64,000 nucleotides of DNA, from the IMG/VR virus record IMGVR_UViG_3300043395_000996, positions 1 through 64,000 of that record; one strand, written 5' to 3'. The position numbers were made by a program, and so were the translations under genes. Positions 1-64,000 of the stretch are shown piece after piece. The notes below the pieces were generated by a model. It saw nothing but the letters and a program-made list of their open reading frames with translations. It was not told where the DNA came from and did not search any database. The DNA is from a virus. Positions within the stretch are counted from its first letter, which is position 1. Every line of letters starts with the position of its first letter.

Positions 1-20
1 AAAAATCCAAATACTTTTTT

Positions 21-476
21 TTAAATTTTTACTAAATGGTCTGCGCAATATGTTGCAATTGGTCCTAAAGTTTTATATCTCACTTTATATCCCATTCCTT
101 CTACCATACCAACTGCTTGCCTTAACACTTCATTTGATTTGTATCTTGGGTCTGGGTTAATATCAATATCAATCCATTTTACTTTTGGTAATCCAGCTGC
201 TTTCATTGCTTCAGCAACTTCTACTGCGTACCATACTTCATTTAACAATCTAATATTTCTTGTCCACTCTCTTTCGGTTTTCCATTTTTTATATACAACA
301 TGAGCACCTTTACCTTTATCATATAAAGCAACTACTATGGCATAAATTGTTTTATCTGAAAAGTTTTGTGAATCACAACCAATTAGTATTTCCGCATTTG
401 GTTTTTCTTTTAAGTATTCACCCACATATTCGATTAGGTCTACTTTCTTTCCATCATATAGCCGTTTGTATTCCAT
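21..476 (-). CDS. RNase H-like protein, YkuK/DUF458 family
   Basis: Motifs IGCDSQ, HVVY, RLLNEV, IDIDINP and G-Y-K..K typical of DUF458. Confidence 0.8.
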   Translation of the reverse strand: MEYKRLYDGKKVDLIEYVGEYLKEKPNAEILIGCDSQNFSDKTIYAIVVALYDKGKGAHVVYKKWKTEREWTRNIRLLNEVWYAVEVAEAMKAAGLPKVKWIDIDINPDPRYKSNEVLRQAVGMVEGMGYKVRYKTLGPIATYCADHLVKI

Positions 477-512
477 AGCCGTTTTATTTATATATTAACA
501 ATTTTGTTTTAG

Positions 513-586
513 TGTCCATAGTAGGATTCGAACCTACACAATCTGGTGTCTAAAGCCAGTGCGGTTGCCAATTACGCCATACGGAC
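513..586 (-). tRNA. tRNA-Leu(TAG), atypical short variable arm
   Basis: Acceptor GTCCGTA/TATGGAC, anticodon loop TT-TAG-AC, T-arm GTAGG-TTCGAAT-CCTAC, 5-nt variable loop. Confidence 0.8.
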
Positions 587-594
587 ATTTTCAG

Positions 595-684
595 TAGAGA
601 GTAAGAGGTTCGAACTCTTGCGCCGGTTTTATCCGACCTACCTCGTTAGCAATGAGGCCCCTTCACCAACTTGGGTAACTCTCT
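595..684 (-). tRNA. tRNA-Ser(GCT)
   Basis: Acceptor AGAGAGT/ACTCTCT, loop TT-GCT-AA, long variable arm, TTCGAAC T-loop. Confidence 0.92.
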
Positions 685-687
685 ATT

Positions 688-1341
688 TTATTTTTTTGGT
701 GTTCTTCCCAATTTCCATCCAGTAGGAACAATTCCCATCATTTTTATTTTTTTGTTTTGTTCACCATTTGTTATCCATTGAGAACCAAATTGAGAATTGT
801 ATTCTCCTTTTTGCTTTAATGAGTTAGCCAATCCTATTTTTAATTTAGTTTCTTCTTTATGTTGCTTTCCTGTCCAATTAGGTGCTGATAACTTACCTTC
901 TTTCCACAATTTAGTCAGAACATTTGACCCATTTTCTTTTAATTGTTTTGTTCTTTTTTCATTCCATTCTTTGTTGTTTTCTTTTAACCATTTTTGTCTT
1001 TGATTGGATTTTATTGCGTTTTGTTTTTGTTCCTCATTTGTAAATCCACGACCACCTTCTCCACCTACAATTAAATTCAAACATTCATTTTTAGCTATTT
1101 CATTCAAATTAACTATTTCTTTTTCTCTATTTTTTAATTCCTCCCGTGATGTACAAAATTCAATAATTTCAACAATATGATTTTCTTTACCATATTTGTT
1201 TATCGAATATCGTAATCTCTTTCCACTCCCGAGATAACCATCATTTAGATTATCAGTTGAATGCATTCCAATATAATATCTATTTGTTAATATATTGGTA
1301 GTTTTGTAAATAAAATGGTATTTTCTTTGTTTCCTTGCCAT
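688..1341 (-). mobile_element. Free-standing GIY-YIG (Seg-like) homing endonuclease with NUMOD3-type DNA-binding motif
   Basis: FIYKTTN...YYIGMH...YLGSG catalytic motif, conserved E (KEIV), C-terminal GKQHKEETKLKI motif; inserted between tRNA-His and tRNA-Ser. Confidence 0.88.
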
Positions 1342-1396
1342 ATTATATGTGTTTTATACATATAAATATAACAAAGTACAAAAAATAACCAAAGTG

Positions 1397-1468
1397 GGTG
1401 AATAATGGGATTCGAACCCATACTAACAGAACCACAATCTGTCGTGCTACCCTTACACAATAAACACC
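1397..1468 (-). tRNA. tRNA-His(GTG)
   Basis: G-1:C73, loop TT-GTG-GT, TTCGAAT; two U-U mismatches in acceptor stem. Confidence 0.85.
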
Positions 1469-1473
1469 ATATG

Positions 1474-1543
1474 TTGCGTGTATGAGGTTCGAACTCATTT
1501 GGCCATCCTTATGAGAGATAGCTATTTTCCACTAATCCACGCA
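1474..1543 (-). tRNA. Degenerate tRNA with CAT anticodon (Met or Ile2)
   Basis: Loop CT-CAT-AA, T-arm ATGAG-TTCGAAC-CTCAT, acceptor TGCGTG/CACGCA; D-arm non-canonical. Confidence 0.6.
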
Positions 1544-1548
1544 GTTTG

Positions 1549-1620
1549 AGGCAAGTATTGGAGTCGAACCAATGTAAGAGGTTTTGCAGACCTTCACCTA
1601 ACCACCTCGGCCAACCTGCC
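1549..1620 (-). tRNA. tRNA-Cys(GCA)
   Basis: Acceptor GGCAGGT/ACTTGCC, U73, loop CT-GCA-AA. Confidence 0.9.
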
Positions 1621-1626
1621 TTATTT

Positions 1627-1680
1627 TGTTCACTTTTTTTGTTTGTTCACGTTTTTGTGAACATTCTGAATTTGTGAACA
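1627..1680. repeat. Nested inverted repeat: TGTTCAC x2 followed by GTGAACA x2
   Basis: Boxes at 1627, 1644, 1657 and 1674 with symmetric 10/6/10-nt spacers. Confidence 0.85.
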
Positions 1681-1683
1681 TTG

Positions 1684-1755
1684 TAGTTCCATTAGGACTC
1701 GAACCCAAACTTCTTCATCCGTAGTGAAGGGTGCTATCCATTACACCATAGAACC
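1684..1755 (-). tRNA. tRNA-Arg(ACG)
   Basis: Stem CTTCA/TGAAG, loop CT-ACG-GA, TTCGAGT. Confidence 0.92.
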
Positions 1756-1761
1756 AATCAG

Positions 1762-1832
1762 CACGGGTAGTAGGATTCGAACCCACAACAACGGTTTTGG
1801 AGACCGGCATGATACCATTTCACTATACCCAT
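1762..1832 (-). tRNA. tRNA-Trp(CCA)
   Basis: Acceptor ATGGGTA/TACCCGT, G73, loop CT-CCA-AA. Confidence 0.9.
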
Positions 1833-1837
1833 GTATG

Positions 1838-1911
1838 TTGAAGTAGTGGGACTCGAACCTACAACCCCCGCCGTATCAGAGCGGTGCGCTAACCAATTGC
1901 GCCATACTTCA
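1838..1911 (-). tRNA. tRNA-Ile(GAT)
   Basis: Acceptor TGAAGTA/TACTTCA, loop CT-GAT-AC. Confidence 0.93.
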
Positions 1912-1916
1912 ATGTG

Positions 1917-1992
1917 TCGGAATAGCAGGATTCGAACCTGCGTGCTCTTCGTCCCAAACGAAGCGAGATAGACCGGACTCCTCTACATTCCG
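1917..1992 (-). tRNA. tRNA-Pro(TGG)
   Basis: C1-G72, A73, stem CTTCG/CGAAG, loop TT-TGG-GA. Confidence 0.93.
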
Positions 1993-2002
1993 ATAATTAA
2001 TG

Positions 2003-2075
2003 TGAACCCGTTGGGAATCGAACCCAAAACCCCTACATTAAAAGTGTAGTGCTCTACCAATTGAGCTACGAATTC
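2003..2075 (-). tRNA. tRNA-Lys(TTT)
   Basis: TAGCTCAATTGGTAGAGC D-arm, loop CT-TTT-AA. Confidence 0.93.
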
Positions 2076-2081
2076 ATATTG

Positions 2082-2155
2082 TGGAATTTGTGGAAATCGA
2101 ATCACACTCCTCTGGTTTTTCAGACCAGCGTACGCACCAGCTATACCAAAATTCC
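2082..2155 (-). tRNA. tRNA-Phe(GAA)
   Basis: Acceptor GGAATTT/AAATTCC, loop CT-GAA-AA; T-stem has a bulge and A53-U61. Confidence 0.85.
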
Positions 2156-2160
2156 GATTG

Positions 2161-2242
2161 TGCCTGCAGATGGACTCGAACCACCGAACTCAAATGAGAG
2201 CTGATTTACAGTCAGCCGCAATTGCCACTATGCGATACAGGC
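2161..2242 (-). tRNA. tRNA-Tyr(GTA)
   Basis: Loop CT-GTA-AA, long variable arm, acceptor GCCTGTA/TGCAGGC. Confidence 0.93.
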
Positions 2243-2250
2243 ATAAATTG

Positions 2251-2323
2251 TAGGAGATATAAGATTCGAACTTATGACCCCTTGGATGTAAACCAAGTGC
2301 TCTCACCGCTGAGCTAATCTCCT
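2251..2323 (-). tRNA. tRNA-Val(TAC)
   Basis: Acceptor AGGAGAT/ATCTCCT, loop TT-TAC-AT. Confidence 0.93.
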
Positions 2324-2326
2324 ATT

Positions 2327-2401
2327 TGGCGGGGATAGAAGGATTCGAACCTACAACCTACGGATTAACAGTCCGTTGCTCTACCATTGAGCTATATCCC
2401 C
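2327..2401 (-). tRNA. tRNA-Asn(GTT), CCA encoded
   Basis: Acceptor GGGGATA/TATCCCC, G73, CCA, loop CT-GTT-AA. Confidence 0.95.
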
Positions 2402-2440
2402 AAAACAAAAAACCCCCTAACTTTTTATCGTTAGAGGGTT
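2402..2440 (-). terminator. Intrinsic terminator directly upstream of the tRNA array (candidate attenuator)
   Basis: 11-bp stem AACCCUCUAAC/GUUAGGGGGUU, 8-nt loop, then UUUUGUUUU abutting tRNA-Asn. Confidence 0.85.
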
Positions 2441-2464
2441 CATGTATTACGTTGATTTTGCTTA

Positions 2465-2626
2465 TTATCCAACATCAGTATCCTCTAACTTATTAGTGCT
2501 AATATAATCCACCTTGCCTAAATTCAAGACTGCCGGATTAGCTATGGCACTAAACATACTAATCCCTGTCCACTCACATCTTTGTGTTGGCAGTTGATTG
2601 TTCGTATGTAAAGTTAAAGTTTTCAT
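2465..2626 (-). CDS. 53-aa putative leader peptide (MKTLTLH...EDTDVG)
   Basis: Second ATG of the tracked ORF; stop lies 24 nt before the terminator; last codons contain an 8-nt complement of the terminator 5' arm. Confidence 0.6.
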   Translation of the reverse strand: MKTLTLHTNNQLPTQRCEWTGISMFSAIANPAVLNLGKVDYISTNKLEDTDVG

Positions 2627-2651
2627 TGTTAATATATATCTAAAATTTAAA

Positions 2652-3736
2652 AAAAAGTAATTTGATTTCAAAATAAGCCATCCAAGTCATGCTCTGGTTA
2701 TTATCAGCCTCATCAAATTACCTTTGAGCGGTGCGAAGGTTTCGCTCCCCCTCCTCCTATCTGGAATGATAGGCGTGCTACTATTACACCAATACCGCTT
2801 ATAAAAATAAGGATGAGAATACTCCATATTGTGAACCAGCTTTCGAAAGATTATTGTTTCCTTTCTTTTCCACTTCCTTTTGAGAAGTACCAATTCAATG
2901 TGGGTTAGTTGAGCCAACCACTCTTAAAGTTTCAAACTACTCTCTTCCTACTTATTTTCTTCAACCCTGCCGAGCTGATTCACACTTGCGATGTTAGAAA
3001 CCTTTCAAAAGAATCACAGACCTCTTGCGGAGGTATCGTGGCAGGGAACAACTCCCTACTATGTACACACCTTTCATCTGAAACTGGTAAACACTTTTGC
3101 TTAATTTGATTTATAAGTTTGCACCATATAGCAAATTGAGTTTTGGTTTGTAGATGGATTCAGGTAGTGGTTTACCACAAGCTCCGTTATCTTTTGAACA
3201 ACAGAATACTATACTACCCGATGCGTTATCCCTAACGCCATACTTCAAGTCATCTTCATTAGAAGGGGTTGGTGCCCCACACTAAAGGATAGTAACGCCA
3301 CCACGCGTACACAGTCTTATCTTACGTCCTTTCGGATAGCTTGATGTTAAGACCACTTTGGTATTGAATCACGCAATAGTAAGGAGAGATTAAGTCCTTA
3401 TGTCTTACAATAATTCTATGAGTTATTCTTATTGTTGTTCCCAACTCAACTGAACAATCTACGTTTGCCCAGTCATTCCGGCTCTTCGATGATAGTGTTA
3501 CCCCCACCTACAAAGTCAGAATGATATCTCACTTGCCTACTCAAGCTCCATTTCTGAAACCGCAGAATGTTTAACCAAACATCCCACTTTATCCTACTTT
3601 CGTAGTTTATTTGACGACCATAGGCGGCCGTTGTTATACTATGTAGAACGAATCTACTATGTATAATCTTTTCAATAATTTAAAGAACTTTCCGTTTGGA
3701 TACCGAGTATCTTTCATCACCTATGAGTTCCAAACT
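2652..3736 (-). ncRNA. Large structured non-coding RNA (~1.1 kb), GOLLD-class candidate
   Basis: No credible ORF, GC higher than flanks, many hairpins incl. GNRA loops (CUAC-GAAA-GUAG, UCC-GAAA-GGA), promoter at 3742-3773, 14-bp 3' stem (2653-2666/2712-2725) plus U-tract; class assignment is inference. Confidence 0.6.
2727..2798 (-). tRNA. Non-canonical tRNA-Gly(TCC)-like element embedded in the large RNA
   Basis: G1-C72, C2-G71, G3-C70, U73 Gly identity; 8-nt anticodon loop CATTCCAG; T-loop AGCGAAA instead of TTCGAAT. Confidence 0.65.
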
Positions 3737-3741
3737 TTTAA

Positions 3742-3773
3742 CAAATATACGAAACTTTTTTCGTATTTCCTAA
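3742..3773 (-). promoter_or_regulatory. Bacteroidota-type sigma70 promoter for the large ncRNA
   Basis: TTAG-N20-TATATTTG; matches the known -33 TTTG / -7 TAnnTTTG consensus. Confidence 0.75.
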
Positions 3774-3800
3774 TCTTTTTTTATTTTTTTCAAAATGTTT

Positions 3801-3874
3801 TAGTGGTGTCCGGCTTTCTTCCCAACTGCGTTGGTCACACATTCGGTTTTATTAGATGTTGGCTTCAACCACTA
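3801..3874 (-). ncRNA. Small orphan structured RNA candidate
   Basis: Closing stem TAGTGGT/ACCACTA, internal CCAAC-GCA-GTTGG hairpin, own promoter at 3891-3922. Confidence 0.45.
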
Positions 3875-3890
3875 TCTCATTTTGTTATCA

Positions 3891-3922
3891 CAAATATACG
3901 AAAACATTTTCACATTTCCTAA
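3891..3922 (-). promoter_or_regulatory. Bacteroidota-type promoter
   Basis: TTAG-N20-TATATTTG. Confidence 0.7.
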
Positions 3923-3946
3923 TTTATTTGTAAATATTTTTTTTAG

Positions 3947-4019
<73 letters not shown>

Positions 4020-4062
4020 ATGTATTTTAAAGAACTTCTATATTGTTGTATTTATATATATA

Positions 4063-4094
4063 CAAATATACGGAAAAAAATTCAAAGTATCAAA
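4063..4094 (-). promoter_or_regulatory. Bacteroidota-type promoter upstream of tRNA-fMet
   Basis: TTTG-N20-TATATTTG. Confidence 0.75.
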
Positions 4095-5322
4095 TATATT
4101 TTATATTTTTTTTAAAAATATTTTGAAATTCGGGAATAAACATTGTATTAATTATATTTTGTTTATGTTCTATACTTTTAAATAATGCTTTATTGTATTC
4201 CAAAATTTCCAATACTTCTTTTGTGTTCCATTTTTCAGCCAACTCTTTTGCTACTGATACGATTTTATTCAACTTAATATCCACATTTTCTTCGAAATCA
4301 TAACTCTCGTCAATAATATCTCCAAAAGTTTTAAACCCCATTTGATGTAATCTATCTAAATGCCCGTTGGTTGCACTTATAACAAACGGAACTCCCATAT
4401 AAATTGGCTTCCACGTTTTTTCGGTTATATGTATTGTATCATCAAACCTATCATCATTTGTATAATCCAAAAATGTTTCAGTAACAATGTTTACTTTTGT
4501 TTTAAAGAATATATCAGTATTCAATTTATACAAATAATCATCGCTTTTTAAAATATCGTTTGTTTCTGCTAAATCATTTTCTAATACTATGGGTAATTTA
4601 TTCAATCCCATTGTATCAGCGTATTCATTTAAAGAATCATCTTTACTCAAAGCATACTTTGTATCAGATAATACTGATAAAATTGTATAAATACTTTTAT
4701 CCAATAAGCCATTATCAATTATTTCTTTGAATAATTTAAATTTATTCAATCCCAATCTTCTATTAAGAATAAGATAATCTTTTTCTTTTTCAAATTGCGT
4801 ATTAATTGGTTCTGGCAATTCAAATAATGTTGATACAAAAAAATGTGGAAAATGAAATGTATTCAAATTATAATCTCTGATTTTAACAACTTTATGCTTC
4901 ATTGAGATGCTATTGTTATAAATCATAGCTAATCTATTTTGCGAAATTTGCATTAATTTGAATTTTTCCAAAAAGAAAACCATTTCTGCGGTTATATAAA
5001 CATCCGCTTCCATCACATTATCTATTAGAAAATTAAAACCTTTTTCTGCTAAAATATGAACTATTTCAAAAAACTTTTTAGTAAATATAAATCCCTGCTT
5101 TCTATATAATGGTTTATCTATTGGTTCATTATATGAATCGGGTAGATATCTACTCCAATTAAAAATTAAAAAATTGGATTTTGATTCATCAATTGAATCA
5201 TAGTTAAATGTTTCATCTATTTCAATACGTGTAATATCATATCCCAATTTTTCCAAATCGGTAAGTACATTACTACCCTGAAATGTATAAAATACACATT
5301 TATTTAAATAACCAATTTTCAC
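4090..5322 (-). CDS. Hypothetical protein, C-terminal ITEKTWKP..PF..GF.TF..IDESYD domain (possibly GT10-like)
   Basis: 410 aa; C-terminal motif shared with 35664..36770. Confidence 0.6.
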   Translation of the reverse strand: MKIGYLNKCVFYTFQGSNVLTDLEKLGYDITRIEIDETFNYDSIDESKSNFLIFNWSRYLPDSYNEPIDKPLYRKQGFIFTKKFFEIVHILAEKGFNFLIDNVMEADVYITAEMVFFLEKFKLMQISQNRLAMIYNNSISMKHKVVKIRDYNLNTFHFPHFFVSTLFELPEPINTQFEKEKDYLILNRRLGLNKFKLFKEIIDNGLLDKSIYTILSVLSDTKYALSKDDSLNEYADTMGLNKLPIVLENDLAETNDILKSDDYLYKLNTDIFFKTKVNIVTETFLDYTNDDRFDDTIHITEKTWKPIYMGVPFVISATNGHLDRLHQMGFKTFGDIIDESYDFEENVDIKLNKIVSVAKELAEKWNTKEVLEILEYNKALFKSIEHKQNIINTMFIPEFQNIFKKNIKYI

Positions 5323-5327
5323 AAATT

Positions 5328-5792
5328 TTATTTTAATCTATATGATAGACCTGCTCCTAACGAAAATTCTGAACCTGTTACGTTAGCGATTAATAGTAAT
5401 TTCATGTCTTTACTATGTAATGGATTCCAGCCGATGAACCAATTTAGTTTGCTTCCTTCGATGGTTGGTTGAACACCTGCTCCCAATAACAATTTATTTG
5501 GTTGTAGTTGCTTTAATATACCGAATCTCATATCCTTCGATACAGTTCCATTTGCTCTATTTAGAATTTGCTTATCATTATAAGGAACTCCAGCGTATAA
5601 ACCCCATTCACCAACCATATAACCTGCGGTGATGTATCCATCTTGCTGTCTATTTGTTCCAAAGACGATTAATTCTTGCGGAGCCTGTTTTTTGATTCTA
5701 AAATAGGAATCAATTCTTTGCTCCAAACTTTGCCCAATTGCTGCAACTTTCACTCCCAAAAGTAATACAGCGGCTAACATTAACTTTTTCAT
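5328..5792 (-). CDS. Secreted small outer-membrane beta-barrel-like protein
   Basis: True start MKKLMLAAVLLLG (signal peptide); alternating beta-strand pattern; C-terminal LGAGLSYRLK. Confidence 0.65.
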   Translation of the reverse strand: MKKLMLAAVLLLGVKVAAIGQSLEQRIDSYFRIKKQAPQELIVFGTNRQQDGYITAGYMVGEWGLYAGVPYNDKQILNRANGTVSKDMRFGILKQLQPNKLLLGAGVQPTIEGSKLNWFIGWNPLHSKDMKLLLIANVTGSEFSLGAGLSYRLK

Positions 5793-5793
5793 A

Positions 5794-6173
5794 TGGTGGA
5801 GATGACGGGAATCGAACCCGTGTCCAAAAACGGAATGAATAAACCTCATTCACAAGCTTAGTTTGTTTTTCTTAACAAACAAAATAGATAAGTTTTTATA
5901 CATTTCATTATCATCAATGTTCCCCACTCTTATTTAGAGAGTCAGCGAGCCGTACTCTATTCGTTCACTTCTTTTTAAAGCCCCACGAGTGATGCGGGAG
6001 AGATTAGGCAGCTACTGCGTAATCAGCACCTACGAATGCCATAGCATCTTCGAAGGTCATTGTAGATAATTCTACTGCGTTTATTGTTCGATAGGTATTT
6101 ACGGATTTCCATCTAACCCGGCTTGCATCAATTGTACCCTTTCATCGTCTCTGTCAAATGCCAGAGCATCCCC
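5794..6173 (-). ncRNA. ssrA: tmRNA; tag (A)AVELSTMTFEDAMAFVGADYAVAA* at 6004-6078
   Basis: 5' GGGGATG...GGCATTTGAC, 3' GGTTCGATTCCCGTCATCTCCACCA, G3.U70 Ala identity, tag ends YAVAA. Confidence 0.93.
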
Positions 6174-6192
6174 TTATTTCAAATAACTTTCG

Positions 6193-6224
6193 TAAATATA
6201 TATAAAGTTTTTTAAACTTCCAAA
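6193..6224 (-). promoter_or_regulatory. Bacteroidota-type promoter for tmRNA
   Basis: TTTG-N20-TATATTTA. Confidence 0.7.
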
Positions 6225-6225
6225 T

Positions 6226-6954
6226 TTATTTTTTCAAAGCGTTCTTAACCAATGCGGTTGCTGCTTGTTTTACTTTATGGTCATCATCATATCTTAATGC
6301 TGATTTAACCTTAATCATTTTACCCGTATCAGGGTTCTTAACCATTTTGTCCAAAATTCCTTTAGGTAATAGTGATTTCAATTTCATATCACTATCATTT
6401 GATTTTGGTTCTACCTTATATGGTTCATCAGCTTTAGGTTCATCTTGTGGTTCAAATGTAAATACCTTACCACCTTTCATTTTAGAATAACCTTGTGCTA
6501 TTTTGCCAGGTGCGAACTTACCAATGTTAAATGCTTCGCCTGATTTAGAATCAATAAAGGTTGCTTCACCTTTTGCTTTAGTTGCTTCATCTGCAAACAA
6601 AACACTATCTTGCTGATACTTCTTACCCAAAGCCTGAATATGTTCTTTCGATATGTTTGGTATAAACAAAGATTTCTCTTCGGTTGGTACTTTCATATCA
6701 TCTGGACAATCTTTATATTCCGTATTTGGTTTTCTACATTCCTGCCACATACCATCAACATGAACAAATCCATAACCCATTTTACGCAAATCTGCTTCTA
6801 ATTGTTTATTTCTTTGTTTGTTTTCAGCTGATGTTAATTCGCCTCTACTTGCAGTTACTACTCCCCAATTTTTGATTTTAGGTTGTGAAACAACGTGTTG
6901 ATAAATTCTACCAATCGATGCTTCATCTAAATCGTATCTACCTGCCTTTATCAT
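6226..6954 (-). CDS. DUF3293-like phage protein with C-terminal KNPDTG module
   Basis: WGVVTASR...N..RN..LE.DL...GYGF..V.G motif; C-terminus shared with 43752..44591. Confidence 0.6.
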   Translation of the reverse strand: MIKAGRYDLDEASIGRIYQHVVSQPKIKNWGVVTASRGELTSAENKQRNKQLEADLRKMGYGFVHVDGMWQECRKPNTEYKDCPDDMKVPTEEKSLFIPNISKEHIQALGKKYQQDSVLFADEATKAKGEATFIDSKSGEAFNIGKFAPGKIAQGYSKMKGGKVFTFEPQDEPKADEPYKVEPKSNDSDMKLKSLLPKGILDKMVKNPDTGKMIKVKSALRYDDDHKVKQAATALVKNALKK

Positions 6955-7706
6955 TTCTTAATTAAATTTTTATTTTTTAAAATACTTTGAGTTGCTACCC
7001 AACTTTTACCAATTGCATTATTAATAGGTTCTTTGATAAATCTATTAACTGCTTTTTCTATATCAGATGTTATATTGTTACCTGATTTTGTATTATCAAT
7101 AATACGGAAATTTCCACCAAATACACTTTGGAATGCTCCTAAATTATGCTGACATTCTTTCCAAATTTCACTAACCAATGTTTCCGGCAAACTTCTACTT
7201 CTCATTTTGTTTCTCTCTTGAGCAACTTCTAAAGAAGTATTTACAAATACCATATAACAATCATATCCTAATGATTCAGCTCTTTGCTTCTGTCTTTTAA
7301 TTTTATCAACATCATCACCCGTACCATCTATAATCATACCCAATCTACCTTCTTCATAAAAAGATTTGATTGATTGAGTGATTCCTTTACCGATTTCTCT
7401 CGGGCCAGATGAAGATTTAGTAATGAAATCCCAAAGTTCAGGTTGTTCTTTTTCAATTTTAGCCAAATCCTTTGGGTCTATACCATTCTTTTTTAATTGT
7501 GCTTCAAATGCCGTGTCCGAATTTACACTTTTTAAGCCAGATGCAGATACTGATGTTAATCCTTTACCTATACCAAATAAATCACCAGCTACTTTGGATT
7601 TACCACTACCAGGTCCTCCTGCTAAAAATATACATTTTAGGATACCGGGGTCATATACTCCTTCGTTTAATACAGGCGGATTTAATAGGTCTTTTAACTT
7701 AATCAT
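6951..7706 (-). CDS. P-loop kinase, zeta-toxin/AAA_33 family
   Basis: IFLAGGPGSGKS Walker A, VNSD, IIDGTG, VFVNTSLEVAQERN..R. Confidence 0.82.
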   Translation of the reverse strand: MIKLKDLLNPPVLNEGVYDPGILKCIFLAGGPGSGKSKVAGDLFGIGKGLTSVSASGLKSVNSDTAFEAQLKKNGIDPKDLAKIEKEQPELWDFITKSSSGPREIGKGITQSIKSFYEEGRLGMIIDGTGDDVDKIKRQKQRAESLGYDCYMVFVNTSLEVAQERNKMRSRSLPETLVSEIWKECQHNLGAFQSVFGGNFRIIDNTKSGNNITSDIEKAVNRFIKEPINNAIGKSWVATQSILKNKNLIKK

Positions 7707-8098
7707 TATCTTACATCAAATTTTTCTATAATTGCAATTGCTGCATCAATATGTTTAACTGCTTCTTTACTATAAGGTGCAATGTTATGTCTAGCTTCTT
7801 TCAATCTATCTAAAGAAGTTTCTCTAGTCATATTATGCATTGTTGCTTCATGCACAACACCCTCTTTAAATCTTAATTTACTTAATGATTTAAGTGCATC
7901 ATTTAAATAAGTTTTATAATATTTTATAAGTTCTTCTTTTGTATCAAATGATATTTGCCCTTTACCTTTTTTTATATCATCTATCCAAAACGAATCAGAA
8001 TCTCTGTCAAAATCATAATATCCTATAAGGCTATTATTGTATCTTACTTGACCATTTTTTACAGTCCAATTCTCGTTTAATAAATCTTTTAGTTTCAT
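7706..8098 (-). CDS. Hypothetical protein (MKLKDLLNE N-terminus)
   Basis: 130-aa ORF, translationally coupled. Confidence 0.65.
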   Translation of the reverse strand: MKLKDLLNENWTVKNGQVRYNNSLIGYYDFDRDSDSFWIDDIKKGKGQISFDTKEELIKYYKTYLNDALKSLSKLRFKEGVVHEATMHNMTRETSLDRLKEARHNIAPYSKEAVKHIDAAIAIIEKFDVR

Positions 8099-8100
8099 TT

Positions 8101-8424
8101 CTATTGAATATATGCGTTTAATTCATAGGAATTTTTCATCCCATAAACTTGAATGTGAAGTTGTTTTCTCTGAACTTTACCATCTTTAGATAGTTCAATA
8201 CTAAATCTATTAGTCTTACCTTCCGATGGTTTACGAGGTCCCATTCCAATCTTTGTAAACGCATCATCATCGTTTATCTCATAACCTTGCTTTTCTGCAT
8301 ACTCTCTTGCAGCATTTATAGCAGATGTATATGATTTATGATAAGTTTCGTAATTTGATTTTGCTTCTTTCAAAGATGATTTAATCTTCTTTGAATTTGC
8401 TATAATCGATTTTAATGTTATCAT
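8101..8424 (-). CDS. Conserved phage hypothetical protein
   Basis: 107 aa; MITLKSII..LKEA start; LHIQVYGM..SYELNAYI C-terminus. Confidence 0.7.
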   Translation of the reverse strand: MITLKSIIANSKKIKSSLKEAKSNYETYHKSYTSAINAAREYAEKQGYEINDDDAFTKIGMGPRKPSEGKTNRFSIELSKDGKVQRKQLHIQVYGMKNSYELNAYIQ

Positions 8425-8458
8425 TTGATTCGAAGTTTCTTATAAATATAGAATAATA

Positions 8459-8833
8459 TTATAATCCAACAGAAGCCCATTCTAAATTAGCAAATCCACT
8501 ATCTCTTAAAACAGGTACTGCCAATGCTCTATCTCTATTTGGGTCTTTAGAAGAGTTGTTGTTAATTAAGATTCTTTCCTCTCTACCAATACCCATTACC
8601 ATTTGATGAAATTGAAATCCAGCGTTTCCCAATTGTCTAACAGTCAATCCTCTCAATGCTTCGGGTCTCGCAGTAGTGATTACAATATGATGTCCGGCTT
8701 CAATCCACTCTCTGAATTTCTCTCTAGCACCAGGCAATACTTCAAAATTGTTTTCGTTTAATTCATTAAAATCGACTTGCTTTAAAATAGTCCCGTCGAT
8801 ATCACAAAAAATAGTTTTTACATTTTTATTCAT
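8459..8833 (-). CDS. HAD-superfamily phosphatase
   Basis: IFCDIDGTI motif I, TTAR motif II; atypical motif IV (INNN). Confidence 0.78.
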   Translation of the reverse strand: MNKNVKTIFCDIDGTILKQVDFNELNENNFEVLPGAREKFREWIEAGHHIVITTARPEALRGLTVRQLGNAGFQFHQMVMGIGREERILINNNSSKDPNRDRALAVPVLRDSGFANLEWASVGL

Positions 8834-8855
8834 AACTCATCTTTCTTATTGACAA

Positions 8856-8887
8856 CAAATATACAAAAAAATAGTATATAAGTCAAG
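8856..8887 (-). promoter_or_regulatory. Early-type promoter
   Basis: CTTG(ACT)-N20-TATATTTG. Confidence 0.72.
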
Positions 8888-9015
8888 CTTTTATTAATAT
8901 TTTTTTAGTTCTTTTAAAAATAATATACCCATTACCCCCAATAGAGATAATAGGCATATTAAGTGGAATATATCAACTGCTACAGTCATATAATCCCAAA
9001 AATCATATACTGGCA

Positions 9016-9474
9016 TTACCAAGAAGAAGAATATTCAAAGCTATCCGCAGATTTGTCTGATAAACAATCTTCAATAATAGCAATAGTATTATCGATATCT
9101 TTGAAATACCACTCATCGTAATCCGTTCCTCCGAAGAAGAAACCACTAGCCGATGGTAACAATTCTTCAGCCAAAGAATTATCTTCTTTAACTTTCTTAC
9201 ATACCTCCAATAGAGTTTCCAATGTTTCTCTACTTACCCAATATGAACCACAATCATCCGTTCCACGTTGTACATTTTCAACAAACCAGCGATGGATTTG
9301 ATTAGCTTTACGCCAATAACCAACCTCTTCAACTACATAAGTAATTCTTTCTGGCTTAATATACTTATCAATCTCACCACCCGTTTTAACGGTCACTTCA
9401 TTAACAAATTCCGGCTTATAAAAATCGCCTTGTCTAATGTAGTTCTTTTTGTACAAATACATGTCTAATCCCAT
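9016..9474 (-). CDS. Conserved phage hypothetical protein (MGLDMYL/YWRKANQIH family)
   Basis: Characteristic MGLDMYL, GYWRKANQIHRWF, GFFFG..YDEWY motifs. Confidence 0.75.
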   Translation of the reverse strand: MGLDMYLYKKNYIRQGDFYKPEFVNEVTVKTGGEIDKYIKPERITYVVEEVGYWRKANQIHRWFVENVQRGTDDCGSYWVSRETLETLLEVCKKVKEDNSLAEELLPSASGFFFGGTDYDEWYFKDIDNTIAIIEDCLSDKSADSFEYSSSW

Positions 9475-9495
9475 AATTTTAAATTTTAAAGTTTA

Positions 9496-9774
9496 TTAAT
9501 TTAATCTATAATCCAATTGTTCAGCGTAACATTGTTTGTTACAAACTGCTAATAATTTTAAATACTGAATACATTGTCCATCTGCTCTGGTTGCTGCCGC
9601 ATATAAATCGTTAGCCACAACTGATTGAACAAAACTACCACCTTCATATGAACTCTTATCACGAGTACACATAATTGAAACCATAATATCCAAAATGTGG
9701 TCACTTACATTTTCATAACCCCATTCTTTAGCGAATAACACCGCTCTTTTTCTACATTTTTCTCTGATATCCAT
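9496..9774 (-). CDS. Hypothetical protein
   Basis: 92-aa ORF in early gene run. Confidence 0.7.
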   Translation of the reverse strand: MDIREKCRKRAVLFAKEWGYENVSDHILDIMVSIMCTRDKSSYEGGSFVQSVVANDLYAAATRADGQCIQYLKLLAVCNKQCYAEQLDYRLN

Positions 9775-9775
9775 A

Positions 9776-10363
9776 TTAAACTAATTTTAATGCTTTCTCA
9801 ATATTTGATTCCGAATAACCATATCCTTTAGCCTTAACGATGGCGTTTTCCAAAGTAAGAGGACCGAACACATACTCACCAGCGATTAACCCTTTCAAAC
9901 ATTTAACTGCCGATGGCCAGCTTCCATGCGGAGCGTAGTTGTTACAATGAACATACTTAGCGTAAGATTCTAATTTAGTACCATTATCGGTTTCAAATGC
10001 ATCGCTGTATTCGTAGATATCATCATAACCATTGTATCTACCACCCGATAATGCATTAACGAAAGAGGAAATTGATTTCCATTCCGAAGTTTCATAACCT
10101 AAATCTGAACCATCAGGGTTACATACATAAACTGAAACTGAATTACCATTAGCGAAAGTTTCAGATGAAGCCCACACTAACAAATTAGGGAAGTTTTTCT
10201 TAACGAATTGTTTAGAAATAGAAGCAACTTCCTTACGTCCAATAGTGATGTAAGGAGTTTCTAAAGGTTTACCCCAATAATCGGTAGTTTTTAAACACTC
10301 CGATGGAACTTCACACGCTAATCCTTTGAAATTAAATTTGATTTTGTTTTTCATAACTCTCAT
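9776..10363 (-). CDS. LPD29-like (large polyvalent protein-associated) domain protein
   Basis: K..FP...V..SS..FANG.SV.V...G.YNGYDDIYEY pattern; start probably MKNK. Confidence 0.55.
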   Translation of the reverse strand: MRVMKNKIKFNFKGLACEVPSECLKTTDYWGKPLETPYITIGRKEVASISKQFVKKNFPNLLVWASSETFANGNSVSVYVCNPDGSDLGYETSEWKSISSFVNALSGGRYNGYDDIYEYSDAFETDNGTKLESYAKYVHCNNYAPHGSWPSAVKCLKGLIAGEYVFGPLTLENAIVKAKGYGYSESNIEKALKLV

Positions 10364-10377
10364 TTTTTATTACATAG

Positions 10378-10409
10378 TAAATGTACGAAATTCTCCCGAT
10401 ATAGCAAAA
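10378..10409 (-). promoter_or_regulatory. Early-type promoter
   Basis: TTTG/TTTT element about 20 nt upstream of TACATTTA. Confidence 0.6.
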
Positions 10410-10564
10410 TATTTTACCAATTATTTTTAATAAAAATTAAAATATTTTTAGATATTACCCACATTATAATACGTTTAAAACCCACAGAAACACCCCAAAT
10501 TTCCCCTCAATTACCCCAATAAGGTCACTAATCCACTCATTATATGGTAGCTTTTTATATACAA

Positions 10565-10612
10565 AACCCATTGAAAATCAATGAGTTATAACTAATTGAT
10601 AATCAACGGGTT
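10565..10612. repeat. Tandem palindrome pair TTGAWWWTCAA, copy 1
   Basis: Cores at 10571 and 10596, 25 bp apart. Confidence 0.8.
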
Positions 10613-10961
10613 ATGATTTAACCTTATTTATATGTTTACAATCTTTACCTCTACCCCAACCAAATGCCGGGCAACTACAACTCCATACCCCACCATTATT
10701 TATTACATTGTATTTATTACCTTTACTACCTTCAACTAAAAAAGTTTGTTTTTTTGGTAGTGATACTACTGATTTTTGTTTATTTATAAACTTATCTTTT
10801 ACCCACATTTTAGCCAACTCTTCCCAACTATATCTTCTATCAACTTTAACCCATCCTAATTTTGAATCGGTAGTTGCTATATACCATTGACCATCTACTA
10901 CTGATTGAATACATACAGGTGGTAATAATGAATTAATAATCATATTATAAGTTTTTAACAA
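10611..10961 (-). CDS. SWIM zinc-finger protein
   Basis: WSCSCPAF...CKHI CxCxnCxH motif. Confidence 0.82.
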   Translation of the reverse strand: MLKTYNMIINSLLPPVCIQSVVDGQWYIATTDSKLGWVKVDRRYSWEELAKMWVKDKFINKQKSVVSLPKKQTFLVEGSKGNKYNVINNGGVWSCSCPAFGWGRGKDCKHINKVKS

Positions 10962-11493
10962 ATTTTACAAAATTTTCTAAATTGGTTCTATTGATTGGTT
11001 TATAAAACTCATCTCTCCAAATTGGCTTTTTTGGGCTTCTCTTACCATCACACAGATAAAAAATGTTATCAATATTACCTTCATCCATATAATAGTTATA
11101 TGCGGTTTCACCAACTGCATCTTCTAATGCCAGAACAAAGGTTTTGGGTTTTTCTTTTATTCCTCGTTTGATTCTACCAAAGTCAGAACTTGCTCTCTCC
11201 ATAAAACATCTATCTAAATATGCCTTACATTCACCCAAACCCTTCAATCCATCGGCATATAAATGTCTATCGACCTGAAACTTTAGAATGTATCCGTTTT
11301 TAGATTTAGATTCCACAAAATCATTCTTTTTGGATTCTCCGCCACGTTCGGTTGTCCAAATTAAATCCAATAGTAATTCTACCGAATCTTTCATTGTAGA
11401 ACGAACCATTCCCATCTCTCCTTTCTTACCCCACTTATTAGCTTCTGATAACTTTGATTCAAAAAAATCTATGTAAGTTTGTATGTTATTCAT
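10945..11493 (-). CDS. Putative PD-(D/E)XK restriction-endonuclease-like protein
   Basis: QVDRH...GECKAYLD motif. Confidence 0.5.
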   Translation of the reverse strand: MNNIQTYIDFFESKLSEANKWGKKGEMGMVRSTMKDSVELLLDLIWTTERGGESKKNDFVESKSKNGYILKFQVDRHLYADGLKGLGECKAYLDRCFMERASSDFGRIKRGIKEKPKTFVLALEDAVGETAYNYYMDEGNIDNIFYLCDGKRSPKKPIWRDEFYKPINRTNLENFVKFVKNL

Positions 11494-11494
11494 A

Positions 11495-11707
11495 TTATCT
11501 ATATAATGTTACGAAATGTCCAAAATGCTTATCAAAAGTATTTACTAAATGCTCATAATCCTTCTCTTTCATTTCTTCACACACTTTTTCAGAATTCAAT
11601 CCTAATTGTCGTGCTAACTTAACAGCTGTTCCTAATAAGAAAAATGCGTTACCCTGCGGACCTGTTAAATCAATTTCAATGCCTGTTTGTTTTTTACTCT
11701 TTATCAT
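11495..11707 (-). CDS. Conserved phage protein (IDLTGPQGNAF family)
   Basis: Motif IDLTGPQGNAFFLLG...M...DYEHLV..FDK.FG. Confidence 0.75.
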   Translation of the reverse strand: MIKSKKQTGIEIDLTGPQGNAFFLLGTAVKLARQLGLNSEKVCEEMKEKDYEHLVNTFDKHFGHFVTLYR

Positions 11708-11724
11708 ATTTTAAATTTTAAATT

Positions 11725-11958
11725 TTACCAACACATCATATTACCTACCAAATCCCAACTTTTAGCTTCGCTAGCAGTTGCTTTGTGGAGTGTATTATAA
11801 TCCACTTCCAAACTGAATTTACGTTTTACTTCCGCTTTGAACTCTTTAAGGTTCTTAGCCCAAATTTGGTTAAACCCACCACCTACCCAATTGAATTGGT
11901 AGCGATATTCACCTTTTGAATTTTTTAACAATTTCTCTCTTTTAATTGATGCTCTCAT
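11725..11958 (-). CDS. Hypothetical protein
   Basis: 77-aa ORF. Confidence 0.65.
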   Translation of the reverse strand: MRASIKREKLLKNSKGEYRYQFNWVGGGFNQIWAKNLKEFKAEVKRKFSLEVDYNTLHKATASEAKSWDLVGNMMCW

Positions 11959-11976
11959 AGTTTTATATTTTAAATT

Positions 11977-12213
11977 TTAAGAATTTAACCATTGTTCGTA
12001 AATGTAATCATAATCGTGACCGGTGATTTCGGAGAATTTCTCAAATACCCTCTCTCTCACTATACTGTCATATACACCCAAATACTCATAAATTAAACCA
12101 CTACGAATGATTACCCATAAGTCAGTAAAATTGGCTTTAGGATTAATTTCAACACCCAAATCATCGGTTGGGTAGGCCTCACAATAAAATTCTTTGATAT
12201 TCATAACTCTCAT
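11977..12213 (-). CDS. Hypothetical protein
   Basis: 78-aa ORF after promoter; YPTDDLG..IN...F..L, DS.VRE.VF pattern. Confidence 0.7.
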   Translation of the reverse strand: MRVMNIKEFYCEAYPTDDLGVEINPKANFTDLWVIIRSGLIYEYLGVYDSIVRERVFEKFSEITGHDYDYIYEQWLNS

Positions 12214-12227
12214 TTTTGATTACAGAA

Positions 12228-12259
12228 TAAAGGTACGCAATTTGGAGCAAAAAGTCAAG
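12228..12259 (-). promoter_or_regulatory. Early-type promoter
   Basis: CTTG(ACT)-N20-TACCTTTA. Confidence 0.7.
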
Positions 12260-12276
12260 CTTTTTCTTAATTATTT

Positions 12277-12657
12277 TTACACCATTGGAAATCCAGCTGC
12301 CGAATTTGTTGTTGAAGGTAATTTGGGAGCCCAACCTCGTGAATGCCCACTAAAATGTTTTCTACCATATGCAGACATCTTAACCGGATTAGTACTGATT
12401 GAGTCCCACGAACTTTCCCACTTATCTGGCATAATAGCATCTTCGATTAAAACAAACGTACCACCATCGGTTTTAGTACCCACCTTCTCAACATTCTTAA
12501 CCTTAAATTTACGGAATGTATTTTTACGATTAATCTTATCTACTTCGATAAACAATATTGAGCGAGAATTTGCTTTACAAACTTTAAGATTTTTAGAAGC
12601 AACTTTACCATTTTTTGAAACAATCACTTCAACGATTTTACCAATTAGATTTTCCAT
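12277..12657 (-). CDS. Hypothetical protein
   Basis: 126-aa ORF. Confidence 0.65.
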   Translation of the reverse strand: MENLIGKIVEVIVSKNGKVASKNLKVCKANSRSILFIEVDKINRKNTFRKFKVKNVEKVGTKTDGGTFVLIEDAIMPDKWESSWDSISTNPVKMSAYGRKHFSGHSRGWAPKLPSTTNSAAGFPMV

Positions 12658-12672
12658 ATTTTTATGTTTATA

Positions 12673-12912
12673 TTAGAAATAATAAGCGTTCCAAATACGA
12701 GATATCGGAGCCTCATATCGATGTCCGGCAGTATAATTTTGAGAAGCTGCCCAGCTTCCCACATAAGGAGATTCTACCACCTCCATAATACATACTCCAC
12801 CATTTCGGGTCTCATCTATGGCGATTAATTTTGCTCGTAAGGTTGGGGAAAGATTTTCCGAAACACTCTTACCAATTACTGCTCTTAATTCTGTGATTTT
12901 GATATTTTCCAT
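12673..12912 (-). CDS. Hypothetical protein
   Basis: 79-aa ORF. Confidence 0.65.
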   Translation of the reverse strand: MENIKITELRAVIGKSVSENLSPTLRAKLIAIDETRNGGVCIMEVVESPYVGSWAASQNYTAGHRYEAPISRIWNAYYF

Positions 12913-12924
12913 AACTCTTATATT

Positions 12925-12999
12925 TTAGTAACCTAACATTTTTAAAATTCTGAATCCGATAAAAACTAAATCGTTAAACTGATAAATTATTGATTTCAT
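12925..12999 (-). CDS. Possible 24-aa hydrophobic micro-ORF (MKSIIYQFNDLVFIGFRILKMLGY)
   Basis: First ORF after the promoter at 13020-13051; below ORF-track cutoff. Confidence 0.35.
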   Translation of the reverse strand: MKSIIYQFNDLVFIGFRILKMLGY

Positions 13000-13019
13000 A
13001 TGTCTCACTCAATTACCCT

Positions 13020-13051
13020 GCAATATACGAAAAAATACAATACAAGTCAAG
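13020..13051 (-). promoter_or_regulatory. Early-type promoter
   Basis: CTTG(ACT)-N20-TATATTGC. Confidence 0.6.
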
Positions 13052-13058
13052 CTTTTTC

Positions 13059-13358
13059 TTAAATATTTTTTACATAAATTGGTTTACCATCCCATTGATT
13101 ACCATTCAAATACCAATTATAATTTTTTTGGTAAATACCAACACCAGGCAATCCATTTAATCGTTCTTTTGTGGTTTTACTAAACCAACCGGCATTACTA
13201 ATCCACATCTTACCATCGGATTCTAAAGCGGCGATTTTATTACCATGCAATTTTAAATAATAGATACTACCTTCTCTACTTACTTCCATATTTGATTTTT
13301 TAAATGGAACGCCATCTAAAAAATTTCTAACTGATTCAATTGTGATTTTCTTACTCAT
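13059..13358 (-). CDS. Conserved phage hypothetical protein
   Basis: LHGNKIA...SNAGW.SKTTKERLNGL motif. Confidence 0.72.
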   Translation of the reverse strand: MSKKITIESVRNFLDGVPFKKSNMEVSREGSIYYLKLHGNKIAALESDGKMWISNAGWFSKTTKERLNGLPGVGIYQKNYNWYLNGNQWDGKPIYVKNI

Positions 13359-13377
13359 AACTAATTGTTTTTAATGA

Positions 13378-13725
13378 TTAAAGATACGATGGTCCGTGAA
13401 CTCCATATTTAGCACTACCATCGATGATATTACCTCTACTATGTTTTGCCGGAGCTTTCCACGTTGCCGGTTTTAATAAGTCACCTTTCTTAATTGGTGC
13501 ACCTTTTAAATCACCATCAACTCTACTGATAAATCCCCAACACATTGTACCGTCCCATAAACGAATAAATTTATTACCAATTTCAATAGTCAATTCTTTG
13601 TATTGATTTGGCATATCAGCTTTAACATAATAATCTTTACGTTCACTATTTACCATATTAATCCAATTATTTACTATCGGATTTGATTCTAAATAATCTA
13701 ATGCTTTTTGATTTGTAGTTCTCAT
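13378..13725 (-). CDS. Conserved phage hypothetical protein
   Basis: GDLLKPATWKAPAKHSRGNI motif seen in many myovirus early genes. Confidence 0.72.
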   Translation of the reverse strand: MRTTNQKALDYLESNPIVNNWINMVNSERKDYYVKADMPNQYKELTIEIGNKFIRLWDGTMCWGFISRVDGDLKGAPIKKGDLLKPATWKAPAKHSRGNIIDGSAKYGVHGPSYL

Positions 13726-13749
13726 AACTTATTTTTTAATGTTTGTGAA

Positions 13750-14109
13750 TTAAAGACCTTGCTCTCTTCGTAAATCGTATTCTTCTTTATCAATTTCTGA
13801 ATACTCTACCACTTTCAAATAAGGTTTAAAATCGGTTTGATAATAACCATTAAGGTTAGCCAAACGAATCATATTATCAATGAAAGATTTTCGAACATAA
13901 GTCATATCCGATGAACCAAAACCCTGGTCAGAAGGCCAATCTGAATAATCTTCAGCAACATCTTCTAAAGCGGAAAACACCGCATCTGAATAAGTGATAA
14001 CTCTATTAACATACTTACCATTTGTAGGGAAAGCATTTTTAATAATATCAAAACCTTCTACTAATTGAGAAGAAGCAAGAACCGAATTAAGATTGAAAGG
14101 TAAACTCAT
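13750..14109 (-). CDS. Hypothetical protein
   Basis: 119-aa ORF after promoter. Confidence 0.68.
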   Translation of the reverse strand: MSLPFNLNSVLASSQLVEGFDIIKNAFPTNGKYVNRVITYSDAVFSALEDVAEDYSDWPSDQGFGSSDMTYVRKSFIDNMIRLANLNGYYQTDFKPYLKVVEYSEIDKEEYDLRREQGL

Positions 14110-14130
14110 AACTTTATTTATTTAAGGTGA

Positions 14131-14182
14131 TTAATAACTCATTTACTTTGTAAATATACAGAAAATACCCGAGTCCGCCAAA
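14131..14182 (-). promoter_or_regulatory. Early-type promoter within a 31-bp direct repeat shared with 16283-16313
   Basis: TTTG-N20-TATATTTA; exact repeat ttaataactcatttactttgtaaatatacag. Confidence 0.78.
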
Positions 14183-14232
14183 TATTTTATCGATTATTTT
14201 TGGAAAATTCGAAAATTTTTGTAATATTTCAT

Positions 14233-14281
14233 AACGTGTTGATAATCAGTATTTTATAAGTTATTGATAATCAATTAGTTA
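14233..14281. repeat. Tandem palindrome pair TTGAWWWTCAA, copy 2
   Basis: Cores at 14239 (TTGATAATCAG) and 14264, 25 bp apart. Confidence 0.75.
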
Positions 14282-14848
14282 TTAACGACCGTAAGGTGCT
14301 TCATTGAATGTTTTATAACGATTATCAGCCACTACCCAATTGTGTAAGCCGGCTATCTTTACTACATAATTACCACCGACGGTTTTAACTAAATATCTAC
14401 GGGTAGGTCGATTCTTATAAGGTATTCTCAAATTAGCCAATATATGTGAGAAACTATTTGAACCAAATGTTTTCTTATAAAAATCATTCATTTCGGTATA
14501 GGTAGCATCGCCCTGTCTTTCTACCATATCCAAAATAGCTTGTGTAACACCTTTTGGTTTTTTAACCACTTCTAATTCATTCATTACACCTTTTAACATC
14601 ATAGCTATTTTGTATTCTTCATCAGCTTCATCGTTGGTTACATAATGCGAATCACCATATCTTTGCTCATCTTGTTCAACTACTGATAAATAATCTTGCT
14701 CCTCTTCTTCAGCTAACTTACGATTTAATTCATCATACACTTTGTTTAATAAAGATACATTTAATTCTTTATCACACATTAATCCTTTAGAGGCGGAAAT
14801 ACCTAACGAATAAATGAGTTCGTTTAACTCTTTAATAGTAAAATTCAT
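14282..14848 (-). CDS. Hypothetical protein, possible C-terminal winged-helix
   Basis: 188 aa; VTQAILDMVERQGDATYTEM..F pattern. Confidence 0.6.
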   Translation of the reverse strand: MNFTIKELNELIYSLGISASKGLMCDKELNVSLLNKVYDELNRKLAEEEEQDYLSVVEQDEQRYGDSHYVTNDEADEEYKIAMMLKGVMNELEVVKKPKGVTQAILDMVERQGDATYTEMNDFYKKTFGSNSFSHILANLRIPYKNRPTRRYLVKTVGGNYVVKIAGLHNWVVADNRYKTFNEAPYGR

Positions 14849-14851
14849 AGT

Positions 14852-15157
14852 TTATTTTTTAAAATTTATTGCTGATTCAATTTGGTCTGGTGTTTCATTT
14901 ACATAATAACAATCGCCTGTTATTATTTTTATTTCAGTCCTACTATCATCGCTCCATCTATAAATACATTCTACATAAGACATATTAATTTTTATAGGTC
15001 TTGCTTCTCCAAATCTAATATCGGTTAATTCTATTAACATAGGTTTTTTATTTTGATATAAATAATGTTTGCTTCGTTTAGTTTCGGTTTCATCACTTCT
15101 ATTCCAATTGGATGTAAGTTGATTCTGAAACATTGTTGATGCTAAAAATGGAATCAT
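14852..15157 (-). CDS. Small protein with FlbD-like C-terminal domain (start possibly 15040)
   Basis: MLIELT...INMSYVECI...TEI.I.TG..YYVNETPDQI pattern. Confidence 0.5.
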   Translation of the reverse strand: MIPFLASTMFQNQLTSNWNRSDETETKRSKHYLYQNKKPMLIELTDIRFGEARPIKINMSYVECIYRWSDDSRTEIKIITGDCYYVNETPDQIESAINFKK

Positions 15158-15166
15158 ATACTTTTT

Positions 15167-15412
15167 TTAATTGTGTTTCATTCCCTTACATACACCATAA
15201 CCTTGTCTTTGTGATAATCGAATAAGGTTTTCGGCTACATCTTTAGGAACGATTTGAATAGTGTTGCCAGTTTTGTGGTTTGTTATAGGTACACCACCTA
15301 CCCTTTCAGTTGTACTACAATTAACACACGATTTGTAACCATACTTTGTTAAACGAAGAAGGGGCATCGGCCCCTTACATTTCGTACAAACAGTCATTTC
15401 TAATACTTTCAT
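15167..15412 (-). CDS. C4 zinc-finger protein, TraR/DksA-like
   Basis: CTKCKGPMPLLRL...CVNCS; start re-called to avoid overlap with 15414. Confidence 0.65.
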   Translation of the reverse strand: MKVLEMTVCTKCKGPMPLLRLTKYGYKSCVNCSTTERVGGVPITNHKTGNTIQIVPKDVAENLIRLSQRQGYGVCKGMKHN

Positions 15413-15413
15413 A

Positions 15414-15878
15414 TTAAGCAATTTTGTGATAGATAGTTTCACCATTACTGAATTGAGCAGTAACACCTAACTTATCTGAATATTGTGAATAAATGTTTTC
15501 AATAAATTCTACATACCCGTCAACCAATGATTTAACTTCAGGCGTAGTTTCCCACTCATCTTCTTCGTATCCATTAAGATAACAACGAACATGCCAATCT
15601 AAATTACAACCATCATAGTAACCACTACGAATAACAGGCGTAACGAATACTTCTACCTCATCTTCATCCACTACAATGGAATTACTGAATGAACCTATTG
15701 AAGTAGATGGATATGAACGTAACTCATTTGGGTCTGATTTAGCTGAATCTGAATAATCGTTGTGAATATCGAATTCGGCTTTTAAGTTATAGATTAAATC
15801 ATCATATGCCCATTCATCTTCTAATTGAACGGCGAAAATATTTGAAGCATTTACATTGTGAAAATTTGAAGTAGCCAT
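15414..15878 (-). CDS. Acidic hypothetical protein
   Basis: 154 aa; IRSGYYDGCNLDW motif. Confidence 0.68.
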   Translation of the reverse strand: MATSNFHNVNASNIFAVQLEDEWAYDDLIYNLKAEFDIHNDYSDSAKSDPNELRSYPSTSIGSFSNSIVVDEDEVEVFVTPVIRSGYYDGCNLDWHVRCYLNGYEEDEWETTPEVKSLVDGYVEFIENIYSQYSDKLGVTAQFSNGETIYHKIA

Positions 15879-15880
15879 AG

Positions 15881-16027
15881 TTATTTTGTTTTAGATTTGA
15901 TTGAATAAAATTTGTTAGTTTCAGTCTTAGCTTTTGCTAATTTTTTCTTAGCCGCTGTTTTATTTCCGGCGAATAGTAACTCTAATGATTCCATCATCAA
16001 AGTACGATGTTTAGGTAACTTATTCAT
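15881..16027 (-). CDS. 48-aa basic micro-protein (MNKLPKHRT...)
   Basis: Fills the gap between neighbours exactly; below ORF-track cutoff. Confidence 0.55.
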   Translation of the reverse strand: MNKLPKHRTLMMESLELLFAGNKTAAKKKLAKAKTETNKFYSIKSKTK

Positions 16028-16033
16028 AATTGA

Positions 16034-16264
16034 TTAATTTTCGTTAAATAATGAACTAATTTCAGAAGGACTATACCCATCTAATCCCAATACAACTACT
16101 AACTCACTTACAATTCCATAAGGTAAGTTAATCCAATAAGATTCTTCCATTAAAATATCAAAGATTTTTTGACCCGAATTTGGATATTCACTATTGAATT
16201 CCAATAATTTGTTAATGTTATCGACACTCATTCTATCGATTAACACTTTTGGTTGATTACTCAT
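16034..16264 (-). CDS. Hypothetical protein
   Basis: 76-aa ORF after promoter. Confidence 0.65.
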   Translation of the reverse strand: MSNQPKVLIDRMSVDNINKLLEFNSEYPNSGQKIFDILMEESYWINLPYGIVSELVVVLGLDGYSPSEISSLFNEN

Positions 16265-16282
16265 AACTGATTGATTTAAATA

Positions 16283-16334
16283 TTAATAACTCATTTACTT
16301 TGTAAATATACAGATAATTTCCGATATAGCCAAA
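16283..16334 (-). promoter_or_regulatory. Early-type promoter (repeat partner of 14131)
   Basis: TTTG-N20-TATATTTA. Confidence 0.78.
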
Positions 16335-16420
16335 TATTTTATGGATTATTTTTGGAAATTTAAATATTTTTATTAACCATCAACAGCTTACATATATAAA
16401 AAAATCATATGTGTATGAAA

Positions 16421-16472
16421 CAAAAAACCCGTTGATTTTCAACGGGTTATAAGTTATTGATTATCAATTAGT
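16421..16472. repeat. Tandem palindrome pair, copy 3; one member doubles as an intrinsic terminator
   Basis: Cores at 16432 and 16457; AACCCGTTGA-AAA-TCAACGGGTT followed by a U-tract on the minus strand. Confidence 0.8.
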
Positions 16473-17257
16473 TATATATGTTTGGGTAGTTCCTTATATA
16501 ATATATCAGCAAATACTTTCATAGCATCTATACTCAAATGATTTTCACCAAAAAGAACTTTGAATCCTTGCTTTTGCATCCAATGTTCTCCGTGATATCC
16601 ATTTTCTTTAGACCATAATAAAACATTTTTCTTTTTATCAAACAAAGGTAATGTATGTGGATTATCATAATTATTCACCATCGATTCATTAACCCAATTG
16701 ATAAAATAGCATTTACAATTTGGATATTCTTTTTCAATCCAATCAAACCAATCAGTAACTTTTGTTAATAATGCAAGATGTCGCTCTTCCATCAAATCAA
16801 AATTATCTCTGATTTTCTCCATCATTATTTGTAATCTATTCAAATCATCCCAACCATCATTTTCAGCCAATTTCTTTTCAATCAATTCAGCCAATTCCAT
16901 ACCCGTCATTGGTTCGGTTTGCTCTTCTATAAAAGAAAAATCTCTATATTCGTGCGTAAGTTGAAAAATGATATAATTCACATCATCCAACCCATTTTCA
17001 TTTACCCACTGTTTTAACTTCAAAAGAGATTCTCCATTTGAATGACCCGGACGTGAAACATTAATCTCTTCCAACCCCATTTTATCCGATAGTAATTTAG
17101 TCCATCTATTTTCTCTTATAAACTGCCTTTGTTCTTCTGATAATAGAGGCCAATTTCTACTTCTATCTTCCCAATCTTGTCCATAGTTTGGTGGATATGC
17201 CAGTTCCAATCCTTGCCCCCAAGTAAAGCTACATCCCGTATAAATTATTTTTCCCAT
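16472..17257 (-). CDS. SGNH/GDSL-hydrolase-like protein (GCSFT family)
   Basis: YTGCSFTWG block I, N.S.PG.SN block II, C-terminal ENHLS. Confidence 0.65.
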   Translation of the reverse strand: MGKIIYTGCSFTWGQGLELAYPPNYGQDWEDRSRNWPLLSEEQRQFIRENRWTKLLSDKMGLEEINVSRPGHSNGESLLKLKQWVNENGLDDVNYIIFQLTHEYRDFSFIEEQTEPMTGMELAELIEKKLAENDGWDDLNRLQIMMEKIRDNFDLMEERHLALLTKVTDWFDWIEKEYPNCKCYFINWVNESMVNNYDNPHTLPLFDKKKNVLLWSKENGYHGEHWMQKQGFKVLFGENHLSIDAMKVFADILYKELPKHI

Positions 17258-17263
17258 AAATTA

Positions 17264-17776
17264 TTATTTCCAATGATTATTCTCTCTTTCCCACCAAAAA
17301 GTTAAATCTTCTTTGGTATCATCATAGTAGTCGCCTACAAAATCGGATTTGAACACACTTCCCACATTTTCAAATAGAGTTAAGGTTATCAACTTCTTTC
17401 CCGTTTCTAATCTCTTTTTAACCCATTCAGTAACGTATGTATAGTTGCCCCCTCTAATTACCCCAGCTTCAACGAATATTAAGGATTTAGAACGATATGA
17501 GTGTGCATGTAATTTAAACATTTCATACATTTCATCGTTGTATTTCTTATTCCATACTTCATCGGGATAGGGAACATCGATTCCGAATCCATCACATATC
17601 TCACCATTATGGGTTAAGTGATGTCGTAGGATTTGAGAAACAATAGATGAATAATCCGTACTAACCGTTACTATTACCGAATTCGAAGCGTTAAAGCCCG
17701 CTTGAAGTAACTCATCCCCCAATTTGTGAATAAGATTCAACTCCTCCGTTTGTGATACGAATTTTATAGTTCTCAT
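17264..17776 (-). CDS. Phosphoribosyltransferase-fold protein
   Basis: LIFVEAGVIRGGNY resembles the PRPP-binding loop; start re-called to MRTIKF. Confidence 0.55.
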   Translation of the reverse strand: MRTIKFVSQTEELNLIHKLGDELLQAGFNASNSVIVTVSTDYSSIVSQILRHHLTHNGEICDGFGIDVPYPDEVWNKKYNDEMYEMFKLHAHSYRSKSLIFVEAGVIRGGNYTYVTEWVKKRLETGKKLITLTLFENVGSVFKSDFVGDYYDDTKEDLTFWWERENNHWK

Positions 17777-17778
17777 CT

Positions 17779-17868
17779 CTATTGATTTCTTTCCAACATA
17801 CATTTCCAACAAATCCCATCCGAACCGATTATCGAAGAGCATTTAGGGCAAATATCATTTTGTTGCAT
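17779..17868 (-). CDS. 29-aa C4 zinc-ribbon micro-protein (MQQNDICPKCSSIIGSDGICWKCMLERNQ)
   Basis: CxxC-x9-CxxC, AGTTATG start context like other genes, stop 2 nt before next ATG. Confidence 0.6.
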   Translation of the reverse strand: MQQNDICPKCSSIIGSDGICWKCMLERNQ

Positions 17869-17921
17869 AACTATCAAAAATTTTTGGGTTTACGACTGCG
17901 TTATCCCCAGCCCCTTCCCCA

Positions 17922-18557
17922 TTATTGAAATTTAAAACCTGTCAATTTTTCTATATCTTCTCTTAAAACTTTATTGTTATTAAGACCGTCTGGGTTAGAT
18001 AAGTCGTTATCAAATAAGTAGAAAAACCATTCATTAGATTTTTTGACGTGTACCACTTTCCAGCATTGTTTGGGAACGGCAGTACCACCGATTCTTTTTA
18101 GTTCACCTATGTTACCTGCCCATATGTGTACTGAATCTTGCTTAACTGCCCACTCTCTTGTTAAAGTTTCTAATGATTTCCAATCTCCGGCATTCAATCT
18201 ATGTGTTTGTGCTACCATATTAGAATAGTAAAAACACTCATCTTGCACAAATGGTGTTTGACATTGATTTGATTTTGCTGGCATCAAATGCCCTCTATCA
18301 TATCCACTATTTACATAATCTTGTCCAATGTTTGTTTCGGTTGGTAATAGTGGGTCTGGCTTAAAATTATCCTTACGAGGTAATGGGTTTGAACATCCTA
18401 CGGATGCTTTTGTTTCCCACCATTCTACCATTATAGGATACTTCTTTGATTTACTAAAATGTGAAACATAGTTTGTGTGTTTCAGTTGAACTACGTCTTG
18501 TGCAAATACAACTACTGTTGAAAATAACAATGTAGTTAGTAACAAAAATTTCTTCAT
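17922..18557 (-). CDS. Secreted DNA/RNA non-specific endonuclease (NucA family)
   Basis: Signal peptide; YDRGHLMP, YYSNMVAQ...LN.G.W..LE motifs. Confidence 0.9.
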   Translation of the reverse strand: MKKFLLLTTLLFSTVVVFAQDVVQLKHTNYVSHFSKSKKYPIMVEWWETKASVGCSNPLPRKDNFKPDPLLPTETNIGQDYVNSGYDRGHLMPAKSNQCQTPFVQDECFYYSNMVAQTHRLNAGDWKSLETLTREWAVKQDSVHIWAGNIGELKRIGGTAVPKQCWKVVHVKKSNEWFFYLFDNDLSNPDGLNNNKVLREDIEKLTGFKFQ

Positions 18558-18796
18558 TTACTCTTATTTAATTGCTTCGTAAAATAAATATATAACCCAA
18601 AAAATAACCCCGCTATACAATACAAAACGCAATTCGCTTTCCATAAATTTCCTGTCAGTAGAATTAGGGAATATTGAACGGCATCGAAGCCAAATGGATT
18701 GAAGAATAGAGCTAGCATCAATGCCATGTCTTTCAACAACATTAGTCTGTTTTGTTTTTCTTTTAATTTGTTTAATGCTTTTACTATCGCCGTCAT
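18554..18796 (-). CDS. Small two-TM membrane protein
   Basis: Two hydrophobic segments; ATGA coupling to the nuclease gene. Confidence 0.65.
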   Translation of the reverse strand: MTAIVKALNKLKEKQNRLMLLKDMALMLALFFNPFGFDAVQYSLILLTGNLWKANCVLYCIAGLFFGLYIYFTKQLNKSK

Positions 18797-18954
18797 TCAT
18801 ATGTGTATTGAATTTCGTTAATACTAAATAACCAATTTGTATATAAATATATAATTGTATTATTTAAAGGACTTTCATCAACTTATTAGGAAAATACAAT
18901 TTTTCTTTCTTTTTTACTATTTAGGTCGATATATATATTAAAATAATATAATAT

Positions 18955-19089
18955 ATGATAAACTTAATAATTGCAATTTGCGTAATGTGTAGCTCATTTG
19001 GAGCAATGATTTCTAAAACAACAACCGAATATGGTTTCAGAAGAACAAGACAACATACTGAACCATTAAAGCTTGATAAGGAAGTTTAG
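18955..19089 (+). CDS. Possible 44-aa plus-strand membrane/exported peptide (MINLIIAICVMCSSFGAM...)
   Basis: Occupies the intergenic gap; hydrophobic N-terminus; convergent 4-nt stop overlap with 19086. Confidence 0.45.
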   Translation: MINLIIAICVMCSSFGAMISKTTTEYGFRRTRQHTEPLKLDKEV

Positions 19090-20558
19090 AGTATCATTCT
19101 ACTTCCTATTAAGAAGTTATTAGTTACTTTTATTCCCGGCTCCGTATTTATATTTGCTTTATAGTTGAAACTGAATCCAAATCTTTTACTGATTCTATAA
19201 TCAAACGAAGCTCCCATTAAGAATCCAAAATTTCTTTGTACCATTGTGTTTCCCGTAAATGTATTATATCCAATAGGAGATGACATTGCAAACACCTGCG
19301 GTGATACAGTTAATTTTCTACTATATTGGAAAGGTTTAGTCCAAAATGCTACTACCGATGTAGATAGTGAAACATCCCATGTTTGCTCCGTTCCTTTTGT
19401 CATTAGATTAATTACGCCAACATTATATCCATATACACCATATTTCAGATGTGGTTTAATCCACGTATATCCTAATAAGCTCATATAATTTCCTTTCAAA
19501 TATGCGGTTGTTACTGAATATGAATTAATAGCATTTAATTTGCCACCTTTAAAATCCATTTTAGTTATACCACCACTTAACGCAAATTGGTCTAAAGAAC
19601 TCCATATCATAGAATTTAATGAATAGGTTACATCTCCTGCCATCGAACTTCTACTGATACCTACCGATGCTATTGCGTTATATACACCATCTTGGTCTTC
19701 AGCTGTTGTTAAATCCGATGATACTAACATTGGATTCATATTTTGAGCCTTCTTCTTTTCTTCTTTTTTCTCTTCCTTCTTCTCCTCTTTCTTTTCTTCT
19801 TTTTTAGATTCTTCCTTCTTCTCCTCTTTCTTTTCTTCACTTTTACTTTCAGATTTCTTTTCCTCCGATTTAGATTCCGATTTAGTTTCGCTTTTTGATT
19901 CTGATTTAGATTCGGATGAAGATGAACTACTCTCACTCTTTGTTTCAGTCTTACTTTCCGAAGATGAAGAAGATGATGAACTATTACTGCTACTACTATT
20001 TGATGAAGATGATGAACTACTACTTGCCGGTGGAGCAGATGATGTAGATGATGATGTTGGTGGTGGAGTTGAAGCAGATGAACTTGCAGCAGTTGATGCC
20101 GAACTACTTGCTGCTGAACTTGCTGATGATGAAGCTGCCGAACTTGCTGCTCCACTCGCCGCAGTTGATGCTGCTGAGCTAGCTGCACTGCTAGCAGCAG
20201 ATGATGCCGCTTGTGATGCTGCTTGCGATGCCGCTTGTGATGCTGCTTGCGATGCTGCTTGGGATACGGCTTGTTGAACAGTTTGTTGAACTACCACATT
20301 GGTAGGACACCCCATTACCGAATATTTCAAATAGGTTGCATCCAACCATATTTTCATTGCCCCAGCCTGAACTTCTAATGGTGTGAATGTTTTTACTTCG
20401 TTATAGAATGAAACTATTGCATTTCCGTTGATTATAGTTGTAGTTGCTATTTTAATTTCACCACTACATTTATCCACATAAGTTTGAGTATAAGTTTGTG
20501 CATTTAGTTTAAACGTAAGTAAAAATAATATTGTTATAAATGTAATCCACTTTTTCAT
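19086..20558 (-). CDS. Secreted protein with Ser/Ala and Glu/Lys low-complexity linker and C-terminal beta-barrel-like domain
   Basis: Signal peptide; (QAAS)n, (SSAA)n, (KKEE)n; C-terminal amphipathic strands. Confidence 0.75.
   Translation of the reverse strand: MKKWITFITILFLLTFKLNAQTYTQTYVDKCSGEIKIATTTIINGNAIVSFYNEVKTFTPLEVQAGAMKIWLDATYLKYSVMGCPTNVVVQQTVQQAVSQAASQAASQAASQAASQAASSAASSAASSAASTAASGAASSAASSSASSAASSSASTAASSSASTPPPTSSSTSSAPPASSSSSSSSNSSSSNSSSSSSSSESKTETKSESSSSSSESKSESKSETKSESKSEEKKSESKSEEKKEEKKEESKKEEKKEEKKEEKKEEKKKAQNMNPMLVSSDLTTAEDQDGVYNAIASVGISRSSMAGDVTYSLNSMIWSSLDQFALSGGITKMDFKGGKLNAINSYSVTTAYLKGNYMSLLGYTWIKPHLKYGVYGYNVGVINLMTKGTEQTWDVSLSTSVVAFWTKPFQYSRKLTVSPQVFAMSSPIGYNTFTGNTMVQRNFGFLMGASFDYRISKRFGFSFNYKANINTEPGIKVTNNFLIGSRMIL
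19740..20280 (-). repeat. Coding tandem and low-complexity repeats
   Basis: 12-bp units gatgcYgcttgY encoding QAAS; KKEE repeats. Confidence 0.8.
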
Positions 20559-20573
20559 TATAATATTAACCAG

Positions 20574-21296
20574 CTAGTGTCTATATAAATATACCTTTCC
20601 GATATTATCTATACAAATAGCACTCATATTCTCTACCCAATCACCACTATTGAGATATCGTTTACCATTTATCATTCTATCGGCTGGTTGATGAATATGA
20701 CCGCAAATTACACCATCACAACCTTTTTTGGTTGCCATTGAAAGTGCGGTTGTTTCAAAATCATTAACATAATTCGTAGCAACTTTAACACTGTTTTTAA
20801 TTTTTTGTGATATTGAGATATATGGTAATTTTCTCCACTTACGATATACGTTGTAAATTCTATTTAACCAAAGTGCGAAATCATACCCTATTGAGCCTAT
20901 TTTCGATAGCCATTTATATTTGGTTATAAAAACATCAATAACATCTCCGTGAAAAATATAGTAACTCTCCATAGTATTATTGATATCCAACTTATAATCT
21001 TCTCTAATTTCAATTGCTCCCAAATGGGTGCCGATGAATTCTTGTATAAATTCGTCATGATTACCCCTTATCCAGATTATTCTGGTTTTATTTGATAATT
21101 GTAATAATTTAGATATAACTTTAGTATGTTGTTTTTTCCATTTAGTTCCTCTATTCAAAGCCCAACCATCCACAATATCTCCGTTAAGGATTAATAATTC
21201 AGTTGGATGTGTTTCTATAAATTCTATGAATTCTTCTGCCTTTGAATCTTTAGTTCCTAAATGTAAATCCGATGCTATAATAGCTTGATATTTCAT
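20574..21296 (-). CDS. LpxH-like (UDP-2,3-diacylglucosamine hydrolase family) metallophosphoesterase
   Basis: SDLHLG, NGDIVD, GNHD, FHGD, GHIH motifs; YLNSGDW. Confidence 0.85.
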   Translation of the reverse strand: MKYQAIIASDLHLGTKDSKAEEFIEFIETHPTELLILNGDIVDGWALNRGTKWKKQHTKVISKLLQLSNKTRIIWIRGNHDEFIQEFIGTHLGAIEIREDYKLDINNTMESYYIFHGDVIDVFITKYKWLSKIGSIGYDFALWLNRIYNVYRKWRKLPYISISQKIKNSVKVATNYVNDFETTALSMATKKGCDGVICGHIHQPADRMINGKRYLNSGDWVENMSAICIDNIGKVYLYRH

Positions 21297-21396
21297 ATTA
21301 TCTTTTTTTAGTTATATTATCTACAATCAAACCAATTATACATAAAGATACAACGATAGCTAGTGAGATAATCCAAGGAAATATAGTGCCCATATT

Positions 21397-22092
21397 TTAG
21401 TTCCAATAGTTATGTGATTGTTTAAAAAATTCCGAATTGTTTCTATTAAGATAACATTTTACACTTAACCAAAACATATAAAAGAAACCTTTGTTTTTAA
21501 ATCTTCTTGCAGATGTCCATACCCCTTTTGTATTATGGATAGTCATTTTATCTACCTTTTGTGAAACCCAATAATCTTCTGCAAATAAATGTGTTTCATC
21601 ATATCCACCCGTTTTCCAATATGATTCGGTTTTCCATAATTGGAATCCACCAACTGCAAATGGTGTTCCTAATATATTACTCAATTTTTGCTGAATATCA
21701 AATAATCTGAATATCCAATTAAATCCTTTTTCAGTTTGAAATGGAACAGTTACTAAATCAAATTCATATCCCAAACATTCACCTAATATGAATTTGTTTT
21801 GTAAAAATATATCAGCATCTAAAAACAACATATAAGGAGTAGTTACTAATTTACTACCTTCTAATCTTGCCTTGGCAGGAAATCCTCCTTCTATAATTTG
21901 AATATCCAATGAATATTTAAAATCTCTTTGGACATAATATAAAAAATCTAAACTATCGCCTTCATCGGAAGTATCTGCAATAATAACTTTAAGTCCTGCA
22001 CTGCCAACTTGCTTTGCAATAAATGAAATACATTCATATATGTTATCTTTTTCGTTTTTACAGGGAATAACAATAGTCAGTTTTTCTTTCAT
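21397..22092 (-). CDS. Glycosyltransferase family 2
   Basis: IVIPCKNE, FLDAD, AED, TSARRF motifs. Confidence 0.88.
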   Translation of the reverse strand: MKEKLTIVIPCKNEKDNIYECISFIAKQVGSAGLKVIIADTSDEGDSLDFLYYVQRDFKYSLDIQIIEGGFPAKARLEGSKLVTTPYMLFLDADIFLQNKFILGECLGYEFDLVTVPFQTEKGFNWIFRLFDIQQKLSNILGTPFAVGGFQLWKTESYWKTGGYDETHLFAEDYWVSQKVDKMTIHNTKGVWTSARRFKNKGFFYMFWLSVKCYLNRNNSEFFKQSHNYWN

Positions 22093-22102
22093 ACCAATAA
22101 AT

Positions 22103-22131
22103 AAAAAACCCCACTATTATAGTGAGGTTTT
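22103..22131 (-). terminator. Intrinsic terminator
   Basis: Hairpin AACCTCAC-TATAATA-GTGGGGTT followed by a U-tract. Confidence 0.75.
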
Positions 22132-22154
22132 AATATTAAGAAATTATTAACAAA

Positions 22155-22877
22155 TTATTTTTCAAATACTCCCTTCTTAACCATTTTACCCAAAATGTTA
22201 GCACATGCTATATCCAAAGCCTTTTTGGTTGCAATTGAAATAGTTGATTGATTGAACTTTATTGGGTCTACCGTTGCATCCGATAATAGAGTTAATTCTC
22301 TTTTAGTAGTTGCTTCACCCAATCCAGATGCTGCTATAATAGTACCATTTTCTGCATTTGTGAATCTAACTTGTAAACCCAAACGAGTTACCATCATATC
22401 CTTAACACCATCTTTTAGATTGATGGTTTCATCTTCTGACACTGAATAATCGTAAACTTCAATTTCAACAAAATAATGTGCTAATCTAATCTTTCCTCTT
22501 CCATCCAATTTATCTTCAGAAATTCCTGCTTGTGATGCTTGGAATTGCTTAACCATCCTATTTTTAATTTCTGTCTTATCTTCCGTAAACGTAAAACGAT
22601 TAAGATTGTCCAAATATTCAAGCGTGATATTAGCCACACCCAAACCCACTCTCTTTTCTTTGAGCTCTGGATATTGCTCATAAACTTCATCACCAATACC
22701 ACATTTAAGGATTTGAATTGGAATTTGTTTTCCCTCATAATTTAAAAATTGACTAATGTCCGATTTTGTTTCGAAGGATGCTTTGTACTGCTCGGTCTTA
22801 ACGCTTCCGATTGTTTGAGCTAGTACTACAACACTGCTTAACAAAAAGAAACTTAATGATACTAATAATTTTTTCAT
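22155..22877 (-). CDS. CsgG/HfaB-like exported protein
   Basis: Signal peptide; GLGVANI..EYL..LNRF.F.E, LQVRF..AE.G.II..SGLGEA pattern. Confidence 0.68.
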   Translation of the reverse strand: MKKLLVSLSFFLLSSVVVLAQTIGSVKTEQYKASFETKSDISQFLNYEGKQIPIQILKCGIGDEVYEQYPELKEKRVGLGVANITLEYLDNLNRFTFTEDKTEIKNRMVKQFQASQAGISEDKLDGRGKIRLAHYFVEIEVYDYSVSEDETINLKDGVKDMMVTRLGLQVRFTNAENGTIIAASGLGEATTKRELTLLSDATVDPIKFNQSTISIATKKALDIACANILGKMVKKGVFEK

Positions 22878-22909
22878 ACATAAATTGTTTTTCGTTTATG
22901 TATAAATAT

Positions 22910-22936
22910 AAAAAAAGGGAGAATAAATCTCCCTTT
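22910..22936 (-). terminator. Intrinsic terminator
   Basis: 9-bp stem AAAGGGAGA/TCTCCCTTT, U-tract. Confidence 0.8.
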
Positions 22937-22941
22937 AATTA

Positions 22942-23199
22942 CTATCCTAATTCTTCTTCTTTATTTTCACTTTTTTTATGAGTGAACTTATCTAAAGTAT
23001 CAGCTCCCATTCCTATTGCCGTAATTACCATTACTGCGTTTACTAATTCTGCTGCGGGTTTGAAATGTTCTTCTGAAAATGAATTCGCTAACATTGTTCC
23101 ACATAAGAATAATGCTCCGATGAATGCTATTACCGGTTTTACCGATATTGCTCCTCTTTCATCTTTGAATAAATCAATTACCCATTCTTTAAAAGTCAT
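22942..23199 (-). CDS. Small two-TM protein (holin-like topology)
   Basis: Two TM helices, charged C-tail; FKDERG.IS.KPV motif. Confidence 0.6.
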   Translation of the reverse strand: MTFKEWVIDLFKDERGAISVKPVIAFIGALFLCGTMLANSFSEEHFKPAAELVNAVMVITAIGMGADTLDKFTHKKSENKEEELG

Positions 23200-23235
23200 A
23201 GCTTTAAATTTAATTGTTAAAAACTATGTAACCTA

Positions 23236-23850
23236 TTACCCCACCATTTCGGCATCATCATCTCTGATTTTACCACATTTTAAACACTCTTCATCCCCAT
23301 CACCATCTAAATCTCCCCAAACGTGCTCACATTGTCTATGTGCGAAGTATTCATCAATTTTACCATCACCATCAAAATCCAAACCATCCATTACACCATC
23401 ACCATCTTCATCGATTTCAGTTCCTTTCTTTGTAGTTTCAACCGCTTGTTTTACTTCTTCTGAAATAGGAACTTGTACAAATGAATCATTAATTGATTCC
23501 GATAATATCAATGGTTTAACATCCGTTGGTACAATTGGGTTATTTGGCATATCTGCTGTATTACTTAATGATACACCATCTTCCTCATCCATTTTCTGAA
23601 CTAACATCTTATCCTTATCAGTATCACTAAACCAATAGTCAATGATTTTACCATAAGAACCGATGAAAGCACCTAACATTAATAATAACAATTCTTTCCA
23701 TTCTGCCGATGATTGTGTTTGGTTCATAATTGCACCAAAAATACCACCTATAATGATTATGAATGAACCTAAAACTAACGCAGTGATATACCATCTGCGT
23801 TTCATCATTGAGTTTAATAAATCTTTAAATCCACTTGGTTGTTGTTCCAT
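23236..23850 (-). CDS. Membrane protein with two TMs, DxDGDG Ca-binding repeats and a C-terminal Cys/His finger
   Basis: DEDGDG, DFDGDG, DLDGDG; CEH...CLKC. Confidence 0.7.
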   Translation of the reverse strand: MEQQPSGFKDLLNSMMKRRWYITALVLGSFIIIIGGIFGAIMNQTQSSAEWKELLLLMLGAFIGSYGKIIDYWFSDTDKDKMLVQKMDEEDGVSLSNTADMPNNPIVPTDVKPLILSESINDSFVQVPISEEVKQAVETTKKGTEIDEDGDGVMDGLDFDGDGKIDEYFAHRQCEHVWGDLDGDGDEECLKCGKIRDDDAEMVG

Positions 23851-23856
23851 ACTATA

Positions 23857-24177
23857 TTACCATTTTGGAGCTTCTTCTTTGAACTCATCACCTTCTTTCT
23901 TTTTAGGTTTAGCTTGTGGTTGAGTTTGTTGAGTAGGAGCTGCTTTTTCTTTAATGATTACGGTCTTACCGCCACCATTATTTGATTGTGTTTGATTGTT
24001 TGTGTTAGCAACATTTAAGTTGATTACTGGCTGTGCTGCTGGTTGAGCAGGTTCACTACTTCCACCACCTAATAAAGTTGATAACCATACACCACCCGCA
24101 GTAACTAATGTACCCGCTACACCTATGATAGTCTTTTTAAGACCTGACCAAGTTCCATCGTTTTGTTCTTCTGACAT
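23857..24177 (-). CDS. Single-TM protein with Gln/Asn-rich tail
   Basis: KTIIGVAGTLVTAGGVWL helix. Confidence 0.7.
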   Translation of the reverse strand: MSEEQNDGTWSGLKKTIIGVAGTLVTAGGVWLSTLLGGGSSEPAQPAAQPVINLNVANTNNQTQSNNGGGKTVIIKEKAAPTQQTQPQAKPKKKEGDEFKEEAPKW

Positions 24178-24188
24178 TTTTATTTAAT

Positions 24189-24557
24189 TTATAGTTTGTT
24201 AAAATCCGTTACTCCTATAAGTATATTGTTTCCATCATATAAGGCAATTCTATATGCCGATGATGGTAAAGCGCTTGTATATACCTTTAATACATTATCA
24301 CCTGCTTTTACATCCATAGTTTCCTTTGAAACTATTTTGTTAGTGATATCTAATATTTTCACACTCACTGTTCCAGCCGTTTCCATTTTCACATTCATAG
24401 CAACTTCCGATGTTACGAATGGTGAAGCAAGTTTAATACCAGCTGCCGATACCATTTTTAATTCCGGTGCAACTTCCATAGTTGGAGTTGGTAAATCATC
24501 TTTATAGCATCCTGTTAATAATAATCCTAATGCTACTATTGAAATTAATTTTTTCAT
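24189..24557 (-). CDS. Lipoprotein with T9SS-CTD/FlgD-like Ig domain
   Basis: Lipobox LLTGC; V.VKILDI..KIV......AGDN...V.TS.LPS..Y pattern. Confidence 0.65.
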   Translation of the reverse strand: MKKLISIVALGLLLTGCYKDDLPTPTMEVAPELKMVSAAGIKLASPFVTSEVAMNVKMETAGTVSVKILDITNKIVSKETMDVKAGDNVLKVYTSALPSSAYRIALYDGNNILIGVTDFNKL

Positions 24558-24910
24558 TTTTTTAGTATTGTTGTTTTTCTTATTTCTTTTTTAGTAACAT
24601 CTTCCAATATCAAATATAAATATTGAGATTGTATTGAATTCGTATAAATGTTTAGTTTATTTTCACCTATTTTACCAACTATCTTCTCTTTGCTTATCAC
24701 CTGATTGGTCGTTTTATCTACCAATTTAAGAATGTATGTACTATCCGATGTTAATTTAAACATCACTTCATCTCCATTTGAAATAGATATTTCCGATTGT
24801 GTGAATATATCCACATTCGGATTTGGCAATGGCGTTGGTACAATATCCTCTTTTGAACACGATATTATAAAAATCACACAACACGATATTATAATTTTAC
24901 TCCACTTCAT
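24554..24910 (-). CDS. Lipoprotein, paralog of 24189..24557
   Basis: Lipobox IISC; LKLVDK...VISKE......GEN.L.IYT..I.S. Confidence 0.62.
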   Translation of the reverse strand: MKWSKIIISCCVIFIISCSKEDIVPTPLPNPNVDIFTQSEISISNGDEVMFKLTSDSTYILKLVDKTTNQVISKEKIVGKIGENKLNIYTNSIQSQYLYLILEDVTKKEIRKTTILKK

Positions 24911-26835
24911 TATATTACCTTTATGTTTAATTTATTTGATTTAGTATCAATTGTTTCAACGTTTATTACTGAAATTAAACCTAATATATTTCCTATCGTT
25001 GTCTTTGGTTTAAATACAATTTTATATTCCATATCCCCAATCGAACCATTTGATGTGTTCAATGAACCCAAACTAATAACTGAACCACCATTCTTCGAAA
25101 AGTTTGTTGATGTGTTATTATTGAATGTTGTTTGTGTATATTCTAAAACTGAATTATCAAAGTGAACATAGAATTGTGTTGCACCTATCTGATTACCATT
25201 TGGGTTTATTTTTATGGTTGCAACAATATTTTCCCCAATTCTTTCCATCATAATATCCGCCTCAACATTTTGTATTGTGGTAACATTCATTGTTCTCACA
25301 CTCATTGTTGTTATACCATTTGATATCGGTGTTGCTGAATGCGATAAATTAACATCACCTTTCCACGTTATCGAAAGATTAAACGTATCAATCGGTTGTC
25401 CGGTGTTTATATCAAAGTTATAAGTATTTCCCACAAAAGATGGGAATGTATTCCAATTAGATTTACCGATGGTGTTATAAGATGTTGTTGGTATTATTTT
25501 TATCAAATTTGGGAATGTGAATGTATCCACAATGTTCTTAACCCCAGTAAGATGTTGTAACATTCGATATGTATCTGATTCGTTAAACACACCATCATCA
25601 TTAACATCTGCGTTCTTATACTGAATACCATATGTAAATTCATTACCCACCTCATTACCGAATATGCCACCATTTTGTAATTCCTTAAATGCCAAATAAA
25701 CGTCCGATACGGTCACAATACTATTATACAATGTGGATAACGTGTTAGTAGTTGTCATCGTTACCGATTGAGGTTTGTATTCTAAATTAGAACCGAATGT
25801 TACATCACATGCAAATGCGTAATCGGTATTCCAGCCATTTACATTTCGTATGTATTGATTAAATGCGGATGTTCCATTAGTTACTTTTGTTAGTGGAGAT
25901 GGGACGGTGTATTGTGCCCAACTGGCATCTTCTGAAAGATATGTTATTGGTCCATCATATACATCCAAAATCTTAACACTTTTTACCGATGATGGTGATA
26001 CTCCATTAAACTTTCTCATATCAATCAATAACCTACTATTACCATTTAACCAATTTGCGTTTGGATTCACATATGACCATTCAACTCCACCACCTGTTAT
26101 TGTTCCTTTATTTCCATTTGATACTTTATTACTATCTAATGAATTTGTAATATCAACTAAACCAGTCGAACTTATTGCAGTTCCACCGACTGAAAATGTA
26201 GTTTTGTTTAAGGTAGAACCAAAATCAAAATTCATTTTTGCTTGTTTTGTTGGTGTTGAATTTATATTCGTTACTTCATTATTCCAATATCCCCATCCAC
26301 CAACGGGTCTATACCACATAAAATAAAATGCTTCACCACCACCAAATTCTTGTCCTCTATAAACCATTCTATATCGTTGGCCTGCAACTAAATTTTTAGG
26401 AACGGTTTGCCAACTACTAGCACCATGTCCACCATAGTAAGAAACTATAATAGTTCCATCCATAGAAAGGTCTGATGCATCATCTGAATTTATACCAAAA
26501 TAATATGTTCCTGTTTGTTGTGGTACAAACCAAAACTCAAACTTATATCCAAAAAAATCACTATTCCATCGAGGAACTTGAGATGAACCATTATACAAAT
26601 TTACTATTTGTGTTTCTCCGGTATGTGTTATAGTTGTATTTGAATTTGCAGTATTAAACATCGCATCAAATCCTGCGGCATTATTTGCAAACGCATTATA
26701 TTGACTTTGGTCTCCTGTTCCATTATGTGTTTTATATGATGTATAATTAACATATCCCCAACCCGTTTGAGCAGAGGATATGTTATATACCAATAATAGT
26801 AATAAAAATATAACTAATTTTTTCATATTACTCAA
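24910..26835 (-). CDS. Secreted PA14 + dockerin-like + cohesin-like protein
   Basis: Signal peptide; PA14 (GTYYFGINSDDASDL, QEFGGGE); ADVNDDGVFNESD EF-hand; C-terminal GATQFYVHFDNSVLEY. Confidence 0.72.
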   Translation of the reverse strand: MSNMKKLVIFLLLLLVYNISSAQTGWGYVNYTSYKTHNGTGDQSQYNAFANNAAGFDAMFNTANSNTTITHTGETQIVNLYNGSSQVPRWNSDFFGYKFEFWFVPQQTGTYYFGINSDDASDLSMDGTIIVSYYGGHGASSWQTVPKNLVAGQRYRMVYRGQEFGGGEAFYFMWYRPVGGWGYWNNEVTNINSTPTKQAKMNFDFGSTLNKTTFSVGGTAISSTGLVDITNSLDSNKVSNGNKGTITGGGVEWSYVNPNANWLNGNSRLLIDMRKFNGVSPSSVKSVKILDVYDGPITYLSEDASWAQYTVPSPLTKVTNGTSAFNQYIRNVNGWNTDYAFACDVTFGSNLEYKPQSVTMTTTNTLSTLYNSIVTVSDVYLAFKELQNGGIFGNEVGNEFTYGIQYKNADVNDDGVFNESDTYRMLQHLTGVKNIVDTFTFPNLIKIIPTTSYNTIGKSNWNTFPSFVGNTYNFDINTGQPIDTFNLSITWKGDVNLSHSATPISNGITTMSVRTMNVTTIQNVEADIMMERIGENIVATIKINPNGNQIGATQFYVHFDNSVLEYTQTTFNNNTSTNFSKNGGSVISLGSLNTSNGSIGDMEYKIVFKPKTTIGNILGLISVINVETIDTKSNKLNIKVI

Positions 26836-28513
26836 CTATTAAATCAATTTTATTACCATTTGCATCAACTGCATCTGCTAATACGAAATAGAATAATCCA
26901 GCCGTATTTGTTAAAGTTGTTTTTGGTGTGAATATTAACTTATACGGAGTTCCTACTTTGATTCTCGCAGTTTTTAATTGGTCAATAGAACCAAATGTTA
27001 ATCTACCATTATTATGAGTAGAAAAGTTTGTGATAGTAGAACCCGAATCAAATATAATATCATCCAAAGTTAATTTAGAATCATCATAATTCATAATTAC
27101 TTCTAAACCTGCTAATTCAGCTTTTGTTAAATTTGTAGTTAATACAACTTTACCATTTTCCAATTTAGATGATACACTCAATGTTGCTTTTTCAAATTCT
27201 TTTGTTGCATATGCACCAACTACTAAATTTGTAGAATTAGATGCAACTTTGATATTCATCATACCAAATGAAGATTTAGTAGAATTGGTAACATTTGTAT
27301 TGTTAGCAATATTTTGTGCAACAATTGCAGGGTCAGTAGAGTGTGACCAGTTTAAATCACCACCCCACGCGAATACTGCGTTTGCAGTTTGAGTATTGGA
27401 TGTAATTATTACTTTATTTGTAGGTGTACCATCTAACCAACTCTGATTTAATAAACCACTTTGCCATCTAATTGAGTTTGCAGTTGCGGATGGTAACATT
27501 GCATTTGAATCAACATTTATACCCATAATATGTGAAAACATATAATATGAATCGGATTCACTAAATGTTGCTTTGTTTTTTGTTATTAAACCAACCTTTT
27601 TTTCTAAATTTGGATAAGTGAAATATGTTGAATTACCATTGATATCGACTTGTGCAATTGCAAGGAATGCTTTATATGCATCCGATACTGTTACGATATT
27701 ATTCATCCAAGTCTTTTGCCAAGCTGGTGCTACGAATACACCAACTGAATCACCAATCTTTAATGTAGTGAATGTTACCTCACCACTTGCATCTAAAGGT
27801 GCTTGTGTGATTGCGGGTTGTGACCAATCAATTTGTCCACTACCATCGGTTTTCAATTTCATTAACTGAACTGTGTGGTCAGTAATTGTTGTGTAGTTTG
27901 ATGGGAACGCAACTTTAACTTTGAATGATGATGAACCACCCTTTACATTACTTAATGATACTGCATCACCTGTTGTTGTGATTGGTGAAATATATGCAGA
28001 TGCCGCATCAATTGAATATGCTAAACTCAATTTATGAATATCGGTATAATCTACATTATCTTTAATGATAAATTTTTGAGTTGCTAAAATACCATTGATT
28101 GTTGCATCGGTTCTTTGTAAACTCAATTGTCCAACGTTCCAATCGGGATTAGATGTATAACCCCACGGAGTTAATCCATATTGTGCGTATAATGATGTTG
28201 CGGGTGCACCTGAATTTGGTGTGAATTTATAGTTAGCCCATTCAGTTGAATAAGTTTGAACTGATGTACCTTGTCCATAAATTGTTGTGTTTTGTAACAA
28301 CAAAAGGGTTTTGTTATTGTAGGTATATCTTAACCAAAAATAACGTGGTGTTGTTGCCGGATTTGTACCCTTATCAATTGTATAAGTTACTGTCAAAGTA
28401 TCTCCAACTTTGTATGGACCGGTAGCGGGTGCAATTGTTCTATTAACCGTCAATTGCCCAAATGATGTAAGAGATACTAATAGTATCCCTAAAAACATAA
28501 TTAATTTCTTCAT
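26828..28513 (-). CDS. Secreted dockerin-like/cohesin-like protein, paralog of 24910
   Basis: Signal peptide; IVTVSDAY.AF and WGGDLNWSHS shared with neighbour; AGLEVIMNYDDSKL cohesin-like C-terminus. Confidence 0.68.
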   Translation of the reverse strand: MKKLIMFLGILLVSLTSFGQLTVNRTIAPATGPYKVGDTLTVTYTIDKGTNPATTPRYFWLRYTYNNKTLLLLQNTTIYGQGTSVQTYSTEWANYKFTPNSGAPATSLYAQYGLTPWGYTSNPDWNVGQLSLQRTDATINGILATQKFIIKDNVDYTDIHKLSLAYSIDAASAYISPITTTGDAVSLSNVKGGSSSFKVKVAFPSNYTTITDHTVQLMKLKTDGSGQIDWSQPAITQAPLDASGEVTFTTLKIGDSVGVFVAPAWQKTWMNNIVTVSDAYKAFLAIAQVDINGNSTYFTYPNLEKKVGLITKNKATFSESDSYYMFSHIMGINVDSNAMLPSATANSIRWQSGLLNQSWLDGTPTNKVIITSNTQTANAVFAWGGDLNWSHSTDPAIVAQNIANNTNVTNSTKSSFGMMNIKVASNSTNLVVGAYATKEFEKATLSVSSKLENGKVVLTTNLTKAELAGLEVIMNYDDSKLTLDDIIFDSGSTITNFSTHNNGRLTFGSIDQLKTARIKVGTPYKLIFTPKTTLTNTAGLFYFVLADAVDANGNKIDLIVE

Positions 28514-28514
28514 T

Positions 28515-29171
28515 TTATTTCTCTAATAGTTTGGTTATAAGTTTTTCCGATGCTTTCTTTAATGCGTTACTTAAAGATGTTTGGTTGAACTTACCACCTT
28601 GGTCTACTATTAGAGTTGACATAGAGATTTCGGATGATGATTCTTCAACCATAACCTCTTTAGTCTTTTTGCCATCTTTATAAAGGATACCCTTCAATCT
28701 GATAACAACTTCTTCTTCGTTTGAATGGAATACTGATATGTTTTTCTTTGTAGTTAATACATCTAAAAATACGATTTGCACTTGCAACTTTTGAGTTGCT
28801 GATGGAGATAAATCTAATCCTTTTTCTTGCAAATATTCTTCTAAAATGTTTTTAACACCAAATTCTAAATTTCTATTTCCTGCTAAACTTCCTATTTTAA
28901 CATTATTTGTTACACTTTCAACCCAAATATGGTCTTCGGCGTTGTACATAATATTGCCAGGATGGTTTTTATATGTACCATCAAATTTTAATTCAAAAGC
29001 ATCTACTGCTTTTTTAATTAAATCCTCTTTGCCAGAGAAATGTAATATTACAAATGTGATTTGTGTAAGTAATGCTAAACTTACAAACGATACAGCTAAA
29101 AATAAAAACCCCTTTAATAAGGTTTCTTTTATTTTTTCTATAACTGGTACGGAAACTGAATTAGATAACAT
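28515..29171 (-). CDS. Membrane-anchored protein with CsgG/penicillin-binding-activator-like alpha/beta domain
   Basis: N-terminal TM; GNRNLEFGVKNILEE.L, FNQ..LSNALKKA (compare FNQSTISIATKKA in 22155). Confidence 0.55.
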   Translation of the reverse strand: MLSNSVSVPVIEKIKETLLKGFLFLAVSFVSLALLTQITFVILHFSGKEDLIKKAVDAFELKFDGTYKNHPGNIMYNAEDHIWVESVTNNVKIGSLAGNRNLEFGVKNILEEYLQEKGLDLSPSATQKLQVQIVFLDVLTTKKNISVFHSNEEEVVIRLKGILYKDGKKTKEVMVEESSSEISMSTLIVDQGGKFNQTSLSNALKKASEKLITKLLEK

Positions 29172-29240
29172 CGGTTATTGATTTACATTTACAACAATAT
29201 ATAACCGATTCATTTACCTATATAAGTATAGGTTTTTTAT

Positions 29241-29615
29241 CTAATCAATCAAATCTTCTGGCGAATTTCTATAAACTCTATAACTATCATCATCAAAATG
29301 TTGAGTAGATACTTCGAATATGGTTGAATCCGGCTCTAATGCAATTAACTGATGTGGTTTACCTCTATCTATATAAACACATTCTCCTACATTGAGAATT
29401 TCTTTATGAAGAGTTGCGTTATCTGTATCAATCCAATGAAATTCAAATGCTCCTTTCTGAACATACCACGTTTCATTTTTAATCATATGATAATGCATTG
29501 AAAATCTGCTACCTTCGTTTGGAAATACTAATAATTTTCCACAATATTGGGAATCATTATGAATCCATAATTCGTATCCCCATGTCTTATTTATTTTTAT
29601 AGGTTTAAATGCCAT
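29241..29615 (-). CDS. Cupin (mannose-6-phosphate isomerase type II C-terminal-like)
   Basis: KTWGYELWI, SMHYH..KNETWYV..G, PHQL, EVST. Confidence 0.82.
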   Translation of the reverse strand: MAFKPIKINKTWGYELWIHNDSQYCGKLLVFPNEGSRFSMHYHMIKNETWYVQKGAFEFHWIDTDNATLHKEILNVGECVYIDRGKPHQLIALEPDSTIFEVSTQHFDDDSYRVYRNSPEDLID

Positions 29616-29617
29616 AT

Positions 29618-30730
29618 CTAATTACTTAAAGGTGCTTTAATTGTTGAATGCGATTGATAATTTAATATCATAAAATCATCAGGTTGTATGTAATCAATTT
29701 GTGGTAAAAACGTTTGGTCCGGGTTCCAAAATTCATCATTAATTAATAATTTTGGTAATTTAAATGGCTCTCTACTGATTTGTTCTTTTGCTTGCTGTAT
29801 GTGATTAGAATACAAATGAACATCTCCTAAATTTCCAATCAGTTCATCTGCATACATTCCAACTTCATTTGCTATAATCTCTAATAACAATCCATAAGAA
29901 GCAATGTTGAAAGGTAATCCCAAAAATGTATCTACACTTCGTTGATTCCACATTAAAGAGATTGCTCTCTTTGGTGTTGATTCATAATATTTGTCATCAA
30001 AATCAGGTATTAATTCATCGTTGAATTCCATACCCGTTTCATAATTTTTATTGAACCAAATTCTATATCGTTCTTTATTACTTAACTCTCTTGTATAAAG
30101 TTGAAATCCATAATGACAAGGTGGTAAAACCATATATTCCAATTCACCCACATTCCAAGCCGATACCATCAATCTTCTACTATCGGGATTCGTTTTGAGT
30201 TCATCGATTAAATTTTTGATTTGGTCTATTTTCTCACCAACTTTTAACCAATTTCTCCATTGTGCTCCATATATTGGCCCCAATTCACCCCATCTTTGGA
30301 CAAACTCATCATCGGTTTTGATATTATGAATGAATTCTTCCTTTGTTAGTGGTATTAATTTATCAGAGTCACTATACCATTTTTCCATATGCGGTTGCAT
30401 ACCCATAATATCACCTGATTTGTAACCATCGATAACATTTTCGATTTGTTTAGAATAGTTTTTATATACATCACCATCCCAAATATGGCAATCGTAATCC
30501 AATAAGAATTTGATATTTGTATATCCTCTTAAAAACCATAGGAGTTCGGTTACAATAGATTTCCAATGCATTTTCTTTGTAGTAAGTAAAGGGAAACCTT
30601 CATTCATCTTATGACGGATTTGTCTACCGAATACAGATATGGTGCCAGTTCCGGTTCTATCACCTTTACTGATACCATTATCTAAAATATCTTTTAATAA
30701 ATTTTGGTATGATTTATCTAAACTATTCAT
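29618..30730 (-). CDS. thyA: Thymidylate synthase
   Basis: RTGTGT, FPLLTTKK, ELLWFLRG, LPPCH, NQRSVDTFLGLPFNIASY, GDVHLYSNH. Confidence 0.97.
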   Translation of the reverse strand: MNSLDKSYQNLLKDILDNGISKGDRTGTGTISVFGRQIRHKMNEGFPLLTTKKMHWKSIVTELLWFLRGYTNIKFLLDYDCHIWDGDVYKNYSKQIENVIDGYKSGDIMGMQPHMEKWYSDSDKLIPLTKEEFIHNIKTDDEFVQRWGELGPIYGAQWRNWLKVGEKIDQIKNLIDELKTNPDSRRLMVSAWNVGELEYMVLPPCHYGFQLYTRELSNKERYRIWFNKNYETGMEFNDELIPDFDDKYYESTPKRAISLMWNQRSVDTFLGLPFNIASYGLLLEIIANEVGMYADELIGNLGDVHLYSNHIQQAKEQISREPFKLPKLLINDEFWNPDQTFLPQIDYIQPDDFMILNYQSHSTIKAPLSN

Positions 30731-30923
30731 TTCTACTTTTAATCAATAAATTATGAACAGGTGTCCATAAACAATATAAACCAACTGCTTCTAAAAAATT
30801 AAGCTTTGGTAAAACATTAAATAATTGTGTTAAATATGATATTGCCAATCCGATTGTGATTGTAACGAGTGTAATATGTAATACCATTTTTACACGCAAC
30901 TGATTTTCATCTTGCTCTTCCAT
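30723..30923 (-). CDS. Small two-TM membrane protein
   Basis: Start re-called downstream of the promoter at 30945-30976. Confidence 0.62.
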   Translation of the reverse strand: MEEQDENQLRVKMVLHITLVTITIGLAISYLTQLFNVLPKLNFLEAVGLYCLWTPVHNLLIKSRNE

Positions 30924-30944
30924 TTTTTTATAAATTTGTTTTAA

Positions 30945-30976
30945 CAAATATAGGAAAAATTTGTTACAAATCCAAA
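30945..30976 (-). promoter_or_regulatory. Bacteroidota-type promoter
   Basis: TTTG-N20-TATATTTG. Confidence 0.75.
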
Positions 30977-31759
30977 TTATATTAAATGTTTTTTTATGTG
31001 ATTGTGAATTATTTCGTAAATTATAGTAAATGCTTTATCACTCAAATGACCACCCAAATCGATTAAATATGGGTTAGTGTTTAACAATCTCGAAATATTA
31101 TCTATATTATTATTTTTATTAGTTAAAGCAATTTCTCTATCTTTTAAAAATTGAGTTCCACCTAAATTTACAAAATATTCAACAAATGAAAATTTCATTT
31201 TATCTAAAATACTATCCGAATCATTTATTGATAAATAATTGTTAGGATTAATATGTTTTATCCAATTATATCTAGCCTCTAAAACGTTTGAATCCAATTT
31301 ACCCATATTTAAAAATAAATGTGGTATATTTTTATTATTTAATAAATTATGTAAAGATATCGTATATAAAATCGTATCATCAGTCCCTTTTGGTTCAAAT
31401 TTTAATAAATCATATGGCATTGTATCGCCATGGCCTGGTATACAATTTTTATAAAAATATGGAAGTTTTTGTAAATTAGTATCACTATCTTTTTTTAATT
31501 TATCATAATCTAATTCATCGGATAATTCAATTATATAAAATCTTTCGGGATGAGACCAACATATTATTACAAATTCAAAATGATTATTTATAATATCTAT
31601 TAATGTTTTTTTAAAAATGAGTTCATTACTACTTCCTCCTAAAGATGCTATATGTGATATTGGTATATCTTCAAAAATTTCACTACACAAAGATGGCGAT
31701 TTAACAATTCCATTCGAATCCATAAAAGAACAACTATTTAAATATAGTCTTTTTTTCAT
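30977..31759 (-). CDS. SGNH-like protein
   Basis: LNSCSFMD, ASLGGSSN, WSHPER, GGHLS. Confidence 0.6.
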   Translation of the reverse strand: MKKRLYLNSCSFMDSNGIVKSPSLCSEIFEDIPISHIASLGGSSNELIFKKTLIDIINNHFEFVIICWSHPERFYIIELSDELDYDKLKKDSDTNLQKLPYFYKNCIPGHGDTMPYDLLKFEPKGTDDTILYTISLHNLLNNKNIPHLFLNMGKLDSNVLEARYNWIKHINPNNYLSINDSDSILDKMKFSFVEYFVNLGGTQFLKDREIALTNKNNNIDNISRLLNTNPYLIDLGGHLSDKAFTIIYEIIHNHIKKHLI

Positions 31760-32322
31760 ATTAATGTATTTTTTATATCTTTATATATAATATGATTACC
31801 ATCATCATTTAAATGATTAATATTTCCTCTGTTATTTAAAAATATATTTTCATATTTTTTTACTCTATCATCATAAAATGAATCAAAAAATGTAATATGT
31901 TTTGCGTTTGGAATGAGTTCATATATTTTATTAAAAATCAAATCATTTACAAATATGAAATAATCTGCATGAAATATTTCAGAATAAAAATCATATGCAA
32001 TTTTCATTATTGGATTATTCAAATGTTCTTTTACATCTGAAAATATAATATCACAATTATTATGTAATAAATCACCCTTATGGATTGGATGTTCTTCTAT
32101 TGGAATTCGATATGCGGATGTGTGTGATACTATAATTTTATCAAATTGAGTTAAATCAATTGATTTGAGTTGTAAATATATTTTATATTCACTTACTCCC
32201 GCTTGAGCTATATTAATAACATCATATTCATTGGATAACATATTTACCCAACCAATTCCGTTATATTTTTTAGTCCAATCTGCCGCAAAACTATCACCAG
32301 CTATTAGTATCTTCTTTTTCAT
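31756..32322 (-). CDS. SGNH-like protein
   Basis: AGDSFA, N.AQAGVSE, INHLN. Confidence 0.65.
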   Translation of the reverse strand: MKKKILIAGDSFAADWTKKYNGIGWVNMLSNEYDVINIAQAGVSEYKIYLQLKSIDLTQFDKIIVSHTSAYRIPIEEHPIHKGDLLHNNCDIIFSDVKEHLNNPIMKIAYDFYSEIFHADYFIFVNDLIFNKIYELIPNAKHITFFDSFYDDRVKKYENIFLNNRGNINHLNDDGNHIIYKDIKNTLI

Positions 32323-33076
32323 TTATATAACTTATTATTTTATCAGCTATTAACTTCTGACCTTTCATTCCCATATGAATATCATTTTTAAAATATTCCG
32401 AAAATGGGTGTTCATCTGATACTGTTAATTTATTTTCTTCCACCCATTTATGAACAATGAAGTTAAATTTATTCTCATTGGTTGGAAATTTTATCATATA
32501 TTTTGTCATCCAATTATATTTAGGATGTGCAAAATTAATATGATTACCATCGTGCCAAAATAAAATTATTATTTTTTTATCTGATAAATTTGATATCTTT
32601 TCTTTTAAAAGATTCAATACTTCATCTATGAATTCATTTGGATTATATTCTATAAGCCAATTTAAAATTCTTTGTTTTAATTCAGGTCTATCATTTTTAC
32701 CATTCGTTAGAAATGATTCAATTTCGTGTGGCGTTTTTGGATAATCTTCATTATGAAAATATCTATCAAAATAATTATATATACCAGAAAATTCAAAAAA
32801 TATATAATCTATATTACTTAAATCTGTATGTTCCAATTTATATAAAGATTCAGCAGGAGAACCACCTGCTTCAGAAACATTTATTTCATCACAATTTAAA
32901 TAATTTGATATTAATTTAGTCCATCTATTTGACTTTATATATTCCCAATCGTCTGCACTTTGGTTATATGGCCATTGAAGAGTTTTGGCAGTTTTTTCAG
33001 ACATATAATAATCTCTGAATGTATGCAATCCAACTCCAAATGTATTTGATGAACCTAAAAATATAACCGATTTCAT
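32294..33076 (-). CDS. SGNH-like protein
   Basis: LGSSNTFG, NVSEAGGS, DIHMG. Confidence 0.6.
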   Translation of the reverse strand: MKSVIFLGSSNTFGVGLHTFRDYYMSEKTAKTLQWPYNQSADDWEYIKSNRWTKLISNYLNCDEINVSEAGGSPAESLYKLEHTDLSNIDYIFFEFSGIYNYFDRYFHNEDYPKTPHEIESFLTNGKNDRPELKQRILNWLIEYNPNEFIDEVLNLLKEKISNLSDKKIIILFWHDGNHINFAHPKYNWMTKYMIKFPTNENKFNFIVHKWVEENKLTVSDEHPFSEYFKNDIHMGMKGQKLIADKIISYINEKEDTNSW

Positions 33077-33082
33077 AAAATA

Positions 33083-33925
33083 TTATGCTAATAAATGATA
33101 ATATTCTTTAAAGTGTTTGATTCTATCTGGCAATCCAATCGTACCACCATTTACTCGTTTAGTAATAGATGTTACCACCGAATCAGTTGCTCCACCATCT
33201 GCTAATTTGTTCAATCCGTTTTTAGACCAAAACCATGCTGCAGATGCTAAAGCATATTTAGTACTTACTGAATCGGGATTATTTACGATATCTTCTCCAA
33301 TCGCTTTACCAAATTGAGTATAATTATCTCTACCTGTCAATTGGATATATCCTCTACCTCTGAATTTGTAGCCATCACCACTTGCTTCCGAACCATTAGC
33401 CATACGATTTGCATAAACTTTGTTTGCAATCTTTTGTGGTTGTCTTGCATATTGATTAGCAATTGCTTCAGATGGGAAATACTTTTTGAAGATACCCATC
33501 AAACCTTTCGCCGAATAGTTTAAGTTTTCTTGTGTTACTCTGAATCCACCACTCTCATGTCCACATTGTGCTAAAAAGTGTGCAACTCTTAATGGTGTGT
33601 TAATACCAAATTTAGAAGCAACTTCTGGAATAGAATCGATTACTACCTGTGGTACATGTCCTTTTAATTTATCTAATTTTAATCCTGCAACTTGTGGCGC
33701 CGGAGCTGATACAACTGGTTGTGGGGTTGGAGCTGCTATACTCTCTCCCATAATTTTTGCCCAAGTTGCTGGTCCTACGATACCATCTGCCGATAAACCA
33801 TTCTTTGATTGCCAAGCTTTTACTGCTTCTTCGGTTTTTGGTCCGAAGTTACCCATTGGTTCTAAACCTAACTTAGCTTGTAATTTTTTAACATCTTCGT
33901 TATTGTCACCTCTTTTTAACAACAT
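33083..33925 (-). CDS. Endolysin: peptidoglycan-binding domain + glycoside hydrolase family 19
   Basis: LLKRG..EDVK.LQ.KL, ADGIVGPATW; AHFLAQCGHESG, FRGRGYIQLTG, TKRVNGG..G..DR. Confidence 0.92.
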   Translation of the reverse strand: MLLKRGDNNEDVKKLQAKLGLEPMGNFGPKTEEAVKAWQSKNGLSADGIVGPATWAKIMGESIAAPTPQPVVSAPAPQVAGLKLDKLKGHVPQVVIDSIPEVASKFGINTPLRVAHFLAQCGHESGGFRVTQENLNYSAKGLMGIFKKYFPSEAIANQYARQPQKIANKVYANRMANGSEASGDGYKFRGRGYIQLTGRDNYTQFGKAIGEDIVNNPDSVSTKYALASAAWFWSKNGLNKLADGGATDSVVTSITKRVNGGTIGLPDRIKHFKEYYHLLA

Positions 33926-33936
33926 AATCTAATTGG

Positions 33937-34707
33937 TTAATATTTTTGAACAACTTTATAATCAAGTATAGATATTGGTTTCATTATAATTTCGTTCCAA
34001 AGCGCAGTTTTATTTTGTTTGCACTCTTCCCAATTTCTACATAAATTGTTTTCGTTGTCTGGGTAAGAAAATCTGAATAGATTTGCTGCTCTGTTCCCTT
34101 TATCAGTTGCGAATGATTTTACATCCGATTGAAATGCCGCAACTAACTTACCTTTTAATTTAACCAATACGTTACTTTCTGGTCTGAAGAATTCTTTTTG
34201 TTGAACAGTGAATGTTGATATTGCGTATGTGTAACCCGATTGTAAACTATCTACTAAATTTTTCATTCCTTCTTTTGAAGTCCAATGAAACGTTTCAACT
34301 TCTACATCATCGCTACCATATGTATCCGATGTAAATTGTTTGTCTAATAAAATATATGGTTCTATTGCACCTCTACTGAAAAAGAATGCAATCTTATCAT
34401 TTTCAATATTAACTATATAATCTTTAAATTCGTCTGTCAATGCCCAAGCTCTATGATTAACAAAATCTTCTATAAAATCCAATACATTCTTTTTTGTTAA
34501 TTCATCATATAATTCAGTCTCAATATATAATTGATAGCCAAAATATTTATTTATTAACCCAACTAATTCTGCATTATCATCTATTTTTCCACCTCTAACA
34601 TCAAATCCCTTTTGCTCTAAAGAAATGAATTCTTTGGCAATAGCTTCCCATTCACTTATAGTGTGAAATGTTGATTCCGGTTTTTGATATCCTCTAACTG
34701 GGTACAT
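33937..34707 (-). CDS. Hypothetical protein (possible ADP-ribosyltransferase-like fold)
   Basis: FHWTS.EG...L...ISTF pattern; weak. Confidence 0.45.
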   Translation of the reverse strand: MYPVRGYQKPESTFHTISEWEAIAKEFISLEQKGFDVRGGKIDDNAELVGLINKYFGYQLYIETELYDELTKKNVLDFIEDFVNHRAWALTDEFKDYIVNIENDKIAFFFSRGAIEPYILLDKQFTSDTYGSDDVEVETFHWTSKEGMKNLVDSLQSGYTYAISTFTVQQKEFFRPESNVLVKLKGKLVAAFQSDVKSFATDKGNRAANLFRFSYPDNENNLCRNWEECKQNKTALWNEIIMKPISILDYKVVQKY

Positions 34708-34710
34708 ATT

Positions 34711-35667
34711 TTATCCTTTTACTCCCGTATCAGCTGCTTTTGGTCTGATACCTATTTCTTCTGCGAATTTATTTGAACGTTGTACTAATGGAACAATTGG
34801 TTCATCGATTACTCTGATATTCATTGGTATTTGTTTATCAGGGTGCGATGCGTTATATGCTACAACAGCCGCCCATCTATGATGTCCATCCAACACATAT
34901 CCATCATTGGATACATAAATAGGTGCAGTAATTTTTGGATGTTGTGGGTTTTCTTCCAATGCTTTACTCATACCTGCAACTTTAACACCAACTAATTCAG
35001 ATTGAGTTGCTTTTAATCTGTCAGGCGATATTGCTATTGGTTCTGAAACTCCTATACCTTGCTTCTCTAACATTTTCTTAAAGAACTCTTCGGTATCAGC
35101 TTCGCCACTTGCATCCTTTGGAAGTTTATCTGCTACTGAACCAGGTTCAGGTGTTCCTTTGAATTGTGGCATATCCTCTCTCGGAATACCTTTATTACCA
35201 TCACAATATAAGTTAGTGCCTGGAATTGAAACCTGGCATAAGTTAAAGTTTGGTGCTTTTTCACCACTTGCTTTTGCCTGATTACCCAAATCTACTAACT
35301 TATCAATAATAGTAGAGATTTGTTGTCTTTCTATTGGGGTTACCTGTGATAAAGATTTGTTTGAGAAATCAGCGTTTGGCATTAAATCTTTCAATTTAGG
35401 AATGCCACTGCTTTTTGGAGTTTCAGCAGATGTTTTGAAATCACCACCACCCAATTTCTGTCCTTTTGGCTGTTGCTGTGGAGTTGATGAAGATGGTTGT
35501 TCGCCTGTTGGTAATTTTCCACCATTATCTGCTTTTGCTTTATTAATTTCAGCAGGAGTGGGTTTGTCGTGTTTAGAGGGGTCAAATTGTTTAACTACAT
35601 AAACATTGCCCGTCTTTTTGTTTTTTACAACATCCTCCTCTTTTAAAAGCGATTTTAATTTAATCAT
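34711..35667 (-). CDS. ParB/Srx-like domain protein, MIKLKSLLKEE N-terminus
   Basis: LKATQSE, PIYVSNDGYVLDGHHRWAA. Confidence 0.75.
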   Translation of the reverse strand: MIKLKSLLKEEDVVKNKKTGNVYVVKQFDPSKHDKPTPAEINKAKADNGGKLPTGEQPSSSTPQQQPKGQKLGGGDFKTSAETPKSSGIPKLKDLMPNADFSNKSLSQVTPIERQQISTIIDKLVDLGNQAKASGEKAPNFNLCQVSIPGTNLYCDGNKGIPREDMPQFKGTPEPGSVADKLPKDASGEADTEEFFKKMLEKQGIGVSEPIAISPDRLKATQSELVGVKVAGMSKALEENPQHPKITAPIYVSNDGYVLDGHHRWAAVVAYNASHPDKQIPMNIRVIDEPIVPLVQRSNKFAEEIGIRPKAADTGVKG

Positions 35668-36770
35668 ATATCAAAAATCCAATTTTGAAGGTCTTTAGGT
35701 AATGTATTACAATTCCTAACAATCTCTTTATAAATATTATAATTATATTTAAATCTATCTTCATTTTTTATAAAAAATTCATTTAAATCAATTTTAGATA
35801 AATTAATAAGCTGATTTAAAATCATATCGGTTCTATTATCTATACGATTTTCAAAATCATATGAATGGTCTATTATATCATCAAACATATCAAATCCATA
35901 TTTTCTTAAATAAGTAACCAATCCTTCTTTTCCTAAAAATAATGGTAGTTGTTGATAAACGAATGGTTTAACGCTTTTTTCGGTTATTAAAATTCCATTG
36001 GTAAATGCTCCTGAATCGGATTCTGATACTAAATTTACATAACTATTTTTAAAAAAGCTTTTACCAGATGTCCATAGAAATTCATTATCATATCCACCCA
36101 AATCTATAATGGGAATACCATATGATACTTTAGATGTATCTAAATTAGAAATCAATCCAACTTCTTTTATTGGATTATTCAATATTTTTTTAAATAAAAT
36201 TTCTCTATGCTCTCTTAATTGACCATTTAAAAAACTAAATAAATAATCTCTATTTGGATTTATATCGAATTCGGGTATATCAACACTACCTATTAGATAG
36301 GGAAATTCCATTTCAAAATTTGGTCTATAAAATATATCATAGTCCTCATATGGAGATACATCCGTCAGTAACCAAAATATTTTACTTTTATAATTTTTTA
36401 ATGATAATAAATTTCTAAATTTATCAAAATATTTAAAGTATAATTTTGATTGAGCACCTTCTCCTTGTAAATCAAATACAATACATTTTACTGATTTTAC
36501 ATTTTGATTTATAAAATCAATAAATCCCGATTCAAATAAAAAAGGAAACGCATAACAATATATCCATATATAGTCCAAGTGCTCTACATCGTATATTTGA
36601 TTTGATGTAAAATCATTTATAAAATCCCATTTATGCGGATATCCATTTGTATTAGGATTATCATAATCGGCATTAACACTAATTCCTTTAAACAAATTTA
36701 AAGATATATCTAATTTGCTGTTTTCTTTTAGTGTTGGAATTTTATTTAAATCATATGCCAAAATATTCAC
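35664..36770 (-). CDS. Hypothetical protein, paralog of 4090..5322
   Basis: ITEKSVKPF..QLP..LG..G....LR.YGFDMFDDIIDHSYD; GTG/alternative start. Confidence 0.6.
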   Translation of the reverse strand: MNILAYDLNKIPTLKENSKLDISLNLFKGISVNADYDNPNTNGYPHKWDFINDFTSNQIYDVEHLDYIWIYCYAFPFLFESGFIDFINQNVKSVKCIVFDLQGEGAQSKLYFKYFDKFRNLLSLKNYKSKIFWLLTDVSPYEDYDIFYRPNFEMEFPYLIGSVDIPEFDINPNRDYLFSFLNGQLREHREILFKKILNNPIKEVGLISNLDTSKVSYGIPIIDLGGYDNEFLWTSGKSFFKNSYVNLVSESDSGAFTNGILITEKSVKPFVYQQLPLFLGKEGLVTYLRKYGFDMFDDIIDHSYDFENRIDNRTDMILNQLINLSKIDLNEFFIKNEDRFKYNYNIYKEIVRNCNTLPKDLQNWIFDI

Positions 36771-36777
36771 AAAATAA

Positions 36778-36912
36778 CTAATTTAATTTCCCCTGCCCTC
36801 TATACTTTTTAGGTTTTTGTTCTTTTGGACCGTAAGATTTTTTTAATCTACCTGTTTTGCGTTTCCCAAAAGATACTTTTTGGGATGTATTTCCGCCTTT
36901 AGCTTTTGCCAT
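36778..36912 (-). CDS. 44-aa Lys/Arg-rich micro-protein ending KKYRGQGKLN
   Basis: MAKAKGG...PKKYRGQG; below ORF-track cutoff. Confidence 0.65.
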   Translation of the reverse strand: MAKAKGGNTSQKVSFGKRKTGRLKKSYGPKEQKPKKYRGQGKLN

Positions 36913-36946
36913 GTAAAAATTTGGTTATTCTCCGATGATTGATTGA

Positions 36947-37204
36947 TTACTTCTTTGCTGCTTTCTTAGCTTTTACATTTTTGACTACTGTTTCTGCAAC
37001 GTTGATTGCTGCTTCGTTTTCAGTAACAACTGCTTCTGCTTTTTTAGTAGCGGCCTTAGCTTTAGCAATTCCTGCTTTAGCTTTAGTAGTTACTTTTTTA
37101 GTTTCAGGTGCAATTTCTTCTACCTTCTCTACAAAAGTTTCTACTGCTTCTTCAATTTGTTCAGCCTTTACAAAAAGACCCTTAATGAATGAAAATAGTC
37201 CCAT
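36947..37204 (-). CDS. Ala/Lys-rich small protein with amphipathic N-terminus
   Basis: MGLFSFIKGLF; KAKAAKK repeats. Confidence 0.65.
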   Translation of the reverse strand: MGLFSFIKGLFVKAEQIEEAVETFVEKVEEIAPETKKVTTKAKAGIAKAKAATKKAEAVVTENEAAINVAETVVKNVKAKKAAKK

Positions 37205-37245
37205 AGTTGTTTGTTTTAATTAACGATTTATTTTAAATATAAATA

Positions 37246-37563
37246 TTAGTTTTTTTTGGAAAATGTATATCCGTAAAATTCGTAGTTTTTATGTACCGAT
37301 TCTTCATCTCCCATATCGATTGCTTCTTTCTCATCTCTGTAAATAGCATCTTCGGGACATTCTGGTATACATGCACCACAATTAATACACATTTCCGGGT
37401 CAATGAAAAGTTGTTTCCCCTTTTTTTCTTCATCACTCATTTTTTCAACTTCTCTACCTAATCCATCGATGTATATTGGTCCATTAATACAATCAACGGG
37501 GCAGACATTAACACATGCGGTATCGCATATATCAACGCATTTGTTCCCAATTATAAAACTCAT
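37246..37563 (-). CDS. Ferredoxin (4Fe-4S dicluster, FdxA-like)
   Basis: CVDICDTACVNVCPVDCI and CINCGACIPECP. Confidence 0.92.
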   Translation of the reverse strand: MSFIIGNKCVDICDTACVNVCPVDCINGPIYIDGLGREVEKMSDEEKKGKQLFIDPEMCINCGACIPECPEDAIYRDEKEAIDMGDEESVHKNYEFYGYTFSKKN

Positions 37564-37997
37564 TGTTTATTTTTTAAAAGCCAAGAAGATGATTGAATTT
37601 TATCTCCCAATCCGAAAACCATTTCGATTCCCAATTTTCTACATATATCACCCTCACCAATAGTTTCAGCGGTTTGGTCGCCTCCATTTGTAAATATAAA
37701 CTTATCAAATTTATCTACATACATATTGTAAATCATATGAATGGTTTTATTACACAATCTATCGGAATCTACTGCAATAAATGCTTTGTTTACTGGCTTT
37801 AGATTTTCAATAATAAACTTTCGTTCATATTGATTCATAAATTCTTTCGAACCCTTTTGTTCTCTTTGAGCATCATTATTAACGATAACAAAGAGCTCAT
37901 CACCGAGCTCTTTGCTTTGAGTTAAATATTCTATATGCCCCCTATGAACGGGATTAAAATAACCACTTGCTATAACTAATGTTTTAGTCTTCGCCAT
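37560..37997 (-). CDS. Cytidylyltransferase-like nucleotidyltransferase (TagD/RfaE-II/FAD synthase family)
   Basis: SGYFNPVHRGH HIGH motif, VIVNND, NGGD, KIQSSS. Confidence 0.88.
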   Translation of the reverse strand: MAKTKTLVIASGYFNPVHRGHIEYLTQSKELGDELFVIVNNDAQREQKGSKEFMNQYERKFIIENLKPVNKAFIAVDSDRLCNKTIHMIYNMYVDKFDKFIFTNGGDQTAETIGEGDICRKLGIEMVFGLGDKIQSSSWLLKNKQ

Positions 37998-38229
37998 ATA
38001 GTGAGAATTTTTTAACAGGTACATCTACCTCTTCTTCATAAATAATTTCTATTGTACCCTTACGAGCATCCATAAAAAATTGAGTATCTCCGTTTTGTTG
38101 ATACCAAGCTTCTAATGCTTCCGTAAGAGATGGATAGATGGTTTTACCACCATCGGCAAATACCCATCTATCTCCCGGCGGAACTCTTTTAAGGACGAGT
38201 TCTCGTTCCTCTTTGATTTCCTTTTCCAT
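37984..38229 (-). CDS. Hypothetical protein
   Basis: 81 aa; KRVPPGDRW motif. Confidence 0.7.
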   Translation of the reverse strand: MEKEIKEERELVLKRVPPGDRWVFADGGKTIYPSLTEALEAWYQQNGDTQFFMDARKGTIEIIYEEEVDVPVKKFSLYGED

Positions 38230-38230
38230 A

Positions 38231-38437
38231 TTAGAATACTTCTAAAATTTTAGTTTCAGATACCTTTACTACTTCGTATTCCAAATTTACACCTTCTGCT
38301 ACGAACTTCTTAACTAATTTAGCTTCTGCTTCTGTTACTGAAAGAGCATCTACTAAATAATTTTCTTTGTTCTTTTTGATTTTACCTTTTGCATCTTCTA
38401 CTTCTACTGCAACTAATACTGAATAAAACTTTGCCAT
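38231..38437 (-). CDS. DUF4494-family protein (Bacteroidota-associated)
   Basis: GK.KK..E.YLVDALS.TEAEA.. Confidence 0.75.
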   Translation of the reverse strand: MAKFYSVLVAVEVEDAKGKIKKNKENYLVDALSVTEAEAKLVKKFVAEGVNLEYEVVKVSETKILEVF

Positions 38438-38467
38438 AATTGTTTGTTTTTATTGTTTGTTAAAATT

Positions 38468-40102
<1,635 letters not shown>

Positions 40103-40122
40103 TTATTTATTTTTTGTTTCCA

Positions 40123-40154
40123 CAAAGATAATACAAATAATTTAATTTTCCAAA
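40123..40154 (-). promoter_or_regulatory. Bacteroidota-type promoter for groL
   Basis: TTTG-N20-TATCTTTG. Confidence 0.75.
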
Positions 40155-40185
40155 TAAAAATGGGAGAAAAATTTCTCCCATTATT
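40155..40185 (-). terminator. Intrinsic terminator
   Basis: ATGGGAGAAA/TTTCTCCCAT stem followed by a U-tract. Confidence 0.8.
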
Positions 40186-40362
40186 TTATTGTTTTCCTTC
40201 TTCAACAGATGCTTGTCTATAATCTGTTACTAATTTCTTCAAATCTCCAATTGCGGTTCTCGCATTTTTTTGAGATACTTTTGTAGATTTGTTGTGCTCT
40301 TCTTCAAATTTTTCCCACAATCCTTTCATTGTTTCGAAAATTTCTTGCTTTTTACTAGCCAT
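40186..40362 (-). CDS. Histone H1-like (Hc1-type) small protein, 58 aa
   Basis: F...H.K..K.S..NAR.A.G.LKKL...YR.AS pattern; below ORF-track cutoff. Confidence 0.65.
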   Translation of the reverse strand: MASKKQEIFETMKGLWEKFEEEHNKSTKVSQKNARTAIGDLKKLVTDYRQASVEEGKQ

Positions 40363-40392
40363 ACTTTATTGTTTTTAATTAATAATAAGGGA

Positions 40393-40587
40393 CTATCTCC
40401 CCCTCTTCCTTTTTATTTCCATTTCTTTCAGATAATGTGGTTTCCACTTATATTCTACTGAAATAGGTCCGTTTGGTTGCTTTTTTAGGTCATACTTCCA
40501 AATAGATGTGGATTCATCATCTTCAAAAATGTATTCAAATTTTGTTGGTTTTTCCGTTTTACTATGTGTTTCTTTATTAATTTTCAT
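40393..40587 (-). CDS. Hypothetical protein
   Basis: 64-aa ORF coupled to IscA gene. Confidence 0.62.
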   Translation of the reverse strand: MKINKETHSKTEKPTKFEYIFEDDESTSIWKYDLKKQPNGPISVEYKWKPHYLKEMEIKRKRGR

Positions 40588-40907
40588 ATTGCAAAACTTT
40601 CACCACATCCGCAAGTTCGGCTAGCGTTTGGATTTATAAATTGAAAACCTTTACCATTTAAACCATCTGAAAAATCTAATTCAGTACCGAATAGGTATAG
40701 TAACGATTTATTATCTACTAATATTTTTACACCTTTATCTTCCGCAAGTGTATCGGTTGGATGTTGTTCGGTATCAAATGAAAGGTCATACGATAGACCA
40801 CTACAACCACCACCCTTTACAGCCACTCTAACAAATGGGGTTTGAAATCCACTTTCTTCTATTAGTGAACTTAATTTTTTTGCTGCTGAATCTGAAACTG
40901 TAATCAT
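40584..40907 (-). CDS. iscA: A-type Fe-S carrier (IscA/SufA/HesB)
   Basis: RVAVKGGGCSGLSY, NPNASRTCGCGESF; start re-called to MITVSD. Confidence 0.93.
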   Translation of the reverse strand: MITVSDSAAKKLSSLIEESGFQTPFVRVAVKGGGCSGLSYDLSFDTEQHPTDTLAEDKGVKILVDNKSLLYLFGTELDFSDGLNGKGFQFINPNASRTCGCGESFAI

Positions 40908-40914
40908 AATAATA

Positions 40915-40946
40915 CAAATATACGAAAAATTATCCAATTTGCCAAG
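40915..40946 (-). promoter_or_regulatory. Bacteroidota-type promoter
   Basis: CTTG-N20-TATATTTG. Confidence 0.72.
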
Positions 40947-41976
40947 TCCTTAATCCAAATTTATTCCAAGTAAATGGTTGATTATATCCCATATTCAATT
41001 TATTCAATGATTTGATAACATTGTATTTTGTATTGTTTGGACAATAGAAGAACATAAATCCTCCGCCACCTGCTCCACTTATCTTACCACCGGTTGCTCC
41101 GGCTTTTATAGCAGTTTCATATAATAATTCAATTTCAGGTGTGCTGATTCCTTTTGCTAACATCTTTTTTTGTTGAAATCCATAATCTAATATTTCACCT
41201 AAATCATCTATATTACCTTTAATCAAACAATCTTTCATTAACTTTGCTTGCTCTACTAATGCATGAAGTGATAGAATTGATGTTTTATTTTGTTCTTTCA
41301 TTTTTGTAATTTGTTCGGCTAATACATCTGAACTATTACGGGTAAAATTAGTGAAATATAAAATTACATTATTTTCTAATTCATCTTGCACACTATCTTT
41401 AATACGAAGTGGGTTTACAATTACATCATCTCCTTTGAATTCCATATAATTAAATCCGCCAAATGCTGCGGCATATTGGTCTTGTTTTCCACCATTCTCT
41501 ACCAATTCGATTCTTTCAATTTGAATTGCCATTTCAGCAATATCATATTCACCCAATGGTAAATTGAATGCTTCCATATAAACACCAATAAGTGAAACTA
41601 TAAGTGTAGATGAAGTTCCTAAACCACTCCCCGTTGGAACATCTTGCCAACTTACGATATCACATCCAAATGGTTCTAACTTAAATCGTTTGCAAATGTG
41701 ATTATGAGTTGCTTTAAAGAGCTTTAATCCATAAGAACAATCTAACTCATTGCTGAAATCATGCTCTTCGTATTCCTCTTTATTTATCCAATTAAACGTA
41801 ATTTTCTTATCATCTCTTAATTGAAGTGATGTATGAGTGAACAAACGAATGGTCGTATTTATTACTGCTCCCGTATGATATTTACAATAATCGGGCATAT
41901 CAGTTCCGCCACCACCAAAACTTATTCTAAATGGAGTCTTGCTCCTGTATATCTTCTTCTTCATTTGGTCTGCCAT
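40930..41976 (-). CDS. hddA: GHMP kinase, D-glycero-D-manno-heptose 7-phosphate kinase family
   Basis: PFRISFGGGGTD, PTGSGLGTSS, GGKQDQYAAAFGG, GGKISGAGGGGF. Confidence 0.85.
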   Translation of the reverse strand: MADQMKKKIYRSKTPFRISFGGGGTDMPDYCKYHTGAVINTTIRLFTHTSLQLRDDKKITFNWINKEEYEEHDFSNELDCSYGLKLFKATHNHICKRFKLEPFGCDIVSWQDVPTGSGLGTSSTLIVSLIGVYMEAFNLPLGEYDIAEMAIQIERIELVENGGKQDQYAAAFGGFNYMEFKGDDVIVNPLRIKDSVQDELENNVILYFTNFTRNSSDVLAEQITKMKEQNKTSILSLHALVEQAKLMKDCLIKGNIDDLGEILDYGFQQKKMLAKGISTPEIELLYETAIKAGATGGKISGAGGGGFMFFYCPNNTKYNVIKSLNKLNMGYNQPFTWNKFGLRTWQIG

Positions 41977-42517
41977 GCTCTTTATACCAATTTTTTGCGT
42001 TTCTTTCTCCTACTAACAAAAAGAAACAATTATAACACAATGGTCTAATATTTTCTAATTTACGATTGTTTAGATTACCATCTATAAAGTCAATTAATAA
42101 TGGCATTTTACCATCGGTTATTCGGGCTTCGCTGAATCCACAACTACCACATACTTTTGGAACATATCCACTATCGAATAATTTATTCTTAAATTTATGT
42201 AAAGGATAGTGTAAATGTTTTCCGGCAATTAAATCATCAATGTGATATTTTTTATTTTTTATCACTTTGGCTCTTTCAATACCAATACCATACGGATTTT
42301 TTAAATCTTCCAAAATTCCATACAACTTAGCATATTTCTTATATGTGTTATATGATACTCCTAAAGTTCTTGCTGCTTCGAATGCCGAACGTGATACCGC
42401 TTGTGCTGCTTTGATTTGCGATTCCAATAAGGGTTTAGCTCCTAAACCTCTTTTTGATGTTTTTTTATTGGGTTCTATATTTGGAAAAAACCCATTTTCC
42501 ATTTCTTCATCTTCCAT
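41927..42517 (-). CDS. HTH + degenerate HNH-fold protein
   Basis: AARTLGVSYNTYKKY helix-turn-helix; CGSCG...IDFIDGN..N..LENIR.LCYNCF. Confidence 0.7.
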   Translation of the reverse strand: MEDEEMENGFFPNIEPNKKTSKRGLGAKPLLESQIKAAQAVSRSAFEAARTLGVSYNTYKKYAKLYGILEDLKNPYGIGIERAKVIKNKKYHIDDLIAGKHLHYPLHKFKNKLFDSGYVPKVCGSCGFSEARITDGKMPLLIDFIDGNLNNRKLENIRPLCYNCFFLLVGERNAKNWYKEHGRPNEEEDIQEQDSI

Positions 42518-42550
42518 ACTAATAACAATTTATTTATAGATATAAGTATA

Positions 42551-43354
42551 TCAAAATAATTTTATAGGTAAATTTTCCGATGTATTGATGAAATTAATTT
42601 TGTTTAAATAATCTAAAACAATATTTGCTATTTTTACATTACCATGTAATCCAGCATGTCCATCTATTTTCATATTTAATTCATCATTTATTGTTAATTT
42701 ATTAATACTGAACCATTGCTGCATTTGCATGTTATTAAAATTAACAAAATGAAAATTATATTTTAAATTATTTGCTTGTAAAAATTCTTCAAAAAATGTA
42801 TTATCAATCAATATAAATTCAATATTATTTTGTTTTAAAAAAGATAAAAGACCTAACACATTATTCATAGATTTTTTATATTCAAAATCAGTATTTACAA
42901 AATTATAAAAATATGATTGTAAATCATTATTGATTTTTTTAATATCTCCTCTGTCATAACCAGCCGCCACATCTGTTAAATCCTCATCTGGTACATTTAT
43001 TGTACCCCAAGTCACATTCATTAATCTATCTAATCTATTACAATACACCTCATCTCTCCACATAGGGGGTAATTCCAATATAAAAAGAGTATTTGATATA
43101 TGCTTTTGGTTATCGTATATATGTTGATATGTCTTTCTAATTAATCTATTTACAGAACCACCATGAAATGCTTCATTTACAATATCCATATTCAGTTTAT
43201 CTGCTATCATATTTGGATATGAATATTTTAAATAATCATCTTGTAAATCAATATTTAATACTTTTTTATATTGTTCTCTTACATATATAAAATTTAGTCC
43301 GCCAGCACAAGTAAAGCTACAACCATTGGCATATATTTTATTAAATGATTTCAT
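42551..43354 (-). CDS. SGNH-like protein
   Basis: YANGCSFTCAGG, N.A.HGGS, DGHAG..GN. Confidence 0.68.
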   Translation of the reverse strand: MKSFNKIYANGCSFTCAGGLNFIYVREQYKKVLNIDLQDDYLKYSYPNMIADKLNMDIVNEAFHGGSVNRLIRKTYQHIYDNQKHISNTLFILELPPMWRDEVYCNRLDRLMNVTWGTINVPDEDLTDVAAGYDRGDIKKINNDLQSYFYNFVNTDFEYKKSMNNVLGLLSFLKQNNIEFILIDNTFFEEFLQANNLKYNFHFVNFNNMQMQQWFSINKLTINDELNMKIDGHAGLHGNVKIANIVLDYLNKINFINTSENLPIKLF

Positions 43355-43355
43355 A

Positions 43356-43748
43356 TTATGATAATAATTTTATTAACTTTGTAAAAGTATCATCCGGTAA
43401 ATTAGATGTATCCAAATCTATATAAAATTTAATTGGTACTTCATAATCCAATATAAATTGATTTTCATTACCTCTCATTTTTTTAGTATGACAATAAATT
43501 TCTACAACTTTACATTCCGATTTAAGTTGCTCTCGTATACTTTTATTAGGAAATACTGATGTTAATATAACATCGTTTCCGCAACTATCCAAATATTTTG
43601 CTACTTCAATTGGATAATCGGTTTGCCCTTCATCGATATGGAATACGGATTTTCGCCAATTTTTTTTATCGGTTTGTAACCAAAATTGTAACTTTTTTCC
43701 TAATGTAGTTTTCCCACTACCAGGTTGACCTGTAAATAGGTAAATCAT
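43356..43748 (-). CDS. Short adenylylsulfate-kinase-like P-loop protein
   Basis: FTGQPGSGKTTL; VFHIDE; EIYCHT. Confidence 0.72.
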   Translation of the reverse strand: MIYLFTGQPGSGKTTLGKKLQFWLQTDKKNWRKSVFHIDEGQTDYPIEVAKYLDSCGNDVILTSVFPNKSIREQLKSECKVVEIYCHTKKMRGNENQFILDYEVPIKFYIDLDTSNLPDDTFTKLIKLLS

Positions 43749-43751
43749 AAC

Positions 43752-44591
43752 TTATTTCTTTTTTAATGCGAATTGTGCTGCTTTATATGCTTTTGAATCT
43801 TTATCGTAATGTAATGCTGATTTTAATTTAATCATTTTACCCGTATCTGGGTTTTTTATTGTTTTTTCTAAATCTTTTGGTAATAAAGATTTTAAACTCA
43901 TATCATTTCCTTTAGATGATGTAGGTTTTGTAGCTTCTTTTCCTTTTGGTTGTTGCTTCATATCATCTTTTTGCTTTGGTGGTTGCGGAATTTCGTGCTG
44001 AACGTGTTTTACTTTTAAAGATATGTTTGGATATTTTTTAGAAAGTGCTTTTACTGCCGTTACATTCTTATGAGAATCATCTATGAAAAATACATCGGTT
44101 ACACCATCTTTAATTTTACCTTCAATCCAATTTGCTTTATCTTGTGGGTCATTTGATGCCAATGCTACTACATATAATTTATCCAATCCAATATCAGACA
44201 AATATTGTTTGATTGGTTTATAAGCCGCTCTTGCTGTTAGAATTACTATTTGAGAACCTCCTACTCTTACTATGTTTTTAAGTAATCTCGTAACACCTTT
44301 AATTTCTTGTGGTTGCTTTACCTTTTCAAAATCAGAAAAATCAAATTGGTCATCTTCTTTTGGTTCATATATTGCATATTCTCCTGGAGTTAATTTTGAT
44401 TTTTTACCATCTTTATGTGTAATGTATATATGGGAATTAGTTTTAACTAATGTATCATCGAAATCAAATACTCTTAATTTTTTAGCTTCAGCTTCATCAA
44501 TAGGTTTAAACGCACTGGCAAATGGATTGGAATATACTTTTCCAAATTCCACTTTCATACCATTCCAATTACCTATTTCTTTTAATCTCAT
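43752..44591 (-). CDS. HAD-superfamily hydrolase (RNA-repair-type HAD) with C-terminal KNPDTG module
   Basis: VFDFDDTL, ILTAR, FFIDDS..N. Confidence 0.78.
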   Translation of the reverse strand: MRLKEIGNWNGMKVEFGKVYSNPFASAFKPIDEAEAKKLRVFDFDDTLVKTNSHIYITHKDGKKSKLTPGEYAIYEPKEDDQFDFSDFEKVKQPQEIKGVTRLLKNIVRVGGSQIVILTARAAYKPIKQYLSDIGLDKLYVVALASNDPQDKANWIEGKIKDGVTDVFFIDDSHKNVTAVKALSKKYPNISLKVKHVQHEIPQPPKQKDDMKQQPKGKEATKPTSSKGNDMSLKSLLPKDLEKTIKNPDTGKMIKLKSALHYDKDSKAYKAAQFALKKK

Positions 44592-45218
44592 TTATTTTCC
44601 ACTTAAATAGTGAGAAAGATATCCACTCAATCTACCATTGAATATTTGGAAATGCTCCCACTCATCTTTAGTTAGGGTTTTTTTCTTTTTAACATAATCC
44701 ATTCCTAATGTTCCAATGTATTTACCTTCTACACAAAATATAGGTAATATGTAAGTAGATTTATTACCACCCGCATCCATAGAACCACTTAATCCGGTTT
44801 CTTTTTCAATATCCGAACCTCTTTCATCAATGAAAATTGATTTATGTTTCAACATATATTCAAATGCTTTTGGATAAAGTGAGCATGGAATATTAGAATA
44901 TATATGTGCTATGTTAGATACGCCAGGTTTTGCAGTTTCGTAAAATACTGAAAACTTTTGTATTGATTTGCCCGTTGGATAGAAATTTCCACCATTATGG
45001 AATTGAGATACCCAAACTCTATCGGCATTGAATTCTTCTTGTATTTGTTCTAAAATTTTATTGATTTCTTGCGTTTCTCTCAAACCCTCTGCTATGGGGT
45101 CTAATTTACTTTGCTTTCTTTTAGAATAATATTTTTCTATTAATAAATAAAATACAGGTCCTACTACTCCTGTAATAAATGCTGCTATTAACTCCATATA
45201 TCTAACAGGTATTTCCAT
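44592..45218 (-). CDS. N-terminal TM + GAF-like domain protein (T4-type holin-like architecture)
   Basis: TM helix then ADRVWVSQFHNGG.FY...KFS..YE. Confidence 0.55.
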   Translation of the reverse strand: MEIPVRYMELIAAFITGVVGPVFYLLIEKYYSKRKQSKLDPIAEGLRETQEINKILEQIQEEFNADRVWVSQFHNGGNFYPTGKSIQKFSVFYETAKPGVSNIAHIYSNIPCSLYPKAFEYMLKHKSIFIDERGSDIEKETGLSGSMDAGGNKSTYILPIFCVEGKYIGTLGMDYVKKKKTLTKDEWEHFQIFNGRLSGYLSHYLSGK

Positions 45219-45601
45219 TATTTCTCACCATCCAATTTATGGAAACCGGTGTTTGCTTGGTTAATAAAATTTTGTGCTTGTGAAATGTGGTCCTGAATCC
45301 AACCGGGTAAATTCATTTCTTGCTCTCCTACTTTACCTTTAAGTTCGGTAGCATTTCTGATGATATCATCCAATTGACCATTTGCCATTCCAACTTCGTG
45401 GTCAGTCGTTTCTGGACCTTCATTCATTGTATTCTTATGCTTCAACAATTCTGTCATTTTGTTGAATACTTGCTCTCCACCATCTTCGCCTAAACGATAT
45501 GCTCCACCCAACTTCTCATATATTTTAATTTTATGAGACATTGGTAATGATTTTTCTGCAAGCTTTTTCCAAATTTTAGGATGAGTTACTTCAAACTTCA
45601 T
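45218..45601 (-). CDS. Conserved phage hypothetical protein
   Basis: DHEVGMA..QL..I...A.EL...LPGWIQDHISQA motif. Confidence 0.7.
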   Translation of the reverse strand: MKFEVTHPKIWKKLAEKSLPMSHKIKIYEKLGGAYRLGEDGGEQVFNKMTELLKHKNTMNEGPETTDHEVGMANGQLDDIIRNATELKGKVGEQEMNLPGWIQDHISQAQNFINQANTGFHKLDGEK

Positions 45602-45609
45602 ATTATGCT

Positions 45610-46266
45610 TTATTTACCATTTAATATATGATATAAATATAAGAAAAAATATTCATGTCCCATTTTATTGAAATGTTTATCGGAATTATTTACCCAAAAT
45701 GATGGATTTTTTTCAATAAGTGATTCCATTATACTGAATTCATCATTATATTTAATAAAATTATTTTTAAATTTATTATATAAATGTTGTTCAAATTGAA
45801 ATATACTAAACTGATTCGTTTTGTCTTTATTGTAATTATCTATACACCATATGTAAAATTGTATATTTTTTGTTTTCAAATATTCACATATGAATTCTAT
45901 TTTTATAAAATCTTGTGCAATATATTCATCTAAATTCAATGCTTTATATTTAAAAAAATCCATTTCTATTTTTGAAAATCTAGTATCATATCCCAATGCA
46001 ACTGTGGTATTTTTGAAAACATCTAATACTCTATTAAAAAATCCGATTTCAAATATAACAATATCATTCGATTTTATACAATCATACTCTTTAAAGAATT
46101 TATTAATTATTTCACCATTACTAGCGCCAATCAAAGAATGATTTATTAAATTAAATTTTAATTTGTTTGATAATAATACAGGCCAACTATCATCTATTAA
46201 CACAGAATCATCCGTACTATAATTAGTTGACATTGAATCTCCAAAAATTATTAAATTATTTTCCAT
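45610..46266 (-). CDS. SGNH-like protein
   Basis: FGDSMS, N.SLIGASN, DKHFN..GH. Confidence 0.68.
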   Translation of the reverse strand: MENNLIIFGDSMSTNYSTDDSVLIDDSWPVLLSNKLKFNLINHSLIGASNGEIINKFFKEYDCIKSNDIVIFEIGFFNRVLDVFKNTTVALGYDTRFSKIEMDFFKYKALNLDEYIAQDFIKIEFICEYLKTKNIQFYIWCIDNYNKDKTNQFSIFQFEQHLYNKFKNNFIKYNDEFSIMESLIEKNPSFWVNNSDKHFNKMGHEYFFLYLYHILNGK

Positions 46267-47149
46267 TTATAAAATAATTAATTTCATTTTGCCAGTTTGA
46301 ATGGGCAATTTGCTTAAATTCTTCCTTTCTATCTTTAATTGATAAGAAACTTTTAATTGTTTCATTTGCTCTATTTTTATGATTCTCACCAACTATTAAA
46401 TTTTCTAAAATAAATTGTCTAACAACTTCACCTCTTTGTTTCATTATAGAACTACAAGCCATTACATAAGTATCTTCCAATCCATAATGTCCAAATGATT
46501 CCGGTACACCAACTCTATTTAGTAAATCTTTTGATATCAATGTAAACCAACCACCTGCGAATTTGAATTCATTTATTTCAGTAACATTGATTTGTTCTAA
46601 TTGTGGTAAACCTTCGTCATAGATATCACATTCTAAATGATAGTTTATTGGTTTATTTAAATAATTTTTATTAGTAACCACATCCCAAGTATTATCCCAC
46701 TGCTTTACAAATTGTGGAGTTACTACAAACATATCAATACCTTCTGATTTTAACATTTGATATGCCGATGTTGCATAATATAATGTGGTATCTTTAAATA
46801 CAATATCAGTATCTAACCAAATAAAGAAATCAGCATCTGGATTGTTTTGCAAACTATATCTTCTTTGAGAAACACATCCTAATATTTTAGATTCAGTTTC
46901 AATTCTTAATTCAAATTTACACCAATCTAAATATTTGTTACATAATTCACCACTTCTTTGCCATATATAATCTCTTGATAATGCTGATTTATTCCAATCG
47001 GTTAATTCATCCGATAAACACATAGTAATTTCTACTTTATATTCTATGGATTTATCTGTGAATGCCGAATTTCTTTTTAATTTTTCTAATGTTTGTGCCA
47101 AATCCTCAATCTCTTGTGGTAAAGCAAATATACTAATTATACCTTTCAT
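46256..47149 (-). CDS. GT-A fold glycosyltransferase-like protein
   Basis: FIWLDTD, AGGWFTL, YGLED. Confidence 0.68.
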   Translation of the reverse strand: MKGIISIFALPQEIEDLAQTLEKLKRNSAFTDKSIEYKVEITMCLSDELTDWNKSALSRDYIWQRSGELCNKYLDWCKFELRIETESKILGCVSQRRYSLQNNPDADFFIWLDTDIVFKDTTLYYATSAYQMLKSEGIDMFVVTPQFVKQWDNTWDVVTNKNYLNKPINYHLECDIYDEGLPQLEQINVTEINEFKFAGGWFTLISKDLLNRVGVPESFGHYGLEDTYVMACSSIMKQRGEVVRQFILENLIVGENHKNRANETIKSFLSIKDRKEEFKQIAHSNWQNEINYFINGK

Positions 47150-47918
47150 TAATATCGTTATTTATATCTTTATCTCTATCATATTGATGTACTATTGTAT
47201 AATCTCTTAAATCGTACTTTTCTAACGGATACGATGTGATTAAATTTGGATTAGTTAGCGTTCCAACTTGCAATGTCCATTTTGTTTCTAAACCTTCTAT
47301 TTGAATTTTATCTTTAACTAAACTATTATGTATGATGAAGTTAAATGAACTTTGGTCAGTATAGTGTTGTGTGTTGCCAGCTTGAGAAACTAAATAGTTT
47401 AATAATAATAATTCTAACATAGAATCATATTTACCTGCCAATACACCAACATTACAACTTACTTCTTCCTTATATCTATCTAAAAATAATTCATTGTATC
47501 CTTCTAATATGTTTTTCACGCCCCATGGCTCATTTTTATATAAAACATTTTCTGATGATACTAAAATTTCTTTCTTTAAGTTTTTTTCCAAATATTCAGA
47601 TGGATTTTTCTGAAATACTACATCTCTTACATCGGTTGTAATTACATAACGATATTGCTTATCCAATCCTTTTAGAGTTGCGTAAATATCAATCAATCGA
47701 TTCATATGTGGGTGTCCGTTTAACTGACCTTCCAATATTATCCAATTGTGATTAATCAAATAATTAATTGTTTCGGTTGAAATGTTGTAACAAATCATTA
47801 TCTTATCACCATCGAATCCACATTTATCTATGGATTCTACATACAATTTGATTTTATCTTCTGTATAGTTTGCTATTGCTGATATAATTACATCTTTCAT
47901 TTTCCGTATTTTTTCCAA
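47133..47918 (-). CDS. GT-A fold glycosyltransferase-like protein
   Basis: ITTDVRDVVFQ.NP, NVGVLAG, DQ..FN, HQYDR. Confidence 0.72.
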   Translation of the reverse strand: MEKIRKMKDVIISAIANYTEDKIKLYVESIDKCGFDGDKIMICYNISTETINYLINHNWIILEGQLNGHPHMNRLIDIYATLKGLDKQYRYVITTDVRDVVFQKNPSEYLEKNLKKEILVSSENVLYKNEPWGVKNILEGYNELFLDRYKEEVSCNVGVLAGKYDSMLELLLLNYLVSQAGNTQHYTDQSSFNFIIHNSLVKDKIQIEGLETKWTLQVGTLTNPNLITSYPLEKYDLRDYTIVHQYDRDKDINNDINERYN

Positions 47919-48634
47919 TCGTTGTGTTTAAATAAACCTTCACCATGTGCTACTCCATAATTTTGTTGTGCCCACCATTTACTGATATTTCCTTCTAATC
48001 CAATACCTTCGCCTGCAAATGGTTTAACTATATCTAAATAAAATTGTTTTCTATATAAACAGGGATTGTTTGTCCAATTACCATATCTAGAACTTGCTAA
48101 AAAATATTCACCAAATTTTTCTATTTGCTCTGGGAAAGATTCTTTAGGATTACACCAATGAACAGAATCCAAAAGATGTGGCGATGTACATTCTATTTCA
48201 TCATCGTAATATTCTAATTCTCTACCTTGATACTTAAATGAAAAATGAGGATGACCTGGTTCTCTCCTATGTCTATATCTAACTACATCTACACTACCAT
48301 TCAATAATTCTATGCCCGATTGTAATCGTTCATAGGTGGTTTCTTTATCTTCAATTAGATTCCAATCATGCTCTAATACCAATACATAATCAGATTGTGC
48401 ATTTTCGGTTAATCGAATGAATCCTTGCCCAATGCCTATATTTTTAGATTCTCCAATAAAATCTAAATTAAAGTGCTTTGCTATCTCATAATCTTGGTGT
48501 GAGAATTCCTGAAATAGAATTGTAGTATCATTGACCATATCAAACAACCCATTGTTGTGATATGTTTCTAATGTATCTACCAATACCTGTCCACTATTCC
48601 ATGCAAGTATTCCAATACTAATTGGTAGTTTCAT
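47897..48634 (-). CDS. Glycosyltransferase family 2-like
   Basis: N.GIGQG, YVLVLEHDW, WTNNP.LYR. Confidence 0.7.
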   Translation of the reverse strand: MKLPISIGILAWNSGQVLVDTLETYHNNGLFDMVNDTTILFQEFSHQDYEIAKHFNLDFIGESKNIGIGQGFIRLTENAQSDYVLVLEHDWNLIEDKETTYERLQSGIELLNGSVDVVRYRHRREPGHPHFSFKYQGRELEYYDDEIECTSPHLLDSVHWCNPKESFPEQIEKFGEYFLASSRYGNWTNNPCLYRKQFYLDIVKPFAGEGIGLEGNISKWWAQQNYGVAHGEGLFKHNDWKKYGK

Positions 48635-48797
48635 CTTTTATAATTTGAATTAATTTGTTTATATCTTCGGATGCATAGTAAGTTGTATCATTTCTATGAA
48701 TCCCATCGAAAAATCTATTGTATTCGCTTCTATTAATTGCATACCATAGTTTTTCAAAATCATTGTACCAAAAAAGCCAATCGTAAAGTGCGTCCAT
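48618..48797 (-). CDS. 59-aa hypothetical protein (MDALYDWLFWYN...)
   Basis: Fills the gap in the GT operon; below ORF-track cutoff. Confidence 0.55.
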   Translation of the reverse strand: MDALYDWLFWYNDFEKLWYAINRSEYNRFFDGIHRNDTTYYASEDINKLIQIIKDETTN

Positions 48798-48801
48798 TTT
48801 G

Positions 48802-49671
48802 TTATTTTTTAAAGTTATTAAATACTTCTATCAATCCATCCACTCGTTGCTTTTGTGTATGATTTGCCACAACTTTTAACATACCATTATATGCAATTCT
48901 TTCTCTCTCGTTTTCGTTTTCATTGTAATAGTTCATTTTTTCTATACAATCAAACATATCATCATAATAAACTATATCTTCACCATCTATAAACAAATCT
49001 CTTAACCCCGTCTCCGGTGGTAGATTATCTGTTAAAACCATTTTACCACAAGCCATTCCTTCGAAAATTCTACGAGTGATTTCTTTCCATCTACTATTCT
49101 GAACTACCATCAATCCACTATTTAAAAATTCAGTATGCTCTTTTGCGTTCATACCATTTTGATTACCAACAGCTCCTTCTGCCCAATTTGTAAGATAATC
49201 TAAAAATTCAGAACCACCTCTGCCTCTACTCGTAACTGCTACATACTTTGCTTCTAAATTCATTGGAAACTGAACTGCTGTGTCTGCCCAATGCGGTATC
49301 CAATCACAATTGATTCCCATACTCTTATACTTTTCGGCAGATTGCTTATCGGGTGTTATTGTATAATGAAATCTATTTGCTTTTGGAGAATTCCTATGAA
49401 AGTTTTGTGGGTCATCTCCACTTTCTTGTATCCAAAATGAATTTGGTTTATGTGCTTTATCTAACAATGGTGAATCAAATCTACCCCAATCCATAAAAAT
49501 TATAATATCAGGCTCTTCGTTTGATTCTATAAATTTTTTCAATTCAGAATCGCCATTTGCTATTGATACAATATTAACATCCCACTCTCTCACAATAAAT
49601 TCATTAACCAAAGACATTGGCGTTGACCAACTTTCGTTTGGTTTATAATCATATATAAAGGTTACTTTCAT
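48802..49671 (-). CDS. GT-B glycosyltransferase (CgeB/Glyco_trans_1_2-like)
   Basis: TRRIFEGMACG...LTD, LF.DGEDIVYY, RERIA..G. Confidence 0.8.
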   Translation of the reverse strand: MKVTFIYDYKPNESWSTPMSLVNEFIVREWDVNIVSIANGDSELKKFIESNEEPDIIIFMDWGRFDSPLLDKAHKPNSFWIQESGDDPQNFHRNSPKANRFHYTITPDKQSAEKYKSMGINCDWIPHWADTAVQFPMNLEAKYVAVTSRGRGGSEFLDYLTNWAEGAVGNQNGMNAKEHTEFLNSGLMVVQNSRWKEITRRIFEGMACGKMVLTDNLPPETGLRDLFIDGEDIVYYDDMFDCIEKMNYYNENENERERIAYNGMLKVVANHTQKQRVDGLIEVFNNFKK

Positions 49672-50330
49672 ATTATATAATCTTCTTTTTTAAATTCAAT
49701 TTCATATAAGTTTTTTTGAGAAACGTTATATGCGGAATATGGTTTCCAATTATCTCCCGATGAAATAAGCTTTTCAGCGTTAAATCTATTTTTCTTTTTG
49801 AAATTATTATACTTTATGGTTTTTATGTAATCAGCTTTTGACCACCAAAAATTGCCTGAATATATAATTCCAAATCCACTCACATTTTGATAAAATACAC
49901 CATATGTATTATAATCGGTTTTATCAAAAATATCAAAAACATTTTCAACTCGTTCTATGTTATAGAAATTCATAACATTTCTCCAAGTCTTTATGTTATT
50001 TATTTTGGAATCATCTTTTTTAGATGCTCCTTTAGTGTGAAGATACAAAATATAATCAGAATTTCCAAATTTATTGATATCTTTTTCAATTAAATCCAAT
50101 GTAACAAATTCGTTATCATTTGCTCTAATATCTCTAATACGATAATTTGGTTTATCAAATGTATAAAATCTATCAATTATATTTGATGTTGATGTATTAT
50201 CATTAGCAATAGAAATCCCCACATTTAAAATGTAGGGAAATTTGAAGTTATCTTCTATTAATTTTATTTGTTCATCTATGATATCTTCAACACCTTCTAT
50301 GGAATATATGTGATAATATATGTGAATCAT
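49668..50330 (-). CDS. Glycosyltransferase-associated hypothetical protein
   Basis: HIYYHI, NEFVTL, YLHTKG, YSGNFWW motifs. Confidence 0.65.
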   Translation of the reverse strand: MIHIYYHIYSIEGVEDIIDEQIKLIEDNFKFPYILNVGISIANDNTSTSNIIDRFYTFDKPNYRIRDIRANDNEFVTLDLIEKDINKFGNSDYILYLHTKGASKKDDSKINNIKTWRNVMNFYNIERVENVFDIFDKTDYNTYGVFYQNVSGFGIIYSGNFWWSKADYIKTIKYNNFKKKNRFNAEKLISSGDNWKPYSAYNVSQKNLYEIEFKKEDYII

Positions 50331-50953
50331 TATAATGTATCGTAATAGTTATTTTGCTTTTCTTGTCTTTCAATTCCTTTTGGATGTTTGATACAATAAA
50401 TTTCATCCATTGGAAAATTTGTATATGATTGGAATCCACTAATTCTTTCGTGAACTTTACCACTCCAACCAATCTTATCTGAATTTTTGTAAATACGAGT
50501 CTGAACATCTGGGAAGTTTATCCAACCTCTTTCATTAACCTTCCATCCCCATTTTTGAATATGTGCTTCGGTTAATCCTTCAACTGTATTAATACGAGGA
50601 ACTAATATAAGGTCTTTATCAGTATTAGCTTCTAAAAGAGCTTCCATATTTACAATTAAATCCGGCATAAGATATTCATCGGCATCTAATTGAAAAATCC
50701 ATTCACCTTTACATTGTGAGTTTAACAGGTTTTTCCATTGTGCAAAATCATTATCGAATTCCGATTCAATCAATGTAATGTGGTCTGCATTAGCTTGAAG
50801 TTCTAAATACTCTATCAATTCGGTAGGAGCTTTTGGAGTATCCAATAAAACTACGATTTCTGAATTTTCTTCTTTGTAGTTTAATAATTGATTTACCAAT
50901 CGAATCGTTTCTTCGACTTCATTACAAGCCGTTATTGCGTAGCTTAATTTCAT
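50330..50953 (-). CDS. Glycosyltransferase family 2
   Basis: ITACNE, WIFQLDADE, VPRIN, PD.Q.RIY, VHE. Confidence 0.85.
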   Translation of the reverse strand: MKLSYAITACNEVEETIRLVNQLLNYKEENSEIVVLLDTPKAPTELIEYLELQANADHITLIESEFDNDFAQWKNLLNSQCKGEWIFQLDADEYLMPDLIVNMEALLEANTDKDLILVPRINTVEGLTEAHIQKWGWKVNERGWINFPDVQTRIYKNSDKIGWSGKVHERISGFQSYTNFPMDEIYCIKHPKGIERQEKQNNYYDTL

Positions 50954-51785
50954 CTATATAACTTTTTAATTTATCAGTTGGTTGCCATCCTAATCTTTCG
51001 ATGGCATCGTTATTAATTCTTAATGTTTCTCTATAATTGCCCTTCACATCATCTACATATTGTATAGGATGTGGTGCAAACATTCCCGCAACTTCATTTA
51101 GGGAATAATTTTTGCCAGTTCCTAATTCCCACGCATCTTCATGCTTTTCATCGCTTTCAGCTATTCTGATTAATCCATCTACAATATCATCTATGTGAGT
51201 AAAATCTCTTCTTTGTTTACCATCTCCGTGAATTTTGATAGGAGTACCATTTTTTACAGCTGCTCTCCACAATCCAATTACAGCGGCCATATGCGAATCA
51301 ACCAATTCTCCTTCACCATATACATTGTAAAATCTAACTATCTCCGCATTTAATCCATAAACATTTTTATACATTTTTATCCATTCTTCACCCATATGTT
51401 TACTCATAGCGTATGGTGATAACATTGGATTATGATGACGAGATGATGAACCGGCGTAAATCAATTTACAATTGTTTTTATAAGCGTATTCAACCACCTG
51501 TCTAGTACCATTTACATTAACTGAATATGTTAATTCAGGTCTTTTGAAAGATGGTTGTATTCTACTTAATGCTGCTAAATGGAATATGTAATCATAATCT
51601 TTATTTTTAATATTATCTATTCCTCTAACATCTCCACCCAAAAAATTAACAAATGGGTGAACTTTAGCTTCTTTACCAATGAATAGGTTATCTATAACAT
51701 CGATATCATAATTTTTTTTAAGTAATGCTTTAGATAGTGCATATCCTACGAATCCTGCTCCACCTGTAACTAATACTCTCTTCAT
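50922..51785 (-). CDS. NAD-dependent sugar epimerase/dehydratase
   Basis: VTGGAGFVG, YAMSK (YxxxK), RFYNVYG, RDFTHIDD. Confidence 0.92.
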   Translation of the reverse strand: MKRVLVTGGAGFVGYALSKALLKKNYDIDVIDNLFIGKEAKVHPFVNFLGGDVRGIDNIKNKDYDYIFHLAALSRIQPSFKRPELTYSVNVNGTRQVVEYAYKNNCKLIYAGSSSRHHNPMLSPYAMSKHMGEEWIKMYKNVYGLNAEIVRFYNVYGEGELVDSHMAAVIGLWRAAVKNGTPIKIHGDGKQRRDFTHIDDIVDGLIRIAESDEKHEDAWELGTGKNYSLNEVAGMFAPHPIQYVDDVKGNYRETLRINNDAIERLGWQPTDKLKSYIDEIKLRNNGL

Positions 51786-52180
51786 TAATCTTCGTTATGA
51801 TGTTTTACAATTTCATCCTCACCGCCGGTTGTATATGGTGGTCTATATGTGCTATTTGTATAGTGCCAACTACCACTCATTACATTTGCATATGATGTTG
51901 TGCTTGAATCAAATAACAAAGACTTTCCGCTAGTTCCAACTGCTGAACCACTACCACAAGTTATTTTGTATGGATTATCCATTGGGTTAGGATAATGAGG
52001 CCATTGCCAATTTGGAGTTGTATTAGGGATTCCTATGCCTGGTCCAATTGGTGTACCAATTAAATCATTTACTTCTGCCAATTTATCTTTTAGTGCATCC
52101 CATTGTTTTGGTGTGGGTGCGTATTCGTGGCAGGCTTCTACAAAACCTTTAAGCCATATAACATATTCTTTTGAAGTCAT
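51785..52180 (-). CDS. Hypothetical protein
   Basis: MT..EYV.WLKGF, PTPKQW..LK..L N-terminus. Confidence 0.7.
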   Translation of the reverse strand: MTSKEYVIWLKGFVEACHEYAPTPKQWDALKDKLAEVNDLIGTPIGPGIGIPNTTPNWQWPHYPNPMDNPYKITCGSGSAVGTSGKSLLFDSSTTSYANVMSGSWHYTNSTYRPPYTTGGEDEIVKHHNED

Positions 52181-52182
52181 AA

Positions 52183-52614
52183 TTATTTTTGTTTAGGAGT
52201 TATTTGAGTTTCATCCATCTCCAATGCTATTATTCTACCAAATCCACTTAATTTATAAGTTCTATAAGCATCGTTTTTTATAATAGGTACTGATGAAACT
52301 ACTTTTGAATAAAAATTCTTTGCTCCACCTTTTAATTCAATAGAGCCATCATCTTCATTTGTAAATTTTCCAAAAAATCTCTTAATCAATTGGGGATGTA
52401 TCGTTGAAACTTTTATAGCATGAACTATATCTTTTGCTCTCGATACAAACAATGTATAAATTATAGGAGAATTATTCATTGGATAATTTCCTTTAGTTCC
52501 ATCCACATATTCATATTCTCTTATCAAATAAAATCTACCCCTTTGCATTTTAGCCGGGGTAGATATTTTTGATTCATCTATAAATCTACGATATAGTGGA
52601 TTATAGTTACTCAT
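52183..52614 (-). CDS. Hypothetical protein (possibly T4 gp2 DNA-end-protector-like)
   Basis: GRFY...YEY..., P.I..LF, AYRTYKL..; weak. Confidence 0.45.
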   Translation of the reverse strand: MSNYNPLYRRFIDESKISTPAKMQRGRFYLIREYEYVDGTKGNYPMNNSPIIYTLFVSRAKDIVHAIKVSTIHPQLIKRFFGKFTNEDDGSIELKGGAKNFYSKVVSSVPIIKNDAYRTYKLSGFGRIIALEMDETQITPKQK

Positions 52615-53882
52615 TATTTATTTAACATTTTCAATTTAGGTAACTGAAGTTGTTGAAACTTTGGTTGTATCTTATCATAAATACCATAATGATTTAAAAT
52701 CACATCAAACGCTTTGGTCATTTTTTCTAAACTAAAGTTTTGTTTGTTTTGCTTTCCTAATTGAAATGCTTCTGCTTTGTATTTATCATAATTTTTATAA
52801 ACATCTTTAATAGTTTGCAATGCTTTTGTAATGTTTACATTGAACCATTGTGATTCTTTTAATAAGAATTGGTCTGCTGCCGATTCGTGTACATTTTTCA
52901 ATTCACCTTCCAACAATACTGCTCCACTCTTTAAGAAGTCCAAATGCCCACTCCAATTAGAAACAATTACAGGTTTACCTGTCAAACTGAATTCTAATAA
53001 AGGTCTACCAAAACCTTCACCTTTTGTAAAATTTAACATTGCTTTTACTTTCGGATGTTCGTATAATCCATTCATTTGTGATGGAGTTAAATCGCCATGT
53101 AATAAATAAACGGGCACCTTACCATAATCAGCTCCTAAACATTGTCTGATTCTCGATACCATTGCTTCTCTATCCAAAACACTAAATGCTGCTGATGATG
53201 TTTTTAAAATCAATGCTGGCTTTTTCTTTTCATCTTTGAAAGCCATTGCATATGTTTTAATCATACTTCCAATGTTCTTTCTATCTTCTCCCAAATTACC
53301 CTTTAACCAATGCCCTACAAATAAGAAAGCAAAATCTTCTTTAATTTCATCTAATTCTGAAATGTTAGCAACTACATCAGTTCCAAAATCATTTTCATCA
53401 AATCCTTCAAACAAAACCTCAACAGGTTTTTGAATACGATATTGGCGAACTATTTGTTTAGTATTATTATCTTGCTCATTATAAACAGTATCAACTAAAG
53501 TTTTTTTAGCGTGCTCCGATGGAACGATTAACAAATCCATTCTATTACATCCGTGAATCCAATCCAATGCACAATGTGTTGTTTCAATACCAGCCGTAAT
53601 ACCAATATTATAAAATCCTAAAGGTTGGAATTCGTTTGGAACTGTAATCTGAATGTAAATATCCGGCTTATCGGCTACATTTGGAATGATGCTATCAATA
53701 ATCCATTTATGAAATTCATTATCATAATTCAGTGCATCCATTGGAGTAGAACCCCAACGAGTACTGATTACTTTAATATCGAATTTATCTAATTTATATA
53801 AGGAATGCAACAAATCTCTAGCGTGGTCGCCATACCCACTTCTCGTTGCTACTGGCGCTTGAAATACTAATGTTGGTTTCAT
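52614..53882 (-). CDS. GT-B glycosyltransferase (GT4-like)
   Basis: SGYG.HARD, FLFVGHW..G, TKGEGFGRP.LE...GKPVI..NWSGH.DF. Confidence 0.88.
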   Translation of the reverse strand: MKPTLVFQAPVATRSGYGDHARDLLHSLYKLDKFDIKVISTRWGSTPMDALNYDNEFHKWIIDSIIPNVADKPDIYIQITVPNEFQPLGFYNIGITAGIETTHCALDWIHGCNRMDLLIVPSEHAKKTLVDTVYNEQDNNTKQIVRQYRIQKPVEVLFEGFDENDFGTDVVANISELDEIKEDFAFLFVGHWLKGNLGEDRKNIGSMIKTYAMAFKDEKKKPALILKTSSAAFSVLDREAMVSRIRQCLGADYGKVPVYLLHGDLTPSQMNGLYEHPKVKAMLNFTKGEGFGRPLLEFSLTGKPVIVSNWSGHLDFLKSGAVLLEGELKNVHESAADQFLLKESQWFNVNITKALQTIKDVYKNYDKYKAEAFQLGKQNKQNFSLEKMTKAFDVILNHYGIYDKIQPKFQQLQLPKLKMLNK

Positions 53883-55261
53883 ATTGTAACTAATTGATAT
53901 TTTTTACGTGGTTTCCAATTTTCTAATGCCGTTTCCATACCATCAACCAAAGATTGACACATATACTCTCTACTTAAATTTCCTTCTCCTAACATCCATT
54001 CTCTACCCTTTAATCCGGCTTTTTTTCTATCTTCTTTTGGAGTTTGATACCAATCCATAATCAATGGTGCTAAATCAATGAAATCAATTCTATCATCAAA
54101 AATATATGGTGTAGGAACTGAACCCGTTGTTGAACGAACTGGCCAAATTGGTTTAACCCAATCTCCCCATACTACACCCGCTTTTCTATGTCTATCGTGT
54201 AATGAACCAATCTCTACATAATCTTCTGCGGTTGCTAATTTGCCCGTAGCTATATCTCTAAAACCACATTGGTCTTGTAATCCACCCGTTACGTTTACGA
54301 TAATCGGCGTTCCTGCCATTACTGATTCGGCAGTTGCTAATCCAAATCCTTCGTTGGATGCTACATTGATTGTAACATCAGCCATATTGTAAAGATAGTT
54401 TAATTGCTCTTCTGAATATTTGTTATCAGCGAAAATTACATTTGTATATTTTTCACAACAATCTTCTATCATTTTAGGTAAATCAGTACCATGCTCTTCA
54501 ACCGGATTAGTGTGCATTAATAAACATACTTTATCTCTTTTCTCCGGTGCCAAATTTTTAACAAACTCATTGAATGCTAAAATCACATCCATTGGTTGCT
54601 TTCTTCTGATATTACGATTTGACCAATATAGAACAAATTCATAATCCTTTTTACCAAAAATAGATTCTTTGAAATCGGTAGGAACATCTACGGGTTTGTA
54701 TAATTCACCATTAATACCATGCGGTACATAGCTTACTTGCCAATCTTTAGCAGAGTTCCAATGCTTTTCGGCTTGAGAGCCATACACTCTTTTAGTGATT
54801 CCGTAAGTTTGCTTTGAAATACATCCAATCCAATCACAGCTTTCGTAGTAGTTTCTATTATATTTTGGGTCTGGCAAATCATCCCAAATGTGATAAAAGA
54901 ATAAAGGAACTGATTGACGAATCTCATGCTCAATCTCATATAACCAAATCCAATATCTTGGGTCAGTAAAGTGTAAGATTGCATCTGGCTTTTCTAACAT
55001 CAATAATTGTCTAATGATATCAGCGTTACCATATCCATCGGTTGGATAAATTTTAACATTGGCATCTGCTACGCCTGTTTGTTCTCTAACACTTTGATTT
55101 AAATCAAAGATTTTGCCTCTATCCGGATGTTTGATTGCTGCTCCCAATTGTACCCAATCGTATTTATCCACTGTACCTAATACCAATTGTTTAGATACGT
55201 TGGCAATACCACTAGTCATACGAAGGTCATCCGAAAGTAATAGGATTTTCTTTTTTGCCAT
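53879..55261 (-). CDS. GT-B glycosyltransferase (GT4-like)
   Basis: LLSDD.R..SG.A, NRNIRRKQ, ASNEGFGL..AE..MAGTPII..TGGLQDQ. Confidence 0.88.
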   Translation of the reverse strand: MAKKKILLLSDDLRMTSGIANVSKQLVLGTVDKYDWVQLGAAIKHPDRGKIFDLNQSVREQTGVADANVKIYPTDGYGNADIIRQLLMLEKPDAILHFTDPRYWIWLYEIEHEIRQSVPLFFYHIWDDLPDPKYNRNYYESCDWIGCISKQTYGITKRVYGSQAEKHWNSAKDWQVSYVPHGINGELYKPVDVPTDFKESIFGKKDYEFVLYWSNRNIRRKQPMDVILAFNEFVKNLAPEKRDKVCLLMHTNPVEEHGTDLPKMIEDCCEKYTNVIFADNKYSEEQLNYLYNMADVTINVASNEGFGLATAESVMAGTPIIVNVTGGLQDQCGFRDIATGKLATAEDYVEIGSLHDRHRKAGVVWGDWVKPIWPVRSTTGSVPTPYIFDDRIDFIDLAPLIMDWYQTPKEDRKKAGLKGREWMLGEGNLSREYMCQSLVDGMETALENWKPRKKYQLVTI

Positions 55262-55276
55262 AACTTTTTGTTGTTC

Positions 55277-55474
55277 TTAAAATTGTGAACCACTTACTTG
55301 TAACGTAGTGTATTCGTTTAATTGTTTTCTAAATTGTTCGTTTTTAGTGTAAAGGTCTAAAGTTCTATTAACAAGTCTTTGAAAGTTCAATCCACCCTGA
55401 ATTGTAGATATTTTGAAATCCTCATCATATAACTTTTTTATAACCTTAACCGTAGTTAATTTTAAATCTGCCAT
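55277..55474 (-). CDS. Small ribbon-helix-helix-like protein
   Basis: LTTVKV...LY..FK......NFQRLVNR.LDLY pattern. Confidence 0.55.
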   Translation of the reverse strand: MADLKLTTVKVIKKLYDEDFKISTIQGGLNFQRLVNRTLDLYTKNEQFRKQLNEYTTLQVSGSQF

Positions 55475-55512
55475 AGTTAATTATATTTGTATATACATAT
55501 ATATACAAAAAA

Positions 55513-56373
55513 TTATTTTCCATCACAATGTGTTCCAAAAAATTCACACCATTTGCATAAAGTGGATGGTTTCTTATAATACTCAATATCGGTTTTATAA
55601 TTTCCATTCTCATCAAATACTTCATTTACAAATGATAAAAACCCATTCCATGCTTTATTAACGGATGGTTTACCATTGGCAGGTATATGCTTACTAATGC
55701 GAGGAATTACAAAATCTGCGTTTTCGGAAACTTTTCTTTTTAAAATAATAAATTCTACCTCAATCATATCTTCCGATATGTTTAACATTTGTGCGTAGAA
55801 TTTTTTGTATAAAAGAATTTGTGCATTTTTAACCGGGTCGGATTTCTGATATTTACTCCAACCTTTAGTTGATGTTTTGAAATCTATAATACGATATCTA
55901 CCCGTTTTTTTATTTCTAACGATGAAGTCAATAAATCCTAAAAAGTTTACATTATCGGTAATCTTTGTATTGATTGGTTGTTCGATTGCAACCAACTCAT
56001 CATCTTTAAGAGAAAAGAAATTGTTAAAATTCTTTGGCTTTTGAAAGTAATCTAATATCGTATTACCATCTTCCAAAAATTCTACCATCTCTTCTTTTGT
56101 AGAAATATGTTTTTGATGTTGTTCGAATTCTTTTAGATAAATGTCCTTCATTTTGTTTTTCAACATATCTTTCAAATCCATTAGCTTATCAGCTTGTGAT
56201 TTTGAAATGCGAAGGCATTTATCTAAATATTCTTGTAAGGTTTCATGCATTGCAGTTCCGAAAACTGAATGTATGTTTGAAGATGATTCTCTTAAATCAT
56301 CTATATAAGATAGTTTATATTGTTGTGGGCAACTGCTCCACATACTATATTGTGAAAATGATACTCTAGCCAT
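55513..56373 (-). CDS. PD-(D/E)XK nuclease (RecB/Cas4-like exonuclease)
   Basis: SFSQYS.W..CP, GTAMHE, GFIDF...IIDFKTS, QI..Y, C.WC.F...C. Confidence 0.88.
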   Translation of the reverse strand: MARVSFSQYSMWSSCPQQYKLSYIDDLRESSSNIHSVFGTAMHETLQEYLDKCLRISKSQADKLMDLKDMLKNKMKDIYLKEFEQHQKHISTKEEMVEFLEDGNTILDYFQKPKNFNNFFSLKDDELVAIEQPINTKITDNVNFLGFIDFIVRNKKTGRYRIIDFKTSTKGWSKYQKSDPVKNAQILLYKKFYAQMLNISEDMIEVEFIILKRKVSENADFVIPRISKHIPANGKPSVNKAWNGFLSFVNEVFDENGNYKTDIEYYKKPSTLCKWCEFFGTHCDGK

Positions 56374-56377
56374 ATAA

Positions 56378-56409
56378 CAAATATACTCAATTTATTCGTA
56401 TTTTCCAAA
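56378..56409 (-). promoter_or_regulatory. Bacteroidota-type promoter
   Basis: TTTG-N20-TATATTTG. Confidence 0.75.
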
Positions 56410-57642
56410 TTATATCAATGGTTTTTTACGAGTATCTTCGTTAATAATATCATCTATAAATGATAGTTTTTCTGGTAAAATAGTATCGTTAAATATTAAT
56501 CCGTGAACAGTATGTGCTATTAAATATTTTCTAGCGTTTTCTTTATCCCAATTTGTAACTTTAGCATTTTTTAAGTAATTTATATACTTTTCCAATTGCT
56601 CTTTTAGTTTATCGGATTTAATTTTTTTAATATTTTTTTCATACAATGAAATTATATTATATCTGTGTTCATCAAAATTTACAGGATTATACCACCAAGG
56701 AAAATGTACAAAATGAAAATTAATTAATTCATGCGATTCTTTTAATTCTTTAATAAAATCAAAAAAATCATAAACATTTAATAATGAGCAAGTATATTGA
56801 AAATCGTATGTAATGTTTTTATATTGTGTAATAGCCCATTTTAATGCCATCATATTCTTTTTAAATATTTTGGTATCAAATCCGGTTCTAACATATTCAC
56901 CAAGCTCTCCCAACCCATCCAATGAAATAGAAAAATGTACTTTTCTGAAATCCTTCAGATATTCAAATATTGTTTTTCCTTTGTATTTTAAAATACTAAA
57001 GTTGGTATTATACATCAAAGTTACATTCTTTTTATTTTGAATGGATTCCAATAATTCAAAATGTTCTTCTAAAACAAATGGTTCACCTCCTGCAAAATAC
57101 AAAACTTCTATATTTTGCATAGCATCTTCATTTAATTTAAAATTAATTTTATTTAAAGATTCTATTTTTTCTTCTCCAAAAGCAAGAACTCCCATATTAT
57201 TTTTATAGAAATCTTCCTTCTCTTCTTGCCATTTTGTTGAATATGAATCATTACAACTTCTACATTTAAAATTACATATATTAGAAGGTCTTAAATCCAA
57301 TGAAACATAATCAGGCTTAACTTCTCCATCAAAATTTTGAAAATCTAAATTATCTTGTATTCTTTTAAGATGTTGCTTATGATGTTCGTTCCACTTTTGT
57401 CTTGATGATGTTACATTTTGGCTTTCTAAAGAATAACAGGCATTACAATATTCATTGTGAATACCTTTAATCATATCAACTCTTAATTTTTTGTATTCTT
57501 CCGAATTAAACGCTTCATCAATTGTAGTATTTTTTAGATTAATATCTGTAAATGGTTTTTGTGAATCGCAACATGCTTTGGCTGTTCCGTTCATATACCC
57601 ATTGAAGTGTATAAATGGTAATATACAAAATTTGTTATTCAT
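56410..57642 (-). CDS. Radical SAM protein with N-terminal SPASM/twitch-like domain
   Basis: CILPFIH...CC, C..CY..E, CNFKCRSC (CxxxCxxC), AGGEP, SISLDG. Confidence 0.88.
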   Translation of the reverse strand: MNNKFCILPFIHFNGYMNGTAKACCDSQKPFTDINLKNTTIDEAFNSEEYKKLRVDMIKGIHNEYCNACYSLESQNVTSSRQKWNEHHKQHLKRIQDNLDFQNFDGEVKPDYVSLDLRPSNICNFKCRSCNDSYSTKWQEEKEDFYKNNMGVLAFGEEKIESLNKINFKLNEDAMQNIEVLYFAGGEPFVLEEHFELLESIQNKKNVTLMYNTNFSILKYKGKTIFEYLKDFRKVHFSISLDGLGELGEYVRTGFDTKIFKKNMMALKWAITQYKNITYDFQYTCSLLNVYDFFDFIKELKESHELINFHFVHFPWWYNPVNFDEHRYNIISLYEKNIKKIKSDKLKEQLEKYINYLKNAKVTNWDKENARKYLIAHTVHGLIFNDTILPEKLSFIDDIINEDTRKKPLI

Positions 57643-58095
57643 TTATATTTTTAATTTTAACTTTGTAATTTGCTTTTTATCAGTACCATACTTTTCGCAG
57701 ATATATTTAATATTTTCTCTACCCTCTCTGGTAGCATAAAGTATTTCGATATATTCAATTGCTTGAGTTTCGGGTACTGAAAATTCTCTTTTGATTAATT
57801 CAACCAAAAATTCTTCATACTTCTCTTCGCCTTTCCCTTTAATGTATTTCAGATATTGCTTTCCCTTTGGGATTACGCTGATATACAACTTATACATTTC
57901 CTTTGGTTGTAGTGTTTGAGTCAAAGGAAGTAAAGTTGCAATCAGTTCTACCCATTCTGGCTTCATTGAAAGAAATCTATTAATCATAAAATTACTCCAC
58001 GATTTTAAATCCTCTTCCGAAAGTTTATCAAAATACTTTGGGTCTTGCTCCGAAGTTATTGCATTAAGATGGTCGAATAACTTTTTAGCTGCCAT
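57643..58095 (-). CDS. Clamp loader small subunit (T4 gp62-like)
   Basis: LFDHLNAI, FMINRFLS, IPKGKQYLKYIK. Confidence 0.78.
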   Translation of the reverse strand: MAAKKLFDHLNAITSEQDPKYFDKLSEEDLKSWSNFMINRFLSMKPEWVELIATLLPLTQTLQPKEMYKLYISVIPKGKQYLKYIKGKGEEKYEEFLVELIKREFSVPETQAIEYIEILYATREGRENIKYICEKYGTDKKQITKLKLKI

Positions 58096-58325
58096 TATTT
58101 TACGATTTTAGATTCTTGTAATTCCGGTGGTAATAAGTCTTGCAATGGTTTACCACAATTTGTACAAAGGAAAATATCGATTGGTATTACAGTATCTTTA
58201 TCTCCACCCGTAACCAACCTCGATGCTTTTCTAACTCTCAATGCCGGCATAAAGATAACGTTGCCGCATTCACATGCTACATCTCTCGTATCTTTTAAAT
58301 CAATATAAGGTTGTTGATTCATCAT
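58095..58325 (-). CDS. Small zinc-ribbon protein
   Basis: CECG..F...S.LV.G..D..IP...F.C..CG. Confidence 0.75.
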   Translation of the reverse strand: MMNQQPYIDLKDTRDVACECGNVIFMPALRVRKASRLVTGGDKDTVIPIDIFLCTNCGKPLQDLLPPELQESKIVK

Positions 58326-59272
58326 TATTTAATAATGTTTAAAATTTGAATAATTGTACTCATAAATACGATTTCTTTATCTACTACCAATGCATCTTTT
58401 GATAATCCATCAGCGATAGTTAAAATTACATTAGCGGTATTACCACTAGCATAATCATCTACTTTATCGTATAACATCGAATACATTTCTGAATAATCAT
58501 TTAAGTGATTATCTGCAACCGACTGTCTGATAGTCATAAATAAATTACGTTTATCATCGGATGATTTTAATAAATCAATTAATTTAGTTTGGAAATTTGA
58601 TTCAACCATAACTTTATGGTCTACTTTCAATTCACCCTTAGCCGATTGTAATTGGCAAGTGTTTAAGATTCTACGAATATCAGGATAATATGAATTGATG
58701 ATATCAGCCATATTCTTTGGCTCGTATTTAATCTTTTCAGTATCCAAAATTTTAGCAACCTGTACAGCTACATCCTTTTTAGTTGGTGGCGTAATTGCGA
58801 ATGATTGACATCTACTCTGAATTGGGTCAATAATCTTCTCAATGTAGTTACAAGTCAAAATGAATCTACAATGTTTTGAAAAAGTTTCCATTAAGTTACG
58901 CAAGATTGCCTGTGCGTTTGGGGTCATATAATCAAACTCATCCAAAATAATTACTTTGAATCCTGCAAATCCTACTGATGATGCGAAGTTCTTTACTTTT
59001 GTTCTAACAGTATCCACATTGTTTTCATCCGATGCGTTAATAATCATACTATCGCATTTGATACTATTTACAATTAACTTTGCTAATGTGGTTTTACCTG
59101 TACCCGCTTTACCATAAAACAACAAATGTGGAATATCGTTTGTATCCAAATATTGTTGAATGGTTTCTTTTACTTGCTCATTACCTACATAATCGGCAAG
59201 TGTTTGTGGGCGGTATTTCTCCACCCACAAACTATGTTCTCTTTTATTAATATCGTTTGCGAAAAAACTCAT
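58325..59272 (-). CDS. Clamp loader large subunit (RFC small-subunit/T4 gp44-like AAA+)
   Basis: WVEKYRPQ, GKAGTGKTT, INASDE, ILDEFD, FILTCN, SRC. Confidence 0.95.
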   Translation of the reverse strand: MSFFANDINKREHSLWVEKYRPQTLADYVGNEQVKETIQQYLDTNDIPHLLFYGKAGTGKTTLAKLIVNSIKCDSMIINASDENNVDTVRTKVKNFASSVGFAGFKVIILDEFDYMTPNAQAILRNLMETFSKHCRFILTCNYIEKIIDPIQSRCQSFAITPPTKKDVAVQVAKILDTEKIKYEPKNMADIINSYYPDIRRILNTCQLQSAKGELKVDHKVMVESNFQTKLIDLLKSSDDKRNLFMTIRQSVADNHLNDYSEMYSMLYDKVDDYASGNTANVILTIADGLSKDALVVDKEIVFMSTIIQILNIIK

Positions 59273-59280
59273 ATTTTATT

Positions 59281-59706
59281 TTATTTACCAGATGAACCAA
59301 ATCCGCCCTCACCTCTTTCCGAATCAGATAATTCATCAACTATCTTAACTTGTACTACCGGCGTTGGCACTATTACTATTTGACAAACTCTATCTCCTAC
59401 ATTATAAGCGATTGAATCCAATCCATTTAACTTATTAAAGGTTGCTTGAAGTTCTCCTCTATAACCTGAATCAATTACTCCTACTGAATTACTTAACATC
59501 AATTCAGTATTTCTAATGGATGAACGAGGAAATACCAATCCAACAAATCCTTCCGGTATCTCCATTGCAATACCTAATCCATATGTTATCTGAAATGTAG
59601 TATTTTCTTTAATATTTGTTGCTACTAAATCCATTCCAGCATCACCCTTTTTAGCATATTTGGGTTTAACCGAATCCGGATGTAATAATTTAATTTTTAG
59701 CTGCAT
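59281..59706 (-). CDS. dut: dUTP diphosphatase
   Basis: DAGMDL, PRSS, GVIDSGYRGE, RGEGGFGSSG. Confidence 0.96.
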   Translation of the reverse strand: MQLKIKLLHPDSVKPKYAKKGDAGMDLVATNIKENTTFQITYGLGIAMEIPEGFVGLVFPRSSIRNTELMLSNSVGVIDSGYRGELQATFNKLNGLDSIAYNVGDRVCQIVIVPTPVVQVKIVDELSDSERGEGGFGSSGK

Positions 59707-60001
59707 TTTCTTTTTCTTTTGCTCTTTCTAATTTAGATTCTTCACTAATTGGTCTTGGGAAGATTTTAAAAGTCATTCCGTTTTGTTGGAAATTTAAACC
59801 TTCATTTTCTTTTGGTTGAATTTGTAAAACCAATGGAGCAGGTTCTGCACCTTCTTCTTGCCAAGCAAATGCAATTGGTTCGTTATTGAAAAACTGAAAA
59901 CACCATTCCGCATCTTCAATTGTTTTTGGTTCAGCTATTTCAACGCTACCTTGTGGTTGTAATGCTTCATTTTCTGCGGTTAATTCTAATTCTTGTGCCA
60001 T
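59690..60001 (-). CDS. Acidic hypothetical protein
   Basis: 103-aa ORF in replication operon. Confidence 0.68.
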   Translation of the reverse strand: MAQELELTAENEALQPQGSVEIAEPKTIEDAEWCFQFFNNEPIAFAWQEEGAEPAPLVLQIQPKENEGLNFQQNGMTFKIFPRPISEESKLERAKEKENAAKN

Positions 60002-60005
60002 TTTA

Positions 60006-60719
60006 TTAATTTTGGATTTCTACTAAATAATATTTACAAACGAATTCATCAATTTGGAACTCAACGTGTGCCAATCCATCAGATGATACTTTAAGTTTAG
60101 CTGCGGTTGCTTCTTTATTAGCCGTTAAGATTTCTTTTAAATACTTAGCGGAGAATGAAATTGGTTTAACCTCACCAGCGTAACCTTTTTCACAAGTGAA
60201 TGTTACTCTATTTGTAGAAATTGATGAATAACCAATTGCCATTTTTAAATCACCACCTTCAGTAAACACAGTGAAAGTATCGATATCAGATAATGCACCT
60301 TTTGCTTTGATAAACTTATCAATCATATTAGATGCCATTTCGATTGAAATACCAAATTCCGGCATTTGCTTCAAATCGGGTACCGCAGGAATTACGCCTA
60401 AATCAGCCAATTGATAAGAAGTTTCAGTTTCATCTGAAGATAATTTTAATACAGTTGCTTTTTCTCCTACTGTATCTACATTAAGATTGATATCACTATC
60501 CAAAATACCAATAAGGTTTTTCAATAATGATGTGGTATAAATACCAATGTTGAATGGTTTTGATGTAAAACCATTAAAATCCACTTCACCAAGCATAGTT
60601 TTATCATCAGAAATAAAACGAACTGAAAGTTTGTTTCCTTCAGCGTTCCAAGCTACTGATTCAATAACACCACCCAATGAATACTTTTGAATGAATCGAG
60701 TTAAATTGTTCTTGTTCAT
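60006..60719 (-). CDS. Sliding clamp (T4 gp45/PCNA-like)
   Basis: 237 aa, clamp-like strand pattern, F...YLKEIL, C-terminal YYLV; adjacent to clamp loader and polymerase. Confidence 0.78.
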   Translation of the reverse strand: MNKNNLTRFIQKYSLGGVIESVAWNAEGNKLSVRFISDDKTMLGEVDFNGFTSKPFNIGIYTTSLLKNLIGILDSDINLNVDTVGEKATVLKLSSDETETSYQLADLGVIPAVPDLKQMPEFGISIEMASNMIDKFIKAKGALSDIDTFTVFTEGGDLKMAIGYSSISTNRVTFTCEKGYAGEVKPISFSAKYLKEILTANKEATAAKLKVSSDGLAHVEFQIDEFVCKYYLVEIQN

Positions 60720-60751
60720 AATTTACTTTTTTTATTTTATTTTTATTGTTA

Positions 60752-60783
60752 CAAATATACGACTAATTTTTGAATATTCCAAG
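60752..60783 (-). promoter_or_regulatory. Bacteroidota-type promoter
   Basis: CTTG-N20-TATATTTG. Confidence 0.72.
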
Positions 60784-61548
60784 CTTTTTTATATGATTAT
60801 ATAATTTTTCTGCATAATTTTTATTTTCTTCCGATGTAGCATATTTCGTATCATCTTCAAAATATGGATAATCACCATCAAATCTATTATCATCTACATA
60901 ATCAGTTTGCAAAAATACTCCATTCCATGTAAAAGGTATTTCTTTTGATTTAAGATAATAAGTTATCAATAAATGATTTTTATACCAATTCATAAAATCA
61001 TCTTCTGAATTAGAAATATGTTTTATAGCATCAAACTCCCTTATACCATCTGGGTGTTCTTTGTAGTAACCCCACGGATTTGGTGCATATGGTTCAATAC
61101 CACCATCTGCTTTATAAAATTCTCTATGAGTTGGATATGTGTACATTATATTAACAAAGTTTGGATTAACTTTATCCACAAATGTTAATATCGTTCTTAC
61201 TATATAATCATTACTTCTACCACTATATCCAAAATTTAAATCAACTCCATTTGGTATCAGTTTTGAAAGATAGTATGGATATGTTTCATTATCATTTACT
61301 CCAATTCCTTCTGTATAAGAACTACCAACACTCATAATTTTGTATCCTTCTTTCAAAATAGAATTTCCTCTAAAGCCAATTTCATTATAAGTGTAATCAT
61401 TTTTATTTGTATGGTCGGAGCCAGAGCCTTGAAATCTTCTTCCAACTCTCTCTTTTAACTTCCATCTAAATGATGTAACATCAAATGAAATTGGTTTCCA
61501 AAATTTTAAACTATTCATATCTAATAAATCCGTTTTTTTCAAAAACAT
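60763..61548 (-). CDS. SGNH-like protein (lacks C-terminal His)
   Basis: YTYNEIGFRG, VGSSYTEG.GV, NFG.SG.SND. Confidence 0.65.
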   Translation of the reverse strand: MFLKKTDLLDMNSLKFWKPISFDVTSFRWKLKERVGRRFQGSGSDHTNKNDYTYNEIGFRGNSILKEGYKIMSVGSSYTEGIGVNDNETYPYYLSKLIPNGVDLNFGYSGRSNDYIVRTILTFVDKVNPNFVNIMYTYPTHREFYKADGGIEPYAPNPWGYYKEHPDGIREFDAIKHISNSEDDFMNWYKNHLLITYYLKSKEIPFTWNGVFLQTDYVDDNRFDGDYPYFEDDTKYATSEENKNYAEKLYNHIKKLGIFKN

Positions 61549-61963
61549 TATGAGCTGATGTGTGCCAGTCTTCGCAAATACATGTAATTTTTTTAAATGA
61601 TTTTGGTAATAATTTTATAGTATTATTTACAAACCATATTGGTGAGTATGATGGTCTTTCATAACAATTCGTAACATATAAATTATAAAGATAAAATTCA
61701 TCATTTTCTTTTGGCTCATAAAATACATATCCAATTGCTTTATGCCCATAATACAATATAAATAAATGATGTCCTTTACTTACTCTCATTTGTACATCAT
61801 CAAAATTAAACATACCATCCCAACTATATTCTTCGTTGAAGAAATAAATTAATTTTTTTACATCATCTGATAATAAATCCAATTTATGTCTATTTGAAAT
61901 GTGTATGACACTCAAATCTTCATTTTCATTATAATTCCATTTATTTAATTCAAATTTAATCAT
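61511..61963 (-). CDS. GNAT-like acetyltransferase
   Basis: IGYVF, YLYNLYV, SAHNVFEKNGF. Confidence 0.62.
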   Translation of the reverse strand: MIKFELNKWNYNENEDLSVIHISNRHKLDLLSDDVKKLIYFFNEEYSWDGMFNFDDVQMRVSKGHHLFILYYGHKAIGYVFYEPKENDEFYLYNLYVTNCYERPSYSPIWFVNNTIKLLPKSFKKITCICEDWHTSAHNVFEKNGFIRYE

Positions 61964-61964
61964 A

Positions 61965-64000
61965 TTAAAAACTAAAAAACTTTTTAGCGGTTTGAGCTTC
62001 AGCAGATGCTTTTTCCCATTTCAATGCGTTATAAAAATCATTAACTTTGTTTTCCAACTCTGCTTTATAAATCATATCTCTATCCACATATTGCTCTACG
62101 AAATCCATAATTTCTTGTGGGTCATTGTAATCTTTGAATGCGACGGTATCCAATCCTAACGGATTTGTTTTAAGATATACCCACTTCACTTTATCACCAT
62201 CTCTAATTGGTTCGTGCTTATATGGACAATTGAAAAACTTTAATAATCTATTATAAGATATACCAGCTTTAACGTGCGCCGGTGTTCCTTTTTCAAAATC
62301 AGCAATTGCTTGTCCTCCATCTTTTCTCCACGTTCCATTATCATATTTACTCAACTCCTTAATCGCTCCACCCTTTGCTATTTTATTTACTGGCAAAGTT
62401 ACCATTTCTTTTTTGAAGTTAAGTAAAGATTCATCCATAAATGCATTATCTTTACCCATTAGAATATCTTTCAACATTTTAGCCATAAAGTCCTGAAATG
62501 CTTTCGGAAACGATGAACGAACCACATCCAATCCTTTTACATCCAACTTATCACAAGGTACACCATTCTTTAAAATCATCCATTGTGCATATCGTTTCTT
62601 TGCTACCCAAAATCCCGCTTTACTGATGTACTCTTTCTTAATTTCAAATCTATGTTTTTCCTTTGGAATAAAAAAGAATCTTTCAGCCAACATATCATAG
62701 AATGAGTTTAAGAATGTTTGAGTTTCTTCGGCAATTGTGTTTACCTCTTCAGCCATTCTATTTTGGTCGAATGTTTTGTATTCGGGATAACGATGCTTCA
62801 CCAATGGTTCTGCCATCATATAAATGGAATCAGTATCGATGTACACATTATAATCTTCTTTAGTTCCGAGTTCTTTCCAATATTTGATGTTTGCCATTTC
62901 TGCTGTTTTCTTAATAACAGTTTGGCCCGTAATCGTAACTGCCTCTGCATTATCAATATCGTAAAACCGAAAGGCAGGAAGACCAAGCACACCATACATA
63001 GAGTTAAGAAGAATCTTCTGAACCAACTGCCTTTTCGCATAAAATTCATATTTTTCCGTATCACCCTCCGTACCATATTTCTTTTCTAATTTTCTAAATT
63101 CAACACGTTTTTGAAACCAATCATTTAAAATATCCGCAATAAGACCAGGTGAATCCTGTGAGTATAAAACTCCGTTAGCTGCTACTCCTAAATTACTATC
63201 TTTAATAACTTCTTTTAGTTCCTGTGTTGTATATTCATACTCATCACCATCCTTACCAATAACTTTATAGGTTGTATCCAATCCTTTAATATTAGCTTCC
63301 GCATCCCAATTTTGAATCTTACCAATTTTTGTTTCGGGACTGATGTTTAGAGTCATAATGATTGATGGATATAGAGATGTTAAGTCCAAATCATAAATCC
63401 AATCGTACTTACCAACAATAGGTTCTTTCACATAAGCTCCAATAAACTTCTCTTCGTTGTTATCACGGAGTGCCTGCATCCTTTCTTTTCTATCCTTTGG
63501 TTTATTAGTTGCTACTAATCCTTTCTTTTTCAGATATCCCAAACATGCCCCCTCTAACCATTTAGAGGAGAATATGTAATCTTCGTATGGAACAAATCCG
63601 GCATGGCAAACGGCTCTACATAATTCAATGAATTGTAATTTGTTATCCATTGCTACAACCAACTCCACGTCAACAATGTTATACTCAATAAACTTCTCTA
63701 AATCATTTACAAATAAATCATCTAAACTTCCTTCATACTCAACCTTACCTCTACCTAATTCTTTGGTAGCAATGTAATTCAATGTATAAGATGCTTCCAA
63801 TGTATATGTGTATGTTTTATATAGATTGATGTAATCTAACACACTCACTCCACCAAAACTGAACTTCTCTCTATATGGTGACCAGAATGCCTCACCAATG
63901 CGAGATAATCTTTTAGCATGTCCTTCCCCACATACGTTTTTAATACGATTGTAGAGATATGGAATATCAAAGAAATCGATGTTCCAACCTGTTAAGATTG
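61965..64000 (-). CDS. DNA polymerase family B (5' end beyond window)
   Basis: Frame is open to the window edge (ILTGWNIDFFDIPYLYNR, Exo II); DLTSLYPS, KILLNSMYG, YIDTDS, KKRYA. Confidence 0.97.
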   Translation of the reverse strand, partial: ILTGWNIDFFDIPYLYNRIKNVCGEGHAKRLSRIGEAFWSPYREKFSFGGVSVLDYINLYKTYTYTLEASYTLNYIATKELGRGKVEYEGSLDDLFVNDLEKFIEYNIVDVELVVAMDNKLQFIELCRAVCHAGFVPYEDYIFSSKWLEGACLGYLKKKGLVATNKPKDRKERMQALRDNNEEKFIGAYVKEPIVGKYDWIYDLDLTSLYPSIIMTLNISPETKIGKIQNWDAEANIKGLDTTYKVIGKDGDEYEYTTQELKEVIKDSNLGVAANGVLYSQDSPGLIADILNDWFQKRVEFRKLEKKYGTEGDTEKYEFYAKRQLVQKILLNSMYGVLGLPAFRFYDIDNAEAVTITGQTVIKKTAEMANIKYWKELGTKEDYNVYIDTDSIYMMAEPLVKHRYPEYKTFDQNRMAEEVNTIAEETQTFLNSFYDMLAERFFFIPKEKHRFEIKKEYISKAGFWVAKKRYAQWMILKNGVPCDKLDVKGLDVVRSSFPKAFQDFMAKMLKDILMGKDNAFMDESLLNFKKEMVTLPVNKIAKGGAIKELSKYDNGTWRKDGGQAIADFEKGTPAHVKAGISYNRLLKFFNCPYKHEPIRDGDKVKWVYLKTNPLGLDTVAFKDYNDPQEIMDFVEQYVDRDMIYKAELENKVNDFYNALKWEKASAEAQTAKKFFSF

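Follow-up and report, generated by a model that had tools for sequence, protein, structure and literature searches.

A probable attenuator by which a freshwater giant phage would reserve tRNA synthesis for times when ribosomes stall for want of a tRNA

The window, by which we mean the whole 64,000-nt stretch of DNA analyzed here, comes from a 180-kb virus record with 31% GC and belongs to a freshwater giant phage whose tRNA synthesis is probably reserved for times when ribosomes are stalled for want of a tRNA. On its minus strand, a 53-codon leader open reading frame (ORF; 2465..2626) precedes an intrinsic terminator that adjoins an array of tRNA genes, and the same leader/switch unit heads a tRNA array in about 100 related phage loci. 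In our judgment, the unit is quite probably a transcription attenuator, coupled to the ribosome, that checks the tRNA pool and exerts negative feedback on tRNA supply.

The leader ORF encodes all 20 amino acids, with His, Arg, Cys, Trp, Phe, and Tyr occurring once each and all three Ser codons being AGY, exactly as the original prediction had it. That prediction had also singled out conservation of the ORF as a check, and the ORF is indeed kept in homologs with its start and frame under purifying selection (dN/dS of 0.38 over 226 pairs, which are not independent). Among relatives, the peptide ranges from 22 to 53 amino acids in length, His7 and Trp19 occupy nearly constant positions, and searches of PHROGs and NCBIfam returned no family match. 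A promoter-like phage motif, ATAYWTAT, lies 13 nt before the leader ATG (2632..2639, minus strand); it stands upstream of the ATG in all 77 distinct leaders at a distance of 13 to 32 nt (13 to 14 nt in 35 of them), and a related motif precedes 23 of the 182 genes in this genome. We infer that ATAYWTAT is a phage promoter, and its position suggests that the leader is made as a dedicated, possibly near-leaderless transcript.

The leader and the region behind it contain four segments of an RNA switch, all on the minus strand. Segment 2, the antiterminator (2482..2489), occupies codons 46 to 49 of 53 and not the last codons of the ORF, where it had been placed, and is a perfect complement of segment 3, the 5′ arm of the terminator (2430..2441). 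The exact 8-nt complementarity between GTTAGAGG at 2489-2482 and CCTCTAAC at 2437-2430 was confirmed. Segment 4, the terminator 3′ arm with its U-tract (2402..2421), adjoins tRNA-Asn, so that the U-tract ends at 2402 and the tRNA starts at 2401. The hairpin (−17.4 kcal/mol) is the only convincing terminator within positions 1 to 5000; its place and U-tract agree with the original prediction, while its stem (2441-2410) comprises 12 pairs including G-U instead of 11 bp. Segment 1, the anti-antiterminator (2613..2620), lies in codons 3 to 5, pairs with segment 2 in minimum free energy folds to close the folded leader mRNA, and completes a design of mutually exclusive 1:2, 2:3, and 3:4 helices. 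The leader region folds better than all of 200 shuffled sequences (z of −4.3). Within it, an inner helix joins 2609-2604 with 2559-2554 around a hairpin (2554..2609) and thereby connects the His codon region to the Met-Phe region. This helix, a possible pause structure, is kept in 76 of the 77 leaders, persists even where the encoded residues change, and explains the invariant His codon.

Behind the terminator, the gated array (512..2401, minus strand) carries elongator tRNAs for Asn, Val, Tyr, Phe, Lys, Pro, Ile, Trp, Arg, Cys, His, Ser, and Leu. Of the 14 tRNAs thought to follow the terminator, 13 do, the contig end lying inside the array. The fourteenth, marked as an initiator-type tRNA-Met (3946..4019, minus strand) by a C1-A72 mismatch and by the three G-C pairs of its anticodon stem, lies upstream of the GOLLD RNA, ungated, and holds the same upstream position in most relatives. 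The initiator tRNA is therefore outside the gate and the elongator tRNAs are inside it. In relatives with full leaders, the arrays are mostly complete decoding sets of 21 to 25 elongator tRNAs.

Of the loci that peptide searches yielded, 16 were viral and 78 metagenomic, with more distant representatives in addition, and wherever the flanking DNA sufficed, the ORF was followed by the terminator and then by the tRNA array, nearly always with tRNA-Asn first. Covariation was analyzed on 25 four-segment haplotypes out of 81 loci. Segments 2 and 3 form 7.28 of 8 Watson-Crick pairs, compared with 6.12 (sd of 0.18) when partners were shuffled (0 of 10,000 shuffles). Three positions vary on both sides, and two positions each show five or more parallel compensatory changes; parsimony on a tree of the leader middle counted 7 and 5 changes, 7 jointly, at position 5 and 7 and 6 changes, 8 jointly, at position 6. 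This tree was used because the GOLLD tree is incongruent with the leader types. The paired changes in segment 2 replace residues of the peptide (Glu by Arg or Gly, Leu by Ser), and pairing therefore outranks residue identity. The complement named beforehand as a check was thus present in homologs and covaries with the terminator arm, and none of the sequence-level findings that would have spoken against the original prediction turned up. The 1:2 helix covaries more weakly (5.72 Watson-Crick pairs versus 5.07 in shuffles) and is broken in loci L053 and L056, while segments 3 and 4 form 7.96 of 8 pairs, the terminator hairpins of homologous loci having a median of −16.4 kcal/mol. Segment 2 matches segment 3 better than segment 4 does in 37 cases and worse in 11, which argues that it is not a mere copy of segment 4. 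In most loci it sits 19 to 25 nt before the stop codon in a fixed codon phase. Terminators with an identical sequence, retrieved without regard to the peptide, served as a control: an upstream complement of 7 to 8 nt was found for 25 of 28 such terminators that precede a tRNA versus 5 of 113 others, many of the 28 being loci already found and one of the 5 being a true leader locus.

Several divergent forms were noted as well. In L097-L099 and L122, the stop codon overlaps segment 2, and L122 looks frameshifted; in the L276/L303 family, with leaders of 22 amino acids, there are two candidate antiterminators, and the stop overlaps or precedes the antiterminator-like segment. L119 (2501-2632) and L177 have divergent leaders and another tRNA order and keep the switch with no GOLLD upstream, from which it follows that the unit is not tied to GOLLD. 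Cultured phages gave matches to tRNA or GOLLD alone and no leader, and neither this leader nor an array is present behind the GOLLD RNA of the 642-kb phage LR756502. Among GTDB genomes, the sole match with the same leader, GOLLD, and tRNA layout was a 1.6-kb binned contig, and hence no chromosomal homolog was found.

The leader keeps a broad codon roster. Among the 77 leaders found by peptide or terminator, 68 contain all 20 residues and 73 at least 19, whereas the chance of finding all 20 in genome windows of the same length is 3.5% for 53 amino acids and 0.6% for 40. Cys is always present in these long leaders, its sole copy being scattered over five columns, and Tyr shifts to position 10-11 in forms without the segment that carries it; resampling of columns gave 42% complete rosters compared with 91% observed. 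The set of 20 residues is complete ahead of segment 2 in 58 of 70 leaders. In 58 of 70, too, the final residue type to be added appears 3 to 5 codons before segment 2, which is the boundary of the modeled footprint, where the leading edge of the ribosome would start to cover segment 2. In the window, the twentieth type is Tyr41, 5 codons ahead of the antiterminator. Codons for 14 to 20 amino acids are mostly single and dispersed, without tandem runs for one to three amino acids, and all 77 ORFs contain an internal Met codon. The original prediction had linked the all-AGY serines to the array's tRNA-Ser(GCT); among relatives UCN codons are common (66 of the 77 ORFs, with AGY in all 77), and serine codon matching was rejected as a general rule, the all-AGY pattern being peculiar to the window copy. 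A preference for U-ending codons was also rejected (z of −0.9). G-ending codons are in excess across the leaders (68 versus 30 expected, over 195 site units), a count confounded by RNA helices, and the arrays carry U34 tRNAs for most boxes of these codons; the excess may sensitize the leader to wobble decoding or reflect the RNA helices only.

The content of the leader loosely follows that of the array. Loci with short leaders were retrieved blind to the peptide, through an adjacent RNA of about 70 nt, and their leaders of 14 to 18 residue types led us to reject the reading that all 20 are always present, which stemmed from the search bias of a long-peptide query. These relatives have the same architecture, with leaders of 22 to 31 amino acids and arrays that have lost tRNAs. 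In a locus-by-locus comparison, which includes some short-leader arrays truncated at the ends of loci, L342 has neither leader codons nor tRNAs for Cys, Phe, Lys, and Ser; Cys and Phe are missing from both leader and array of L322; L291 and L316 have Ile codons and tRNA-Ile, and their sisters L294 and L325 neither; and Tyr is found in both leader and array of L300 and L336 and in neither for L303. Across 18 de-duplicated loci with complete arrays, a cognate tRNA is missing for 16 of the 28 residues absent from leaders compared with 23 of the 332 present (odds ratio of 18). The match is reflected in a partner-swap p of 0.0002 and a fixed-margin p of 0.018, both of which are inflated by relatedness and overstate independence, because the loci share ancestry and recombine. 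Mismatches comprise 23 residues kept without a tRNA and 12 missing despite one, with L318 and L327 fitting poorly. Since codon loss parallels tRNA loss, the leader lists the contents of the array, and the comparison supports the rule that leader content matches array content, with all 20 residues as the full-array case.

The position of a translating ribosome was modeled by masking nucleotides −15 to +12 about the A site, at equilibrium and ignoring kinetics and the bulk of the ribosome. In this model, the probability of the antiterminator exceeds 0.9 for A-site codons 2 to 42 and is near zero for codons 44 to 53; most homologs give the same masking profile, while L104 and L097 let the 1:2 helix win in mid-ORF. 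The original prediction held that a ribosome masks the antiterminator on reaching the stop and that a stall at any codon frees it. The model retains the masking, with the last ten codons rather than the stop as its main site, and retains the release for stalls up to about codon 43, whereas stalls in the last ten codons should terminate transcription.

We propose that transcription by the host RNA polymerase begins shortly ahead of the leader ATG, with a host ribosome following. If all codons are decoded fast, the ribosome in the last ten codons would cover segment 2 during the synthesis of segments 3 and 4, the terminator would form, and transcription would halt one base before tRNA-Asn. If there is a shortage of any elongator tRNA for which the array holds a substitute, whether by cleavage, degradation, lack of charging, or under-modification, the ribosome would stall in codons 2 to 43, segment 2 would pair with segment 3, and the polymerase would enter the array; the newly made tRNAs would then relieve the stall, closing a negative feedback. 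When no ribosome is present, segment 1 could hold segment 2. We consider it reasonably likely that the leader is a pan-codon sensor of the tRNA pool, which tests each replaceable elongator tRNA, turns on the complete set only when the host pool fails, and evolves as the parts list of the array. If true, this would be a first case of leader-peptide attenuation acting on tRNA genes and, at the same time, an inducible counter-defense. Anticodon-nuclease defense or infection-driven tRNA decay would be an example of a trigger. Cleavage, decay, under-modification, and amino-acid starvation are inseparable by sequence; depletion is the likeliest use, because the available excerpts of two publications describe the cleavage or depletion of host tRNAs during infection and the rescue of translation by phage tRNAs (PMC10264068, PMC11464382).

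A sensing window as long as the modeled one would answer any stall, and the attenuator might accordingly sense overall ribosome speed or availability (antibiotics, ribosome damage, or infection stage), the variety of amino acids being incidental, in the manner of whiB7-type leaders or of toiL, which answers five antibiotic classes through stalls at different codons (PMC12121999). We regard this explanation as improbable, since Cys and Tyr move in position without being lost, the roster is completed just before segment 2, and codons are lost along with the cognate tRNA genes, but general elongation stress may be a secondary inducer.

Other RNA elements surround the switch. The conserved 3′ domain of the GOLLD RNA (2810..3221, minus strand; Rfam RF02032, 305.9 bits against a criterion of >150 bits) lies upstream and ungated, the leader being outside the match; the whole RNA probably extends from about 3690, and a search with the GOLLD DNA pattern gave no matches. 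GOLLD stands upstream of the leader in 73 of 83 loci, and 9 of the 10 others have less than 600 nt of upstream DNA. Three TAnnTTTG motifs, which we take to be the Bacteroidota housekeeping promoter element, precede tRNA-Met and GOLLD, and the probable host is a member of the Bacteroidota; this genome, which is incomplete, gave no match to Sigma70_r2. Just upstream of the leader promoter lies the unannotated conserved RNA of about 70 nt, followed by a U-run (2655..2723, minus strand), with a covarying 13-bp closing stem and no match to any Rfam family. It accompanies 33 of 88 leader loci and is therefore not required, and its U-run may end the GOLLD transcript. Its nearly invariant 17-nt core occurs in 78 IMG/VR stretches, and many of these cores adjoin tRNA genes or tmRNA in phages without the leader, which makes the RNA a candidate for a new phage noncoding RNA family. 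After GOLLD, a degenerate tRNA-Gly(TCC)-like element (2727-2799, minus strand) was missed by ARAGORN and Rfam; L005, L014, L139, and others carry an intact tRNA-Gly in its place. The array itself harbors a homing endonuclease gene (688-1341, minus strand) with its own promoter-like motif at 1369, and counterparts of a 151-amino-acid gene (21-476, minus strand) in related loci match Pfam RNaseH_like. Because such promoter-like motifs are internal to many arrays, an array may be gated only in part. Two more signs of translation takeover are a phage tmRNA upstream of the leader (5794-6173, minus strand) with a 24-residue tag and a phage bS21 gene (genome positions 122247-122396, minus strand), whose best PDB match is 7JIL, presumably the Flavobacterium johnsoniae ribosome. 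BoxA-like sites lie at 4035 and 3688 (minus strand), where they precede tRNA-fMet and GOLLD. In 51 of 82 loci, such a site also directly follows the first gated tRNA (about 150 nt past the stop in homologs), which would fit Nus-type antitermination that is loaded once attenuation has been decided.

These boxA-like sites would also suit a switch thrown by a protein or RNA factor (a phage antiterminator, a Nus/boxA complex, GOLLD, or the 70-nt RNA), or a leaky terminator that fixes the ratio of tRNA to GOLLD. In naked RNA, the 2:3 helix is favored over 1:2 by 3.0 kcal/mol before segment 4 is made, so that read-through would be possible without a ribosome, and the terminator state is ahead by 5.6 kcal/mol in the full RNA; as the energies favor different states by stage, the outcome on untranslated RNA is not predictable from sequence. 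Such a factor or leak is very unlikely in view of the fixed codon phase and distance to the stop at which segment 2 is kept in most loci and of the units without GOLLD upstream in L119 and L177, and it leaves the codon roster unaccounted for. Least probable of all is an arrest peptide or functional small protein that detects a ligand, or works in trans, through a conserved His, Trp, and Phe: it would accord with the near fixation of His7 and Trp19 and with the purifying selection, but the peptide varies more than twofold in length, its His and Met-Phe codons form an RNA helix that outlasts residue changes, it matches no family in PHROGs or NCBIfam, and its composition tracks the array.

A pan-codon sensor of the tRNA pool would bear on the long-standing question of whether large phage tRNA sets compensate for codon usage or replace depleted host tRNAs: an array switched on when its own codons decode slowly implies that the tRNAs are an on-demand replacement. 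The idea is testable codon by codon with a 230-nt reporter, and the leader might serve as a compact biosensor for tRNA-targeting defense systems in Bacteroidota.

By genome content, the phage resembles the bS21-encoding freshwater Bacteroidetes phages (bS21, 31% GC, and a tRNA array), as far as the available part of PMC9723584 describes them, and, with its GOLLD after tRNA-Met, the GOLLD RNA loci (RF02032) in the available part of PMC12286853. The leader is unmentioned in those parts of both papers, and "leader," "promoter," and "GOLLD" occur 0 times in that of PMC9723584. A rationale for inducible replacement tRNAs is supplied by counter-defense arrays: according to the excerpts available, tRNA-Lys of T5 counters PARIS (PMC11464382) and phage tRNAs evade anticodon nucleases (PMC10264068). 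No attenuator of tRNA arrays is described in these excerpts ("attenuat" occurs 0 times in that of PMC10264068), nor did searches of the open literature, with subscription journals mostly outside their coverage, find attenuation of phage tRNA arrays described. Among Rfam models, the His, Trp, Leu, Thr, and Phe leaders, T-box, and PyrR gave a best E value of 0.86, far below the cut-offs, the match of the His leader to the phage leader (E value of 2.1) also being far below its cut-off.

The whiB7/wblC leaders are general stall-sensing upstream ORFs, and to our knowledge neither they nor toiL keep a codon roster matched to their target. Stalls at many positions induce the downstream genes in both whiB7/wblC and toiL of E. 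coli topAI-yjhQ, the latter working through translational repression and Rho (PMC12121999). Both control protein genes, whereas the phage leader heads tRNA genes. Among aminoacyl-tRNA synthetase genes, those of E. coli pheST are attenuated. Attenuators have also been predicted for Streptomyces trpS and leuS (PMC1262725). Synthetase-gene attenuators share with the phage unit the feedback of decoding speed on the translation machinery but respond to one amino acid, have a protein-coding target, and are cellular.

The closest comparison is with the attenuators of amino-acid operons, such as trpL, hisL, leuL, and pheL and the multivalent leaders of thrL and ilvGMEDA. They share with the phage unit a short ORF, exclusive 1:2, 2:3, and 3:4 helices, an intrinsic terminator, and read-through on stalling, translation and switching being putative in the phage. 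Leader-peptide attenuators of that layout have been predicted before (PMC1262725). The attenuator-like anatomy of Streptomyces ilvB and leuA failed mutational tests (PMC1262725), which we counted against inferring attenuation from anatomy. The phage unit combines a conserved coding ORF, an intrinsic terminator, a covarying exclusive antiterminator, a 1:2 helix, and control codons placed for stall release, and the trp/his-type geometry originally proposed holds in its structure but not in tandem control codons. Unlike the amino-acid operon leaders, which carry codon runs for one to three amino acids, the phage leader has single codons for up to 20, places segments 1 and 2 both inside the ORF about 120 nt apart, and has as its target an array of phage tRNA genes, which would carry attenuation beyond amino-acid operons, to tRNA genes and into viruses.

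Follow-up and report, generated by a model that had tools for sequence, protein, structure and literature searches.

A full-length GOLLD RNA gene beside the tRNA array of an uncultured phage

What is encoded by a gene-free stretch of DNA that lies beside the tRNA genes of an uncultured phage? The stretch belongs to a segment of 64,000 nucleotides (the window, to which all positions refer) of an IMG/VR virus record that is 179,990 bp long and estimated to be 95% complete. Phage genes include those for a family B DNA polymerase (PolB) and a homing endonuclease (688-1341). Fourteen tRNA genes and a tmRNA gene fall within 3.5 kb on the same (minus) strand as the stretch, whose neighbors are the tmRNA, a tRNA-Met, and an array of 13 tRNAs. 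An earlier note on this DNA, made from the sequence alone, interpreted the stretch as a structured RNA of ~1.1 kb that was either a member of the GOLLD family or a new giant RNA class. GOLLD RNAs are among the largest non-coding RNAs of bacteria and phages and form RNA-only cages. Family traits are an origin in phages or prophages, typically close to tRNA genes, and expression as a discrete RNA whose levels rise during lytic growth; to our knowledge no function is known for any part of the family.

Screening against Rfam answered the question of identity. The minus strand of 2810-3221 matched the entire GOLLD model (RF02032, model positions 1-416 of 416) with 305.9 bits (E = 1.3e-86), about twice the gathering cut-off of 150 bits, and no more than three non-standard pairs were flagged in the cmscan alignment; GOLLD-model scores of relatives were 269-302 bits. 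ROOL, group I and group II introns, RNase P RNA, and rRNA were unmatched in 2400-4000 (E <= 1) and, at Rfam gathering thresholds, in the whole window. Besides GOLLD, the search of 2400-4000 at E <= 1 returned merely a sub-threshold match to Flavo-1 (E = 0.15). The stretch encodes a full-length copy of GOLLD and hence a known kind of RNA. Since the GOLLD model was matched in full and no other family was, a new RNA class, the earlier note's second option, is excluded.

The longest reading frames that overlap 2652-3736 encode 76, 66, 61, and 87 amino acids, none of them credible as a gene, in agreement with the earlier note. The G+C content over 2700-3750 (0.38-0.41) exceeded that of the coding flank at 4050-5400 (0.22-0.31) and was below that of the tRNA array (0.43-0.47), such that the claim of a G+C content above the flanks holds for the coding side only.

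Positions 2649-3775 (minus strand) very probably constitute one stable-RNA transcription unit of this ~180-kb uncultured phage, with a GOLLD RNA of ~822 nt (2810-3631) as its product. The ~1.1 kb given previously describes the unit as a whole, whereas the conserved RNA proper is ~822 nt. The unit is composed as follows, in order from 5′ to 3′:

3741-3775, minus strand: repeated promoter-like sequence, with the box UAUAUUUG at 3749-3742, whose form, TAnnTTTG, is that of the Bacteroidota -7 element
3694-3735, minus strand: leader hairpin, with an outer stem GUUUGGA/UCCAAAC around the nearly invariant AUAGGUGAUGAAAGAUACUCGGUA
3678-3688, minus strand: boxA-like motif GUUCUUUAAAU, which agrees with the boxA consensus at 10 of 11 positions
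3634-3666, minus strand: second leader hairpin, with stems UUAUAC/GUAUAA and GUAGA/UCUAC and a 3x3 internal loop between them, as in the minimum-free-energy fold
3223-3631, minus strand: GOLLD 5′ domain, outside the Rfam model, to which 40 relatives align at 58-90% identity, with 20 covarying helices
2810-3221, minus strand: GOLLD 3′ domain (the RF02032 match), with hairpin P13, a variable linker (~3160-3095), and a conserved multi-helix region
2799-2809, minus strand: 11-nt spacer UAUUUUUAUAA that separates the tRNA-like element from the final hairpin of GOLLD
2726-2798, minus strand: degenerate tRNA-Gly(UCC)-like cloverleaf with an 8-nt anticodon loop CAUUCCAG and no CCA
2649-2722, minus strand: long hairpin and the U8 tract behind it (2656-2649), with a perfect 10-bp stem that extends to 14 pairs and a structured 45-nt loop

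Relatives were gathered by scanning IMG/VR for a 25-nt motif, and the set is accordingly biased toward GOLLDs that carry this motif. The window and 40 non-redundant relatives (41 sequences) were aligned over ~822 nt, corresponding to 2810-3631. RNAalifold predicted 177 pairs among the 41 sequences, 138 of them with compensatory changes. The structure obtained with RIBOSUM scoring comprised 222 pairs, and the window sequence formed standard pairs at 209 of 220. Paired cells amounted to 95.0%, as compared to 76.6% in shuffled alignments (0 of 500 reached the observed value) and 39-44% when partners were slid. Pairs changed on both sides numbered 155 of the 222, as compared to 114 (shuffled) and 61-78 (slid), which bears out the covariation among homologs that the earlier note had proposed to look for. 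Helices 22-39 of the alignment, in the 3′ domain, mostly show changes on both sides. Covariation is thus present in both halves, and therefore both the 5′ and the 3′ domain are real. Their lengths here are ~409 and 412 nt. In env-38, a GOLLD of 833 nt from a marine metagenome, they are 420 and 413 nt (PMC12286853).

These data bear on two other ways of reading the locus. In the first, the locus encodes a new giant RNA class with a mere likeness to GOLLD, or a chimera in which a 3′ domain of GOLLD has been joined to a 5′ RNA unrelated to it. The Rfam model is limited to the 3′ half, the 5′ region of the family has been described as less conserved (PMC12286853), and three loci with the 3′ motif (L011, L049, and L063) have 5′ parts that align poorly (~41% identity), all of which would suit such a chimera; however, the entire RF02032 model is matched at twice its cut-off, and the 5′ half, which equals the 5′ domain of env-38 in length, can be aligned with 40 further GOLLD loci and shows 20 covarying helices. 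We consider this reading very improbable. The second would have the region encode a self-splicing intron, an RNase P RNA, an rRNA fragment, small protein genes, or a row of small RNA cassettes. Substitutions track base pairing rather than codons, GOLLD is the sole Rfam family in 2400-4000 bar the sub-threshold Flavo-1 match (E <= 1), and long-range helices span the whole core (e.g., alignment columns 370-385/523-539 and 714-724/867-882), which indicates one molecule. Thus, while long, ORF-poor, hairpin-dense DNA near tRNAs would also suit introns or cassette arrays, we regard these options as so improbable that they can be set aside in favor of a single GOLLD RNA.

The alignment also made it possible to evaluate individual hairpins that had been picked out in the earlier note. 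Two of these, CUAC-GAAA-GUAG (3605-3594) and GGGG-CACCAA-CCCC (3277-3264), match helices for which the 41 sequences show covariation; the GAAA loop of the former is present in all 41, with a variable stem. The hairpin UCC-GAAA-GGA (3335-3326) corresponds to the CCGAAAGG hairpin that is conserved in the relatives, with the alignment shifted at this point by a clade-specific insertion. GUAGA-UUCGU-UCUAC (3658-3644) is present and is kept by close relatives, but it is located in the leader and is not part of the conserved core. Lastly, UUCUG-CGGUUU-CAGAA was rejected as a conserved fold: its bases belong to two other covarying helices (columns 109-140 and 141-186), which contradict it.

Two elements of the core are of the kind that could join parts of the RNA or copies of it:

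3457-3462 with 3155-3150, minus strand: loop-linker contact in which GUAGAU pairs with AUCUAC at the start of the linker
2982-2994, minus strand: hairpin ACAU-CGCAA-GUGU, in whose loop the GC at 2989-2988 is self-complementary

The 6-bp loop-linker pairing is kept in 41 of 41 sequences through five covarying variants (GUAGAU/AUCUAC, GUGGGU/AUCCAC, GUGGAU/AUCCAC, ACCGGU/AUCGGU, and GCAGGU/AUCUGC), and both an intra-chain and an inter-chain contact fit the sequence. The loop dinucleotide of the 2982-2994 hairpin is GC in 32 and CG in 9 of the 41 sequences. The same kind of GC/CG switch backs the symmetric kissing loop L21a (bridge B8) described by Kretsch et al. (PMC12286853), and we infer from position, rather than from an alignment to env-38, that the two loops are equivalent. 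The env-38 RNA forms a protein-free, hollow cage of 14 copies with D7 symmetry, as determined by cryo-EM (Kretsch et al., 2025; PMC12286853). The 3′ domain of the Streptococcus agalactiae GOLLD alone forms mainly decamers (PMC12990946), and stoichiometry therefore varies within the family. By extrapolation from the one solved homologue, it is somewhat likely that the mature RNA of this phage would also self-assemble into a cage.

How might such an RNA be synthesized? A promoter had been placed at 3742-3773 in the earlier note. A scan with the sigma-70 consensus found no site there, and its 7 matches in 2300-4200 are as many as shuffled sequence gave on average (7.0); what survives of the claim is an enriched and conserved box repeat at that place. 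The window contains 12 copies of the motif TTTCGTATATTTGT, as compared to 2.9 expected, and 0 of 100 shuffles reached 12. Exact minus-strand copies are located at 3741, 3890, and 40914 and near-copies at 4062, 8855, and 30944, with the copies at 3890-3925 and 4062-4075 preceding a small RNA and the tRNA-Met. The motif is also conserved and repeated in related phages. TAnnTTTG is the -7 box of Flavobacterium and Bacteroides (PMC7641319). Collectively, these observations suggest that transcription probably starts ~7-10 nt past this phage-wide box, near 3735.

Hints as to the host diverge: the promoter box looks like that of Bacteroidota, and Mel-JY01, the cultured phage that comes closest by PolB (52% identity), was reported on Microcystis. 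A search of Mel-JY01 with the GOLLD model found no match, which does not by itself prove absence. Comparison by blastn with 50,697 phage records returned only two uncultured phages of >600 kb, with partial matches at 67-70% identity.

The putative start is followed by a leader hairpin. Six relatives share its inner sequence with hardly any change, and its outer stem changes from GGA/UCC to GAA/UUC in L042. Query segment q32-78 also has matches in the distant GOLLD loci L044, L036, L026, and L051. In position, this hairpin resembles the boxB of an rRNA leader. A kink-turn/C-box reading of its GUGAUGA was rejected for want of a partner strand. Further downstream, GUUCUUUAAAU matches the boxA consensus GYTCTTTAANA (PMC5725501) at all but the last position, the consensus being gamma-proteobacterial and possibly not that of the host. 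Of the 41 non-redundant loci, 34 have the word GTTCTTT[AG]A in the 250 nt that precede the GOLLD core, where 0.022 would be expected per 250 nt. It is not enriched across the window (5 copies, 3.45 expected), and a second boxA-like copy (4027-4035) stands immediately ahead of the tRNA-Met. The second leader hairpin is kept by close relatives, with an outer stem of the form GCAC.../...GUGU, and most of the distant relatives have a different hairpin in its place.

By analogy with rRNA leaders, the leader hairpin and the boxA-like GUUCUUUAAAU (leader word GUUCUUUAA) would recruit the NusB/NusE complex of the host, and a Nus-bound polymerase would produce a long, untranslated, structured RNA without premature (Rho-type) termination, as it does rRNA. 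We consider the chances of such rRNA-style antitermination to be nearly balanced, leaning slightly against. No link between GOLLD and boxA or antitermination was found in the literature searched, which did not extend to Weinberg et al. (2009) and Morgado et al. (2020), and we claim no priority for it.

At the other end of the unit, the element at 2726-2798 is tRNA-like in shape, and we do not class it as a tRNA. Its D loop (AAUAGUA) lacks GG and its T loop is AGCGAAA; ARAGORN at default settings made no call, nor did the Rfam tRNA model (RF00005) match at E <= 1. At the 80% threshold, ARAGORN reported ‘tRNA-??? (ttcc)’ with a 4-base anticodon, a call made in 1 of 171 shuffled controls, and the element folded alone yields a cloverleaf (-23.7 kcal/mol). 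In the same register, ARAGORN at default settings called tRNA-Gly(tcc) in L031, L007, and L045, and at the 90% threshold only it called tRNA-??? (tc) in L057. The element differs from that of L025 at 1 of 72 positions, the GOLLD cores of the two being 90% identical, and relative to L031 its acceptor and anticodon stems have changed in a compensatory way. The AUAUAA of the spacer, just before G+1, is conserved in six relatives.

This arrangement recurs. In 20 of 57 loci, GOLLD is followed at 7-17 nt by the start of a tRNA or tRNA-like element, which lies +46 to +56 after the 25-nt motif, and this 11-nt register is shared by tRNAs of different identity (Gly, Met, Thr, and Cys). In five loci (L051, L044, L026, L033, and L043), the tRNA that abuts GOLLD is the sole tRNA of a 7-15-kb locus. 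Other 3′ contexts among the 57 loci included T-arm-like minihelices (4) and plain terminators without a tRNA (18), and a tRNA is therefore not required. The element is absent from two close relatives (L002 and L037).

The hairpin and U8 at 2649-2722 are the probable intrinsic terminator of the unit. The hairpin is conserved (91% in L025, 85% in L042, and 74% in L031) and present in the minimum-free-energy fold, where 14 pairs precede U8 (2722-2649); the 14-bp terminal stem with a U-tract that the earlier note described was thus recovered, and it is kept in these three relatives. A simple terminator scan misses it because its loop exceeds 8 nt. An rRNA-like leader-trailer helix enclosing GOLLD was also considered and rejected, as it amounts to a mere 5-bp A-U match.

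These features allow a tentative proposal for 3′-end formation, which we rate as possible yet somewhat short of an even chance. RNase P would cut at G2798, where the tRNA-like element begins, and thereby free the GOLLD 3′ end; the element would have lost its decoding features yet kept its cloverleaf; and the hairpin with U8 would end transcription. Several points run counter to RNase P cleavage: the adjacency of tRNAs could just reflect that GOLLD resides in tRNA arrays, 18 of the 57 loci have a terminator and no tRNA, the element lacks the D-loop GG and the T-loop UUC of the elbow that RNase P recognizes, and position -1 is an A rather than a U. Taken together, the boxA-like motif in 34 of 41 loci and the tRNA-like 3′ register nevertheless suggest that transcription may be antiterminated and that the 3′ end may be processed in the manner of a tRNA.

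Alternatively, the locus may be a true GOLLD gene with flanks that carry no special mechanism: a decaying duplicate of tRNA-Gly, a boxA word that arose by chance in AT-rich or promoter-proximal sequence, and an unprocessed RNA of ~1,087 nt that extends from promoter to terminator. The AT-rich genome, the lack of enrichment of the boxA-like motif in the window, the failure of Rfam (E <= 1) and default ARAGORN to detect the tRNA-like element, its absence from L002 and L037, and the 18 loci that end in a terminator would all be accommodated. Chance is, however, hard to credit when 34 of 41 loci carry the motif in the correct orientation and no more than 250 nt from the core, given an expectation of 0.022. 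A decaying tRNA likewise does not readily account for an 11-nt register held despite four tRNA identities, for a single change in 72 positions relative to L025 while the cores differ by ~10%, or for compensatory stem changes relative to L031. We regard mechanism-free flanks as a real possibility, though less likely than not.

Rather less likely than not is the strongest form of the mechanism, in which the GOLLD genes of this lake-phage group would be miniature rRNA operons, with a boxA leader for transit by Nus factors and a tRNA or tRNA remnant as an RNase P handle 7-17 nt past the last helix. If true, the host machinery for rRNA and tRNA would mature GOLLD as a stable RNA made in bulk, the function of GOLLD would narrow toward translation, and the boxA and the tRNA-like tag would provide two simple genetic handles with which to switch GOLLD off.

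A GOLLD gene beside a phage tRNA array is what a specialist would expect, and the locus leaves the question of function unchanged. Ribosome pull-downs, as cited in PMC12286853, point toward translation or tRNA handling; given these and the tmRNA and tRNA neighbors, this is the likeliest area of function, and our guess is that GOLLD acts there during infection. The modest value of the locus lies in a clean and complete example of GOLLD gene architecture, in an alignment of 41 sequences that shows covariation in the 3′ domain and also in the 5′ domain, which has been studied less, and in two flanking features that recur, the boxA-like word of the leader and the tRNA or tRNA-like tail in a fixed register, through which the synthesis and maturation of GOLLD become testable.

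Among known systems, ROOL is likewise a large, cage-forming, phage-associated RNA found near tRNA genes, and its sequence and fold are unrelated to those of GOLLD (PMC12286853). The GOLLDs of the Lactobacillus brevis ATCC 367 prophage and of mycobacterial tRNA arrays (PMC6582537, PMC12990946) resemble the present one in being phage-associated, in lying in or beside a mobile tRNA cluster, and in having a homing or HNH endonuclease nearby. In those, as compared by description, a tRNA or pseudo-tRNA is inside linker J13/15, whereas the tRNA-like element here follows the RNA, and the embedded tRNA that the earlier note had allowed for is not found.

With rRNA leaders (boxB-boxA-boxC, NusB/NusE/SuhB; PMC5725501, PMC4807359) and lambda nut, the unit shares the succession of a promoter, a hairpin, a GYUCUUUAANA-like word, a structured RNA, and tRNA-type elements, a likeness in sequence. 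The unit differs from these in that a phage encodes it and its product is an RNA other than rRNA, and no leader-trailer helix could be made out.

tRNA-like 3′-end handles are known from MALAT1/mascRNA in mammals and from tRNA-punctuated precursors generally. As in MALAT1/mascRNA, a non-decoding cloverleaf directly follows a long non-coding RNA at the point where a cut by RNase P would form the mature 3′ end. Unlike those handles, the element here is missing elbow nucleotides, in many relatives its place is taken by a true tRNA or just a terminator, and cleavage is a prediction.

The closest comparison is with env-38. The window differs in its origin from a freshwater-type ~180-kb phage lineage, in a clade-specific hairpin extension of the 5′ domain (columns 386-403) common to L025, L031, and L042, and in its linker, whose sole element is a small hairpin (UUUGC/GCAAA), with no tRNA. 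The core lengths are similar (~822 nt versus 833 nt). As in env-38 and RF02032, the RNA matches the full model, has two domains of ~410 nt joined by a variable linker, is of phage origin, and lies close to a tRNA-Met; and as in env-38, it has GNRA- and CGCAA-capped hairpins and a loop dinucleotide that switches between GC and CG.

When the whole window was searched with cmscan against Rfam 15, the check that the earlier note had proposed, the single large match other than tRNAs and the tmRNA was GOLLD (RF02032), on the minus strand at 2810-3221. It scored 305.9 bits, above the gathering score of 150 (E 1.3e-86; model positions 1-416 of 416). This full-length match confirms the GOLLD reading favored in that note for an ORF-free stretch beside the tRNA array. 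A permissive Rfam scan of 2400-4000 (E <= 1) turned up nothing more than the neighboring tRNA-Met and, within GOLLD, a Flavo-1 match below threshold. The source record, whose first 64 kb make up the window, is a 179,990-bp IMG/VR virus estimated to be 95% complete and carries one GOLLD copy. Phages and prophages carry GOLLD close to tRNA islands (PMC12286853), and the locus is a routine, full-length member of this catalogued family in a textbook context:

512-2401, minus strand: 13 tRNAs (ARAGORN)
688-1341, minus strand: homing endonuclease gene interrupting the tRNA array (phrog_314, E 2e-37)
3946-4019, minus strand: tRNA-Met (ARAGORN)
5794-6173, minus strand: tmRNA (ARAGORN)
38468-40093, minus strand: phage-encoded GroEL-type chaperonin (PF00118, E 2.7e-78)
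61965-63848, minus strand: family B DNA polymerase (PolB)

An RNase H-like protein is also encoded among nearby ORFs.

The RF02032 model spans only the 3' half of the RNA, and the remainder was delimited from relatives gathered by scanning IMG/VR with a 25-nt 3'-domain motif, which yielded 68 loci (L-numbers below). When window positions 3780-2640 were compared with these loci by blastn, distant relatives (64-69% identity) aligned from query position ~150 to ~980, or window ~3631 to ~2800, and the first and last 150 nt of the query were common to the nearest relatives only. Aligned with MAFFT, 41 non-redundant cores had a mean column identity of 63%; L025 and L031 are 90% identical to the window core, six others reach 75-78%, and the remainder 58-66%. 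The reach of the distant relatives and the 41-core alignment indicate a conserved RNA of ~822 nt (2810-3631), with a 5' domain of ~409 nt and a 3' domain of 412 nt. The domains of env-38, a GOLLD member solved by cryo-EM, are 420 nt (5') and 413 nt (3') (Kretsch et al., PMC12286853). The 1,085 nt originally flagged corresponds to the predicted transcription unit and not to the RNA itself.

RNAalifold applied to the 41 sequences gave 177 pairs, 138 of which had changed on both sides with pairing kept in at least one sequence. The RIBOSUM-scored consensus comprised 222 pairs in 39 helices, and 209 of 220 consensus pairs are standard in the window sequence. Shuffling columns lowered the share of paired cells from 95.0% to 76.6% (none of 500 shuffles reached the observed value), and sliding 3' partners by 1-3 columns lowered it to 39-44%. 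Likewise, pairs with changes on both sides numbered 155 (114 shuffled, 61-78 slid) and the covariation score was 0.57 (0.22 shuffled, 0.09-0.11 slid). Covariation in the 5' domain (helices 2-21) was as good as in the 3' domain. Among the hairpins initially listed, CUAC-GAAA-GUAG and GGGG-CACCAA-CCCC are conserved helices of the consensus. UCC-GAAA-GGA is the counterpart of the relatives' CCGAAAGG hairpin, although a clade-specific insertion shifts the alignment there, and GUAGA-UUCGU-UCUAC is a hairpin but lies in the leader, outside the core. UUCUG-CGGUUU-CAGAA, when checked against the consensus, was absent from the conserved fold.

Two higher-order features of the window may be equivalent to env-38 contacts, judging from position rather than direct alignment with env-38. 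The loop GUAGAU (3462-3457) can form 6 bp with AUCUAC (3155-3150), where the linker, a variable stretch within the 3' domain, begins, and this pairing is kept in 41 of 41 sequences via five variants. A hairpin loop at 2994-2982 bears a self-complementary GC, which is GC in 32 sequences and CG in nine; Kretsch et al. (PMC12286853) use a switch of this type to support L21a, a symmetric kissing loop connecting two chains of the cage. Some GOLLD members have a tRNA in the linker, which led to an 'inhibited storage' idea (PMC12990946). No tRNA was called in the window's linker (ARAGORN; Rfam E <= 1), which holds a small hairpin only.

Upstream of the core, the word TTTCGTATATTTGT has 12 copies in the window against 2.9 expected. 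Minus-strand copies, along with other features of the leader region, include:

4062-4075, minus strand: TTTCGTATATTTGT copy ahead of tRNA-Met
4027-4035, minus strand: second boxA-like word, GTTCTTTAA, past that copy and 8 nt ahead of tRNA-Met (3946-4019)
3890-3903, minus strand: TTTCGTATATTTGT copy ahead of a small conserved RNA
3800-3889, minus strand: RNA-like element of ~90 nt, flanked by tRNA-Met and the GOLLD promoter and preceded by a promoter-like copy of its own (3890-3925)
3741-3754, minus strand: TTTCGTATATTTGT copy ahead of GOLLD
3735-3694, minus strand: first leader hairpin
3688-3678, minus strand: word GUUCUUUAAAU
3666-3634, minus strand: second leader hairpin
8855, 30944, 40914, 56377 and 60751, minus strand: further TTTCGTATATTTGT copies (<=2 mismatches)

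By ORF coordinates, some of the further copies sit between minus-strand genes. The core of the word, UAUAUUUG, has the form TAnnTTTG, a pattern described for -7 boxes in Flavobacterium and Bacteroides (PMC7641319). The copies look like one phage promoter class serving both RNA and protein genes, and GOLLD transcription probably starts just past the copy ahead of it. The box suggests a Bacteroidota host; however, the nearest cultured phage by PolB is Microcystis phage Mel-JY01 (190 kb; 52% identity), reported on Microcystis, and identity to T4-like cyanophage polymerases is ~32%. Promoter boxes and PolB thus point in different directions. A GOLLD model search of Mel-JY01 gave no match, which does not prove absence.

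The inner sequence of the first leader hairpin is almost invariant across six relatives. Of 41 non-redundant loci, 34 have GTTCTTT[AG]A in the 250 nt preceding the core, in the same orientation as GOLLD (background 0.022 per 250 nt), and the remaining seven carry one-base variants. The window's GUUCUUUAAAU fits the published boxA consensus GYTCTTTAANA (PMC5725501) at 10 of 11 positions, a gamma-proteobacterial consensus that may not be the host's. The boxA-like word is not enriched within the window (5 copies against 3.45 expected), and two of the five lie in the leaders of GOLLD and tRNA-Met. Both genes are preceded by a promoter-like copy and a boxA-like word, and therefore these two stable-RNA units appear to start alike. 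Nus-dependent antitermination can reasonably be inferred for the GOLLD leader, where the hairpin and boxA-like word might, with some doubt, recruit NusB/NusE. A literature search that did not reach two key papers found none tying GOLLD to boxA or antitermination.

The ~90-nt element has the core GGUUGAAGCCAACAUCUAAUAAAACCGAAUGUGUGA ... AAAGCCGGACAC and is present in seven non-redundant related loci, among which its closing helix covaries (AGUGGU/ACCACU, AGUGU/ACACU, UGGUUGU/ACAACCA, UUAAGGU/ACCUUAA). It matched no Rfam family at E <= 1. Because no terminator was found 3' of it, it may be co-transcribed with GOLLD.

Downstream, a 73-nt element (2798-2726) begins eleven bases past the last GOLLD hairpin and folds alone into a cloverleaf (-23.7 kcal/mol). 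It was not called by ARAGORN at default settings and had no Rfam tRNA match (E <= 1); at 80% stringency, ARAGORN called a tRNA with the four-base anticodon UUCC, against 1 of 171 shuffled controls. At exactly the same register, ARAGORN called tRNA-Gly(tcc) in L031, L007 and L045, and an element in L057 at the 90% threshold only. Across 57 non-redundant loci, a tRNA or tRNA-like element starts +46 to +56 past the motif (7-17 nt past the Rfam model end) in 20, with varying identities (Gly, Met, Thr, Cys); the others have T-arm-like minihelices (4), an intrinsic terminator (18), or something else (15). Several loci have no tRNA in 7-15 kb other than the abutting tRNA-Met. The window's element departs from that of L025 at 1 of 72 positions, whereas the GOLLD cores are only 90% identical. 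Relative to L031, it shows compensatory changes in the acceptor and anticodon stems and has lost the D-loop GG and T-loop UUC. The shape of the element thus appears to be under selection while its decoding features do not, which fits a processing handle, tentatively one for 3' release by RNase P. Two further elements, the second present in relatives only, lie past it:

2722-2649, minus strand: conserved 14-pair hairpin then U8, the probable end of the unit
L025 4153-4371 (minus strand) and L031 8742-8952, also in L045 and L009: extra conserved RNA of ~200 nt that separates the terminal hairpin from the tRNA-like element

The ~200-nt element opens with UUCGUAGUGGUU, closes with complementary ACCACCCUACAA (ACCACCCUACGAA in L009), and had no Rfam match at E <= 0.01. 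The window has lost it by deletion. A distant lineage (L005, L018, L024, L056, L059, L070) also has a related opening word 3' of its tRNA-like element.

Fourteen GOLLD copies assemble into a closed, hollow cage, GOLLD expression goes up at lysis, and ribosome pull-downs have recovered it (PMC12286853). We propose that the RNA would be produced abundantly, as a stable RNA, by machinery of the rRNA/tRNA type, would then quite plausibly assemble into the cage, and that the cage could act on translation or tRNA handling during infection. Nothing in the window reveals GOLLD function.

All 14 tRNAs of the 180-kb record fall in its first 4 kb, where the array meets the contig end. L025 and L031 have about nine further tRNAs past this point, including a bona fide tRNA-Gly, and the record is probably cut within the array. 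The phage tmRNA (5794-6173) has an unusually long tag, AVELSTMTFEDAMAFVGADYAVAA, kept in L025 and L031; tags of more distant relatives are quite different (e.g., GEYNYAIAA in L009). Mycobacterial GOLLD copies lie within tRNA clusters with an HNH endonuclease gene alongside (PMC6582537), and the homing endonuclease gene at 688-1341 is the parallel here.
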